Below, in pieces: positions 1 to 64,000 of a stretch of 64,000 nt of DNA. The DNA is from Callorhinchus milii (lineage: Eukaryota). A program made the translations under genes and the position numbers. Each line of letters begins with the position of its first letter. Within the stretch, counting starts at the first letter, position 1. Location of the stretch: the NCBI RefSeq assembly GCF_018977255.1, contig NW_024704742.1, positions 136,774,001 through 136,838,000 of the forward strand. The letters are read 5' to 3'. Below the pieces are notes generated by a model that saw nothing but the letters and a program-made list of their open reading frames with translations, searched no databases and had not been told where the DNA came from.

Positions 1-1459
1 ACTTTGAGACATCTCAAAGATGTGATAAGGTGCTATATCAAATGTAAGGATCATTATATTATTATTATTATTAGCAGTGAGCACCTCCAAATTGAAGTTC
101 CCCACCAACTTTGTAAAGTGCTTCGAGACGCTCAGGCGAGAGTGCCTGTAATACAACGGCACGACTCTGTCGTTGCCAATTCGATTTCAAGTGAAAGGTA
201 AAAAAGAAAGAGCGCGGAATCTGTGAGACGTCAAATCGTGAGGGGCGCCCCCCCCCCCCCGATCCCCGCCGACAGCTCTCGTGTAGGTTAAGCACTTTGT
301 AAAGCGGGTTGCACTGATGTGGAAAGGGTTAAACGGAGCTGGGACAGAGGATGCCTCCAGCCCTCAATTGTGCGGTGGCTCTGTCAGAGATCAGGGCCCA
401 GGCTGAACAGATAAGAGAAGTGAGCACGCCAATCAGATTGGGGAAACGTTGGTTGGTGACAGTGTGTCTGTGTCTGTTCTCTGGTAATTGTTGCTGGTTA
501 TTTTAGCCACTTACAGTGAAGGAACTCAGCCCACAAATTTGTATAAACCCAGAGTGCTGAAGCCTCTTTTGTTGTAGCTTAAACTTAAACTGAGCTTTTT
601 TTATTCAGTCTCAATTTCTCTCTCTCTCTCTCTCTCTCTCTGTTTCTCTCTCTCTCCTCTCCTACCCACATTTCAGGACCTTTTTGCTCAACAGTATCTT
701 TTTAACAAAACTATTTATTTGTTGGTAGATTACGTAGTGACACTTATCTCAGGGAGAATCAAGACCCGTCACAGAAAAAAGAGACGCAAGACTCTTGTTT
801 TCCCTTCACAGGACCCAACCGACCCTTTTTACTCAACAATATGGTGTGTGTGTGTGTGTACAACAACAACAAAATTATATTTGCATACACCTTTCACGTC
901 GGGAGGACGTCCCAAGGCGCTGGATGTATGTCTGTATGTATGTTTGTTTCCCAACCACCACCTCTCTCTTTTCTTTCAAGTCCAGGCCAGCCAGCCTTGT
1001 CTCTAGCTTGGCTTGTTCTCTGATGCATATCGCAGGCTGGCTGGATGGTAATCTCACAGAGAGGGGAGTAGGCAGCTAGTGCTCCCCAGTCGGGTTGGCA
1101 CATTTGTATGTAGACAGAGCTCGCTGTGGAGATGTTATCTCAGGCACATTGCATTTCTTCACAGCAAAACCACAGTTGTGATGTCTGTTTCCTGCCTATA
1201 GTCATTAGCTGACCGCAGGGTGAAGTTTAACCTGATGGCCCTATCCAGTAACTGGAGCAATCTGACTTTTCTTCTGCGCAGGTTTAGAGATACAACCTGA
1301 GCCACCCTCTGTACTCCCTTCTCAGACCCCCCCCTCCTCCTCTGAATTTCAGGTGTCAGCCTGCCTCAATCAGTGTTGTTCTGCTTCAGAATCTTATGGG
1401 TTCAAGTGCCACATCAGAACTCGAGCTCATCATCTAGGCTGGCACTCCAGCACGGTGAT

Positions 1460-1840
1460 AACAACAATAATTATTCTTGCATTTGATACAGTGATTTTAG
1501 CAACGTCTCAAAATGCTTCATAAGATTCACTATAATAATTATCCTGCACTTGAGACATCGTTGAGACATCTCAAAGTCTTCACAGAATATATTGTAAAGT
1601 GGATTGACTATTGGTGGGAGAAACGCCGCAGTCAATTGCGCACAGCAGTTTCCAACAACTTGTCATGGATCGAGTGAAGGGACTATTGCCCCGGGAAAAT
1701 GACCCGCCAATCAACTAACAACAGGTTCCTGCTTCCTGCTGGGCAAACGGAGGAATGTGGAGTAAGGAAACTTGCCTAGGGTTTTGCCCCGCCAGGAATC
1801 AAACCAGGGCCCTCTCGCTTACGAGGTGAGCGCACTGGTG
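1460..1840 (-). mobile_element. tRNA-derived SINE, family A
   Basis: Reverse complement of the family-A head, body and (ATT)n tail. Confidence 0.8.
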
Positions 1841-2327
1841 AATTGATCATTCCCATTTTAGCTGTATGTTTGTGGACTTTTTTGTGGACAAACTTTCTGC
1901 TGCGTTTGCGAACACAAAACATACTATCTTATCTGGACATTCCTCAAAACTAATACTGGAGTTCTGCCCGTCCCTCTTCTGAGAAAAGTGGAGCAGATTT
2001 GTTGTCCTCCCCCTTCCAAATTAAATTGGGAGGGAATCCTGATTCTCCTAAATCCTGATTAAATCATGAAATTTGGTATCAGTGATCAAACCATTGAAAT
2101 TGAAAGTGTTCGAGATTATTATAACGAGATAGACATTTTGAAGGAAATTTTGCTGGCAAGTTGGACAGGGAACAAGATGGAGGGACGGTTTAAGGAAGGT
2201 TGGATGAGGGCAGATGGTCCACTCCTGCCCTCATTGTTACTGGGGTTTGAGAGGTTTGGGAATGAGATGGAGCAGTGAGATGGGGTACTCTCTCTCTGAT
2301 GCTGGGGGGAGAGAAGCATTCAGAATT

Positions 2328-2700
2328 TGTGGAGTTCTGTAAGCATATTGGTTAGAACACTCACCTCACAAGAGAGAGGACTTGGGTCGATTCCCGGGCA
2401 GGGCGAAACATTGGGCAAGTTTCCTAACGCCATACACCTTGTATACCTAGCAGTAATTAGAACCTGCTTGTTAGTCGATTGGGGGAGTCTTTCTTCAGGG
2501 ATAATAATCCCTTCAAAAATAAATTAAAAATAATAATAATTTGGTCACTCAATCCATGACTGTTTGTGGGAAATTGCTGTGGGCAATTGGCTGAAAAATA
2601 AGCAGTCAATTTCACTTCACAGTATATTTTGTGAAGCGCTTTGAGACGTCGTAACGATGTGATAATGCGCTACACCAAAGGCAAGGATTATTATTATTCA
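2328..2700 (+). mobile_element. tRNA-derived SINE, family A, near full length
   Basis: A/B-box tRNA-like head (tggttag...gggtcgattccc), shared body, tail gtgaagcgctttgagacgtc...aaggattattatt. Confidence 0.85.
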
Positions 2701-3359
2701 TTTTACAAATGCACAGTCAATAACCTTTACAGTATATCCTGTGACGCACTTTGAGATGTTCCAACGATGTGATGAGGCACTATATCAGAAGCAAGGATTA
2801 TTACTATTGAGTTGTGCAAAGGTTTCTATACATAGAAATGGACCTGGGGAGATTCCAGAATGTGCTCGGTTTGCGGGTTTGGGCAGGTTGTTTCCAACAG
2901 CAGCCAAAATCGTTGGTGGGTATCCTGGTGATTTTTGCATGGGTTGTGATCATATTACTGTTCCTTACAGGCCTGTGTACATGCATAAAATCTCCAGCTT
3001 GGCTGGGCAAGCTGCTCGCAAAGTGCCATCCACTATAGGACTGGGAGTTTCAGGCTGGGAATTGAAGCTTTGGTATTCCACCCTTCCCCATCTCCCAGGC
3101 CTGGCTCACTTGATTGAACTCTCACCTCTTAATAAGGGTTCAATAATAATAATAATAATAATCCTTGCGTTTGATATTGTGCCTTATCACGTCAAAGCGC
3201 TTCACAAGATATACTGTAAAGTGGAGTGACGGTATTTTCTGGGCGAAAGATGGCAGCCAGTTGTACGCAGCAGTGACCCACAAACAGGCGTGGAGTGAGT
3301 GACCAATTTTATATTGGGATTGTTAGCCAGGACACCAGGAGAGAGAAACTCCCTTTTCA

Positions 3360-3510
3360 AGCTTTCAGGTTGTGCCTGAAGAGCTTCCTCTTCAACCGTG
3401 CCTGTGGTCACTTTCCCCCTCCCCCTGGCTCAGCAGCGGGCTCCGCCATTGTTAAGCGCTCTGGGACCCCACCTGGAGTAGAAAACGCTATATTTTGTTG
3501 TTGTTGTTCT
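3360..3510 (+). mobile_element. L2-type LINE 3' end (second subfamily) nested in a minus-strand Deu-type SINE (about 3140-3720)
   Basis: Similar to the 3' end of the element at 17641-18145. (GTT)n tail. SINE sequence continues on both sides. Confidence 0.65.
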
Positions 3511-4675
3511 CTTTTCAAATAGTGCCATGGAATCTTTAACACCCATCAGAACAAGGAGATGGGATCTAGGTTTAACATTTCATCCGAAGGATGGCGCTTC
3601 CAACAATGCAATACCTCTCCAGCAAAGCATTGGAGCGTCAGCTTAGTCTATGTGATTCGAAGACCCGATGTGGGGCTTGAACCCTTCCAGTCAGAGGCGA
3701 GAGCGCTATCACTGAGCCAGGTTGGCATGTCGGGACTTTGAACTCGGTCTAGGCTGACCAGCGAAGTATCAGAGATGCTGCCCTTTGGATGAACCAAGGC
3801 GGATATTAAAGATCTTGTGGCACTATTCAAAAAGAGAAGGGAGTTTCTCTTGGCCAAGAATCTCCCACATAAAATTGGTCAGTCACACAGGGCAAGGGCT
3901 GTTGTTGACAGGAATTAAGAGTCTGGAATGCTAGTGCAGCGCAGTACTAAAGAGAGCACTACAGTTATAGCTGCAAGTTATGAGTTGGAAATCCCACAGA
4001 ATCGCTTCGAGACATGATAGCCACTGTATCAGATGTTGGGATCATGTAATATTATTATTCCTTTTGAGAGATTTTGATAAGATGCTATAAAAAGGCAAGT
4101 TCTTTCTTACATTTGCTTTAATGAACCTTCATGACTGGTTTGACTCCGAAGGTAGCGAGTAGCGTACCAGGCTGGTATTCCCAGATCCGCAGTCTAAGAA
4201 TTGTCATATTGATCCAATCCTCGGTTAACAGATGTCAGTCGCTTTGGTCGGAGCTGGTTACACGATCACTCGCCCTGTCCTCTTTCTTTGTCAGTTAAGC
4301 AGGCAGCGTATCATTGACGGATCCATTTCACTATCTCTGATCGTCGACAGACTTGGAAGGAGCCTGGGAGAGAGGTCGCACAATACAGCAATTTCTTTGG
4401 AGAGATGAAACGGCCCCTTTCATTATTTATGAGGATGAGTCACTCATGATTGGAGCCTCGGCGACAAAGGCAGGGAGGGAGTGGGCCATGAATAATGGAG
4501 TGGCATATGATCGTCTCTCTCCAGTTCACAGTGTCAATGTTTCCCTTGTGTTGGGCCAACAATCTGCTCTTCATCTGAACCCTGCCCTGCTTAGAAAACC
4601 CAGATTGTTGTGAACTACTCAGAGAGTGCTTCGCTGCACTCCTTTCAAATACCAGTGTTTGTCCAGCTCAGTCGG

Positions 4676-5135
4676 CAACAATAACAACAAAAAGCACCTT
4701 TCACGTCGGGAGGACGTCCCAAGGCGCTGGACAGTCAGTGTTTCGGACCCGAGCTGAGGGTCAGATTGGGGAGGGTGGAGGGCAGTGTGGGAGAAGGTCT
4801 GCCCGCCAATTGGGGGGTGGGGTGCGAGGCGGGGGACGTGAAGCAGGCCAGTGCCCACTGAGCTGAGGGAGCAGGCAGGTTGGTAGGGGATTAGAAGGTC
4901 GCAGAGGTAGATGGGAGTAAGGCCGTGGAGGGCTTTGAAGACGAGGACCAGGATCTTGAACTGTACCCTATGTATGATGGGAAGCCAGTGGAGTCGGGCG
5001 AGGATGGAGTTGATAGGGTCACGGAGCCTGGTGAGGGAGAGAACGAGGTTGTAGATGATCTGCAGCCTCTGGAGGGAGGAGTTGGGGAGACCAACAAGCA
5101 GGGAGTTTGCATAGATGAGAGAGGAGGAGACAGGT
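4676..5135 (-). mobile_element. 5'-truncated L2 LINE (ORF2 C-terminus plus 3' tail)
   Basis: Peptide NSLLVGLP..LQRLQ..LARLHWLPI..RVQFKILVLVFKALHGLTPIYLCDLL; (GTT)n tail. Confidence 0.9.
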
Positions 5136-5856
5136 TCGAAGGTGTAAGAGGGAGGGATGGGTGGAGGCCGGGGTGTGAGGGGGAGATGAGAAGGGGATAG
5201 CGGTCGGAAGGACAGAGACAGCTGAGCAGATCCCTTCAACTTTGGTCTTGCCTGTGGTTTAGAAATGTGTGAATTCAGATTCGAACCCTATCCGTTGCTC
5301 GCAGTTGAGACTGAGACTCTTAACACTATCACTGAGCTGTGGGCAGAGCGGAGAAGGTGCCCTCGTTTCAGATGAGACGTTAAACTGAGCTCCCGCCTGT
5401 TCAGATGATCCTAAAACATCCCGTGAGTCAGAACTTAGAGAAGTTCGTCCAGTGTCCTGACCAACACATTGTTTGTAGGACATTGCCAGGAGGCATGTTT
5501 AACCTAAAATCATGGACTACTCCAGCAATAAGTAAGAACCAGGTTGTTAGTCAATTGGCGGATCGCTTTTCCGGGGCTACTTATCCCTTGAAAATAATAA
5601 TCCACAACTTTTGTGGGACACTGCTGTGAGCAATTGGCTGCTGTATTTCGCCCGCAAAATATACAGTGAATCCACTTTACAGTATATTCTGTGAAGAGCT
5701 TTGAGACGTCTCGATGACATGAAAAAGCTTCCACCTAAGTGCGTTGTAACAATGGGCAAAGAAGTGGCAGGACGGCAAAACAAGGAACCAAAATAGTTTG
5801 TTCCACTGAGGAACCAAATCAATTCCTAAAAATTTACAAAGTAATCAGTAGTATTA

Positions 5857-6140
5857 CAGACAACAACAATAAATTAAATTTGTATAGTGACTTTCATGTC
5901 CGAATTTGGACCTGAAGCTGGGGGTTGGGATCAGGAGGGTTGGAGGGCAGGGAGGGTGGGGGTAGGAGAGTGACCAAAGGTGCTGTCGAAGAGAACTTAA
6001 AACGGGTTTTGAAGGAGGCAAATGGGGGGGGGTGTGGGTGGGGGGGCGAGGTGAAGGGACTGTGGGATGGAATTCCAAAGGGTGAAGCAGAGAGGCTGAA
6101 GGCCTGACTGCCAATGGTGGGGTGGGCGGGGAACGTGCAC
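5857..6140 (-). mobile_element. L2 LINE 3' fragment
   Basis: PTIGSQAFSLSA peptide and the L2 tail, in reverse orientation. Confidence 0.8.
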
Positions 6141-6149
6141 CAGCCCAGA

Positions 6150-6700
6150 GCCTGCTGAGCTTTCAGAACTCTGCGGCTCGTGTACTGTCCCGCACCAGGC
6201 TTCGGGACCACATCACTCCCACCCTCGCTCGCCTCCACTGGCTCCCCATCCCCCAGAGGATCGAATTCAAGATCCTCATCCTCACCTACAAGGCCATTCA
6301 CGGCCTCGCTCCCTCCTACCTCTCCGACCTACTATCACCCTACTTACCCGCCCATACCCTCCGTTCCTCTGGCTCCGGTCTGCTCCACATCCCCCGCCCC
6401 AACCGCCCTACCATCGGTGGCCGGGCCTACAGCCTCTCAGCCCCGAGGCTCTGGAACTCCATCCTCCAGTGCCTTCGCCGCCTCCTCCCTTTCCTCCTTC
6501 AAGGCCGGTCTCAAGACCTTTCTCTTCAACCGTGCCTTCACCTCCCCTCTCGACTCTCAACCCCCTCCTCGCTCCATCCCTTCCCTCCCCTCACCCTGAC
6601 CATTTCCACCCTGCTGGGATCCCGACCCAACTATCCAGCGCCCTGGGACGTCCTCCCGACACGAAAGGCGCTCTATAAATGGAATCTTGTTGTTGTAGTT
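6150..6700 (+). mobile_element. 5'-truncated L2 LINE
   Basis: QNSAARVLSRTRLRDHITPTLARLHWLPIPQRIEFKILILTYKAIHGLAPSYLSDLL...APRLWNS; tail cagcgccctgggacgtcctcccgacacgaaaggcgctctataaat(gtt)n. Confidence 0.92.
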
Positions 6701-7654
6701 GAGCGGTCAAAACGATATGGAGTTAGCAGGTCACAGAGGTACGAGTAGGGAGGAGCAAGTTCCGTTTTAAAACAAAATGGTCTTGGAAGCCTATGGGGTA
6801 GGAACACCGCTAAGTGTTCCCCTAACCCAAGGTTAGCTGGACCGGTTGTAACACTGGAGGGTGCATGTCTATAATCTGTCTTTTGCTTCTGCTTTTGTAT
6901 GATAATAAATGGGGAAAGAGTCTGTTGAGCTAACAATAGACAAAGAAGTGGCAGGACAACAGAACAAGGAACCAAAACAAGGTTCCACTGAGAAACCATA
7001 TCAGTTCGTGGAAACTAACAAAGGATTCAGTGTTATTATGACCGGTCAAAAGAAGCTTTAGGCAGGTTGCACGTGAGATGGAGCCATCGTCTGTTCCTGC
7101 CTAATTATTGGGTGGGTGAGCGATAATTCCTGCCTCACACCTTTTCTGTGAAGCTCTCACTTTGACCAATAATTGTGGGACACCGCTGTACACGGCTGGC
7201 TGCCACGTTTCGCCCACAAAATATACGGTCAATTCACATTACAGTATATTCTGTGAAGCGCTTGGAGGCAACAACGACAACAAAATTACATTTGTATAGC
7301 GCCTTTCATGTCGGAAGGACGTCCCAACAGGACTCGAAGACACAATAAAGCATTATTTGAAATGCAAGGATTATTATTACATAAGGTGTGTTAATTAAAG
7401 GTGCGTTTCCGACAGATCTGGTTATTGCTGTAATGATCCTTGCATCTGAAAACACCTTATTTGGTGTCTGAAAATGCTTCACAAGATTTACTGTTAAGTG
7501 CAGTAAATTTTGTAGATAAATAACAATGTCCCACAAGTAAATGATCTGGGGGATTGTTGGCCAGGACACCGGGAGAGAGAAACTTCCTTCTCTTCCCTTT
7601 CGAGCCTTGCAATAGGATCGTTAACATCCACCTGAACAGACAGGTGGGAACCTT

Positions 7655-8020
7655 ACAATACAATATTACATTTTATGATGGGAGGATGTCCCAAGGCGTT
7701 GGACAGTCAGGGATTTGGACATGAGCAGGGGGTTGGGAGCAGGGAGGGTGGAAGGTAGGGAGTGTGGCCTAAGGCGCGGTCGGAGAGGAGGGTTTTAAGA
7801 CGAGCCTTGAAGGAGGCCAGGGACGGATCGAGGTGAAAGGACTGTGGGATGGAGTGCCAGAGGATGGGGGCAGAGAGGCTGACATGCTGATAGTGGGGCA
7901 GGCCGAGCGGGGGCGTGGAGCTGGTCGGAGCCTACTGAGTGGAGGGAGAGGACAGGTTGATATGGGCTCAGCAGGTCACAGAGGTAGGAAGGAGCAAGGA
8001 GGGCCTTGAAGGCGAGGAAC
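7655..8020 (-). mobile_element. L2 LINE 3' fragment
   Basis: Reverse similarity to 6300-6700. Confidence 0.75.
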
Positions 8021-8190
8021 TTAGTGTATTAGCTCACCCGGCAATGCACGCTCCCCCCCCAGCACTGCACTGGAGTGTCAAGTTAGACTGTGAGCTAAAA
8101 GTTCCTGTCGTGGAGTATGAAAGCACAACCTTCTCACACGGCGCTGAGGGCACATCGCTTACCCTTTACTTATCTAATTTTTCACCACAG

Positions 8191-8340
8191 AAATTCCCAG
8201 AACTGAAGTTCAAGTACGTGGAGGAGGAGCAGCCAGAGGATTTTTTCGTGCCGTACATTTGGTCGCTGGCTTATAACTCCGCAGTCGGCCTGTACTGGAA
8301 CCCGCAGGAAATCCAACTCTTCACGATGGACTCTGGCTAA
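8191..8340 (+). CDS. DYM: Dymeclin, last coding exon ([49 protein letters not shown])
   Basis: Acceptor ...ctaatttttcaccacAG ends at 8190, phase 0. The translation is nearly identical to the vertebrate dymeclin C-terminus. TAA at 8338-8340. Adjacency to SMAD7 matches mammalian synteny. Upstream exons lie outside the window. Confidence 0.96.
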
Positions 8341-9480
8341 ACACCAGCGGCCTTGAGCGGTGTGGGGCGAGGGGGGAGGGGAGGGGGGAGGGAGGACTCT
8401 GGGGAAGGGGGAGCTGAGAAGCTAATATGATGTGGAGTTGGAGATAATGGAATAACGCGTACCTGAGTTTTGCATGTTCGGTACTTGACTGACAATCTCT
8501 TTCATGAGGCCGAGGGCAGAAATGTACATAACATAAAACAGCAGTGATCAATTACATACCAAAGCACAGCTTCAGTTACCTACAGAGACAGTCTACACAG
8601 ACGTAACTCGCCCTGAATATTCAGAGTCTGTCCTAAGCCAAGCTGACAATGATAGACTCTTAAATACATGGGAGGGTAAATTAACATGGGGGGAGGGGGT
8701 GGAAGAGAGAGAGGGAGAGAGAAAGGAATGCTTAACACAAATCAGATCTAAACGTCAAGGAAAGTTGAAAAGATATTCTAAATCGCAGTCTAACCTTTGC
8801 TGAAGTTTATCCACAAATCTTGTTGGCTGCTGTGTTGAACGAAAATGTTCAGAACACATTGCATTTCTATATGTCGAGGCACAATAAGTCAGGAGGCAGT
8901 TATCCCCTCTGGGGACTGTCTATGGGTGAGAACTAGAGAGAGGGAAAAAAGATCCTAATTTTTTTTAATATATAAATACATAAAAAAGCATTCAGATGAG
9001 AATAGGTGAATTTTGGTGGGAGTAAATAACACGACAGGTGGGTGGGTGGGTGGTTGTCAGACAGGGACTGTTTGTCTCCTGGGTATTTTGATCATTTTTT
9101 TTTGTCCGTCCAATTTTCAATAATTGTCTCTCCTTTTTTTATGTTTGGGAATGTATTTATTGCACAATCAACGATGTCCGAAATTGGTACTTCACACAGC
9201 GATATATATTATATATACATACGTCTCTATCTAATCCTAGTCAGATTTTAGAAATCTAGTCTTTGAGGAATTTATACTTCGTTAAAGAAAAACCTTGAAA
9301 AAATAAAGTGGAAAAACTCATCTAATATTTAAGAAAAAGTTACAAAAGGTTTGGCAAACTTGTTGTGTTGACTCGCTCGTGATATTGAAGAGTTGATATC
9401 ATCCGGCCTTGCAAACCAACACTAAACTGCTGCACTGAAAAGTTTCTAACCACAATAAAAGGCTATGTTTAATCCTCTGT
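8341..9480 (+). other. DYM: DYM 3'UTR with poly(A) signals AATAAA at 9302-9307 and 9454-9459
   Basis: About 1.1 kb of repeat-free, AT-rich sequence after the stop. The AATAAA at 9454 is followed by GT-rich sequence; interspersed repeats resume at 9531. Confidence 0.65.
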
Positions 9481-9530
9481 CCAGCGATTATCGACATGTG
9501 ATGGTTTGATGTTCAGTGCTTGGCTTAGAT

Positions 9531-9737
9531 CAGAGTGGTCCAACTGGCGGCCCGCGGGCCACATCCGGCCCGGGCATCGATTTCATCGCCCCACCCCCTC
9601 CCTTATTTTCATCTGGCCCACCTGCTCCCTACATAATCCGTAAATGTTATGTTTGTGGAAGGAAAGAACAAAAATATTGCTCCTTGCGGCCTGCGAACAT
9701 TTCTCAATAAGGGCAGCTGAAAGGTTGGACCATCACG
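9531..9737. mobile_element. Non-autonomous hAT/Charlie-like DNA transposon (MITE), degraded
   Basis: Imperfect TIRs CAGAGTGGTCCAAC / GTTGGACCATCACG and the subterminal ggcccgcgggccacatccggccc typical of Charlie-type MITEs. No intact 8-bp TSD. Confidence 0.7.
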
Positions 9738-10269
9738 ACAATCGCGCTCTCACTCTGGATTACATTTGCGGGTTCAATGACTCCCTATCGGGACTTTGAG
9801 ACCCACAGTTTCAGGGTGATAACTGTGGAGTTATTGGAGGTGTCGTCCTTCAGATGAAATGTTTAAACCGAGGTCCCATTAAACATTAAAGATCCTGTGA
9901 CACCGTTAGAAAAGAAAAGTGAGTTTCTCCTCTTGCCCTGGTCTACCCGCCATTCTTCCAGGTTATGATAAAAATCCCTAACGGAGCGCCTTATCACATC
10001 CTTGAGGTATTTCAAAGGACTTCATGGGAATTTACTGTGAAGTGTCGTGACTGTGTAACTTGATATGCACAATGGCTGCCCACAAGATCATTAAACACTA
10101 AATACTTCTAAAGCATTTTGACTGGTTTCAACATGGTAAAACCCTAAATAATTATAAATTTGTTCTTCTGAAAATGATTTTTAGCAGATTAGCATTAAAA
10201 CAATATGCTCCAAATTAAGAAGTTTGGAACAAGTGAAGCGGTGATGAATGTTTGGAACAAGTGGGAACC

Positions 10270-10620
10270 AATATAATAATAATCAACATTTGATAGGGCT
10301 TTTCACATCAGGAAGATTCTTCAAAGCACTTCACAGGATTTACTGCAAAGTGAAGTAACTGTCTATTTCTAATTGAACGCAACAGCCAATTTGAGCACAG
10401 CAATAACCCACAAACAGCCATGAAATAAATGACCAATTTTATTTGAGGCATTGCTGGCCAGGATACTGGAGAATCTCCCTTCTGTTTATGCATCGAGCCT
10501 TTTTGCACAGGGTCTTTAACGTCCACCTGAATAGGCACAGGCGGGACTTCGGTTCAACGTCTTAGCCAAAGGACGACGCCTCCGACAATGCAACACTCCC
10601 CAGCACTGTACTGGAGCACT
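10270..10620 (-). mobile_element. Deu-domain-type SINE, family B
   Basis: The reverse strand reads ...gtcggaggcgtcgtcctttggctaagacgttgaaccgaag...caggtggacgttaaagacc..., a DeuSINE/SacSINE1-like core, followed by the shared 3' tail. Confidence 0.75.
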
Positions 10621-10855
10621 GGTGTTACCAGGCTAGCGAAGGGGAGGAATTCATTGCTCCTGGTCCAGTTGGCTTAGGGCTGCCTGGGGATTGTTTGTGG
10701 TCATGGGATGGGGATGAGATTGCACTCTCTCTCACCCTCCCACCTTGCTATCTCTCAGGATTGTCCACTCAGACAAGGAACTACAGGTAACTTGGAACCA
10801 TATCCCAGGGAGTTACCACAATTAGGAGAGGGAGGAATTCAACAATTGTTGAATT

Positions 10856-12770
10856 GTGGAGTCTCGTAGCATAGTGGTTAGAGGACTTCCCTCGCATGCG
10901 ATAGGAGCTGGGTTCAATTCCCGGGCAGGGCGAATGCTTAGGCACGTTTCCTTACTCCACACGCCTCTGTTTACCTAGCAGCAAGTAGGAACCCAGTTGT
11001 TAGGTGATTGGCGGATCGCTTTCCGGGGTAATCCCTCCCCAAAACTAATAACAATAATTTGGTCACTCAATCCATGTTTGTGGGACACTGCTGTGCATAA
11101 GTGGCTGCCACATTTCACCCATAAAATATAAGAACATAAGAAATGCTAGACGAAAAAGAACAAAGTCCATCAAGTTCATCTTCCACCTTCACCTGGGGTT
11201 TAAATTCTCTCTGCTTTCCTGCTATCTTTATTCCAGTTTTCTCCCCTTGCTTATCTGATTTACTAAGCATCATTAACTTGATGGGTTGAATGGCCTCCCC
11301 ACCCGTTCCTATGATTCTATGTTAAGAAGATAAGAACATAAAATATGCTGGTCGGAAAAAGACCAAGGTCCATCTAGTCCATCACTTCCTGCTTCAACTG
11401 TCTCCCGAGGGAGTCTGTTCCACAGGTTCACTATTCACTCACTGAAATAGTTTTTGAATAGATTTGTAGATTCCCCCCTTCAAACGCAGGCCGTGTCCTC
11501 TGGTTCTACTATTCTGGACAAGTTGAAACAGCCCGTCGTGATCTATATTGTGTAGCCCCTTTAGAGTCTTCAAATCAGCAATCATGTTGCCTCTCAACCT
11601 TCTCTTTTCCAGCGTGAACATGCGCAATTTACTTAGTCGCTCCTCATAGTCTAGTCCTTCCATTCCCTCAATCATTTTGGTTGCCCTCCTCTATATCTTC
11701 TCGATTGTCCATTTTTTACTGTGGCTACCAAAACTGTACAAAGTACTCTAAATATGGTCTCACCAATGATTTATACAATGGCAGGATTCACCCACTATTT
11801 CAGCTTGCTATTGATCTTTTGATACATCCCAACATCTGGTTTACTTTAGTCACTGACACAGAGAATTGTTGGGAGAGCTTCAATTTATTGTCAATCAGGA
11901 CCCGAGGTCCTTTTCATTTTCTATGCATGTTATTTTTCTTCCGTTCAAATAATAGTCCCTTTCGGGGTATTTGTCCCCATGTGAAGTACTTTACATTTCT
12001 CCCCCATTGAATTTCATCTGCCGCCAATCTGCCCAATTCCGAACTATGTTCAAATCCTCTTGCAGCCTATCTTGAGCAGCTTCGCAATCTACCACCTTCA
12101 TTAGCTTGGTGACATCTGCAAACTTAGCCACTGTGCTTGCGATTCTTAGTTCTAGATCATTTATAAAATTATTAAACAAAAGAGGTCCCAAAACAGACCC
12201 TTGTGGAAATCCACTGGTAACATTTTCCTAATCTGATGACATTCCCTGTCAACCAATTGCGTATCCATTGCATATCTCCACTGATTCCTGCTTTATTTAC
12301 CTTCAGTAGCATTCTCCCAAGAGGAACTGTATTAAAGGCCTTACTGAAATCCAAATTTACAACATCCACAGCCTTACCCTTATCAACCTCTCTTGTTACG
12401 CAATCAAATAAAACTAGTAAATTAGATTAACAAGACCTTCCCCTCATGAACCCATCCATATTGGCTATCATTTATGATTTTATTTCTGTCCAGATGCTTC
12501 ATGATTTTATCCTTAACAAGAGTCTCCATAATTTTACCTACAAGGAACGTCAAACTTACTGGTCTGTACTTTCCTGGATCACTTTTGTTACCTTTCTTAA
12601 AAATAGGAGTAGCATCTGCCTTTCCCCAGTCCCCCACCAGCTCTCCCGTATTCAATGGATTACAGTCAATAGACAGTCAATTTAGTTTACAAGGTATTCT
12701 GTGAAGCACTTTGAGACGTCTCAATAACGTTATAAGGCAGTATGTCAAATGCAAGGATAAGTATTATTAA
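10856..12770 (+). mobile_element. Family-A SINE split by CR1 insertions (5' part 10856-11130, 3' part about 12660-12770)
   Basis: The SINE stops at ...cacccataaaatata and resumes at tacagtcaat...gtgaagcactttgagacgtc. Confidence 0.75.
11323..12655 (-). mobile_element. CR1 LINE, 5'-truncated, frameshifted reverse transcriptase
   Basis: Peptides PIFKKGNKSDPGKYRPVSLT, DVVNLDFSKAFNTVP, GPLLFNNFINDL..KFAD..KL and YEERLSKLRMFTLEKRRLRGNMI; (TTCTTATG)-type tail. Confidence 0.93.
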
Positions 12771-13605
12771 TAATAAATTGGAATATTAAAGGGTTGCTGG
12801 GGGCGAGCAGGAGAGTCGGATTAGACTGTGAGACTCATCCAAACGCTTCAATCCAGTGATGTTCTACAGTCTTAAATTTGTGGGGGGGCCGTGGTCTCAA
12901 GGCAATTTAATTTAATTTCTCATGTGTTTGACTTCGGTACAAAATAGGTTTGTAAAAGAAAACACGTGGTGGTTGTGAGGACGGGTGGTAGGGAGAATTC
13001 AATTGTATTGGTGCCTATACTGGGTTAACAACATCAAATTGCATTTATACATCGGCTTTCACGTCGAGACGATGGTCCCGAGGCACTGAAAGGTGCTGGA
13101 GACACTGGGACAGCTCTCTGCTATTGTGCACTCTCCTTCCTTGTCGTGCGACTTTGTAAAGTGATGTAAATATACCAATTTTGCTTTGTGTAATAAAGGT
13201 GACACACCTTTGTGTGGTGTTAAACTCAACATTCCTGTCGGTTCTTCCTCTCTACCTACCTGCTCGATCACCGGAGCACAACTACTTCCGGGTTTTCAGT
13301 CCTGAACAATGTGGAGTGGTTTTAACACACTTGAAGAAACTCTCTTTTCGAGGAGTGCCCCGGGGTCTCCAGCATTCCTGAACAGGCAGAGAGGGCCTCG
13401 GTTTAAACATCTCATCCAACGGACAGGACCTTTGACAGTGCATCGCCAGACACAAATGCACACACACCCCAGCTCTGTATTGGGATGTCAGCCTGGACTA
13501 TAAGAGCCCAAGTCTTGATGTGGGGCTTGAACTTTCTGACTCAGAAATGAGTGCTTCCAAGGTGAGCCGGGCAGGTACTGACAGGTCAAAGTGACGTACT
13601 CGATG

Positions 13606-13624
13606 TTACCAGCAGGGGGTGCTG
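13606..13624 (+). promoter_or_regulatory. Candidate CTCF site between DYM and SMAD7 (CCAGCAGGGGGTGCTG)
   Basis: Close match to the CCASYAGRKGGCRS core, with one C>T change. Confidence 0.45.
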
Positions 13625-13925
13625 CACAATTCCTGTAACAAATTGCAGGCCAATAGATCTCCCTCCCATTGCTGTGAGCTGGTGACACATTCAGAAACTC
13701 TTGGTGTCTCTGTTAAGCAATTCCGTGGCTTTGAGAAGTGTTTGCACTCTGAATAATGGGTATTTACGGAGACATCTGGCTACAAACCACCTCGGCTGGC
13801 AAAAACGTTATCCCACTGAAAACCATTCAGATGAGAACATCCCAACTTTGGTGTCTCCCTGGTTGGCGCTGAGTTCCTCATCTAGGCTGACACAGTCAAT
13901 AGCAATCTCTCCTCCGAGTTAAAGT

Positions 13926-14600
13926 CAACAACAAATTACATTTACAAGCGCCTTTCCCGTCGGGAGGACGTCCCAAGGCTCTGTACAGTCAGGGATTTGG
14001 ACCCAAGCTGGGTTATGATCGGGAGGGGTGGAAGGCAGGGAGGGTGGGGGTACTACAATAACAACAACAAAATTACATTTATAGAGCGCCTTTCACGTCA
14101 GGAGGACATCCCAAGACGCTGAACAGTCAGGTGTGGAGTCCGAGCATGGGGAAGGGGTGGGGTAGGGGTGAGGGAAGGCAGAGAGGTGGGAGGGCGACCG
14201 AAGGCACGATCGAAAAGAGACCGGCCTTGAATGAGGCAAGGGAGGCAGCGAGGTGAATGGACCGTGGGATGGAGTTCCAGAGTTTGGGGGCAGAGAGGCT
14301 GAAAGCCCGGCCACCGATGGTAGGGCGGGTCGGGCAGGAGACATGGAGCAGGCCGGAGCCCGCTGAACAGAGGGAACGAGCAGGTTAGTACGGAGTCAGC
14401 AGATCAGAGAGGTAGGAGGGGGGATGCCATGGATGGCCTTGAAAGTGAGGACGAAGATCTTGAACTCAATCCTCTGGGAGATGGGGAGCCAGTGGAGTCG
14501 GGCGAGGGTGGGAGTGATGGAGTCATGGAGCCTGGTGCCCGACAGTACACGAGCTACAGAGTGGAGGGTGATCGAAGGCACGGCCAACAAAGAGGGTCTT
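13926..14600 (-). mobile_element. Two tandem L2 3' fragments (13926-14050; 14055-14600)
   Basis: Two (CAA)n-headed reverse tails; ARVLSGTRLHDSITPTLARLHWLPISQRIEFKI peptide. Confidence 0.88.
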
Positions 14601-14786
14601 GAGACAGACGTTGAAGGCGGTCAGGAAAGGTACGAGGTGGGACTGTGTGATGGAGTTACAAAGGGTGGAAGCAGAAAGTCTGTCAGTCTGGCCTTCTACC
14701 CCCACCCTTTGGAACGCCAGAGTGGGGATAGGCAGGGTGGGGGACGTGGCACAGGCCAGTGTTCGCTGAGCAGAGGAAGCGGAAAG

Positions 14787-15315
14787 GTTGGTATGGAGTC
14801 AGAAGGTTGTGGGTTCAAATCCAGAGACTTTCAGCTCATGCTCAACGTTGGGGGAGGGCTGAATCACAAGGGGACTCACCTTTTGGGTGTGACGTTTAAC
14901 CGAGGCCCAACTGGACCCCGTTCAGGCAGATGTTAAAGTTCTTATGGCGCTATTTGTAAAGAGCTGGAAGTTTTTTCCAGTGTCCTGGCCAACATTGCCC
15001 CAGATAAAATTGGTCATTCACGTCATAGGACCCGGGTTCGATTCCTGGACAGGGCGAAACTTTAGGCAAGTATCCTTACTCCACATGCCTCAGTTCTGTA
15101 GGAACCCAGTTGTTAGTCGTTTTTCCGGATGTAATAACCCCTTAAAAAAAATTAGGTCACTCCACGTCTGTTTGTGGGATGTTGTTGTGTGCAATTGGCT
15201 GCGCCCACAAAATATACAGTCAATTCACTTAACAGTATATTCTGTGAAGCGCTTTGAGATGTATCACAGACATGATAAGGCGCTATGTCAAATGCGAGGA
15301 TTATTATAATTATTG
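14787..15315 (+). mobile_element. Family-B (Deu-type) SINE 5' part followed by an inserted family-A SINE from about 15025
   Basis: The B head and Deu core end at aaattggtcattcac; the sequence then reads ggacccgggttcgattcc... through to an (ATT)n tail. Confidence 0.7.
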
Positions 15316-15884
15316 TTCATACAACATTTGTGAAAGGGCAATTTCGAGACAGACACCAGGTAGTTTTTTTTTACTTGAGGTAATTAACGACTGGAACAAG
15401 TTACCAGGAAGGCCATGTAACATGAACACAGGCAGAGACATACAAATAAAGGCAGAGACACAACAATATAAATTTAGACAGATAAAGAGGGGTAAGGGGG
15501 AGGGGGGATGGGGGTGGTCAGACATCTGATGCAGGTAAGTGTCGGAATAAGTGCAAGAAAGACAGTGGCACATACACCAATACACACAGTTATGAGGGTA
15601 GGGAGAGGGGTACACACACACAATTATAGAGGCAGACACGGAGAGAGACACGTGCACATAGTTAATACGCACAGTTATAGAGATAGAGTAGAGAGAGACA
15701 CACACACAGTTATCGAGACCAAGAGAGAAACTCGCACACTTTAACAGAGTTTATTATATATAGAGAGAGAGGCACACACACACACACATTCACAGTTGTA
15801 GAGGCAGAGAGACACACACAATTATAGAGACAGATACACACACACAATTATAGAGAGGAAGAGAAAGACACACACACAGAGTTT

Positions 15885-15924
<40 letters not shown>

Positions 15925-15960
15925 CAAAAGAACAGAGATTCCTGTTTTCCTATCTACAGT

Positions 15961-16340
15961 GTGGAGTCCTGTAGCTTAGTGGTTAGAGCACTCGCCTTGC
16001 AAGCAAGAGGACCGGGATTCGATTCCCGGCAGGGAGAAATGTTGGGCAAGTTTCCTCACTCCACACGCCTCTGTTTACCCAGCAGTAAGTCGGAACCTGG
16101 TTGTTAGTCGATTGGCGGATCGCTTTTCCAGGGGTAATAAATCCTTCATAAAAAAATATTATTTTGCCATTCAATCCACGACTGTTTGTGGGACACTGCT
16201 GTGTGCAATTGGCGGCTGTGTTTTGCCCACAAAACACACAGTCGTTTCCCTTTTCAGTACAATATATTCTGTGAAGCGCTTTGAGATATCTTGAAGACAT
16301 GATAAGGCGCTATATCAAATGCAAAGATTATTATTATTAT
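15961..16340 (+). mobile_element. tRNA-derived SINE, family A, full length
   Basis: Head gtggagtcctgtagcttagtggttagagc...ttcgattcccggc, body, and tail ending (ATT)n. Confidence 0.9.
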
Positions 16341-17640
16341 ATTACAGTGGGGCCAATCCCAGTTAGTGCCGGTGTCTGATGTACCCCACCTCACATCCAG
16401 GCTGTGCCTTATCCTGTGTATAAACACAGTCTGGAGTTACCTCACAGTGAGGGGCATGTAGACAGACTCCGGCAATGATTGACAAAACCCTGTGATTCAC
16501 CGGTTTTGGCAACGAACGGCGTTCCAAGAAACTAACAATGACCCAAAAATATCCGCAGGGAATGTGACTGGAAGGCAATTTCCTGAAGGCTGGATTGCCG
16601 GGGAAGTGACCAGGACTGCATTCCTGTGTGTGTGTGTGTGCGTCTGTGTGTGTGCGTCCGTGTGTATAAGTGTGTGTGTCTGTGTGTGTTAGGAGGCGTC
16701 ATGGCGGTGTGGTTCAGAGATATAGACCTGGTGACGACTCTCACCCCACCCCACCCACCCACACCCCAAGGGACCCCCTACGTGTCCCCCTTCACATCCC
16801 CAACTCCCGCTACCCCCCTCCCCACACTCACCTGAAGACACCGGTAACACAGGGGTCAGTTTGGTTAGTGACCCCCGGGTCGGCTGATAAGATTGGGTCA
16901 CACATGGGGGCAGCCAAGGTTTAAGCTGAACTCACTTCCTACTTGCCTTCGAAGCCCGGCAAAGAGACAGACTGTCTCCCCAGCTTGTGTACAGCAGCAC
17001 TCACACGCACATTATTTACACACACATTCATGTGACGTTCCGTCCTTAATATTATCCAACTGTAGCCCTGAAAATAGCACCGGATCGTTCCCACCGGTCA
17101 GGAACCAGAGGACGCAAATTTAGAATAATAAATAATAAATAATAATAATAATCGTTGCATTGGATTACGGCGCCTCTCACATCGGGAGGACTTTTCAAAG
17201 CATTTCCCAGGACTTTTCTGTAAAGTGTAGTGACTGTGTATTTTGTTGGCTGATTTGTGCACAGCAATGTCGCACAAACAGCTATGATAATAATCCCTAC
17301 ATTTGATATCGACCATATTGTCCTATTGTCTTGTTGGATCCTGAAGTATTGATCCACGTTTACCTTTTCAATCCCATATAAAATTTTATAAACCTCTATG
17401 ACGTCTCCTCTGAGTTGTCTTCTCTCAAGACTGAAGGTCCCTCGCTTGTCCAGTCATCGCTTATTGTAACTCATTCCTCTAACACTGGGGATCAGCCTCG
17501 ATGCTCTCCTCTGCACCGTCTCCTTAATGTCGCGATGACCAGAACTGTTTGCAATAGTCTTACATGTGACCAGAGCACTGCACATCTTGAGTATTACATC
17601 TAGCATCTGAACTCAACTGATCTCGTAACATAGCCCAGCA

Positions 17641-18145
17641 TCAACAACAACTACTTTCACTTATATAGCGTCCTTCGCGCCACATGGTGTCTCGGAGCAC
17701 AGTGGCGGAGCCCGATGCCGAGCCAGGGGAAGGGGGAAGGTACCCGCAGGCGTGGTCAAAGAGGAAGGTCTTCAAATCGACCTGAAAATGGGGAGAGAGG
17801 GTGCAAGGCGAAGGGATTGAGGGAGAGGGTTCCACACCTTCAGGGCGTAGTTGCTGAATGCACGGCTGCCTATGGTGGGGAGGAGGGTCCAGGGAACAAG
17901 GAGGAGGCCGGAGCCAGTCGAGTAGAGGCAGCGGATAGCGGAGGAGGGAGAGAGCAGGTTGGGGAGATGGATAAGGAGGCCGAGCCAGGGGGTGAAGATT
18001 TAAGATCTTGAAATTGATCCACTCTGTGACAAGGAGCCCTTTGACAAGGACTGGGGTAATTGGGGGTAAGGAGTTTAGTGCGGGTGAGAATGCGGGCGGC
18101 GGAGTCTAGAATTTTGTGAATAGTGGTGGAGGGGAGACCTGCGCG
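17641..18145 (-). mobile_element. L2-type LINE fragment (second subfamily)
   Basis: LRAGLPSTTIHKILDSAARILTRTK and DLKTFLFDHA peptides; (GTT)n tail. Confidence 0.8.
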
Positions 18146-18589
18146 GAGGCCATTCTCGTTTGCCTCGTTTATCGCTGCTTGACGCAATGTCTCTGCGTAT
18201 GTCATGGTTTCCGCTTGTGTCAGTGTTTCTGCCTGACTTAGTCGCTGCCTGTATTCTCCAAGAAAAGACCAACAGGCGCAGCAGAATGTTGTCAGTCTTA
18301 TATCCCGTCTGAATTTATAATAATAATAATACTAATAATGATAATTGCACTTGATACAGCGCCTTATCGTGCCGTTGGGACGTCTCAAAGCGCTTCACAG
18401 AATGAATTCAATTGCTGTAAAACTAATTGGTTGGTCATTTTGTGGGGAAATTGTGGCACCCAATTGTGCAGGTCAGTGTCCCACGAACTGTTGTGGAACA
18501 ATTTTTTTTGAGGGATTATTACCGCCAACAACCGGGTTCCTGCTTAGTGTTGGGTAAACAGAGACGTGTGGAGTAAGGAAACTTGCTTC

Positions 18590-19190
18590 TGTTTTTTTTG
18601 GTCTGACACATGTGGAAACCCATCACCTGTTGCTTAAGAGTTTCCAAATCAACCTGAGAATTCCCTGCATCCCATCTGCACATGGAAATCCCAGAGATAG
18701 ATTGTTGGAATGGACTCTCTCTCTCTCTCCCTGGAGGGATGCGTCCTGCTTACCTAATTCCAGAAAGTATTAGGCACAGGTTGGCAAGACCAAGGCTTGA
18801 GGACCCCAGAGTATGTGTTGGGGTAACTGATGGACTACCAGCTAACCACATAGCTTGCCATTGATATCACTGTCTGACAAGCTTTCCCGCTGCTTGTCCA
18901 GCTTGACCACTCTAACCATTAGGGCTTTGGCTGCAGGGTTAACAGGACCTGAGTGGGAGGATTCCCTGTCCTCAGTGACCGTTCTTCCCTTCCAGATTTT
19001 GCTGATGAGCCAGGCCGGGCTGTGCTGTCATTAGCAGTGAGTGCCCTGGAATACTGTGGACCCGCCTGGCTCAGGAACCGGACTAGAGACCGTCACAGAG
19101 GGCTGGCTCGATCCCAACATTCATGTCACCTTGGGGCCGGTTCAGCTCTGGAGAGACCCCACTCACCTCTCCCTTAAGGAGGACAGTCAC
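18590..19190. repeat. Unclassified interspersed repeat of about 600 bp, copy 1 (also 22345-22810 and 52700-53325)
   Basis: Collinear similarity among three loci (gtgtctgacaca..ggaaacccatca..tccctggaggga..ccaaggctt..catagcttgcca..gcagtgagtgccctggaa). Confidence 0.85.
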
Positions 19191-19651
19191 TAGTTGGCAA
19201 AGAACAGCCGATTTGGAGCGGGCATGGGGAGGAACGGGGCGAGGATCGAATCTGCGACCTTCTGCTTCGGAAGCCTGGATACCATCCCTATCCCGCTGAG
19301 GGGGAATAAAGACCGGCCAGTCACTCATAAGGAATGGCGTGTTGGTGGCCCGAGGGACAGGCAGGGTATCCATAGTTACGCTGTGATTACCTTGTGTTTG
19401 TGTTTATTTTAACCCGGCTGAAGAGACGCCACCCCATCCCTGCCCTAAATATAACTCGCTGTGTAAACCCGGAAACTCTCACTGGCTAAAAATATTGGCC
19501 CTCTATTCCTGAGCCGCAGATTCCAGTGTGAATACTTGTTACTGGAAGTGTCAAAATGCTGCCTGTGTACCAAACTCTGGACATCAGGCTGCAGAGACAC
19601 TGCAAAGGAGAGGGTCCTTGCAAGCCAAAGCCCTAAGTGGGCAGGGTAAGA

Positions 19652-20030
19652 GGTCCTGTAGTGTAGTGGTTAGAGCCCTGGCCTCACAAGCGAGCGGACC
19701 TGGGTTCAATTCCCGGCCAGAGTGAAACCTTTGGCAAGTTTCCTTACTGCACGCGCCTCTGTTTACCTAGTAGTGAGTAGGAATCTGGTTGTTAATCGAT
19801 TGGCAGATCGCTTTTCTGAGGGTAATAATTCCTACCCCCCCCAAAATGTAATTATAATTTGGTCACTTGATTGTTTGTGGGACACTGCTGTGCGCAATTC
19901 GCTGCTGCGTTTCGCCCACCAAATATACAGTCAATTCACTTTATAGTATATTCTGTAAATCGCTTTGAGACATCCCATGATAGTGTCGACACGATGACGC
20001 TATATCAAATGGAAGGATTATTATTATTAA
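19652..20030 (+). mobile_element. tRNA-derived SINE, family A, full length
   Basis: Same head, body and tail as 15961-16340. Confidence 0.88.
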
Positions 20031-20776
20031 GGTGGTCTGAGCTGGACAAGCAATATCAACGACAAGCTATGTGGTTTTAGCTGGTTAGACTCCAGCCGTA
20101 CCTCAACACCCATGATGGGTTTCCGCATGTGTCAGACACTCAGCTGACCAAAAATAAAACGCCCCCAATAAAACATTGGAGCGTCAGCTTAGACGAGAGA
20201 AGTTCAAGTCACGCCATGGGCTTTGAACCCACAACCTTCTGACTCAGAAGCGAGAGAGCTACTAACTGAGCCAGGGAGCTTTAACATCCACCTGAAAAAC
20301 AGGCACAGATGGGGAACTGGGTTTAATGGTTCATCCAAAGGACGGAGTCTCTGACATTGCAACCAGCTGGGCTGAGAAGCTGATTTGGGGCTTGAACCCA
20401 CAACCTTGTGACTGTAGATAGGAAAGTCGCTGTGTCAAACGCAGGCACGGGGACTGCACAGAGCGTGGCTGATGTCCGCATATATATATCTTGGCTTTGT
20501 TGTGGCTTTACTTTGCTGCTCCCTGCCCTGCCATTCTCTGCTGTTTTCAAAACAATTACAGCTAATGGGCCCAGGCTCCAAAGTGTCTGTCACCCAGTCT
20601 CACTGATACGAGCACTGCCACTCTTGTCAGTCTCCAACCACAATATCAATAGACTGGAAACTCGTTTGCTGCATTAAAGATCTATATATACACACACATA
20701 CATTTAGCAGTCGGTGGAAATCTACCTCCACGAACATTACTTTGCACTTCCTCTCCTCCGCAGCGAGCGAGCGAGC

Positions 20777-20810
<34 letters not shown>

Positions 20811-20874
20811 CGCATTTTTACCAAAGCGTGGCCACACTCTATAAAGTTAAAGACTTGCAAGTTAAAGTTAATAA

Positions 20875-21205
20875 TAATGACACCAATCCTTGCATTTGAC
20901 GTAGGGCCTTGTCACGTCTTTGAGACGACTCAAAGAGCTTCACAGGATATACCGTGAAGTGGATTGACTGTGTATTTTGTGGGCGCAACGCAAAGGCCAA
21001 TGGCGCACAGCTGTGTCCCATCAAGAAGGGATTATGACCCACAGAAAGCGATCTGCCAATCGACCAGCAATCGGGTTCCTACTTACTGCTCGGTAAACAG
21101 AGGCGTGTGTAAGGAAACTTGCCTAAGTTTTACCCTGCCCGGGAATTTAACCTGGGTCCTCTCGCTTGCAAGGCGAACCCGTTAACCGCTACGCTGCAGG
21201 ACTCC
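20875..21205 (-). mobile_element. tRNA-derived SINE, family A
   Basis: Reverse complement of family A. Confidence 0.82.
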
Positions 21206-22344
21206 ACGTATAGCTGTTTACTCCGTATTGCAGTTCGCGTAACCTCGCTGCCTTTGGCCACAAAACATGTTAGGAAATATCGCAAACTTTACCCCGATCC
21301 CTCTCACCTGAAGAGCAGGTGGGGGATGGGAGGGGCTGTTGTCTGTGGTATGCCAGATGTCTGCAAAGTGGGATTTCACACAACCTTGAGGGCAGACAAA
21401 ATATTTTGCTCTCCCTCTCTGCACCAGTGTGAGAGCGAGCATGATAAAACTCCTGGATGTATTTAGTCTGCCCGTCCTGACAATATGGACATTAGTACAG
21501 CCTTCAGAAAATGCCAGGAGAAAGGTGAGCGACTCAGAAAGGCTTACACAAAATAAAAAGAAACTAGCTTTCAAAATGTTTTTAGAATCCCCCACCTCCC
21601 CCCCCCCTCCTTATCCCCATCCTCTCCCCCAAAGTTTCTCTCCCGATGGCAAGACCCTCAAGTGCTGCATTGTCGGAGGTGCCGTCCTTCAGATGTGACG
21701 TTAAACCGAGGCCCTATCTGTGCCCTGTTCAGGTGGTTGTTAAAAAAAGTCACTCAAATTTTTTAAATAATCATAATTTGGTCACTCAATCCACGCCTGT
21801 CTGTGGGACGCTGCTGTGCGCAATTGGCTGCCGAGTTTCACCCACAAAACATACAGTCAATTCACTTAACAGTATGTTCCATGAAGCGCTTTGAGACGTC
21901 TCGAAGATGTGATAAGACGCTATATCAAATGCAATGAATATTATGATGTTTGTGGAATCCTGTAGAGTAGTGATTAGAGCACTCGCCTCGCAAACGAGAG
22001 GACCCGGGTGCGATTCCTGGGTAGGGCAAAACCTCAGGCAAGTTTCTTTACTCCACACACCTCTGTTTACCTGCTGTGAAGTGTAGTGACTGGGTATTTT
22101 GCAGGCAAACGAACATAGCAACCCCACAAACAGCCGTGAAACAAACAACCAATTTTAACTAGCGGATTGTCAGCAAGGACACCAGGAGAGAGAAACTGCC
22201 CTCTCTTTTCAAAGAGAGCCACGGGATCTTTATTGTCCACCTGGAAAGGACCAAACTCCTTGCCCAGAGGATGGCGCCTGAGTTGAAAATGAAACGATCT
22301 GTAAATCAATAAGTTTCTTTAATTTAGCTCAAAGGGTGAGACTT

Positions 22345-22810
22345 TACCCTTTTGTTTTAGTCAGCCGGGTGTCTGACACATGGGGAAACCCATCACCGTT
22401 GCTTAAGAGCATCCAAACTAACCAGAGAATTCCACACATCCCACCCACCCAAGGAAATTCCAGAGATAGATTGTAGGAATGGAATGCTCTCTCTCTCTCT
22501 CTCTCTCTCTCCCTGGAGGGATGCATCCTGTTTACCTAATTCCAGAGAGTATTAAACACAGGTTGGCAGGAGCCAAGGCTTGGGGACCCCAGAGTGTGCG
22601 TTGGGGTAACTGCTGAACTCTGACTAGCCTGGCTTATCACTGCATGGCAAGCTTTCCTGCTGCTGGTCCAGTTAGGACAACCCTATCCCATTAGGGCTTT
22701 GGCTTGCGGGGTTAACAGGAGCCGAGCGGGTTGACTCCCTGCCCCCAGTGACTGGTCTGCTGTTCCAAGTCCTGCCGATGAGGCTGGTCTGTGCCTTTAT
22801 GGTGCTGAGT
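22345..22810. repeat. Unclassified interspersed repeat, copy 2
   Basis: Collinear with 18590-19050. Confidence 0.85.
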
Positions 22811-23179
22811 GTGTGTGAGGAATTCCTGTTAGAGTGAGTGTGAATGTTCCCCACTCCTGGCCCCTGGGGCCAGACCATTAGCAATCGTGCATTATCCTCA
22901 GATTAGCTATGCGCTTACCACTTCTGCTCAATTCATCCCCTGGTCTGGTGATGAAGGGCTTTTCATCTGCTCTGCATATCTCCAGGGGGTGTTGGTGTCA
23001 AGTCAGGGTCTTCTTAGGGACTTTGCCTATCTCTGTGAGTGAGTGGTCTGCTTTTCACTGCTTGTGAGATCATCCACCCCTCCTTTTTCTTCACGTTTTG
23101 TTGCCCCCACACCTCGCCCTATTCTCCCCTCTTTCTCTTCTCTTGAAGACACTGGCTCGCTCTTTTTCACTCGCTCGTG

Positions 23180-24330
23180 TAATAAAAATCCTTGCACTTG
23201 ATATAACGCCTTATCACCTCGTTGAGACGTCTCAAAGCGCTTCACAGAACCCGGGTTCGATTCCCCAGGCGGGGCGAAAACTTGGGCGAATTTTCTTAAT
23301 CCGCCTCTGTTTACCTAGCAGTAAGTAGGAACCCGGTTGTTAGTCGATTGACGGATCACCTTTCCGGGAGTAATAACTGCTTTTAAAAGAAAATTGGTCA
23401 CTCAATCCACAACTGTTTGTGGAATACTGCTGTGCGCAATTCTCTGCTGCGTTTCACCCACAAAATATAAAGTCAATTCACTTTACAGTGTATTCTGTGA
23501 AGCGCTTTGAGAAGTCTCAAGGATGTGATAAGATGCTACATCAAATGCAAGGAATATTATTATTATTATTATTATCTCTGACACCGCAGTGCTCTCTCTC
23601 CCCCCTTCACCCCCAGCACTGCACTGGAAAAGTCGGCCCAAATTAAAAGCTCATGGGGAACTTGAACGTACAACCTTCTGACCCATAGCCCCACCCTATG
23701 AACGCCATTTGTTTGTTTAAAGAACACTCCACACTTATCCATAAATCACACAGATTCCATCTGTACAAAACTGAGACAGTAACATTCCACCCCCTCCCTC
23801 TCTCTATCTCTCTCTCTACCTTGAACCCAGCGTCTAATTGCCCACCTCCCAGATTCTTGGCAATTTCTAGTCTTAGCGTAATCCTTGCCTTTGATATAGC
23901 GCCTTATCACGCTTCGAGACATCTCAAAGCGCCTCACAGAATATGTACGGTGTATTCTCTGAAGCGTTTGAGACTCTCAAAGACGTGATAAGGCGCTATA
24001 TCAAAAGCAAGGATTATTATTGTTATAATTCGCTGTACATCTTGTGGGCGAAACACGGCAGCCAATTGCACACGGCATTGGGCACAGACAGTCATGGATC
24101 AAGCGAGCAAACGATATGATTATTTTTTGGAGGGGGAGAGATTATTACCCCCGGAAAAGCGATCCGCCAATCGACTAATAACCAGGTCCCTACTTACTGT
24201 TGGGTGAACAGGGGCGTGTGTGCGGAGTAAAAAAAACTGGCGTAATGTTTCGTTCTGCCCGGGAATCGAACCCGGGTCCTCTCGCTTGCGAGGCGAGTGC
24301 TCTAATCAACACGCTACGGCACTCCACAGT
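23180..24330. mobile_element. Cluster of family-A SINEs in both orientations (+ 23248-23575; - 23880-24330 with a + tail inserted at about 23950-24025)
   Basis: Repeated head, body and tail motifs. Confidence 0.8.
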
Positions 24331-25138
24331 ATTTCTAGGCTTCCTGATGCAGTACCTGCATTTTTTTGACTGCAGCCTTCTGAAAGGAAACATTCCCAAA
24401 AAATACCAATCAGTTTAGTAACCGGGAAGTTCTGATCCAACCCCTCCTGCGACGCTCTCTTTGTTTTTGGAACCAGGTGTGTGTGTGTGTGTGTGTGTGT
24501 TTGTGTGTGTTTGTGAGGGATAACCATTTGTCACCTGAATATTATTAGTCACAATTAATAATAGTTTAATATTTTCGGTGCAGCGGTCAGATGCGTGGGA
24601 GCGAGTCAGCGAAAGAGAGAAATACGCGTCATCCGAATATCTTAACATCAATCCTCGCGTCCGACCTCGCGCCTTGTCGCGTAATCGAGACGCCTGAAAG
24701 CGTTTGGACCGGATTTACCGTCAAGGCTGCGTATTACCGCGCGCGCGTGGGGGCGAAAGAAACATTTGTCACCCGAATATTTTTCATCGCGATCAATTGC
24801 GGTCATAAATATAGCCAACGCAAGTGGGTGGGTGAGCGAGAGAGAGAGAGAGAGGGAGAGAGAGAGTGAGAGAAATATTTTTGCTGGAATATTTTTTAAT
24901 CCCAATCAATAGGAGTCTAATATTTCCAGTGCAGTGGTTTGATGTGTGTGTGAGAGTGTGTGTGTGTATGTATGTGTGTGTGTGTGTGTGTGTGGGGTTG
25001 GTATACACTGTGTGTGTGTATGTTATGTGTGTGTGTGTGTGTATATATATATATAGGATGTGTGTATGTTAAAGATTGTTAGTAATGCGATCTCTTGTGG
25101 GGTTTAAATCACTTTAAAACCCAGAGCCCAGACAAAGT

Positions 25139-25170
25139 GTCTAGACATACATGTGATCTCTCCCACCAAT
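25139..25170 (+). promoter_or_regulatory. SMAD7: SMAD7 promoter: palindromic Smad3/4-binding element GTCTAGAC (25139-25146), 3-bp spacer, E-box CATGTG (25150-25155), CCAAT (25166-25170)
   Basis: Motifs read directly. The SBE-3bp-E-box layout matches the TGF-beta-responsive mammalian Smad7 promoter. Confidence 0.85.
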
Positions 25171-25254
25171 AACGCAGCCCTGGAGTAAAGAGTCTGTAAA
25201 TTTCAATCTGTTTCACTTTCAACTGCGAGTGGTTTGAACGTTCAGCAACACAGA

Positions 25255-25565
25255 GGCTCAGAGAGAGAGAGAGAGACTCACACACACACTCACACACACA
25301 CACAGGGAGTGTAGAGAGCTACAGAGAGAGAGAGAGAGAGACTCACACACACACACACAGGGAGTGTAGAGAGCTACAGAGAGAGAGAGAGAGACACACA
25401 CACTCACTCAGAGGGAGAGTAGAGAGCTACAGAGAGAGAGAGAGACAGAGAGGAGAGAGAGACACACACACACAGGGAGAGTAGAGAGCTACAGAGAGGG
25501 AGAGACACACACACACACACACACACACAGAGGAGAGAGGCACAGAGAGAGAGAGAGAGAGAGAC
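25255..25565. repeat. Compound minisatellite: four GTAGAGAGCTACAGAG cores separated by (GA)n(CA)n
   Basis: Cores start at 25311, 25366, 25419 and 25481. Confidence 0.85.
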
Positions 25566-26369
25566 AACTGCCACAAACCTCCTCCCCTCTCTCTCTCTCT
25601 CTCCAATCCATCCCCAACACCAGGAGAGAAAGAGAGACAAAGCAAAGCACAAGTGGAGTCCAAAGAAAAAAAGAGAGAGAGAGAGAGACAAGAGCTCGAT
25701 TTGTTGGGGGAGAAGAAGGGACAGAGAAAAAAAGAAGAATTTTTTTTTTGTGTGTGTCGTGTGTTCCTTTTCTCTCTCTCTCTGTGTGTGTTGTGTTGTG
25801 TGTTGTGTGCAGTCGTGGAAAGCCAAAGGAGAGGAGGAAAAAAAAAAGGGAAGAAGAGAGAAGAAAGAGAGAGAGAAAGAGAGAGAGAGAAAATAAAGGA
25901 ATAAAAGAAAAAAGGACCCACCACGATTTGTTTGGAGAGAGATCTTGGGAGAGAGAGAGAGAGAGGAAGAAAAAGAAGAGAAGGAGGAAGAGAGAAAGAA
26001 GAGAGAGAGAGAGAGAGAGAAAAAAAGAGAGGATCAATTGGGATTAAACCAACAGGAGAGACCAGAGAAGGAACTGAACCCACACAGACAGACCAGACAG
26101 ACCTCGTTTGCATTTTAATGGATACATAATTCTTGGGCTACATTTTATCCCTTCAAATCCTTGGAAATCAACGATTTTTGGTACAATGCACCGCCCTGTC
26201 TTGAGCAAACCTCCTTCCAGTTAGTTACTTGGTATCCCCTGATTATTATTTGTTTTTTTTTTATTTTTTATTATTTGTTATTTGTTTGTGTGTGTGGGAA
26301 CATTTTTTGTTTCTCTCTCTCTCTCTCTGTCTCTGGTCTCCCACCCACAATTTTTTTTTCTTTCTCTCT

Positions 26370-26400
<31 letters not shown>

Positions 26401-26987
26401 AGAGATTTTCTTCTCTTTCTCCCCTAAAAGAATATTTTTCTCTCCCTCTCTCTGTGTGTGTGAGAGACAGATTTTTTTTTCCTTTTCCCCCTTAAAAGAA
26501 TATTTTTTCTCTCTCTCCCTCTGTGTGTGTGTGTGTGTGTGTGATTTTCTGTCCCCCCCCCCTCCTTCCCCCCCACACCACCCCACCCCCTTAAAAAAAA
26601 TTCCCCTTTTTATTTGCATGATTTTCTTTTGCTCTTTATAAAAAAAAGGAGACATTGGTGTGAGTGCGGGAGTGAGTGTGTGTGATTCTCTCTCCCTCCT
26701 TTTCCCCTTTATTTCCCCCCTGTCCCTCTCTTCCCTCCCCCCATTTTCCCCTTTATTCCCCCCCTCCCTCCTTTTCTCTCTCTCCCCCTCTCTCTCTCTC
26801 TCTCTATATATATTAAGTATATTATTAGTCAGGGGGCTGGTGTATGCTACACCTCTGTGCTGCCTTCGCTGTGTTGTGTCCACTGAGCCCTGGCTGGCTT
26901 CATGCTTTGCGGAGATGTTCCTTCTGCCCCGTCTGGTGGGATTGTAAGGCCTGCGAGCAGCTTAGCGAAGGGCGATCGAAGCCTCGC

Positions 26988-27468
26988 ATGTTCAGGACCA
27001 AACGCTCCGCTCTGGTCCGCCGTCTCTGGAGGAGCCACACGACCCTGGGAGGCGAGGCGGCTGAGGGCCAGCCAGAGAGCACCTCCCAGCCGGAGCCAGA
27101 GAGAGATACAAACGCACACACATGTTGCTGTGGGAAAACCTCCAAAGGCGCCGACCACGAACTCAAAGCCTTGACACACTCGTTGCTCAAGAGGCTCAAA
27201 GAGAAGCAGCTGCAGATCCTGCTCCAAGCTGTGGAGAGCAAAGGAGGCGCTGGCACCGGCTGCCTGCTCCTGCCCAGGATGCTAGACCCTAAACTCAGCA
27301 AACACACCTCCTACTCCCTACCTGTTCTCCTCTGCAAGGTGTTCCGCTGGCCTGACCTCAAGAGCTCCTCCGAGCTGAAGCGACTTTACTGCTGTGAGAT
27401 GTATGGGATCAACAGCACGGACTATTACTGCTGTAACCCACACCACCTCAGCAGGCTGTGTGAGCTGG
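26988..27468 (+). CDS. SMAD7: SMAD7 coding exon 1 (N-terminal/MH1-like region; MFRTKRSALVRRLWRS...CCNPHHLSRLCEL)
   Basis: ATG at 26988. The N-terminus MFRTKRSALVRRLWRS is SMAD7-type (SMAD6 has MFRSKRSG). LLCKVFRWPDL and CCNPHHLSRLC motifs present. Phase-1 donor G|GTGAGT at 27468/27469. Confidence 0.97.
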
Positions 27469-27679
27469 GTGAGTGTCTGGGAGGGAGGGAGGGGAGGCGA
27501 GGGGAGTGGGTTTCATTCAGTTCGGTCTTTGGGAACAAAGTTGTGTTCCAAAAGTTTTTAACCTTAAGAATTTGCTGAGCGAGAGAAGTCCCAAGGTTTC
27601 CCGTCCCATCTATTTCAGTTCGCCGGCTTTCCACCGTCCTGGCAGTCGCTTGACATGTCTGTGTCCCGAACTATTAGAC

Positions 27680-27717
<38 letters not shown>

Positions 27718-27860
27718 TCTCGCATTTGATGGAGCGCCCGGTCACGCTTCACAAAAAGAGATTCGAGTAGATCGACTGTATGTTTTGTGGGTGAAACACG
27801 GCAGCCAATTGCGCACAGCAGCGTCCCACACACAGTCGTGGATTATTGAGTGATCGAATT
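27680..27860 (-). mobile_element. SINE 3' half with expanded (AAT)n tail in SMAD7 intron 1
   Basis: (AAT)n at about 27680-27716, followed by the reverse SINE tail and body. Confidence 0.8.
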
Positions 27861-29299
27861 ATTATTATCTTTAAAAAAATCAAACTATATATTGCATTTC
27901 CTAACAGGAATCCATCTGAATTTGTTCTTGAATGAATCGATGCTTTCTGCTTCCACAGTCTCCTTAGGGAGTCTGTTTTTATTCACCCCCCACCACCCCC
28001 CCCCCCCCCTCCCCACACAAAACAAATTTAAAATAAATTTTAGCTCTTGCTTTTCAAATACTTTTTCTTTTCATTCTTTTGTTACCATCAATCCTTTCCC
28101 TTACCGTGATTCCTTTTTATTCTTAGTTCTTAAAAAAAAACTCTCAGGTCATGAAAATAAGTAACTTTTTTTTCTTTATTTAACACAAAAAAATGCTTTC
28201 ATCTAGAAATTGTAGTTACTGTTTACAAACTCTGACCTTGCCTTTCAAGACGACCTCATTTATTTCGATGCGTGTAGATCGACTTTAAAATTATTGTAGG
28301 TAATTTGAGAAAAAATAATATATTGCATAGAAAAAAAATTATTATTTGGTGCATTTTTCCTCTTTGAAAAAAATTCTTAATTTAAAAAAATCTTTTAAAA
28401 AATTGTGCTTTTTGCTATTTTATTAGTTCACCTGAAACATTTTTTTTGAGATCCCAGAGTTGAAATTTTCTAGATTTGTTTTTTGGGCATATTTTGAAAA
28501 ATCTTGAATTTTATCAGGAATAGTTGAAATACTGATGTTTTTATGTATATATATATATATATATTGTGATTTCAAAGTGATTTTATAGAGTTTGATACTG
28601 ACTTGATTACAGTTTCCTCTCGCACTGTATATTTTTAGGTGGAAAAAAATACTTTATTCGAGATTTAGTTTCCATTGAAATTGAGGTTTTGTGTCTTTTT
28701 TCAAAAAACAAGGGAAAAAAATTCTTAATTCACAAAATTTATTTTTACTGGAGGGGGAAAGGGTTTTCATTCGTGTGTTTTATTTGTGTGTGTGTGTGTG
28801 GGGGTCTAAAAGTATTATTTAGGTCTAAGATGAGTGGGTGGTAGAAGGATAGAAATTGTTTTGAAATTCACCTTTTTTTTAGGTTGTTTTGAAAAAAGTT
28901 ACGAAACAACAGTTTTTATTTTAAAAATGTCTTTTTAATTGAAAAATCTGTGTGATTTCCTGGGGCTGTGAGCAAAGTTTTGTGTGTGAATGTCTTAACA
29001 CCAAAAAAAAATGTGGTTGAGAGGGCAAATGTATCAAAATAATAATATATATTATTGATTGAATAGAGGGGTTATTTTATACATGAACCAAGAAAGAGCT
29101 ATTGAAATGATTAAAAATAATCATTAACTCTTAAAGGCACACAAGTTACATTTATATGCATATATTTGTATGTAGAGTAGACATACAGCCTTTCAGCCAT
29201 AAGTGTTTTATTTTACACTCACGTACACACACACAAAACTTTACTAACAATCCCCCCAAAAATCACGCCAATAGAGAGAGTATACAGAAATGGGGGTGA

Positions 29300-29620
29300 A
29301 TTGACCTTAACCAGTTGAGCAGCCAGACATTGCATGGTCAACCATAGTCAGTTGCTGGGCTGTGTGTGAGTGTGTGTCATTTCAGTGTTAATTTCAGGGC
29401 TGTAAGTGCTTTTACTTGAGCTAAGGAGGAACTATTAAACATACAAGTTGCATATCAGTGAGCCTGGCGCCAGACAACCTCCTTTGTTTATATGACTGCC
29501 CACTATCAAGGCAATCGGCCGCCTCTGCTCTTTTTGTCCCCAGTTCCCAAGAGCTGAACACAAACAGCTTGCGAAGCATGCCAGTGTTATCATAAGTTAA
29601 TATCTGTTTTTCTCATGGCT
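29300..29620 (+). promoter_or_regulatory. SMAD7: Candidate intron-1 BMP-responsive enhancer (GGCGCC 29466-29471 overlapping CAGAC; GATA sites 29503-29508 and 29587-29592)
   Basis: Complex unique sequence inside an otherwise AT-rich intron. The Smad1/5 GC box, SBE and WGATAR cluster are similar to the known Smad7 intronic BRE. Confidence 0.65.
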
Positions 29621-29665
29621 CTGCCTTTTCATTCATTATTTCTCTCTTCTCCCTCCCTCCCACAG

Positions 29666-29719
29666 AATCCCCTCCACCGCCCTATTCCAAATTTCCAATG
29701 GAATTGCTCAAGCAACCTG
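29666..29719 (+). CDS. SMAD7: SMAD7 coding exon 2 (ESPPPPYSKFPMELLKQP; PY motif)
   Basis: Polypyrimidine tract plus cacAG acceptor, 54 nt, phase 1-1, donor G|GTAAGT. Contains the PPPY motif bound by Smurf/NEDD4-family WW domains. Confidence 0.96.
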
Positions 29720-31809
29720 GTAAGTATTATTTTTGGGGGTTTAAACCGTAATAATGATGATAATGATCCTTGCATTTGATACAGCGGGCCGTGGAGACGT
29801 CTTACTAAAGCACTTCACTGGTTATACTGTGGTTATTTGTAGGCGAACGCAGCAGCCAATGCACTGTAAGGTGTAGTGACTGTTTATTTTCTATTTATTA
29901 AATATAATAGTGTTTTTTTAAATCAAATAAAAAAATGTCTCCCATAAAAGTTGCTGGGGGGATGGGGGGGGGGGGGGGGGGTTGCTGTTGGTGGTGGAAG
30001 GAGCGCTGTTTGTTTTAATTTTGACTTCAAAAATGTGTATTTTTCAAAAATGTTTTTTTTAAAAAAGTTGAGTTCTTTATTACTTTTTCTGAGGCAAGTC
30101 AAGGAGTCAGAGAAAGTTTAACTGCAAAAGGATTTGGGGCTCATTGGGTTGAGCTGTGTTGGGGCTCGCTCCCCCCACTGGAGTTCTCTACTATAACTCC
30201 ATTCCCATGCTCGCTCCCCATCTTGTCTGTGCTGGGGCTCACTACCCCCACTGGAGCTCTCTACTCTTTCCCCACAGCCTTTATTATTTTTACTCAACTA
30301 CTTTGTCCCATTTCTCTTTCGAATGCCATTACAGAGTTGGCCATTTGTGATGAGACATTCCTCTTTTTTTAAAAAAAACACCCCTCTCTCTGTGTCTCTG
30401 TTAAAAAATAGCTTCCAACCTCACTTTCCTTCTGATCATCCTCAGTCTGGTTCGCTCCTGTTACTGACTCACTGGGTAACTAACTAACAGTGGATATAAT
30501 CTCTTGCGAAGTTGGCTGTTGAAACAGTTGATATTAGAGAGAATTGAGGGCTGCGTCACAGTTTGGGGAAGAGGCGTTTAATTTGATGTGAGGTTAATGT
30601 GGTTGGGGGTGGGGGGAGAGAGTGTCAGTGACATTTCTGTGGGTGAGTGTAGTGTGTATGAGTGCGTGTAGGCTGGCGGGTCAAGTCATCGATGGGCAAT
30701 TTTGAATTGAATATGGAAGAACTCAAGGAAATGATAGCATTGCGTCTCACTGGGAGATGTGTGTGTATGTGAGTGTGTGTGTGCGTGTGCTTGCATTTGT
30801 GTGTGGGGGCACACTTTTGAAATGTGCTTCAGTGTAAAGGACAAAAAGGCAGAACCTCTGATAATGCAACACACACACAGACACATCACACACAGACACA
30901 ACACACATACACTGAGACAAGCTGACACTAATAGAAGCCAGTCCACTTATATCTAAAAAAAATGCAGTGGCAAGTTTTTTTTTGCGGGGGGGGGGGGGGG
31001 CAGATGGGAGGGGAGGAAAAATTGGGTTTTATAGGATGTTCATAGTTTCAGAGAAATGCTGTCACTGGTGAGATAGACCCAATAGCGTGACAATGTTAGT
31101 GCTCATAATCGTTTTGTGGTGGGGGGAGAGGAAGAGACATTATGTGTGCGTGTGTATATACAGGTTGACCAAAAAGTCATGATACCATTGCATGTCTACT
31201 AAGTCTTAGAGAAATGATGATTTTGTTTAGATAAAAGGGTAGTTATCACAAGTTTTTGGTCAGCATGTATATGTGTGCGTGCATGGACATACATGTCATG
31301 TCATGTCGTGTGCATGTATGTTCAGGATGATCAAAAAGTTGTGATATCTTCCCTATTTTTTAAAAAGATCCTAATTTCTTTAAGACTTATTAGACATTCA
31401 TAGAATCATAGAATTTTTCAGCACAGAAGGAGGCCATTCGGCCCATCGTGTCTGTCCTGGCTTTTGAAAATAGCTATCCAAGTCAATCCCACTCCCCCAC
31501 TCTCTCCCCATAGCCCTGCAAACTTGTCCTCCACAAATGTTATCACAACATTTTGGTCACCCTTTATATGTATACGTGTGTGTATGTATGTGTGTGTGTG
31601 TGTGTGTGTATGTATGTGTGTGTGTGTATATGCGTATATGTCTGTGTATATGGATGCGCGTATGTGTGTGCGCAGTCTGCGTATTGCAGCTTGGCCTATC
31701 AGTGACTTATTCGACTGCTATTATAGATTTCTAAATCTATATTTTAAGCCTGACACAGAAAGCAGGAGCCTCTTAACAGTAAGTACAGACTAATATTATC
31801 CCGGTCAAT

Positions 31810-32070
31810 GTTAATCCGAGGCCCCGTCTGCCTGTTCAGGTGGACAGTAAAGATCCCACAACACTATTCGAATAGAGAAGAGAGTTTCTCTCTCCCAATG
31901 TCCCGGCCAACAATCCCCCAGATAAAATTGGTCACTCGCTCCATGGGTGTTTGTGTGGGACATTGAGCTGTGCAAATTGGCTGCCATGTTTGCCCACAAA
32001 ATACAGTCACTACACCTTTACAGTAAATCCTTTAGACGGCCACCTGACTTGAAAGGCTATATATCAAGAG
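31810..32070 (+). mobile_element. Deu-domain-type SINE, family B
   Basis: ccgaggccccgtctgcctgttcaggtggac..aaagatccca..ctattcgaa core plus the shared 3' half. Confidence 0.8.
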
Positions 32071-33354
32071 TTTTTTTTAAAAGATTCAAGTTTAAGTCAA
32101 CTATTGCCTCTTAAAGGGGGTAGTGGGATAGTCATTGTCTTTACATTCCCCTGAGAAAATTCCATCCACTTCTACCCTCCCACCAGCCCCAAGACTTCAA
32201 ATTGGTTTAAAAAATTTAAGGTGGTGTAGATTTTGGGGGAAATAAAAAAAACTCTTAATTCTCAAGACGCATTTCCGAAGTTCTTAAGATTAACCTGGTT
32301 TCTGAATTAAGACTGAAGCAAAGAATTTTACATTACTTTCTGTGCTGTTTTATTATTATACGCCAATTATACCATAAATCATACTTGTATATTATAACTA
32401 TTTTATTTTACGCCAACAAATACACAGTCACTACACTTTGCAGTAAAATCCAGTGAAGCACTTTTTGAAGTGTCTCGATGAGGGTCTATATCAAACGCAA
32501 GGATTATTATTCTTATCATTATTATTATTATGGAAGAGGTAGATTTTAAGAGGCAGGTTAAGGCCAGGTAGAATTTGGGAGCTTGCGGTGTTTATGATGA
32601 AGTTCTTAAGTCAGCCACTAGGAGGCGTTGGTGAGTTGATCCTGGGGGTAGATTACGGAGGACAGGAGGGGTGTGGGAAGTGGGAGGGGGGTGGTGGGGG
32701 GTGTCAGGAGCTGTGTGATCTTCCCTTTTAACCTACCTGTGTGCAGAACAGACCCGCGCAAAACCTTGTCCCCGCCCCAGTCAGACGGGGCTCCCTCTCC
32801 CTCTCCCTCTCTCAGGCACCTACAGCGGCTGAGGATTTTGGCAAAGGTGGTTTAGGGGCTAAGACGCCAAACGACAATTAAACCACGAGGAACGCGGTGA
32901 AAAGGGCAAAGGGGGTGAGGGAACGGGTTGAGAGTTGAGACCTGGATGAGTCGTTGAACCGAGCTCCCGTTTGGCCGTCCAGGTGTGGGGGTTAAAGATC
33001 CCCACGGCGCTATTCGGAGAGAGAAGGGGTTAATTGACTGATTGGGTTTTCAGGACTTGGCTGATGTGTTGTGGTTCAGTCTCACGCTGGGCTGTGAGTG
33101 TACTGTGCTGATATGAGGGGTGGGGCTCAGAGTCCTGGGCTGATACACGGAGACAGGAGATATGAGTAATTAACATGAACTAATCTAATGTTAGATTCAA
33201 CGAAAATTACAATCCATTAAGAGAACACGCCTCGAGAAAGCTCCCACTGTGACACATCCAGTCCTGGCTCCTCACTAATGTGTCTGCTCAATGATCAGGC
33301 ACCTGAGATTATAGATCTCCACCCCCCCCCCCCCCCACCCCACTGGAGCTCTCT

Positions 33355-33610
33355 ACCCCATTCCCTGCTTCATCCCACAGTCCCTTCACCCTCACCGCCC
33401 CACTCTTGCCTCCTTCAAGACCCTTCTCAAGATCCTCCTCTTGGACCTTGCCTTCTGTCACCCCACTACCCCTTCTCCCCCCCCACCCCACCACCCCTCC
33501 GGATACAACCCTCCCCAGTTCGGGGTAAACCCTTAACTGTCCAGCGCCTTGGGACATCCTCTCAACATGAAAAGCAATGTATAAATGTAAATTGTGGCTG
33601 TTGTTGTCTT
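33355..33610 (+). mobile_element. L2 3' fragment ending about 90 nt upstream of SMAD7 exon 3
   Basis: Tail ccagcgccttgggacatcctctcaacatgaaaag...(gtt)n. Confidence 0.75.
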
Positions 33611-33702
33611 GAATGTTATTGTGGCTCAGAAGCTGCTATGAAAGTGTCCCGTGTGTAAAGAGCATAAAAGTTTCTAACTTTGCTTTGGCTTCTCTCTGAC
33701 AG

Positions 33703-33776
33703 CGGACTCCCCCAACCCTCCCCCATCCTCCACTGAAACTGGGGGCCCTCACTACACAGCCCCGATGGCCTCTCAG
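33703..33776 (+). CDS. SMAD7: SMAD7 coding exon 3 (ADSPNPPPSSTETGGPHYTAP...), 74 nt, apparent 1-nt deletion
   Basis: Acceptor tctctctgacAG at 33701-33702 and donor CAG|GTAAGA at 33776/33777. The peptide aligns with mammalian ADCPDAVPSSAETGGTNYLAPGGLS. The length is one base short of in-frame. Confidence 0.9.
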
Positions 33777-34403
33777 GTAAGACACAACTTCATCTTAGAG
33801 CTTCTGGGGCAGCACTGCTGAGGCAGCTGTGGGGGGCGGCGGGTGGGGTGGGGCGGGGGAATACATTTACCCTCTGGGGGTGCTATCTGTGTAGAGTGTG
33901 GTACTCACAATGTGTGCTCTCCTGTGTGAAGATTTCTATATAAAAGCTAGTTGTTTGCCTGTGCTCTCAGAGTACAGTGTGGTACAAACTGAGTGTACAG
34001 CGCAGGTAACCAGAGCTCCCACATGTCATTGTGTACGTGTGTACATGTGTATGTTTATGTTTGGTGGGGTAGAGCGTGATACCAACACCCAATTACAAGC
34101 AGATGCGTATTGCCCACAAAATACACAGTCAATTGACTTTACATTATTGTTAATACAAGCGCTCTGAGACGTCTCAATGCTGTGATAAGGCGCTGTATCA
34201 AACAAAAGGATTATTGGTTGCGGCGGGATCTGGTGTGAACACACGCTCCCCGTGGCTCCGGGTTGAGATTGTTTGCGTGTAGTGACTGTACCTGCCAGTC
34301 ATGTAGGTGTGTGTGTGTGTGTGTGTGTTGGAGGTGGCGCAATGTCACTTCAATATGAATGGGTGTGTGTTCGCCTGTCTACACGTTGGCTTTGCCTGTG
34401 TGC

Positions 34404-34443
<40 letters not shown>

Positions 34444-35274
34444 GTCATGTTGGGGGAGACGCTGACTGGGGAGTGAAGTGATTTCACAGGATTTACTGGA
34501 AAGCGTGGTGGCTGTGTGTTTTGTAGGCGAGAGCGGCAGCCAAGTTAAACCAACTCCCACGAGGCAGATGACCAATTTTATGTGGGTGGGGTGGGGTGTG
34601 GAGCGGGTAGTGTTGTCGGTCAGGACTCCGGGAGAAACTCTTTTTACTAGAGAGTCAAAACGTTGACCCGAAGAGACCCAGGCGGGAGGGAGGGGGGGCA
34701 GTTTATAGTCTCATCTCAAAGATGGCAACTCTCAACAATGTGTCGCCAACCCCCCCCCCCTCCTTTCCTCCCCCCCCCCCCCCCGAGAGAAAAAGCGAGA
34801 GAGTTAAAGCTGGAAAGAGCTCTTTAAGGAACGGTTTTTATGTCTTAAGATCAGAGAGAGAGAGTGGTGTGTGTATGTAGTGGGGTGGAGTGTGTGTATG
34901 TGAGAGTGTGTGCGTGAGGGGAGACGGAGTGTATGGGGGGAATGTGTGTGTGTGTGTGGAGGGGGGGGAGAGAGCACGTGTGTGTTTGGGGGGTGGGGAG
35001 TGTAAGAGCGAGTACAGGCGGGTACTTTGGCAGCACATTAAATAGCCACAGAGGAAGCTGCAGCTTAAATAAAATAGAAAGGGCTCTTTTTAAGAAAAAT
35101 GCTTTTCGGCCGTTGATACGATCTGTGTGTCTGGGGAGGGAGAGTGTGTGTCAGGGCGGTGGGGGTGGGGACGGAGAGCCTCAGGAAACATGCCCAGGTG
35201 CTGGAAGGTTAGGCTCGGGGATGGGGGTTGGGGGGGGGGGTCACTAAGATTAGGAGACCTTTTCCCTCCCCAAA

Positions 35275-35620
35275 CACACACTCCCTTCCCCACATACACG
35301 CCTCTCCACATACACACTCTCCCCTCTCCACACACACACACCGACCGACACCTCTCCACATACCCACACACACACACGCCCCTCCCCACATACACAGCTC
35401 TCCACATATACACACCGCACACACTCCCCTCCCCACACATACACACCTCTCCACATACACACTCTCCCCTCTCCACACACACAACGACACCTCTCCACAT
35501 ACCCACACACACACCTCTCCGCACACACACACTCCTCTCCCCACATACACACCTCTCCGCATATACACACTGCACACACTCCCCTCCCCACACACATCTC
35601 TCCACACACACACACTACCC
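35275..35620. repeat. CA/CT-rich degenerate minisatellite
   Basis: Repeated cctctccacatacacac / actcccctcccca units. Confidence 0.8.
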
Positions 35621-36304
35621 CCCCCCCGCGCCCCAGCCCCAGCCCAGGCTGGGATCTGAAAGCCACCAGACTGCTGGTGTGGAATTTCATCCCTGTTAAA
35701 AAAATATGCTTGCAAAAACAGATTTTTTTATACCGTTCTTTCTTTCTCTGCCTCACTTTCTCTCTCCCTCCTTCCCTAACACCCCCCCTTCTCTTTCTCT
35801 CCCTCCCCTCTCTCTCTCTCTCTCTCCTTCGTTCCTTCCTTCTCTCACCCTACCGGGGGCTTCCTGTATAAAATAACACATCCCTCTCTCCCTGATCACT
35901 GAGTTGAGTTGGGAGACTGGGGCGGGCGGAGGGGGGGGTGGGAGGGACACTGTTGAAGTCCCAGCCTATGTTTGGCACAAGTTTGGAGTTTGCTATTTTG
36001 TGGGTTTCTAACCTCACAGGATGTGTTTCTCTATCGCAGCAGAAACGGGGAGGGGGGGTGCGGTGGCGAGGGGAGAGGGAGGGAGGGGAAGGGGGCTTTT
36101 GCCTTTGCTCAGTTTGTAGCAGGATATTTCGGCTCGTTTAAGAAAAAAACACAAAGCAATGCTTGTGTTTTCTCTCAGTCTCTCTCTCTCTCCCACACAC
36201 TCCCTCACATACTCGCGCTCAGCTCACACAGTCTCTCTCCCTTTCTCTCCCCCTGAAGTCAGACCAGCTCAGTGCTGACGGGGGGGGGGGGGTGGGGGGA
36301 AGCA

Positions 36305-36412
36305 CTTCATTGTTGGAGGTGCCGTCTTTCAGATGAGACGTTAAATGTCAACCGAGCTCCCGTCTGTGTGGAAAATAGTGGGCGCCATTCGAAAAAAAAA
36401 GAGAAGGGAGTT

Positions 36413-36452
<40 letters not shown>

Positions 36453-36925
36453 CAGTGTCCTGGCTTGACCATTAACCCCAGATATATTTTTTAAAAAGTA
36501 ACCGTTTACTTCCACGGCTGTGCGTGGGAAGTTGCTGTGCGCAATTGGCTGCCGCGTTTCGCCCTCAAAATACCCAGTCACTACGCTTCACAGTAAATCC
36601 TGTGAAGGACCCGGGTTCGATTCCTGGGCGCAGTGAACCTTAGGCAAGTTTCCTTACTCCACGCGCCTCTGTTTACCCGGCAGTGAGCATGAACCCGATT
36701 GTTAGTCAATTGGCAGAGATTGCTTTCCAAGGCTAATAATTCCTTATTATTCTTTAATCTGGTGATTTAACCCACGACTGTTTGTGGGGACACTGCTGGG
36801 CGCAATTGGTTGCCAGGTTTCACCCACAAAAATACACGAGTCACTACACTTTACGGTATATTCCGTGAAGCGCTTTGAGACGTCTCAACAACGTGATAAG
36901 GTGCGATATTGTTGTTGTTGTTATG
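36305..36925 (+). mobile_element. Family-B SINE (36305-36605) immediately followed by a family-A SINE (36605-36925)
   Basis: Deu core, then the shared 3' half interrupted at gtgaag by ggacccgggttcgattcc. Confidence 0.78.
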
Positions 36926-37164
36926 AGTGCTTCGCGACGTCTTTCGGATGCGCAGCTGTAAGGGTGGACTATTTTGTTAAGCTCCTCTTCAATCTCCTCC
37001 AGATGTGTATATCCCTTGTTCACGTTCTCCTCCCTCTACCCACTCTGGTCTGTTTGTTCCTGGTTCGTTCCTTCCTCAAACAAACAAGTAGATAGGCAAT
37101 TTGAGGTTGGAGGCAGAGGATGGGAATATAAACCAGGAGAACAGGGATAAGACTTCCCCTCTTC

Positions 37165-37197
<33 letters not shown>

Positions 37198-37399
37198 GCC
37201 CGTGTCAGGCCCCAGAGAGACGCGAATATCACTAATTATTCAATAAGCTTTGGCCTCGCAGTGGTTGGGTGGCCTGTGCCTTTAAGATCCCGCACACTCC
37301 CTGCTCCTTGCAGGAATGTCGGCCAGGAATGTGGCAGGCATCTTGCAGACAGTGTCTTTATTACTGGGGTCTCGAAAGGGCTTGTGTTCCTTAACCCGT

Positions 37400-37965
37400 T
37401 CCTCTCCCCGTCCCTCCCTCCCTCCCACCGCTCTCACTTTCTCTCCTCCCCTCCCCCACAATCTCCTCTCCCATCCTCTCTCTCCCCCTCACCCTTTATT
37501 TCCTCCCTTCCTTCCTTCCATCCCTCCCTCCCTCCCTCCCATCACCTACTCTTCACCCCCCGCAACTCTTCCCGTCTCTCCCTCGCTCTCTCTCGCTCAT
37601 CCTATTCTTCACTCCCTCCCTCTCTCCCTTCCTCCCTCCTCTCTCTCATTTCCTCACTCACTCCCTCCTCTCACTCCTCTTCCCTTCGCTCACTCCCTCG
37701 CTCTCTCCCTCTCTCACTCCCTCTCTCACTCCTTTTCCCGTCGCTCACTCTCTCGCTCACTCTCTGCCTCTCTCGCTCCTCATCCCTTCTCTCCCTCCCT
37801 CCCTCCCTCCCTCCATCTCTCCCTCCCTCCCTCCCTCCATCTCTCACTCCCTCCTTCTTTCTCTCACTCCCTTCTTCATTCTCTCCCTCCCTCGTTCTCT
37901 CTCTCAATCCCTCTCCCACTGCTCGTCCCCTCTCTCACTCCCTCCATCCCTCTCCCTCTCTCACG
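37400..37965. repeat. Polypyrimidine (CT-rich) low-complexity tract of about 560 bp
   Basis: Almost exclusively C/T on the + strand. Confidence 0.9.
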
Positions 37966-39459
37966 CGGTAGCCAATTGCGCACAGCAGTGTCCCACAAAC
38001 AGTCGTGAATCGAGTGACCAAATTTATTTGGGGGATTATTGGCCTGGACCCAGGGAGAAATTCAGTTTCCACTTGAACGGGTACAGACGGGGAGCTCTGC
38101 TTCACGCCTCACCCAAAGTACGGCACCTCCGACAATGGCAGTGTTCCCCCCCCCCAGCACTACCCTGGAGCGTCAGCTTAGACTAGAAGCTTAACGTCTC
38201 GAATTGAGGTTCTGACAATGCAGCAGATTCCTCCCCACCCCCACCCCCCCCCACTCCCACACCCCCAAAAACACACCACAACAACAACAACAACAGCCCA
38301 GCATTGAGTGGGAGCGTCAGCCTGGTCCGTGAGCTCAAAGCCCTGACGCACAGGCTCGAACACGCAACCTTCTGACCAGAGACGAGGCGTGGAGGCTACC
38401 AACTGAGACACAGGGCGATACCATGTTCGATGTGAAACATGAATCACCCCCCTCACGCCACCCCCACCCCCCCTCCCCCCCCCCCCCACCCTCTCGTGTC
38501 CTGATGGTAGGATCTTGGCAATTCTCTGCAGCCTGGCTGTGGCTCGGTGATTAGCATTGGGATGTGGCAGTCTGCTTCTTGTTTATAGACCCATCAACCC
38601 TTCCTGCCGTGGAGCCAAGCACATTCTTGGCTTAGAAGCTGGCTTTGATTTTCACTGAGGGGTGGGGGGGGGGGGGGGGGAGGGGGAAACGGAGTGGGGA
38701 GGGGGCACAGTCTCGCTCTCGCTCTCTCTCTCTCTCTCTCTCTCTTTCTGTCGCGTTTACAAGCTCGGACGTGCAAATAGGGAAAGGAATGACGGCTTCA
38801 TTGGAACTCGCTCCCCCTCCCGTCGTGGAAAAAAAAACCTTTCTTGTTCTGCGTTAAAGGGGAAGTCCGTTCCGTCTCAAGTCTCTCGAGCCTCCGTCTC
38901 TCTCTCTCTCTGACTGTGTGAATGAAAGTGTGACGTCTCCAGTTATAGACAGACTTTTTGCCCTCTCTCGTACACCCCTTCACACCCCCCCCCACAAATT
39001 CCCCCCCTCTCCCACTCCCCACACACACACACACACACACACTGGTTCCCATTCATTGCTTTTAATGAATTAGAAATCCAGGCACCTTATTTATGATGGA
39101 GTCTGTCCACATCATAACGTCTCAAAAGGCTTCACAGGGGATTGCTGTTGAGCGTAGGTAGTGGTTATACTTTCTCGTCCCTGACGGTGACTGAAATTTC
39201 CAATTTCTGCCAATTTCGAATTTGATATCTTTTTGAAATTTGAATTTTTTTGGGGGGGGCGGGAAATTCAAATTCCTACCCCTCATGTCACGCTCCCTCT
39301 CACATTAAGACCTTAGTCAACCTGGCTCAGTCACTGCGTTGTTTGAGACACCATCTTTCAGGTGAGGTGTTAAACTGAGGCCGTGACTGCCAGGTTAAAC
39401 ATCCCACGATTCTAATGGATGGAGAAGGGAGTTTACAACACACTATGATACCCTTTGTG

Positions 39460-39775
39460 CAGTCCTGTAGTGTAGTGGTTAGAGCAAGAGGACCTGGGTT
39501 CGATTCCCGGGCAGGGCAAAACCTTTCCTAACTGCACACACCTCTGACGGATCGCTTTTCCGGGGGTAACAATCTCTTCAAGATAAATAAACAAAAATAA
39601 TTGGTCACTCAATCCATCACTGTTTGTGGGGACGCTGCTGTGTGTAATTGGCTGCCGGGTTTTGCACACAAAATGTACAGTCAATTCGCTTTAGAGTATA
39701 TTCTGCGAAGCGTTTTGAGATGTCTTGAAGACGTGATAAGGCGCTGTATCAAATACAAGGATTACTATCATTATG
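39460..39775 (+). mobile_element. tRNA-derived SINE, family A (internally deleted)
   Basis: Head gtcctgtagtgtagtggttagagc, partial body, and tail. Confidence 0.8.
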
Positions 39776-39959
39776 AATTTTCCCTGGTGTCCTGGTTAAC
39801 AACGCTCCCGGAATTTATCTACAAGAATGCAGTCACTACACTTTGATGTTTGCGAAGCGATTCGAGACATTTCAGTGGCGTGATAAGGAATTATCATCAG
39901 CCACGATGATTACTATCCGCTCTCTGCTCTCCTGACGCTATCTCTCACACCCTCTCTAC

Positions 39960-40080
39960 TATCTCGCCTCGGTGTCTAGACAGCGTGACAGCTATGTTGT
40001 GTTTACCTCTGGCGGTGGCGGCGGCGGTGGCGGGGGAACACGGCCACCCAAGCCCCAATCCTGCCCTTGACCAATGTCCA
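39960..40080 (+). promoter_or_regulatory. Candidate intron-3 Smad enhancer: GTCTAGAC 39974-39981, Forkhead TGTTTAC 40000-40006, GGCG cluster, CCAAT boxes
   Basis: Motifs read directly; function inferred. Confidence 0.5.
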
Positions 40081-40831
40081 AGTGTGTGTGTGTCTGGCAC
40101 ATTCGCTCTTGAGTCACAAGGTCATGTTAGGACTTTGAGCACACAACACGTCACAGTACTGGATGGGGGAGGAGAGAACTGCATTGCATTGTTAGACGTA
40201 GAATTGATTGGAAAGGCCTGAGGGTGATTTGATGGTGTAGTGACTGTGTTACAGGCAGGGCAGTTTTGAACGGGCCGGTCACCTGGCTGCAGTGTCAGCC
40301 CATTGCATAATCCTGGCCCCTCAGACAGACAGACTTCTCCACTGAGCTTGAGGATGAAAAACATGTCAGACTCTGTGACCCACTTACTGTGTTATTCTGG
40401 CTGTTGGCAATTCATCCTATCATCGTCTCACAACATTTCTACCAATGTCACTGCACAACACTCTATCCTCACTCACTCCCACTTCTCTACTGTCGTTCTC
40501 TCTCTCTCTCTCTGTCTCTCTCTCCGACACATTCACTCTCACCGACACACACACACACTCTCTCTCTCTCTCTCCGACACATTCACTCTCTTCACACATT
40601 TTCTCTCTCACATTCTCGCACACATTCTGCCACTCCGCACATGTACTCTCAGGCATTCTGTCTCTCAATCTGTCTCTCTCTCTCTCTCTCGCGCTCTCTC
40701 TCTCTCTCTCTCGCATGCTCTTTCTTGCACACGTACTCTCACTCGTGCGTAGTGTCTCTCACACTCGCACATTAACTCTCACTCATAACGTCTCATTCAT
40801 TGTCTCATACATTCTCTCTCTCACTCTCTCT

Positions 40832-40868
<37 letters not shown>

Positions 40869-41113
40869 TCGTTGGTTGCTCAGTCGCTTCCTGGATTAGA
40901 TTACATTGACAAACTCACATCCTATAAGGGCCCCGGTTACTGTTCCGGTCTAAATTGAGTCAAAATATTGGGCCTGAGTCAGGCTGTGAGGCTGGAGCCA
41001 GTGCTGGGCGGTTCATGTCTCAATGGTCTGTGAATACCCAACACAGCGCTAGGAATCATGCTAACATGAGAGAGAGATCGCGTGCGAGAGAATGTGTATG
41101 GGAGAGAGAGAGT

Positions 41114-41144
<31 letters not shown>

Positions 41145-42461
41145 CGTCTGTGTGTGTCGCAGTGTCAGATTGGGTGTGTGTGACAGAGTGAGCGTGTGAA
41201 AGAGAGCGAGTGTGCGAGAGAGCGTGCGAGTCAGCGAGTGTGCGAGTGAGGGCGCGTGTCAGAGCGCGAGAGTGAGTGTGTGTGTGTGTGAGTATCAGAG
41301 GGTGTGAGAGAGAATACTCTTCCCCCAAAAGGCTGTGGGCGCTGGATCCAGTCACATTTTCAAGAGCGCATTGGGATAGATATCTGTTCGGTCGGGGTAT
41401 CAAGCAGTACGGGGCAAGGGTGGGCTCCGCAGGGTGTCCCATCAGCGTAGCTCTATATGCTTGGGGATTGCCTCTTTAAATTTTCCCCATGGCTCTCGAA
41501 CCTCAGCCTAACACCCCCCCCCCCCCCCCCGGGTGCCCTCTGGGACCCTTATATCCTGCGTGACGATTGCGGTATAAACGCAAGTTGTTGTCGTTGTTGT
41601 TGTTGCTGTTGCTCTGCACGTGAGGCAAAACCTAACCCCAGACAGCGAGCCGACAAAGCTTAATCATTAACTGCGTCTGGCTTCCTGATCAACGTTCCTC
41701 CTTCCCAGTCGCACGCTCTCTCCCTCTCTCCTCCCCTCCCGCCCCCCCCCCCACCCCCACCCCCACCGCCCACTCACTCACCAAACCCTGTCTGCAAATC
41801 CACGTGCTTTTTTACTGGAGTCCAATAGCACACTCGGCCCCACGACTGTTTGTGTGGACGCTGCCCAATGGACCGCAGTGTTTCGCCCACAAAACATACA
41901 GTCGCTGCACTTTACGCGATATCCTGTGAAGCGCTTTAATACGTCTCGAAGACGCGATAAGGGGCGATAGCAAATGCAATGATTATTATTGTTATGTATT
42001 ATTATTGGTTAGGACCCTCGCCTCGCAAGCGAGAGGACCCGGGTTTGATTCCCGGTCGGGGCGAAGTTTCCTTCCTTACTACCCCCCTCTTTCTCTCTCT
42101 CTCCCCCCCCCACCCCCTCCCCACTCGCCCCCACCCCCACCGGCCAGAGGTTGAGGAGATTTGAAAGTGTGCAACAGAACTGGGTCAATATCAGTGCGAC
42201 ACTTACTCACTCACCCTCATACACTTACACGCACTCTTACACACTCATTTACACACTGGAACTCACACTTAGCACTTGTTTACACTCGTTTACTCGACAC
42301 ACTCGCACTGCCAACACACTCGCAACACTCACGCTCAGATATTCTCATAAAGATGCTCATGTATTCTCACACACCCCCTCACAGGTTCACACTCCCTAAC
42401 ACCCTCACGCACACATAGCTACTCACACACACTTACACGCTCACTCTGTCTCTCTCTCACA

Positions 42462-42495
<34 letters not shown>

Positions 42496-43454
42496 AGAGT
42501 TCTGGATTCCTGTCATTTTACGGTGCGTTTTTGATGTAAAAAGCTATTAAAATTAATGCGTTACAGACCCCTCTGCCCTTCCTCACTCCTCCCCTCCTTA
42601 TGTTCGTTCCCTCTTCCCCTTCCCTCCGTAATGATGGGAGCCAGCGAGAAGCTGGGCTGAGGTTTACGAGGGGCACAGTTAAGGGGGGAGAGCGAGAGAG
42701 AGGGGGGCAGCAAAGGGAGAGAGAGAGAGACGGCTTCTAAAGTGATGGGCTCGTGGCTCGATGATTTTGCTCTGTCTCTCTCTCTCTCTCTCCCTCTCTC
42801 TCTCTCCGCACCCCCTCCCTCCCTCATGGGCCCTCAGAGCTAACATTAAACAACATAAGCTCCTCAGCCAGGACTGTTAAGCAAGCGGCGAGTTAGTAAA
42901 ATATTGATGTGTGTGTGTGTGTGCGTGTGTACGTACGCGTCATGTTCTTACATTAATTATTGAGACTGAAGCTACAGTTAGTTACAGGGCACAAAGGCTT
43001 CTCGCTGAGCCTGGCAGCCAGGTTAATACACAGCCCCCACCCACCGCAGCCTGTCCGTGCCCACCGAGGAGGGGAGGGGAACGAGGGGAGGCTGGGCTTC
43101 ACTGGGTGCGGGTGGGGAGGTAGAGGTGGGGACATTTGTAATTAATACAACTACCATTATGTACCCAGCAGAAAGGGAGACGGAGTAAGAGAGTCACGGG
43201 TCGAAAGGGACAGACACACAGAGGGAGAGAAACAGACGCAGAGCGAGATAGGGAGATGAACAGATATAGAACGGGAGAGAAGGGTATGGAGGGAAAGAGA
43301 TAGGTACAGAGGAGAGGGAGAGGAACAGACACAGAGTAAAAGAGCCAGACACAGAGGTAGAGACACAGACACAGAAGGAAAGAGAGAGGCACAGAGGGAT
43401 AGAGACTTAGAGAGGGATAGACACAGAAGGAAAGAGAGAGAGAGCGGGACAAAA

Positions 43455-43775
43455 GGGAAAGAGAGATAGAGAGGGACACAGAGGGAAAGAGAGATAGAGA
43501 GGGATAGACACAAAGGCAAAGAGAGATAGAGAGGGATAGATACAGAGGCAAAGAGAGATAGAGAGGGGATAGACACAGAGGGAAAGAGAGATAGAGAGGG
43601 ATAAATACAGAGGGAAAGAGAGATAGAGAGGGATAGACACAGAGGGAAAGAGAGATAGAGAGGGATAGATACAGAGGGAAAGAGAGATAGAGAGGGATAG
43701 ACACAGAGGGAAAGAGAGATAGAGAGGGATAGATACAGAGGGAAAGAGAGATAGAGAGGGATAGACAGAGGGAAA
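43455..43775. repeat. 32-bp minisatellite (AGACACAGAGGGAAAGAGAGATAGAGAGGGAT), about 10 copies
   Basis: Units start at 43571, 43603, 43635, 43667, 43699 and 43731; flanks are degenerate from about 43200. Confidence 0.92.
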
Positions 43776-45094
43776 GGGAACAATACAGAGAGAAAGAGAT
43801 AGACACAGAGCATCAGAGAGACCCACAGACATGTGTATGCATGTACATATTTAATAGTAATCATAATACTTGCATTTGATATAGTGCTGACTTTGAGGCG
43901 TCTGAAAGCGCTTCACGGGATATACTGTAAAGTGTAGTGACTGTATATTTTGTGGGTAAAACGCGGCGGCCAAATATGCACAGCGGCGTCCCGCAGACAG
44001 TCGCGGTTTGAAGCGACCAAATTATTTTAATTATAATATTATTTGCATTACATATCATTGAAGTCTAGATTAGGTGTGAACAAGAGCGTGCGCGCGCGTT
44101 TGTGTGTGTGTGTGTGTGTGAGTGCGTGCGGGTTTGCGTGCAGGCCTGGTTTTATGCCTGTGTTTGTGTGTGCGCTTGTGTGCGCACATCCTTTTATTTG
44201 TGTAAACACAGGAGATAATGGGAGGGTGAGGGCTGCGGTGAGGTGACAGGGCACGTGTGAGGCTTGGCTGATTGATGCACTCTGGCCCAGTGCCTGGGAA
44301 TGGTTTCCTCAGCCCTGAAACACACGTCAGTCAGCCCAGCCACATGTGTCTTGCAGCTCAGCTCAGTCTTGTAAACATTTACCTTATAATGTGGTGGTGT
44401 GTGTGTATGTATGTGTGTGTGTGTGTGTGGGTGTGTGAGTCTCTGAGAAAGGCGTCAGCTTGGATTAGTCCCTGCAACCTCTCACCTCCCAGTCGGGATA
44501 TTACTAATCATCCTTGCATTTGACATGATCACGTCTTCGAGATGTCTCAAAGCGCTGGACAGGATATACTGTGAAGTGGAGTCACTGCGCACGTTGTGGA
44601 TGAAACGCGGCAGCCGATCGCGTACAGTGGTGTCCCACAAACAGATTCATCGATTGATTGCGAAGGAAGCACTTTGAAATGTTGTTTCGCCCACAAAATA
44701 AAGTCAACGCACTTTACAGTATATCCCGTGGAGCGCATTGAGACATCTCCGGTCCGTGATAAGGCGCTGTATCAAACGGAGGGATTAGTGGAGTCAAGTA
44801 ACATAAGAGGCTACTTTTTTGTTAAAAAAAAGGTGGTCGCTCAATCCACGGCTGTTTGTGGGACAATGCTGTGTGAAATTGGCTGCCGCAATTCGCCTAC
44901 AAAATATACGGTCACTACACTTCATTGCCAGTGATTTATTTACTCCGTGAATCCCCTTGAGAGGTTCAAACGACATGATGAGGCACCATATCAAATGCAT
45001 GGATTATTATTGTTGTAGAATTATTATAGTGGTGAATGTGGTTGTTATTTAACGGCTAACCATCTCTCTCTCTCTCCCTCTTGTTCCCGTGTAG

Positions 45095-45633
45095 ATTCCC
45101 GAATAAGCCAGGAGTTGGGGAGCCGCGCTCACTGGTGTGTGGTGGCTTACTGGGAGGAGAGGACTCGGGTTGGCCGGCTGTACACGGCACAGGAACCCTC
45201 CCTCGACATCTTCTATGATCTACCTCACGGGAACGGCTTCTGCTTGGGGCAGCTGAACTCGGACAACAAGAGCCAGCTGGTCACTAAAGTCCGCAGGAAG
45301 ATAGGCTACGGGATTCAGCTGAGCCGGGAGCGAGACGGAGTCTGGGTGTATAACCGCAGTCACTACCCCGTCTTCATCAAGTCCGTGACTCTGGATAACC
45401 CCGACTCCAGGACATTGCTGGTGCACAAGGTGTATCCAGGCTACTCCATCAAGGCTTTTGACTATGAGAAGTCCTGCAGCTTACAGAGGCCGAACGACCA
45501 CGATTTCACACACGAACCTTGGTCGGGCTACAGTGTGCAGATCAGCTTTGTGAAGGGATGGGGCCAGTGTTACACCAGGCAGTTTATCACCAGCTGTCCA
45601 TGCTGGCTCGAAGTGTTCTTTAACAACCGATGA
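45095..45633 (+). CDS. SMAD7: SMAD7 coding exon 4 (MH2 domain; DSRISQELGSRAHWCVVAYWEE...PCWLEVFFNNR*)
   Basis: Polypyrimidine tract plus gtgtAG acceptor at 45093-45094, phase 1. HWCVVAYWEE and SFVKGWGQCYTRQFI motifs present. No C-terminal SSXS, as expected for an inhibitory Smad. TGA at 45631-45633. Confidence 0.98.
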
Positions 45634-46260
45634 CTCAAAAGTAGACCAAGAGATGGAGACCGCAGACACACACACACACAGACAGACTGACCCACCACAA
45701 AACTGACCCGACCCTTCTGTGTGTTTCTGTGAACGGACCCGGGGTCCAGGAAACGGGGTGGGGGGGTGTTTTCCGACGTAAAGAGACTTTCGATCGAAAA
45801 CTTCACAGGATTTTAATAAGGAGAAAGTGGGGGCATTTCCCCCCTTCCTCTCCCCCCCCCACCCCAAACCCTCCCCCCCCCCACCCCACCCCTGCAATGA
45901 AAACAAAGTGTATTTTATGTTATATATAAATCTATTATATTACTGTAAATACGGAGATGTTTTATAGCATTATTTATGTACTGTGCAATGTGTAAGCCAG
46001 ACAATTAACAAAAAAATGCACTTTGCTTCACATAAATGCAATTACAGATGTAAAAGAGAGCGTGAGCACGAGAGAGAGAGATTAAAATAAATAAAAACGC
46101 CAAAATGTCCGAAATACCACGAGATTGGTGTTCTTATGGGTGCTAAGAAAATATGAAGAAGAAAGAATGTGTTGTTTTTTTTTAAAAAAAAGAAAAAAAT
46201 ATAGAGCAGATTTTGTTCCGGTGGGAAAGAAAAATAAAATAAAATTATACACGTGACTCA
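45634..46260 (+). other. SMAD7: SMAD7 3'UTR; poly(A) signals at 46086-46095 and 46233-46243
   Basis: AU-rich block at about 45900-46060 resembles the mammalian SMAD7 3'UTR (from recall). AATAAA at 46233 is followed by a GT-rich element at about 46267-46287. Confidence 0.7.
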
Positions 46261-46369
46261 CACAAATGTATGTTTTTGTTGTTTGGTGCTGAGCACTGTG
46301 GCCGATCTGGGATTTTGACAGAATGGTGTGCGGTGGTGGGAATTGGCGGAGATGGTTATAAGATGGTTA

Positions 46370-46725
46370 TAATCCTGTGACGTAGTGGTTAGAGCACTCG
46401 CCTCGCAACCGAGAGGATCTGGGTTTGATTCTCGATCGGGGCGAAACCTTAGGCAACTTTCCTTACTCCACACGCCTCTGTGTAGCTCGCAGTAAGTTGG
46501 AACTTGGGAACATAGGTTGTTAGTCCTTTGACGGATCGTTTTCCAGGGGATAATAATCCCTCCCAAAAAAAATTTGTCACTCAATCTACAATTTTTTCTG
46601 GGACATTGACTGTCGTGTTTCGCCCACAAAATACACAGTCACTCCACTTTACAGCATATCCTATGAGATGTCTCAACAACCTGATAAGGGACTGGATCAA
46701 ATGCAAGGATTATTATTATTATAAA
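46370..46725 (+). mobile_element. tRNA-derived SINE, family A
   Basis: Head, body and (ATT)n tail. Confidence 0.85.
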
Positions 46726-46999
46726 TTGTGATGGGAATCCAGTCTAAAGAAAAAAACAAATTTATTTACAAATGTCCTGTTTGTAGGACGTTGCTGTATG
46801 CAAATTGGGCTGCCGCGCTGGCCGACAAATACACAGTCACTACACTTTACAGCCAATTGTGGTGGTGTTTGGGGGCTGATTGGATAGAATCACTCACAAG
46901 GGATCACTGGATAAACACTGAATGTTACTGTGATGTGGGGAGAGAGTGCTAGAAAGTGGGAATAAAAATATAGGTGTTTTAGATTCAGCTATAGGAAGT

Positions 47000-47900
47000 G
47001 CAGTGTCTAAATTTGCTGAGGACACCAAACTGGGGTGGGGGGAGCGGTTGGGGGTGGAGGATAATCAATAAAGGGGATTGCAGAAGAATGCAGGAAGACA
47101 TAAACAGGCTTGCAGAATGGGCAAACAGGTGGCAAATAAAGTTTAATGTAGGAAAATGCGAAAATTCACGTTGGAAAAATAAAGAAGCCATCTATAGTCC
47201 AGATGGTCATCTAAGAGGAGCAAAGAAATCCGGGGATTCAGATCTACACTCTCTAAAAGTAACTCCACAGGTAGATAAGGCTATAAAAAAGACCAATGGG
47301 GTTTTGGGCTTTATTTCCAGGGGGATAGGGTATAAAAGTCAGGGGGCGATGATGAATTTATGCAAAATCTCGCTTAGACCAAGCGCTTTTGAGATGTCTC
47401 GAAAACGTGATAAGGCGCTATATCAAATGTAAGGATTATTATTATTACGAGATCACATTCGGAATATTTTGTCCAAATCTGGTCTCCACATAATAGGAAG
47501 GATACAGCATTAATGGAGGGAGTACAGCGTAGGTTATGAGGATGATACCAGGGCTGACAGGATACTGCTGTCAGGATAGACGGGAGAGGTTGGGCTGTTT
47601 TCACTCGGGGGGTGGTGGGTGAGGCCTAATAGAAGTGTCTACAATTATACAAGGGTTCCGTAAGGTTAACATAAATAGGCTGTTTCCTTCCACTAGTTGA
47701 GTAACCAAAGGATACAAATATAAAATAATAACTCAGGGACTTAAAAGAGAATTTAAGAGGAACCACTTCACACAGAAGGTAGTGAGGTTGTGGAACTCGC
47801 TGTCTGAAACATTGGTGGAATCAGATAGTGCAGATGCATTTCAGAGAAAGCTAGACCTTCACGTGAGAGAGAGGGGAATAGAAGAGTGTGAGAGGGAATA
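47000..47900 (+). mobile_element. Degraded CR1 LINE (RT C-terminal half) with a SINE tail inserted at about 47381-47447
   Basis: DCRRMQEDINRLAEWANRWQIKFNVGKC and QVDKAIKKTNGVLGFISRGIGYKS peptides. Confidence 0.88.
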
Positions 47901-50414
47901 AGGAATAAGTGTGGACTGGTGTAGAAGTCCAGGAATGGTTCACTAGACTATTGTCTATTGTCTGGGCTTAACTATGAGGAGAGGCTTGGTAAACCGGGGC
48001 AAAAGATTCACGGTTTTAGAGCCATAGAAATTTATAGCACAGGAGAAAGCCATTCGGCCCATCGTGTCTGTGCCGGCTGTTTAAAAATTTTACCTTGTCT
48101 TTTTCTCATAACTCTGTAGTTTACTACTTTAAAGTGGTGTTACATTGAAGCGTATCTTAAAAACGTACAGTCGTTTGTGTTTTGGGGGAATAACAAGCCC
48201 TCCAAAAAAATGCGGCCACTCACTTAACAACTGTTCAGGGGACACCGCTGTACGGAATTGGCTGCCGTGCTCTCCGCCATCAAAATACACAGTCAATCCA
48301 CTTTACACTGTGAAGCGCTTTGAGATGTCTGTATCAAATGCAAGGATTATTATTATTATTATTATTTCCTGAATCGTTGGAACTCGCTCTGCCTTGCCTG
48401 CCTTCAGATCGGAGATGGAAGACTTTCCTCTTCAACCGTGACTCTGGTCACCTCCTCTTTCTCCCTGACTCCACGTCAAACCTGGCTATCGTTGATGGTG
48501 TATTGGACGCTACATGAACACAAGTTAAAAAGGTTAAAGCTCTGAACAGCATCCAAACATTTACCTTTAATTTTACGTGTGAGTGTGTGAGTGTGTGTGT
48601 GTCAGGCGGAGGAGGGCGGGTGGAGGGAGGGTATATAAATGTCACTGTTAGACCTGGGACGTGCTGGAAATAGTGTAATGGCTATAGGCTGCGCCAGGGT
48701 CTAATCACCACAGTAGTCCCCGTTGCCATAGTTCCAGCCCCAATAAACCTCCAGAGACCCAAACTGGCCGAATGGGAAGCCAGGACGGGCTGGTCTGCAT
48801 ACTGGGGCTAATGGTTACATCCCAATAACCTTTTGAAGCCTGGAGCGGAGGAATTTACAGCCCTAATTAAGACCAGATCAGGCCTAAATCAGACTGGAAG
48901 TGAATTACTGTATCCACAGCGGCTTTGGGACCCCTTCATGTCTTTACCTCGGCTCGGGTTTCACGCTCCGATCAGGGAGAGGAGGAGGGAGAAAACCCCC
49001 TTCCCAACCCCAACCCCCACCCACACACTCACTTAGACACACCCACACACATACACACATACACACTCACTCACACATACACACTCACTTACACACACCC
49101 ATACATACATACTCACACACATCCACACCATACATACACACTCACTTACACACACCCGCGCACATACACACTCACTTACACACACCCACACACATACACA
49201 CTCACTTATACACAACCACCCACCCACACCCACACACACACTTCCCGATCTAGGTTTACATAGCATTTCAGTGCGTCCAGACTTTACTAAGCCAGAATTT
49301 GCCGTTGCTGTAACCGCGGCAACGAGGCCTTCTGTTGAATTCAGTCTTAACTCGGCCGAGACGTTAAACCGAGGTTTCCGTCTGCGCCTTTTCAGGGGGA
49401 CGTTAAAGATCCCATTCGCAAAAGAGAAGGGAGTTCCTTTCCTTGTCGACAAGACCCCTCCTCAACTCCCCAATAAAATCAGCCATTCAGTTCTGTAGCT
49501 GTTTGGGCGAAGTTGCTCTGTGAAGTATATTCTGTGAAGCGCTTTGAGACGTCTCGAAGACGTGATAAGGCGCTGAATCAAATACTAGGATTATTCTTAT
49601 TAGTAATTGGCTGCATATTCGAATAATACATAATAATAATAAATAAACCTTGCAATTGGAAGGACATCTCAATTCGCTTCCCAATTTTATTTGGGGGACT
49701 ATTGGCCCGGACACCGGGAGAGAGAAAAACTCCCTTCTCTTTTTGAATAGTGTTGCGGGATCTTTACCATCCACCTGAACAGGCACACACGGGACCTCAG
49801 TTTAACGTCTCATTCATGCCTCCAACAATGTAGTCCTGCTCCACGTCACTGCACTGAGCGTCAGCCGAGACTGTGAGTTCAAAGCCCCGACCCACAACCT
49901 TCTCACTCAGAGTTGAGGGCGCCACCAAAATAAAAATCCTTGCATTTGATATGGCACCTTATTGTGTCATTGAGACGTCTCAAAGCGCTTCACAGAACGT
50001 ACTGCAAAGTGGATTGACTGTATATTTTCTGGGCGAAAAGCGACAGCCAATTGCACACAGCAGACTGACCCCTTTTGGGGGGCGGGGGAGCGATGGAGGC
50101 GAGGGGAGAAAAGATAAAGGTGTACCTACCAAGGGGTTAAACAAAAGCCCATTGAAATGCTCGCCTGGCATTGGCAGCAGATGGCAGCAGATTAGTGCTG
50201 TGCTTTTGCAAATTGCTGAAAACTAAAAGTCTTCACCGGGCTGTGCAACACACAAGTGTCTGCAGATTTAATCTGCTCGGCCCGAGACAATAGAGCACTT
50301 ACTATGTGTGTCCAATGGCTGCGAGCTCCGAGCCCAATCCTGAGAAGGTCAGTATAAGAATACGAGACTCCCTGTTACCTCTGGCTGCTTACATCGATAA
50401 TAATATAGTAAGAA

Positions 50415-50695
50415 TAATGCTTGCATTTGATATAGCGGCTTATCACATATTCGAGACGTCTCAAAGCGCTTCAGGAGTATATTGTAAAGTGTAGTGACTG
50501 TATATTTTGTGGGCGAAACGCGGCAGCCAATTGCTCACAGCGGTGTCCCACAAATTGAGCGACCAAATTATTTATTCATTACTATTTTATCTTTTTTGGA
50601 AGGGATTATTATCGCCTATTAGTCGATCTGCCAATCGGGTTCGTACTTACTGCCAAGTATACAAAGGCGTGTGGAGTAGGGAAACTTGCCCAAAG
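50415..50695 (-). mobile_element. SINE family A, 5'-truncated
   Basis: Reverse tail and body. Confidence 0.8.
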
Positions 50696-50865
50696 GTATC
50701 GATTAATAGAGATTAGGATACTTGATAAATTATGGAACCACAGATGGCTGGGAGATGTCAGTCTGACCTCAGCTCATTGCAAACACAACACTCAGGAAGA
50801 TGCTCAGCTTATTGGTGGATTAGCCCTCAGCCTGTGGCTGCCTCCTCGAACACTCGCGTCTGGGT

Positions 50866-51240
50866 CAAAAACAACAACAAATCACACTTACACGGCGTCT
50901 TTCACATCTGGTGGACATCCCAAGGTGCTGGACAGTCAGGGATTTCGATCCGAGCTGGGGGTTGGGATCAGGAGGGAAAGGAGGGTGGGGGTAGGAGATT
51001 GACCGATGGCGGGGTTGAATAGAAGGGTCTTGAGATGAGCTTTGAAGTGACGGACCCCGTTCCCCCCTTTGGCCAAAGGAGAGGGCGAGACAAAGGGACT
51101 GTGGAATGGGGTTCAAGAGGGTGGGGGCAGAGAGGCTGAAGACCTGTCCGCCGATGGTGGGGCGGGCCGGCCAGGGCCTAAGGAGCAGGCCAGAGTTCGT
51201 TGAGTGGAGGGAGCGACCAGGTCTGTACGGAGTTAGCAAA
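50866..51240 (-). mobile_element. L2 3' fragment
   Basis: LTPYRPGRSLHSTNSGLL..PTIGGQVFSLSAP peptide and tail. Confidence 0.85.
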
Positions 51241-51599
51241 TTCAGGCCGGAGGCTTTGAGTTCACACAGAGCTGGTGGTTGGGGTGGGGGGTGCGGGGTG
51301 GGGGCAGCTTTATTGTCAGAGGTGCTGTGTTTCAGAAGTGATATTAAACTGAGGTCCCGCTGTGCCAGTTCAGGAAGTAATTCTCACAGCGCTATTGGCA
51401 AAGAGAAGTGGCTGACAATCCCCCCAATAAAATTGGTTCTTCATTTCACAGCTGTTTGTGGGTCACTGCGGTCAAGTTAACTGGTCAATTCTTCGGCACA
51501 GGAAAGTGTGTATGCGCATTTAATGTGTATGTGTGTGTTAACGTGTGAGCATGTGTGTAACTGTGTGCCTGTGTGTATGTATGTGTCTAGCTTGGCGAT

Positions 51600-52010
51600 G
51601 TCTTCCCGATGTAAAAAGCACAAGGAATTCTATTGCACCTCATGGCTGTCCCCTCCCTCACAAGGTCTGCCTCAAACCTTCCTCTTGGACTACATTTCGG
51701 TCATTCCCCTCCACAACCTACCTGACTCCCCCAACTCCCCCTAGGCTGCTCTGTTGCCTTCGATACCGTGGACCACTCCATCCTCCTCCACCGCCTCTCC
51801 TTTCACCGCAACCTTCAAAGTTCTGTCCTTGAATGGTTCAGGTCTTATCTCTCACATCATCTCCAATTTGTCTCCGCCAACGGTTTCTCTTCCAGCCCCG
51901 CACAGTCGCATGCGGTGTTCCTCAGGGCTCTCTCCTTGGTCCCCTCTTCTTCAACCTCTACATGTTCCCCCTTGCTGACATCATCCGTAGACATGGAGTC
52001 AACTTCCTCA
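51600..52010 (+). mobile_element. L2 reverse transcriptase internal fragment, frameshifted
   Basis: [19 protein letters not shown] and [32 protein letters not shown] peptides. Confidence 0.85.
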
Positions 52011-52699
52011 ACTCAACTTCCTCCTCAACTTGGGGTTAATTGGTTGATCGCTTTTCGGGGGTAATAATCCATCCAAAAAAAACACATTTACGCACTCAAT
52101 CTAGGACAGTTTGCGGGACACTGCTGTGTGCAATTGGCTGCTGCATTTTGCCCACAGTTAATGTCACTTTACACTATGTTCTGAGTAGTGCTTTGAGATG
52201 TCTCAATGCCAAGGTAAGGTACTATATCAAACGCAAAAATTATTATTATTATTACTATTATTATTATTATTGGTGTGGGACGTTGCTGTGAGCAAATCAA
52301 CTGCCACATTTGTCTACAAAATACCAATCACTACACTTAGGGATGTTTCAGAGATGTAGAGAAACGCTGTACCAAACAGCACGATCGGTATATATTCTTA
52401 TTCTCCTCTGTATTGTTCCCAGCTCCTGTCTGTGATGAGACAGAGCCAACTGGAGTTGAACCAGACGTTCTGTACAAATACTGACATCCCCTTGGCTTGT
52501 ATCAGCTTTACGTCCTTGTGCCGCAGTTTATTCTGGAGATAGTATCTCTCTGTGTACAGTTGGGCATAAACATTGCTTTGTTCATGAGTGATCAATGGCG
52601 AGAGAAAGCCTGTCTTGTGGTTTGAGCGCAGCCTGGCACTCATCCTGAACCAACCCATCTACTGCTCCAAGAGACGTGACTCAGAGTCAATGCCTATCG

Positions 52700-53325
52700 T
52701 TTTGTTTTGGTCAGCCAGGTGTCTTAACACACTCGGAAAACCATCACCTTGGCTTAAGAATCCAAACCAAACTAAGAATTCCCTGCATCCCACTTACACA
52801 TGGAAATCTCAGAGAGAGATTGTTGGAATGGAATGCGCTCTCTCCCTGGAGGGACACTTCCTGCTTACTTAATTCCGGAAAATATTAGGTATAGGTTGGC
52901 AAGAGCCAAGGCTTAGGGATCCCAGTGTGCGCGATGGGGTAAATGCTGGAGTCTAACCAGCTAAAACCGCATAGCTTGCCATTAATCGCGCTGTCTGGGA
53001 AGCTTTCCCGCTGCTTGTCCTGCTAGGATCACCCAAGCCATCGGGGCTTTATCTGCAAGGTTAATAGGAGCTGAGTGGGATGTCTCTGAGCCCCATGACT
53101 CGTCTGCCCGTCCAGGTCCTGCCGATGGACTGGGCGTGTTGTCATCAGCAGTGAGTGCCCTGGAACACTGAGGACCCGCCAGGCTCTGGAACCAGACTAG
53201 AGACTATCACAGAGGGTGGAATTGATTCTGACCTTTCGTTGTCAAACATGTCATATTGGAGACAGTGCACCTTCAAAGAGACCCTGCTTACCTCCCCTCC
53301 CAAGGAGGATGACTGGCACCAGCTA
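52700..53325. repeat. Unclassified interspersed repeat, copy 3
   Basis: Collinear with 18590-19190. Confidence 0.85.
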
Positions 53326-54699
53326 ATGTTTCCGCTCTCTGCTCTCACTGGCTGTGATCGGGGAGTTTCCTCAGTCAGTTCCCAGCTTCCCCCAGAACGA
53401 TCACCGAATCTCGGGAATAAAATGGCGATTCATGGCTTTCCGATCAGGGAGGGACAGGAGGAGGCCATTCAGCCACTGAGCCTGCTCCCCCACCTTAGTG
53501 CAGTTAGTTACTGTGTTCACCTGCAGTGCATCTGACAAAATTAATGTTAAAAGTATACTGGAAAACGGCAGGGAACGAGATTAGAGTAGAGAGCTCCAGT
53601 GGGGGAGTGAGCACCAGCGCAGACACGATGACTTCTTCATTTACATATAGTCAGAAACACTCACAGATTCAGACATATAGTCTCACACACACACACACTT
53701 TCAAACCACTTACTCACGCGCTCGCAGAATCAGTCTCATACACAGACCCATACATACACTGCTCTCATACTCACATACACGCACTGAGACATGCACACAT
53801 TTACACAGACTCCGTTACACATACTCACACAGATAGAGAACGAAAACCAAATTAATTCAAGTTTCTTTTAATTGTTTAACATGGAGCCCGCCTTAAGATT
53901 CATCCAGTGCCCTGGTAATACAGTACATTAAAGATATACAAAGCAGGACATTCACAGAGCCTTGGGATGAACTTTGACCGGTGGTTAAGTCATACATAGC
54001 AGCATACGTGCGTGCATGCATTAACGGACAGACTGGCACATTACCAATAAAAGCACTGTATTTTTTTTGTAAATTAAAACAAAAAAAGTAGCCATTGAAT
54101 GTGGGGGGAAAAATGCAGCATGTGATGTGATAAATTACCGCCAGTGATAATTATCACATCATCTGAAATCCTTTTAATGTTTAACAATGGTTCCCATCAA
54201 ATGATAGTCAACCAGTGAGTAATATTCTCAACCATTTATCACAGACTGCAACAGGTTACCAGGAAGGGTGGTTGAGGTCAGGGCACTGCGAATCATTTAA
54301 CAAGCAGCTTGATGCTGTGATGGTGGAATGGTAGAGCAGATGTTATGGAGATTGAGATTGGATGAGTTGAAGAACCTTCTTCATCTGAACCCAACCTTCT
54401 GCTCGATTGTGACAATAATCACGTCAGCTTTGGGACATCGCAGTCTTTACACACTCTCCCTCCCACTTCCGTCCAATGCCCGACTCCCCCTCCCGCCCCA
54501 CGGATGCCCACATCGCTTTGTTCCAATCTGTAAAATCTTCCTTCAGTACCCAAAACCCGCCCACCTCCACCCCCACATCAACTGGGACAGTCCATCGAAA
54601 CCATCCAATCCATGAAAATACATTGTCATTCCTAAATACACCCGTTATCTTCCTAAACACATCCGGTATTTTCTTGAACATGTCCCACTCCATATCCAT

Positions 54700-54865
54700 T
54701 CAAATTTTCCAGACTGAGGTGGATAGATATTTGTTAGGTCAAGGGATCAAGGGATATGGGGCAAAGGAGGGTAATTAGAGTTGAGGTAAAGATCAGCCAT
54801 GATCTTATAGAATGACGGAACAGGCTTGAGGGGCTGAATGGCCTTCTCCTGTTCCTATGTTCCTA
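54700..54865 (+). mobile_element. CR1 3' end
   Basis: FQTEVDRYLLGQGIKGYG peptide; tail gggctgaatggccttctcctgttcctatgttccta. Confidence 0.8.
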
Positions 54866-55094
54866 CATTGTAAGTGTGCTCCGAAATACTTCCCTCCCAC
54901 CCATCCTCTGAATAATGGTCGACACCCAGGGCAAAGGTTACAGGTGCCGGACGTCATGTTGGATTTGCTAATTGCGTGTGAGTGCTGCGGAGCAGTCCTC
55001 TCGGGCGTGGGCGGGGTAAACCCCAGCGTCACCCCAACCAAACCAAGAGGCCGTCTCCTGCACATGAAAAATAGCTCCCTGCTCCTCCATTCCC

Positions 55095-55200
55095 CGTACT
55101 CTCTCCCCATCGTGTCTGTGCTGGTGCTCGCTCCCCCACTGGAGCTCTCTACTCTAACCCCATGCCCCTGCTCTCTCCCCATCGTGTCTGTGCTGGTGCT
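55095..55200. repeat. Tandem unit of about 70 bp (ccccatcgtgtctgtgctggtgctcgctcccccactggagctctctactctaaccccat); dispersed copies at about 30155-30270, 53578-53630 (reverse), 55585-55840 and 57620-57720
   Basis: Direct sequence similarity among the loci. Confidence 0.75.
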
Positions 55201-58200
55201 CAGGGAGTCATCCCACCTGTGAGGTCCTTCTGACATCTGCCTCTGGTGGCAATTAACACCAGACACTGGTCCTTGGGGAGGGAGCTGGTGAGGTGGAGTG
55301 CTGAGACATGACCAACATTCCACAGTGTTTTATAGGGGACAGAGATCAGGGGCACACCTTGCTCAGCTCACCTTCACTCCCTCCCTCACACCCACCAGGC
55401 AACTCACTGCAGCGGAATGTGAGCTTCAGTCACGAACATACAGATAGCGCTGAGCTGGGAACAGCTCAACCAACAAACAGCACGAGCGGCTCATTCTAGC
55501 CACCAGACACGTCACCAGACATCCGCGATCAGTCACTGGGACTCAAACTCATAAGAACGTTTACAGCGAACGGAGTTGATTCAGTCCATTGTATCTGTGC
55601 TGGGGCTCGCTCCCCCATTCATCTCTAACCACCATTCATAGAATCACACAGCACAGAAGAGAGCCACTCGGCCCATCGTGTCCATACCGGCTCTTTGAAA
55701 AAGCTACCAACTAGTCCCACTCACCCGCTCTTACCCCATTATCAAGTACCTATCCAATTGCCCTTCTCTTTCCCCATTGTATCTGTGCAGCTTCTCGCTC
55801 CCCCACACTGGAGCTCTCTACTCTAATCCAATTCAATGCTCTTTCTCTAAATTTTACAGTATTACTTTCCAATCTAATTCCCCCTGAAACACTTTTTGGC
55901 CTTCAACAGCGATTTGTAGTGGATATGGCCTACTAAGTACAGTCATTACACTTTACATTGGATTCTGTGTAGTGCTTTGAAAGGTACTTCCAATGTGAAA
56001 GGCGCTTAATAATAAATAAGAATTATTATTTATTGGCAGCCTTCAGCTAATATTGCCCTGACTCGAGAGGGGGCGGGGGGAGGGTGCTGTAAGAAGTGGT
56101 GGGCGTGGGAAGAGACAGGGCTAAACTTGCCAAAAAAGGAGAGAACAAAATAAATGAAAGGGCTTGTGAAATGCTTCACTCTCTCTCTCTCTTTCTGAAT
56201 CACACACAACAGCCAAAACATTGAAGTTGAGGCGTTGGGTGTAAAAATAAGGCTGCGTTTGAGGTATTTGGAAACAAGGATACATTAAGAAAACAAACAC
56301 TGAAAAGCCTTTAAAAGGCCTGAGCCTATCCAAACACCTCCCCCGTCCCTCAAGTCCTTTTCATTTCACTTCATTAAAAAGGCCAGTTGCAAACTCACAC
56401 CGCGGGGCTGAGAGAATGTAGTTTTTCTTTCCGACGGGCTGGAAGACCGCACTCTGCAGTTCAAAGGGAACGGGGTTAAGCTGCTTCTCAGCACAGTCGT
56501 TCCTTTATACCTCACTGTGGGAATGAGAATCCATACAGTTTCTGCTCTGCCCAGGGGTGTGTGTGTGTGTGTTGTGTGTGGGGGTTGGGGAGGTAGTTGT
56601 GGGGGTGAAGCAGAGTAATATTCTTAAAGGACCCAGACGGCAAACTTCACGGCGGGACTTTGTACTGACAATCTAGGCTGACACATTCCCACCCGCACCC
56701 CTTCTGATCCCCCCCACCAGCTTAGCTCCACATCCTTGACCATCCAGCGCTTTCGGACGTCCTCCCGACGTGAAAGGCAGGTGTTCAAATGTAAGTTTTT
56801 ATTGTTGTTGTTGTTGACACTGTGAGAGAGCACTTCCTTCAGATTAGACGTTCAACCAATGTCCCTTCTGCCTGTTCATTAACTGCCTGGAGATTAACTG
56901 ATACAATTGGAAAAGAGAAGCGACTTTCTCTCTCCCGGTGTCCTGGCCAACAATCCTTCAAATAAAATTGGTCGCTCACTTCATAGCTGCTTGTGGGGCA
57001 TTGGTTGTACAAATTTGGCTACCATAAAATACACAGTCACTACACTTTACAATAATTCCCTGTGAATCGTTTTGGGATATTTTGATGTTGTAAATGTTAC
57101 ATCAAACGCAAAGATTATTGTCAAAGATCCGCAATGATCCAATAAGCTGATGAAGGCTTGATGACCTTCCTCCTATTCCTCACACAGGAAACCCCCGCCT
57201 CGTATTATAACACAGGTCCAATATCTGAGACTTTAGGTCACAACCAGAGTGGTTCTGATTTCTGGTGAGTTGACCGCTACATATATCCTTCGTCATCACT
57301 GTCGGTGGTGCATCCTGCATGGAGCAGACCCACAATATATATAAGCCATACTCTAAATACATCATGGGGAGAGAGTGCTCACAGTATTGTTTGTTTTGCT
57401 CAGCCCAGTTTCCTGAGCAATTGTTATTGGATGGTCAGTCGGTGTGTCATTATCTCTTTCCGCTTCTATGGCCATAATTAACCCTTTTAGTCCTGCAGAC
57501 TTGAAAAGTACATGTAGGTGTCGTTGGTGGCTCAGTGGGTAAGGTGCTCCTGGGCACAGCATTGGGCCACACATTCCCAAAAACTGACTGGTTCCAATCC
57601 ACAGGTATGAAGTGGGTTTGTCTCTCCCACTGGAGCTCTCTGCTCTAACCCCATTCCCTGCTCTCTCCCCATCGTGTCTGTACTGGTGCTCCCTCCCCCA
57701 CTGAAACTTTCTACTCTACCCCCCCGTTCTCCTTTTCCTATACCACTAAATATTATTTTACCCTCAAGTGTTTACCTGAGTTTGAATATATCCAGTGATC
57801 TCCTGATAACTTGACCCAGGCTTAACTTGTCACTACCACTTAAATCATCATGTTGTCAATATCGTGGCTGCATTTATTTATGTGTTTATACGTGTGCCCA
57901 ACTTGCCGATCCTGATAACTCGTCACTGAGCCCTTTGCCCTTAGAGTGACTAGTTATCAGGAGATTACTGTATGCAGTATATACGAAATACAAAACCGGC
58001 TTTTTTTTCTTAAAAGCTCAAAAACATTTTGCAAGAAATCAGAGTGAGAGAGAGCGCGGCAAGGTGGGGGTGGGGTGTGTGGAGGGGGGGGGGGGGGGGG
58101 GGGGGGGGGGCAGGGAAGCACCATACCAGGTGGGGAGAGAGAAATAAAGAACATTTGCCGTCTGTCAATCGAAAGCTCACAGACTCCACAGATCAGTCCC

Positions 58201-59144
58201 GGTGTCTGCAGCCCTTCCTGGGACTAGTCTGGTGAGGACAGTTGGTGCTCAGGAGCCAGCCAGCCTGGGGTGAGGAGGTCAGGCCGAGTGCTGAGACACT
58301 GGTCCCAGCATCTGAGCGGGGGGAGAGGGAGCGGAGAGCGGTTGGTGGGGGGGAGAGAGACGGACGTCAGCTGCTGAGGAGATAATAGGACCATCTGCCT
58401 GTTAATGCAGCAGGCTTTCAAACAGCACTTTTTAATAAGAAGGCGATGAGGAGGGGAGGGAATTTCACATAAAGACACAGAGAGCATACCCGATCACTGC
58501 TTTTGTCACACATGAAATCGGAGCCGTGCTGCTCCAAGGCTGTTGTAACTAGTCCTGGCTTTAAACTTTACACCGCTGGCTGGCAGGTTCCTCTGTATTT
58601 ACAGAATAAAGATATGTTATATACCTGTATATCTATTGACGAGCAAAATTTTAGGATGCTAAACAAGCACGAAGGCTCCTCCTCACCGTACACCTACACC
58701 CCCCCCAACTCTCACCCCCTTTCCTAACTTGTCCCAAAATAAAATCATTGGGGAGCAAAGAGGAGGAAAGCTATGTGTGTGTGTGTGTATATGAGGGAGA
58801 AGTTTGCAGGTCTTCAAACACTCGGGATAACTCGTCACTGAATTCTCTTCCCTTGCAGCGACGAGCCATCAGGAGTTTAATAATAATAATAATCCTTGCA
58901 TTTGATACAAGAGCCTTATCATGTTGTTGAGACGTCTCAAAGCGCTTCACACACTATACTGTAAAGTGGAATTAACTGTGTACTTCTGTTTAGAAACATA
59001 CATTCCCCACTCCACTAAAGATCACAGGTTACCAGCTCAGACTATAGGTTAGTCTGTTTTACAATATTTGGTTTCTCTTGGTCCCAAGTTTTTAACTTGC
59101 ATTTCGTAACCTCAGCTGATTTGAAAAGATGGTTAGTGAAGAGC

Positions 59145-59680
59145 AATGACGACAAATTACATTTACACAGGGCCTTTCATGTCGGGAGGTCGTCCCAAGG
59201 CGCTGGACAGTGAAGGATTTGTACCCAACCCGGCGGGTGATGCTCAGAGGGGAAGAGGATAGGGATAGCAGTGGTAGGATGACTGTAGGAACAGTCAGAG
59301 GGTGCTGAGATGGGCATTAAAGGAGGCAAGGAGGGTGTGAGGAAAATGGACTGTGGATGGAGTTCCAGAGGATGGGGCAGACAGGCTGAAGACTGAACTG
59401 CCGATGGTGGACCAGGCAGGTAAACGCCTCTGTTTACCTAGCAGTAAATAGAAACCCAGTTGTTAGTCGATTGGTGGATCACTTTCCGGGGGTAATAATC
59501 CATCCAAAAAGAAATTGGGTCACTCAATCCACGACTGTTTGTGGGACACTGCTGTATGCAATTGGCTGCCGTGTTTCATCCACAAAATATACAGTCAATT
59601 CACTTTACAGTATATTCTGTGAAGCGCTTTGAGATGCCTCAACGACAGGATAAGACGCTATAACAAATACAAGGATTAAT
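59145..59680. mobile_element. L2 3' fragment (-, 59145-59420) abutting a 5'-truncated family-A SINE (+, 59425-59680)
   Basis: Reverse L2 tail; SINE body and tail. Confidence 0.8.
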
Positions 59681-62600
59681 TCATAATTAAAGTCGGCCCT
59701 GTGGGCCAGTGGTTAGTAAAAGCATTTTTCAACGATATGTTAATTAATACATTAGATCACATTTTACACATGTGCTGAAGTTACAGATTTTGATGGAAAT
59801 GGCATCTTGGAATCTTTTACACAATACTTAAAGATTCAAATAATAAAAAAAACGACAAGATGGCAACTTTGAGCATGTCAGAGTTTTTGTTTCAAAAACA
59901 TACATGAATATACATACATTTAAAATGAAAATGAACAAAACTATATGTAGTGCAAAAGCAAACTTCTTTTCCAAAAATAAAATAGTTTCCGCATGACTTT
60001 GAATACTGAGGTATTATTAATTCATGCTACTGTATATGTGTTTTAAACACAGGGAAAAGGCAAAATTAAAGCTTGATTTCCATACAAATGATCCGCGCTT
60101 GATAATGGGATATGGAAAAAAGATGTATAAATGAACATTTTTCCTTTATGAAATCGATCGGGTGAAAACTAAGACCCTGAGATGTGTTGTTCAACACATG
60201 GGGGAAAGTTCCAACCCACCTAATGTACACATCCTAGGGTAGAAATTACATTCTACCCCATATATATGCTTAAAGACACCTTGCTATTATATTGGGCTTG
60301 ATGTATTATTATCCCTGCTATCTGGAAGTCCATCCTAGTGTCACTCAGGCCTACTTCCTCTCTCCTCTCTTTCAAGTCACATCTCAAAATGTACTTTGAC
60401 CGCACTCTCGGTCATTACCTTTCCCCCACTCCCCTCGGCTCCCAACGCCAGCTCGGATGCTCATCCAGTGCTTTGAGATGTCCTCTCCCTATACAGGTAT
60501 TATATAAATGTAAATTGTATTGCATTGTAATGTGTCAACGTGTGTAGTGTTCAATTGAACTTCTACCCGACTAACTCCCCTCCATCGCAATGGTTAGGAC
60601 TGAAGATGCTACCTTGTTACTCTTGGTTTGGTTGAGCTGGACATTCAGATGCTTGTGAGACCACTTTGCCGTAACAATGTGAGGTGGAATGGTGATAAAT
60701 TCCTAAACCCAATCGCAGTTTTCCTTTTGTTGTTTTAAAGAAACGTGGAAAAACGGCTTCTGAGACAAAATTGAAGGATTTTTCACAATTCCTGCTTTGT
60801 CTTGTTTTACATTGAAATCACACAGGCTTACAGTGGGTGGAATCTCCCAACTGAAGGCTCACAGTTTTCACCCCATCCCCTGATCTCGCATTGAGATTAC
60901 AATACCTGAATGTTGACTGAATTATGAAATGTTTTGAAAGCAAAGATTGATGAAAGCGGGAGCTTATATGGAACTGAGGGTCTTCTGCCTTCACCAGATA
61001 CTTACAAAACTTTACCCACCCTTTACCCACCTCCTGAGAGCTGCCAGCCTTCACCCTGCCACCCCCCCACCTCTCCTCCCACATTCCTCACTCACATAAA
61101 CCACCACAATTCAGAACTGACAGTAAAGAACATCAGAAACCAGGAGCAGGAAGAGGGCATTTAGCCCATCGAGCTTGTACTACCACACTATCAGATCTTG
61201 GCAGATCATTTAACCACAAGGCCTTGCCTTTTCCCCAAATACCTCTACCTCCAAAGTATTTGTCTACCTCTCTTTAAAACATCCCTATTGATTTCCATCT
61301 CTAAAGTTCTCTGGGCAGAGTTCCAATTTACAATACTATGTGCACTTCTGGTTGCCACAACATCATGGAGGTGCTTGGGTGGGGGTGGGGGGTCTTTCAG
61401 TCTCAAAGACCAGCAGAGGAGAGCACCCAGACTGATCTTCAGTGTTAAGAAGGGTAACTGGATAAGCTGGGGCTCTTTAGTCTTGAAAAGTGACATCCCA
61501 GAGCGACCCTATAGAGACGTATAAGATTTTAAATATGATTGTGAAACCTAGAACAGCAGTTTCAGATATACCCAAGGCCACAGGAGTTGTAAAGCGGAAG
61601 TTTAACAAAGTTAGGCATAGAGATAAATAATGATGGTAATAATCTTTGCATTTGATACAGCGCCTTTTCACAACGACAAAATGGCTCAAATCGTTTTGTG
61701 TAAAGAAAATGCTGTGAAGTTCTTTGAGACACCTTTCTGACGTGAAAAGCGAGCTGCTATCTCAAATGCGAGGATTATTATATCACATTATCTATAAGGG
61801 GGAAGAAATGAACCAGACCCCAAAATTTCCATTCTGAAGGATGGTGGTGAAGCTAATGAGGAAAGATGAAAGGGCAGACTGGAGACTTTACAAGGATTTA
61901 CTATGAACATTTGTAGTCCTGTAATTTGGAATCATTTGGAGTGGTTAGCCTGCTCGCCTCGCAAGAGAGGAGACCAGGGATCTATTCCCTTAAGCAAGTT
62001 TCCTTACTCACATGCTCTGTTTACCTAGCAGTAAATAGGAACCCGGTTGTTAGTTGATTGCTGCGTTTCGTCCACAACCTACGCATTCAACTCACTTTAC
62101 AGTGTATTCTGAGACGTCTCAATAACGTGATAAGGTGCTGTATCAAGTGCAAGGATTACTATTATGTCCAATATCCAAAATGAACAACAACAACTTGCAT
62201 TTATATAGCGCCCTTCACGCTGGTCAGTGTTTCGGATTGCTTAAATCAAATGGAAATCTAGCTGGGCTGGGGTTCTATTCAAATCTGTACATAGTTTGCC
62301 TTTTGTGCCATCTGTGCCTCTCACCTCCTCCGCTCCACCCCCTCCCCCCCTCTGCGGACCTACGAATAAAGAGAAAAGGCTAATTCTGATCCTTTGTCTG
62401 CTCTCCCAGCTGCTCCTTCCTGCCGGCGAGACGCAAGTCACCGAGAGCAGCCGAGACTGGGGCCGTCACGCCCAGAACACAAGAAACACGGTCCATTGGA
62501 GACTCACCACCACCCACCCATCCACCCGTGTCTCCCTTACAAAGTCTCGCACAGTCATCAGGTCTCTTCCAGAGGCCGGCCACACACACGCGCACGCTTA

Positions 62601-63617
62601 CTCTCTGGACTCCAGTCAACGCCCTGAAGCAGCAACAGATGCCTCCCCGCCTGGCCCACGATGACAATACAACTGAGGAGGCTTTGTTTGTCACAGCGTA
62701 GGGCAAAGACAGGGGGGAGGGGGCAGAGGGAGAGAGAGAAATGTTAAGACATTGATAAATGTTGTGATGAACTTTGCGAGGCTGTTTTTGAGCATTACAT
62801 TGCCTTTCTGAGGGCCTCTTGACTCGATCTGTCCAAACACATTGAATTGATGAAGGGCTGCCTTTGTCTCCATTAGCTGCCTCACTCATTTAACTCTCTC
62901 AGGTTACAGAGCGACACGGACACCAATGAACGCCACACTTCCTTCTCAATTGACAGACTGACACCACAGAGAAAAGCATTCGATCACCAGTCATTCTGTA
63001 TAGCAACAGGTCATAGGAGAATCCTCTTGCCCATTTCCCCAATAGGCTGCCTGCTAACTCTCTCTCCCTCTCTGCCCCCTACCCCCCCCACTACCCCTCA
63101 CTGTAGGGTCAGGCCTGTTATGTTATAAACAATATGTTGCATTTATACAGCACTCTTTGACGTAGTGTAATATCATCGAACAGTTTACAGAGATGGTGCC
63201 AAACAATGAGCCAGGAGTCTTCCCACTTGGCCCCTGTTAACGCTGCAAGCTAAAACCCCAACAGGTAGGATGGTCCTAGCTGGATAAGCAGCAGTGCTTT
63301 CAATGGCAAACTATGTGGTTTTAGCTGATTGGGCTCCAGCAGATCCCACCATTGCACGCTCTGGGGTGACCAAGGCTTGGCTTTGTCAGCGATGACCATC
63401 AAGGATTCAAAGGGGAAGGATTGACCAATTGTCACACCAATAATGGCCAAAGGTCCCATCCAACCTAGGAGTACAAGAGGATGAATCCTTGCATTTGGTA
63501 CCGTCTGTGATGTCAAGAACATCTCAAACACATCACAAAAGTTTTTGCAGGTGACACTAATGTGCATACAACGTGCAATGAAGTGAGTGACCAATTGTAT
63601 CTCAAGGATTGTTTGGA

Positions 63618-63720
63618 GGTCTTTTGATGAAAGGTTATCGACCTGAAACGTTAGCTCACTTTCTTCTCTCCATAGATGCTGCCTGATTTGCTGAGTATTC
63701 CCAGCGACTTCTCTGTTTAT
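63618..63720 (+). mobile_element. Penelope-like element terminal relic with a degenerate minimal hammerhead motif, nested in a reverse SINE
   Basis: ttgatga-aaggttatcgacct-gaaacgtt..ctccatagatgctgcctgatttgctgagtattcccagc resembles the vertebrate/shark Penelope-type short repeat (from recall). Confidence 0.65.
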
Positions 63721-64000
63721 CTGGAGGATTGTTGTCCAGGACCCTGAGAGAGAGAGAGAGAGACTCTCTTTTCTTTTCCCATAGGTTTTTTTTAAACAGG
63801 CAAAGACGGGACCTAACAGTTTAATGTTCCATAAAGGGAAACAAATAACAGTTGAGGGGAGTGAAGTAGGAAGACACCCAGATTGAATCTAAATTCAACT
63901 AAAAAATCTTGAAAAGAAAAGCTGACGTGAGCAGAGGAATGAAGGACTGTTTCACCCGTGTACAATTACAGCAGCCAGCTTATAGAGAAATATTAAACCA

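Follow-up and report, generated by a model that had tools for sequence, protein, structure and literature searches.

A four-exon SMAD7 gene in the window

The window, the whole stretch of 64,000 nucleotides of Callorhinchus milii DNA that we analyzed, contains a four-exon SMAD gene on its forward strand, whose exon coordinates and phases were computed (Table 1). Pfam searches placed an MH1 domain (PF03165, E value of 1.6e-29) in exon 1 and an MH2 domain (PF03166, E value of 9.3e-54) in exon 4. The MH2 domain continues the reading frame of the upstream exons given an exon 3 of 75 nucleotides (nt), but not in the letters of the assembly. Exon 2 encodes PPPPY, a PY motif in the linker between the two domains, and the predicted protein ends in FFNNR, without an SSXS phosphorylation motif. 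Both a PY motif in the linker and the lack of a C-terminal SSXS motif are features of SMAD7.

Among the matches listed, exon 4 shared 92 to 93% identity over its whole length with shark and ray SMAD7, about 80 to 83% with most bony-vertebrate SMAD7 proteins, and about 64 to 67% with SMAD6. Furthermore, in an MH2 tree of 18 sequences (11 SMAD7 and 6 SMAD6 sequences, hand-picked, plus that of the window), the window sequence fell on the SMAD7 side with a support of 100/100, adjoining the cartilaginous fishes. A C-terminal coding exon of dymeclin (PF09742, E value of 1.2e-9) was found at 8170-8337 (about 8170-8340), on the same strand and some 18.6 kb upstream of SMAD7, as expected of a true SMAD7 orthologue. 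DYM adjoins SMAD7 in the human genome, and Dymeclin and SMAD domains are fused in two teleost records (P0110 and P0114). The exon 3 region gave a single match in its own genome, in a search that passes over repeats and gives scores to the top candidates alone. All defining features tested were found, and the locus carries an intact, ordinary SMAD7 with four exons, from a cartilaginous fish. Inhibitory SMADs exert feedback inhibition on TGF-beta/BMP receptor signalling, and by orthology the protein encoded here probably acts in the same way.

Searches for a public SMAD7 protein of this organism gave no near-identical match, either with exon 4 (best identity of 93% among the 120 matches listed, of 313 to 2000 amino acids) or with exon 1 (best identity of 68% over 70% of the query among 83 matches, of 88 to 280 amino acids). 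The exact exon 4 peptide was absent from the protein collection searched, with 15 of the 22 members of two clusters listed.

Table 1. Features of the SMAD7 locus, in positions of the window
Feature	Position	Strand	Remarks
SMAD7 coding exon 1 (MH1 domain)	26988-27468	+	481 nt, ends in phase 1; open frame, donor GT at 27469
SMAD7 exon 2	29666-29719	+	54 nt, phase 1 to 1; PY motif PPPPY; 3' end coincides with the upstream loose end of each spliced contig
SMAD7 exon 3	33703-33776	+	74 nt as assembled, 75 nt in the runs; boundaries confirmed by the spliced contigs of X1 and X3
C run, highly probable error site	33760-33763	+	four C in the assembly, five C in 4/4 runs
SMAD7 coding exon 4 (MH2 domain)	45095-45633	+	open frame, stop TGA at 45631-45633; entry at 45095 from spliced contigs
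Spurious stop TAA	45104-45106	+	in frame only if exon 3 has 74 nt; out of frame with a 75-nt exon
CAG/GAG, possible rescue acceptors for a 74-nt exon	45109-45114	+	phase computed; unused in the contigs seen

Several repeats surround these exons. Dispersed repeats with similar peptide frames, which we presume to be LINE-like peptide remnants, lie at 4619-6748, 17641-18105, 33349-33607, and 50865-51383, and the third of these stops some 100 bases before exon 3. Intron 3 harbors long low-complexity arrays rich in CA, CT, and AG (35264-35625, 37502-37964, and 43313-43810).

Exon 3, frameshifted in the assembly and intact in the sequencing runs

As assembled, exon 3 runs from an acceptor AG at 33701-33702 (CAG, after a pyrimidine tract) to a donor GTAAG at 33777, and its length is 2 modulo 3. 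Joining the exons in this state leads into the TAA at the start of exon 4 and yields a protein of 206 amino acids without MH2. The initial annotation of this DNA had described the short exon and the shift to this stop, and all of its coordinates hold. It had also proposed that the CAG at 45109-45111 would restore the frame; our phase computation agrees, and the GAG at 45112-45114 would do so too (exon 4 entries at 45112 and 45115, respectively). No alternative splice site giving an exon of 75 nt was found among all AGs from 33640 and all GT or GC dinucleotides up to 33900. The in-frame upstream AGs (entries at 33645 and 33663) lack a pyrimidine tract and were rejected, as were the in-frame downstream donors, which are GC or weak GT sites and would give exons of at least 114 nt.

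A search with exon 1 identified 13 sequencing runs, all from one organism and belonging to 4 studies, that contain the exon 1 stretch. Four of them were compared with the window over positions 33610 to 34100, a reference chosen to avoid the long intron repeats: X4 and X9 (two samples of study P3, each of about 900 million letters), X3 (study P2), and X1 (study P1), representing 4 samples and 3 studies. The runs were compared as contigs, in which rare variants are dropped and a heterozygous indel may collapse, and no run is tied to the assembled animal. All four carried one extra C behind position 33759, and the depth of this insertion equaled the total depth in every run (10.6 in X4, 5.19 in X9, where the contig is shallow, 117.8 in X3, and 67.5 in X1). 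The matched span was one letter longer in each record than in the window (76/75, 76/75, 212/211, and 383/382). Over these 491 bases, the contigs of the four runs showed no four-C form, and no other indel or substitution relative to the window was listed.

None of the 13 runs is recorded as RNA, and whether a run represents DNA or RNA was judged from its contigs, which either span introns or are spliced. Those of X4 and X9 continue into the flanking introns (33610-33820 and 33719-34100) without any other letter. Because they match unique flanking intron without a difference, they derive from this locus, and we infer that both runs behave as its genomic DNA. The alignment of X3 and X1 is confined to 33702-33776, and their loose ends correspond to the close of exon 2 and to the beginning of exon 4 (from 45095), not to introns; these two runs thus appear to behave as spliced mRNA. 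X3 extends 761 letters beyond the exon 3/4 joint and X1 only 12. On the right of the insertion X1 has 30 letters, one below the 31-letter bridging rule, leaving three of the four runs, from two studies, as full witnesses. The X1 contig, of depth 67.5, stops at 45106; this may point to a branch of the assembly graph (a variant, an error, or a minor splice form).

The corrected protein and its homologues

With five C, exon 3 has 75 nt, the reading continues as ...TAPDGLS-D across the joint with exon 4, and a SMAD7 of 382 amino acids results. Of the two residues left open in the initial annotation, which had read AP(D/M)GLS-D, it is thus the aspartate that stands here (APDGLSD). The linker between MH1 and MH2 then has 63 residues, equal to that of shark SMAD7. 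We compared four models of the protein, namely as assembled, as supported by the reads, with exon 3 skipped, and with the acceptor entering exon 4 at 45112. The 75-nt model gave the best alignment score against all nine proteins tried; against P0149, the scores were 1625 for the read-supported model, 1575 for the 45112 acceptor, 1502 for skipping, and 677 for the gene as assembled.

The motif AP.GLS[DE] was found at the exon 3/4 joint in 30 of 32 named shark and ray SMAD7 records (P0006 left out), which include several isoforms per species and are not independent. The two exceptions are a partial record ending at the joint and a short record without the region. Among 149 homologue records, SMAD6 included, the linker measured 62 or 63 residues in 89, 38 residues in 12, 57 residues in 1, and another length in 34, while 13 were without landmarks. 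The linker of 38 residues is that of a protein lacking exon 3, all 12 records being database gene models. A shifted ending of the ASQ type was present in none of the 149.

Exon 3 starts with CGG after the acceptor CAG (33700-33705), and the runs list no other letter here. At this joint, isoform pairs of the relatives differ by one residue (62 or 63 in the linker); a tandem acceptor in these species, which would be absent from the window, could account for this. Within exon 3, an internal CAG (33757-33759) would, with five C, leave an in-frame mini-exon of 18 nt, and there was no sign of its use.

At the other end of the gene, an in-frame ATG precedes the usual MFRTKRS start by 48 codons (26844-26987, + strand), with no stop in between. 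The extension starting at 26844 aligns with extensions of 43 to 45 residues in shark and ray SMAD7 records. In-frame extensions were also found in turtle, lizard, snake, and several other records; many start with ML[QH] and share an LPGLGSR.LH.LRT core, and their lengths vary while the frame is kept. The X1 contig would reach about 26832 if it were co-linear with the window. Both ATGs stand in a poor context, with a pyrimidine at -3, and mammalian Smad7 is listed among the genes with a conserved poor-context start (PMC8892498). The similarity may reflect a conserved N-terminally extended form of SMAD7, or only a conserved 5' untranslated region caught by longest-ORF gene calling. An N-terminally extended form is not described among the 4 literature matches.

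An almost certain assembly error and its alternatives

Independent sequencing data contain the letter that the assembly lacks and show an intact gene with normal splicing. We therefore conclude that the SMAD7 frameshift is almost certainly a one-base error of the assembly, in which five C were written as four (probability of about 0.96). The indel sits in a homopolymer, the assembly is contradicted by sequence of the same organism in all four runs compared, from three studies, and further coding decay is absent, exons 1, 2, and 4 being open and conserved. This bears out the main inference of the initial annotation, which had favored an assembly indel and had set reads with an extra C or G (an exon of 75 nt) as the sign of one: the extra C falls inside the stretch it had named. 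The assembly consensus would have under-called the exon 3 homopolymer by one base, presumably through a long-read miscall of homopolymer length that survived polishing; the contiguity of the assembly (992 Mb in 1762 contigs) would fit a long-read origin. According to a study on bacterial nanopore data, most indel errors in long-read assemblies are associated with homopolymers, with deletions most frequent where four to five identical bases precede (PMC12007338).

Homopolymers are also true sites of slippage mutation. The assembled animal could have truly carried a one-base deletion allele, most plausibly in the heterozygous state as considered in the initial annotation, with the consensus taking that haplotype. 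The four C of the window would be explained, and no reads could be identified as those of the assembled individual. Nevertheless, this is very unlikely: none of the four runs shows the four-C form, the assembly holds only one copy of the region and no second haplotype, and the rest of SMAD7 is without decay. In addition, deletion of the MH2 domain of mouse SMAD7 leads to heart-cushion defects (PMC3046253, citing its ref. 17), and since such a deletion is harmful in the mouse, SMAD7 null alleles should be rare. We thus see only a slim chance that the animal was a natural carrier of a C5-to-C4 slippage allele. If it was, the allele would encode an MH1-plus-linker protein of 206 amino acids without MH2, with the stop of its mRNA in the last coding exon. 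The mRNA might for this reason escape decay and make the MH2-less protein, or use of the tandem acceptors, with entries at 45112 and 45115, might rescue the allele in part.

The 74-nt exon could also have been the true state of the species, compensated by splicing, either through entry into exon 4 at 45112 or 45115 (376 amino acids for 45112) or through skipping of exon 3 (357 amino acids). Both routes keep the frame, and records without exon 3 do exist among the database gene models of other vertebrates (the 12 of 149 with the 38-residue linker). The sequencing runs contradict this reading, which we regard as having a negligible probability: exon 3 measures 75 nt in the two contigs that span introns and in the two spliced ones, it is included in the latter, and it joins exon 4 at 45095. 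No homologue has the shifted ending either. Splicing compensation as the norm of the species is refuted, and the entry at 45112 that had been suggested from the sequence at the outset has no support in the spliced contigs. Exon 3 skipping, the other route suggested then, is not required to explain the data, both spliced contigs including the exon; a minor skipped form would not be visible on this reference and could exist, as gene models suggest for birds, teleosts, and mammals. Hardly any weight, finally, can be given to the gene being a recent pseudogene with a working second copy elsewhere from which the reads come. Nothing beyond the frameshift itself speaks for it, while the exon 3 region matches once in its own genome, the DNA-like contigs follow the unique flanking intron of this locus without another letter, and the dymeclin exon lies upstream as for a true orthologue. 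A pseudogene with a hidden paralogue is thereby refuted, unless an unassembled near-identical duplicate exists.

The assembly error being by far the best reading, our finding is a correction only, with no new biology, and the lesion is not to be taken as a real feature. Annotation from the assembly letters alone would call SMAD7 truncated or lost in this lineage of cartilaginous fish, or would lead to a made-up splice form that compensates for the shift. The C run at 33760-33763 should be corrected, and isolated frameshifts in other homopolymers of the assembly need a check against reads before gene loss is claimed. A SMAD7 frameshift or loss in cartilaginous fish was not reported among the literature matches listed (for one of the queries 10 of 932, so that this negative is not thorough).

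Three known systems can be set beside these data. The MH2-deletion allele of mouse Smad7 (PMC3046253) keeps exons 1 to 3 and loses the MH2 domain of exon 4, which is what the lesion would mimic if it were real. However, the mouse allele was engineered, whereas the lesion here is absent from the sequencing runs. The errors described in PMC12007338 resemble the present case: there, too, a single-base deletion in a run of five bases breaks an otherwise conserved gene, and independent sequence disagrees. Those cases are bacterial nanopore assemblies. Finally, the gene shares with vertebrate SMAD7, the nearest shark and ray records being, e.g., XP_067886397.1 and XP_072353541.1, the MH1 domain, the PY motif, an exon 3 of 25 codons, the MH2 domain in exon 4, the 63-residue linker, and the NNR end. 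It differs from them only by ordinary divergence, with APDGLSD here, APGGLS[DE] in sharks, and APEGLSD in Xenopus.
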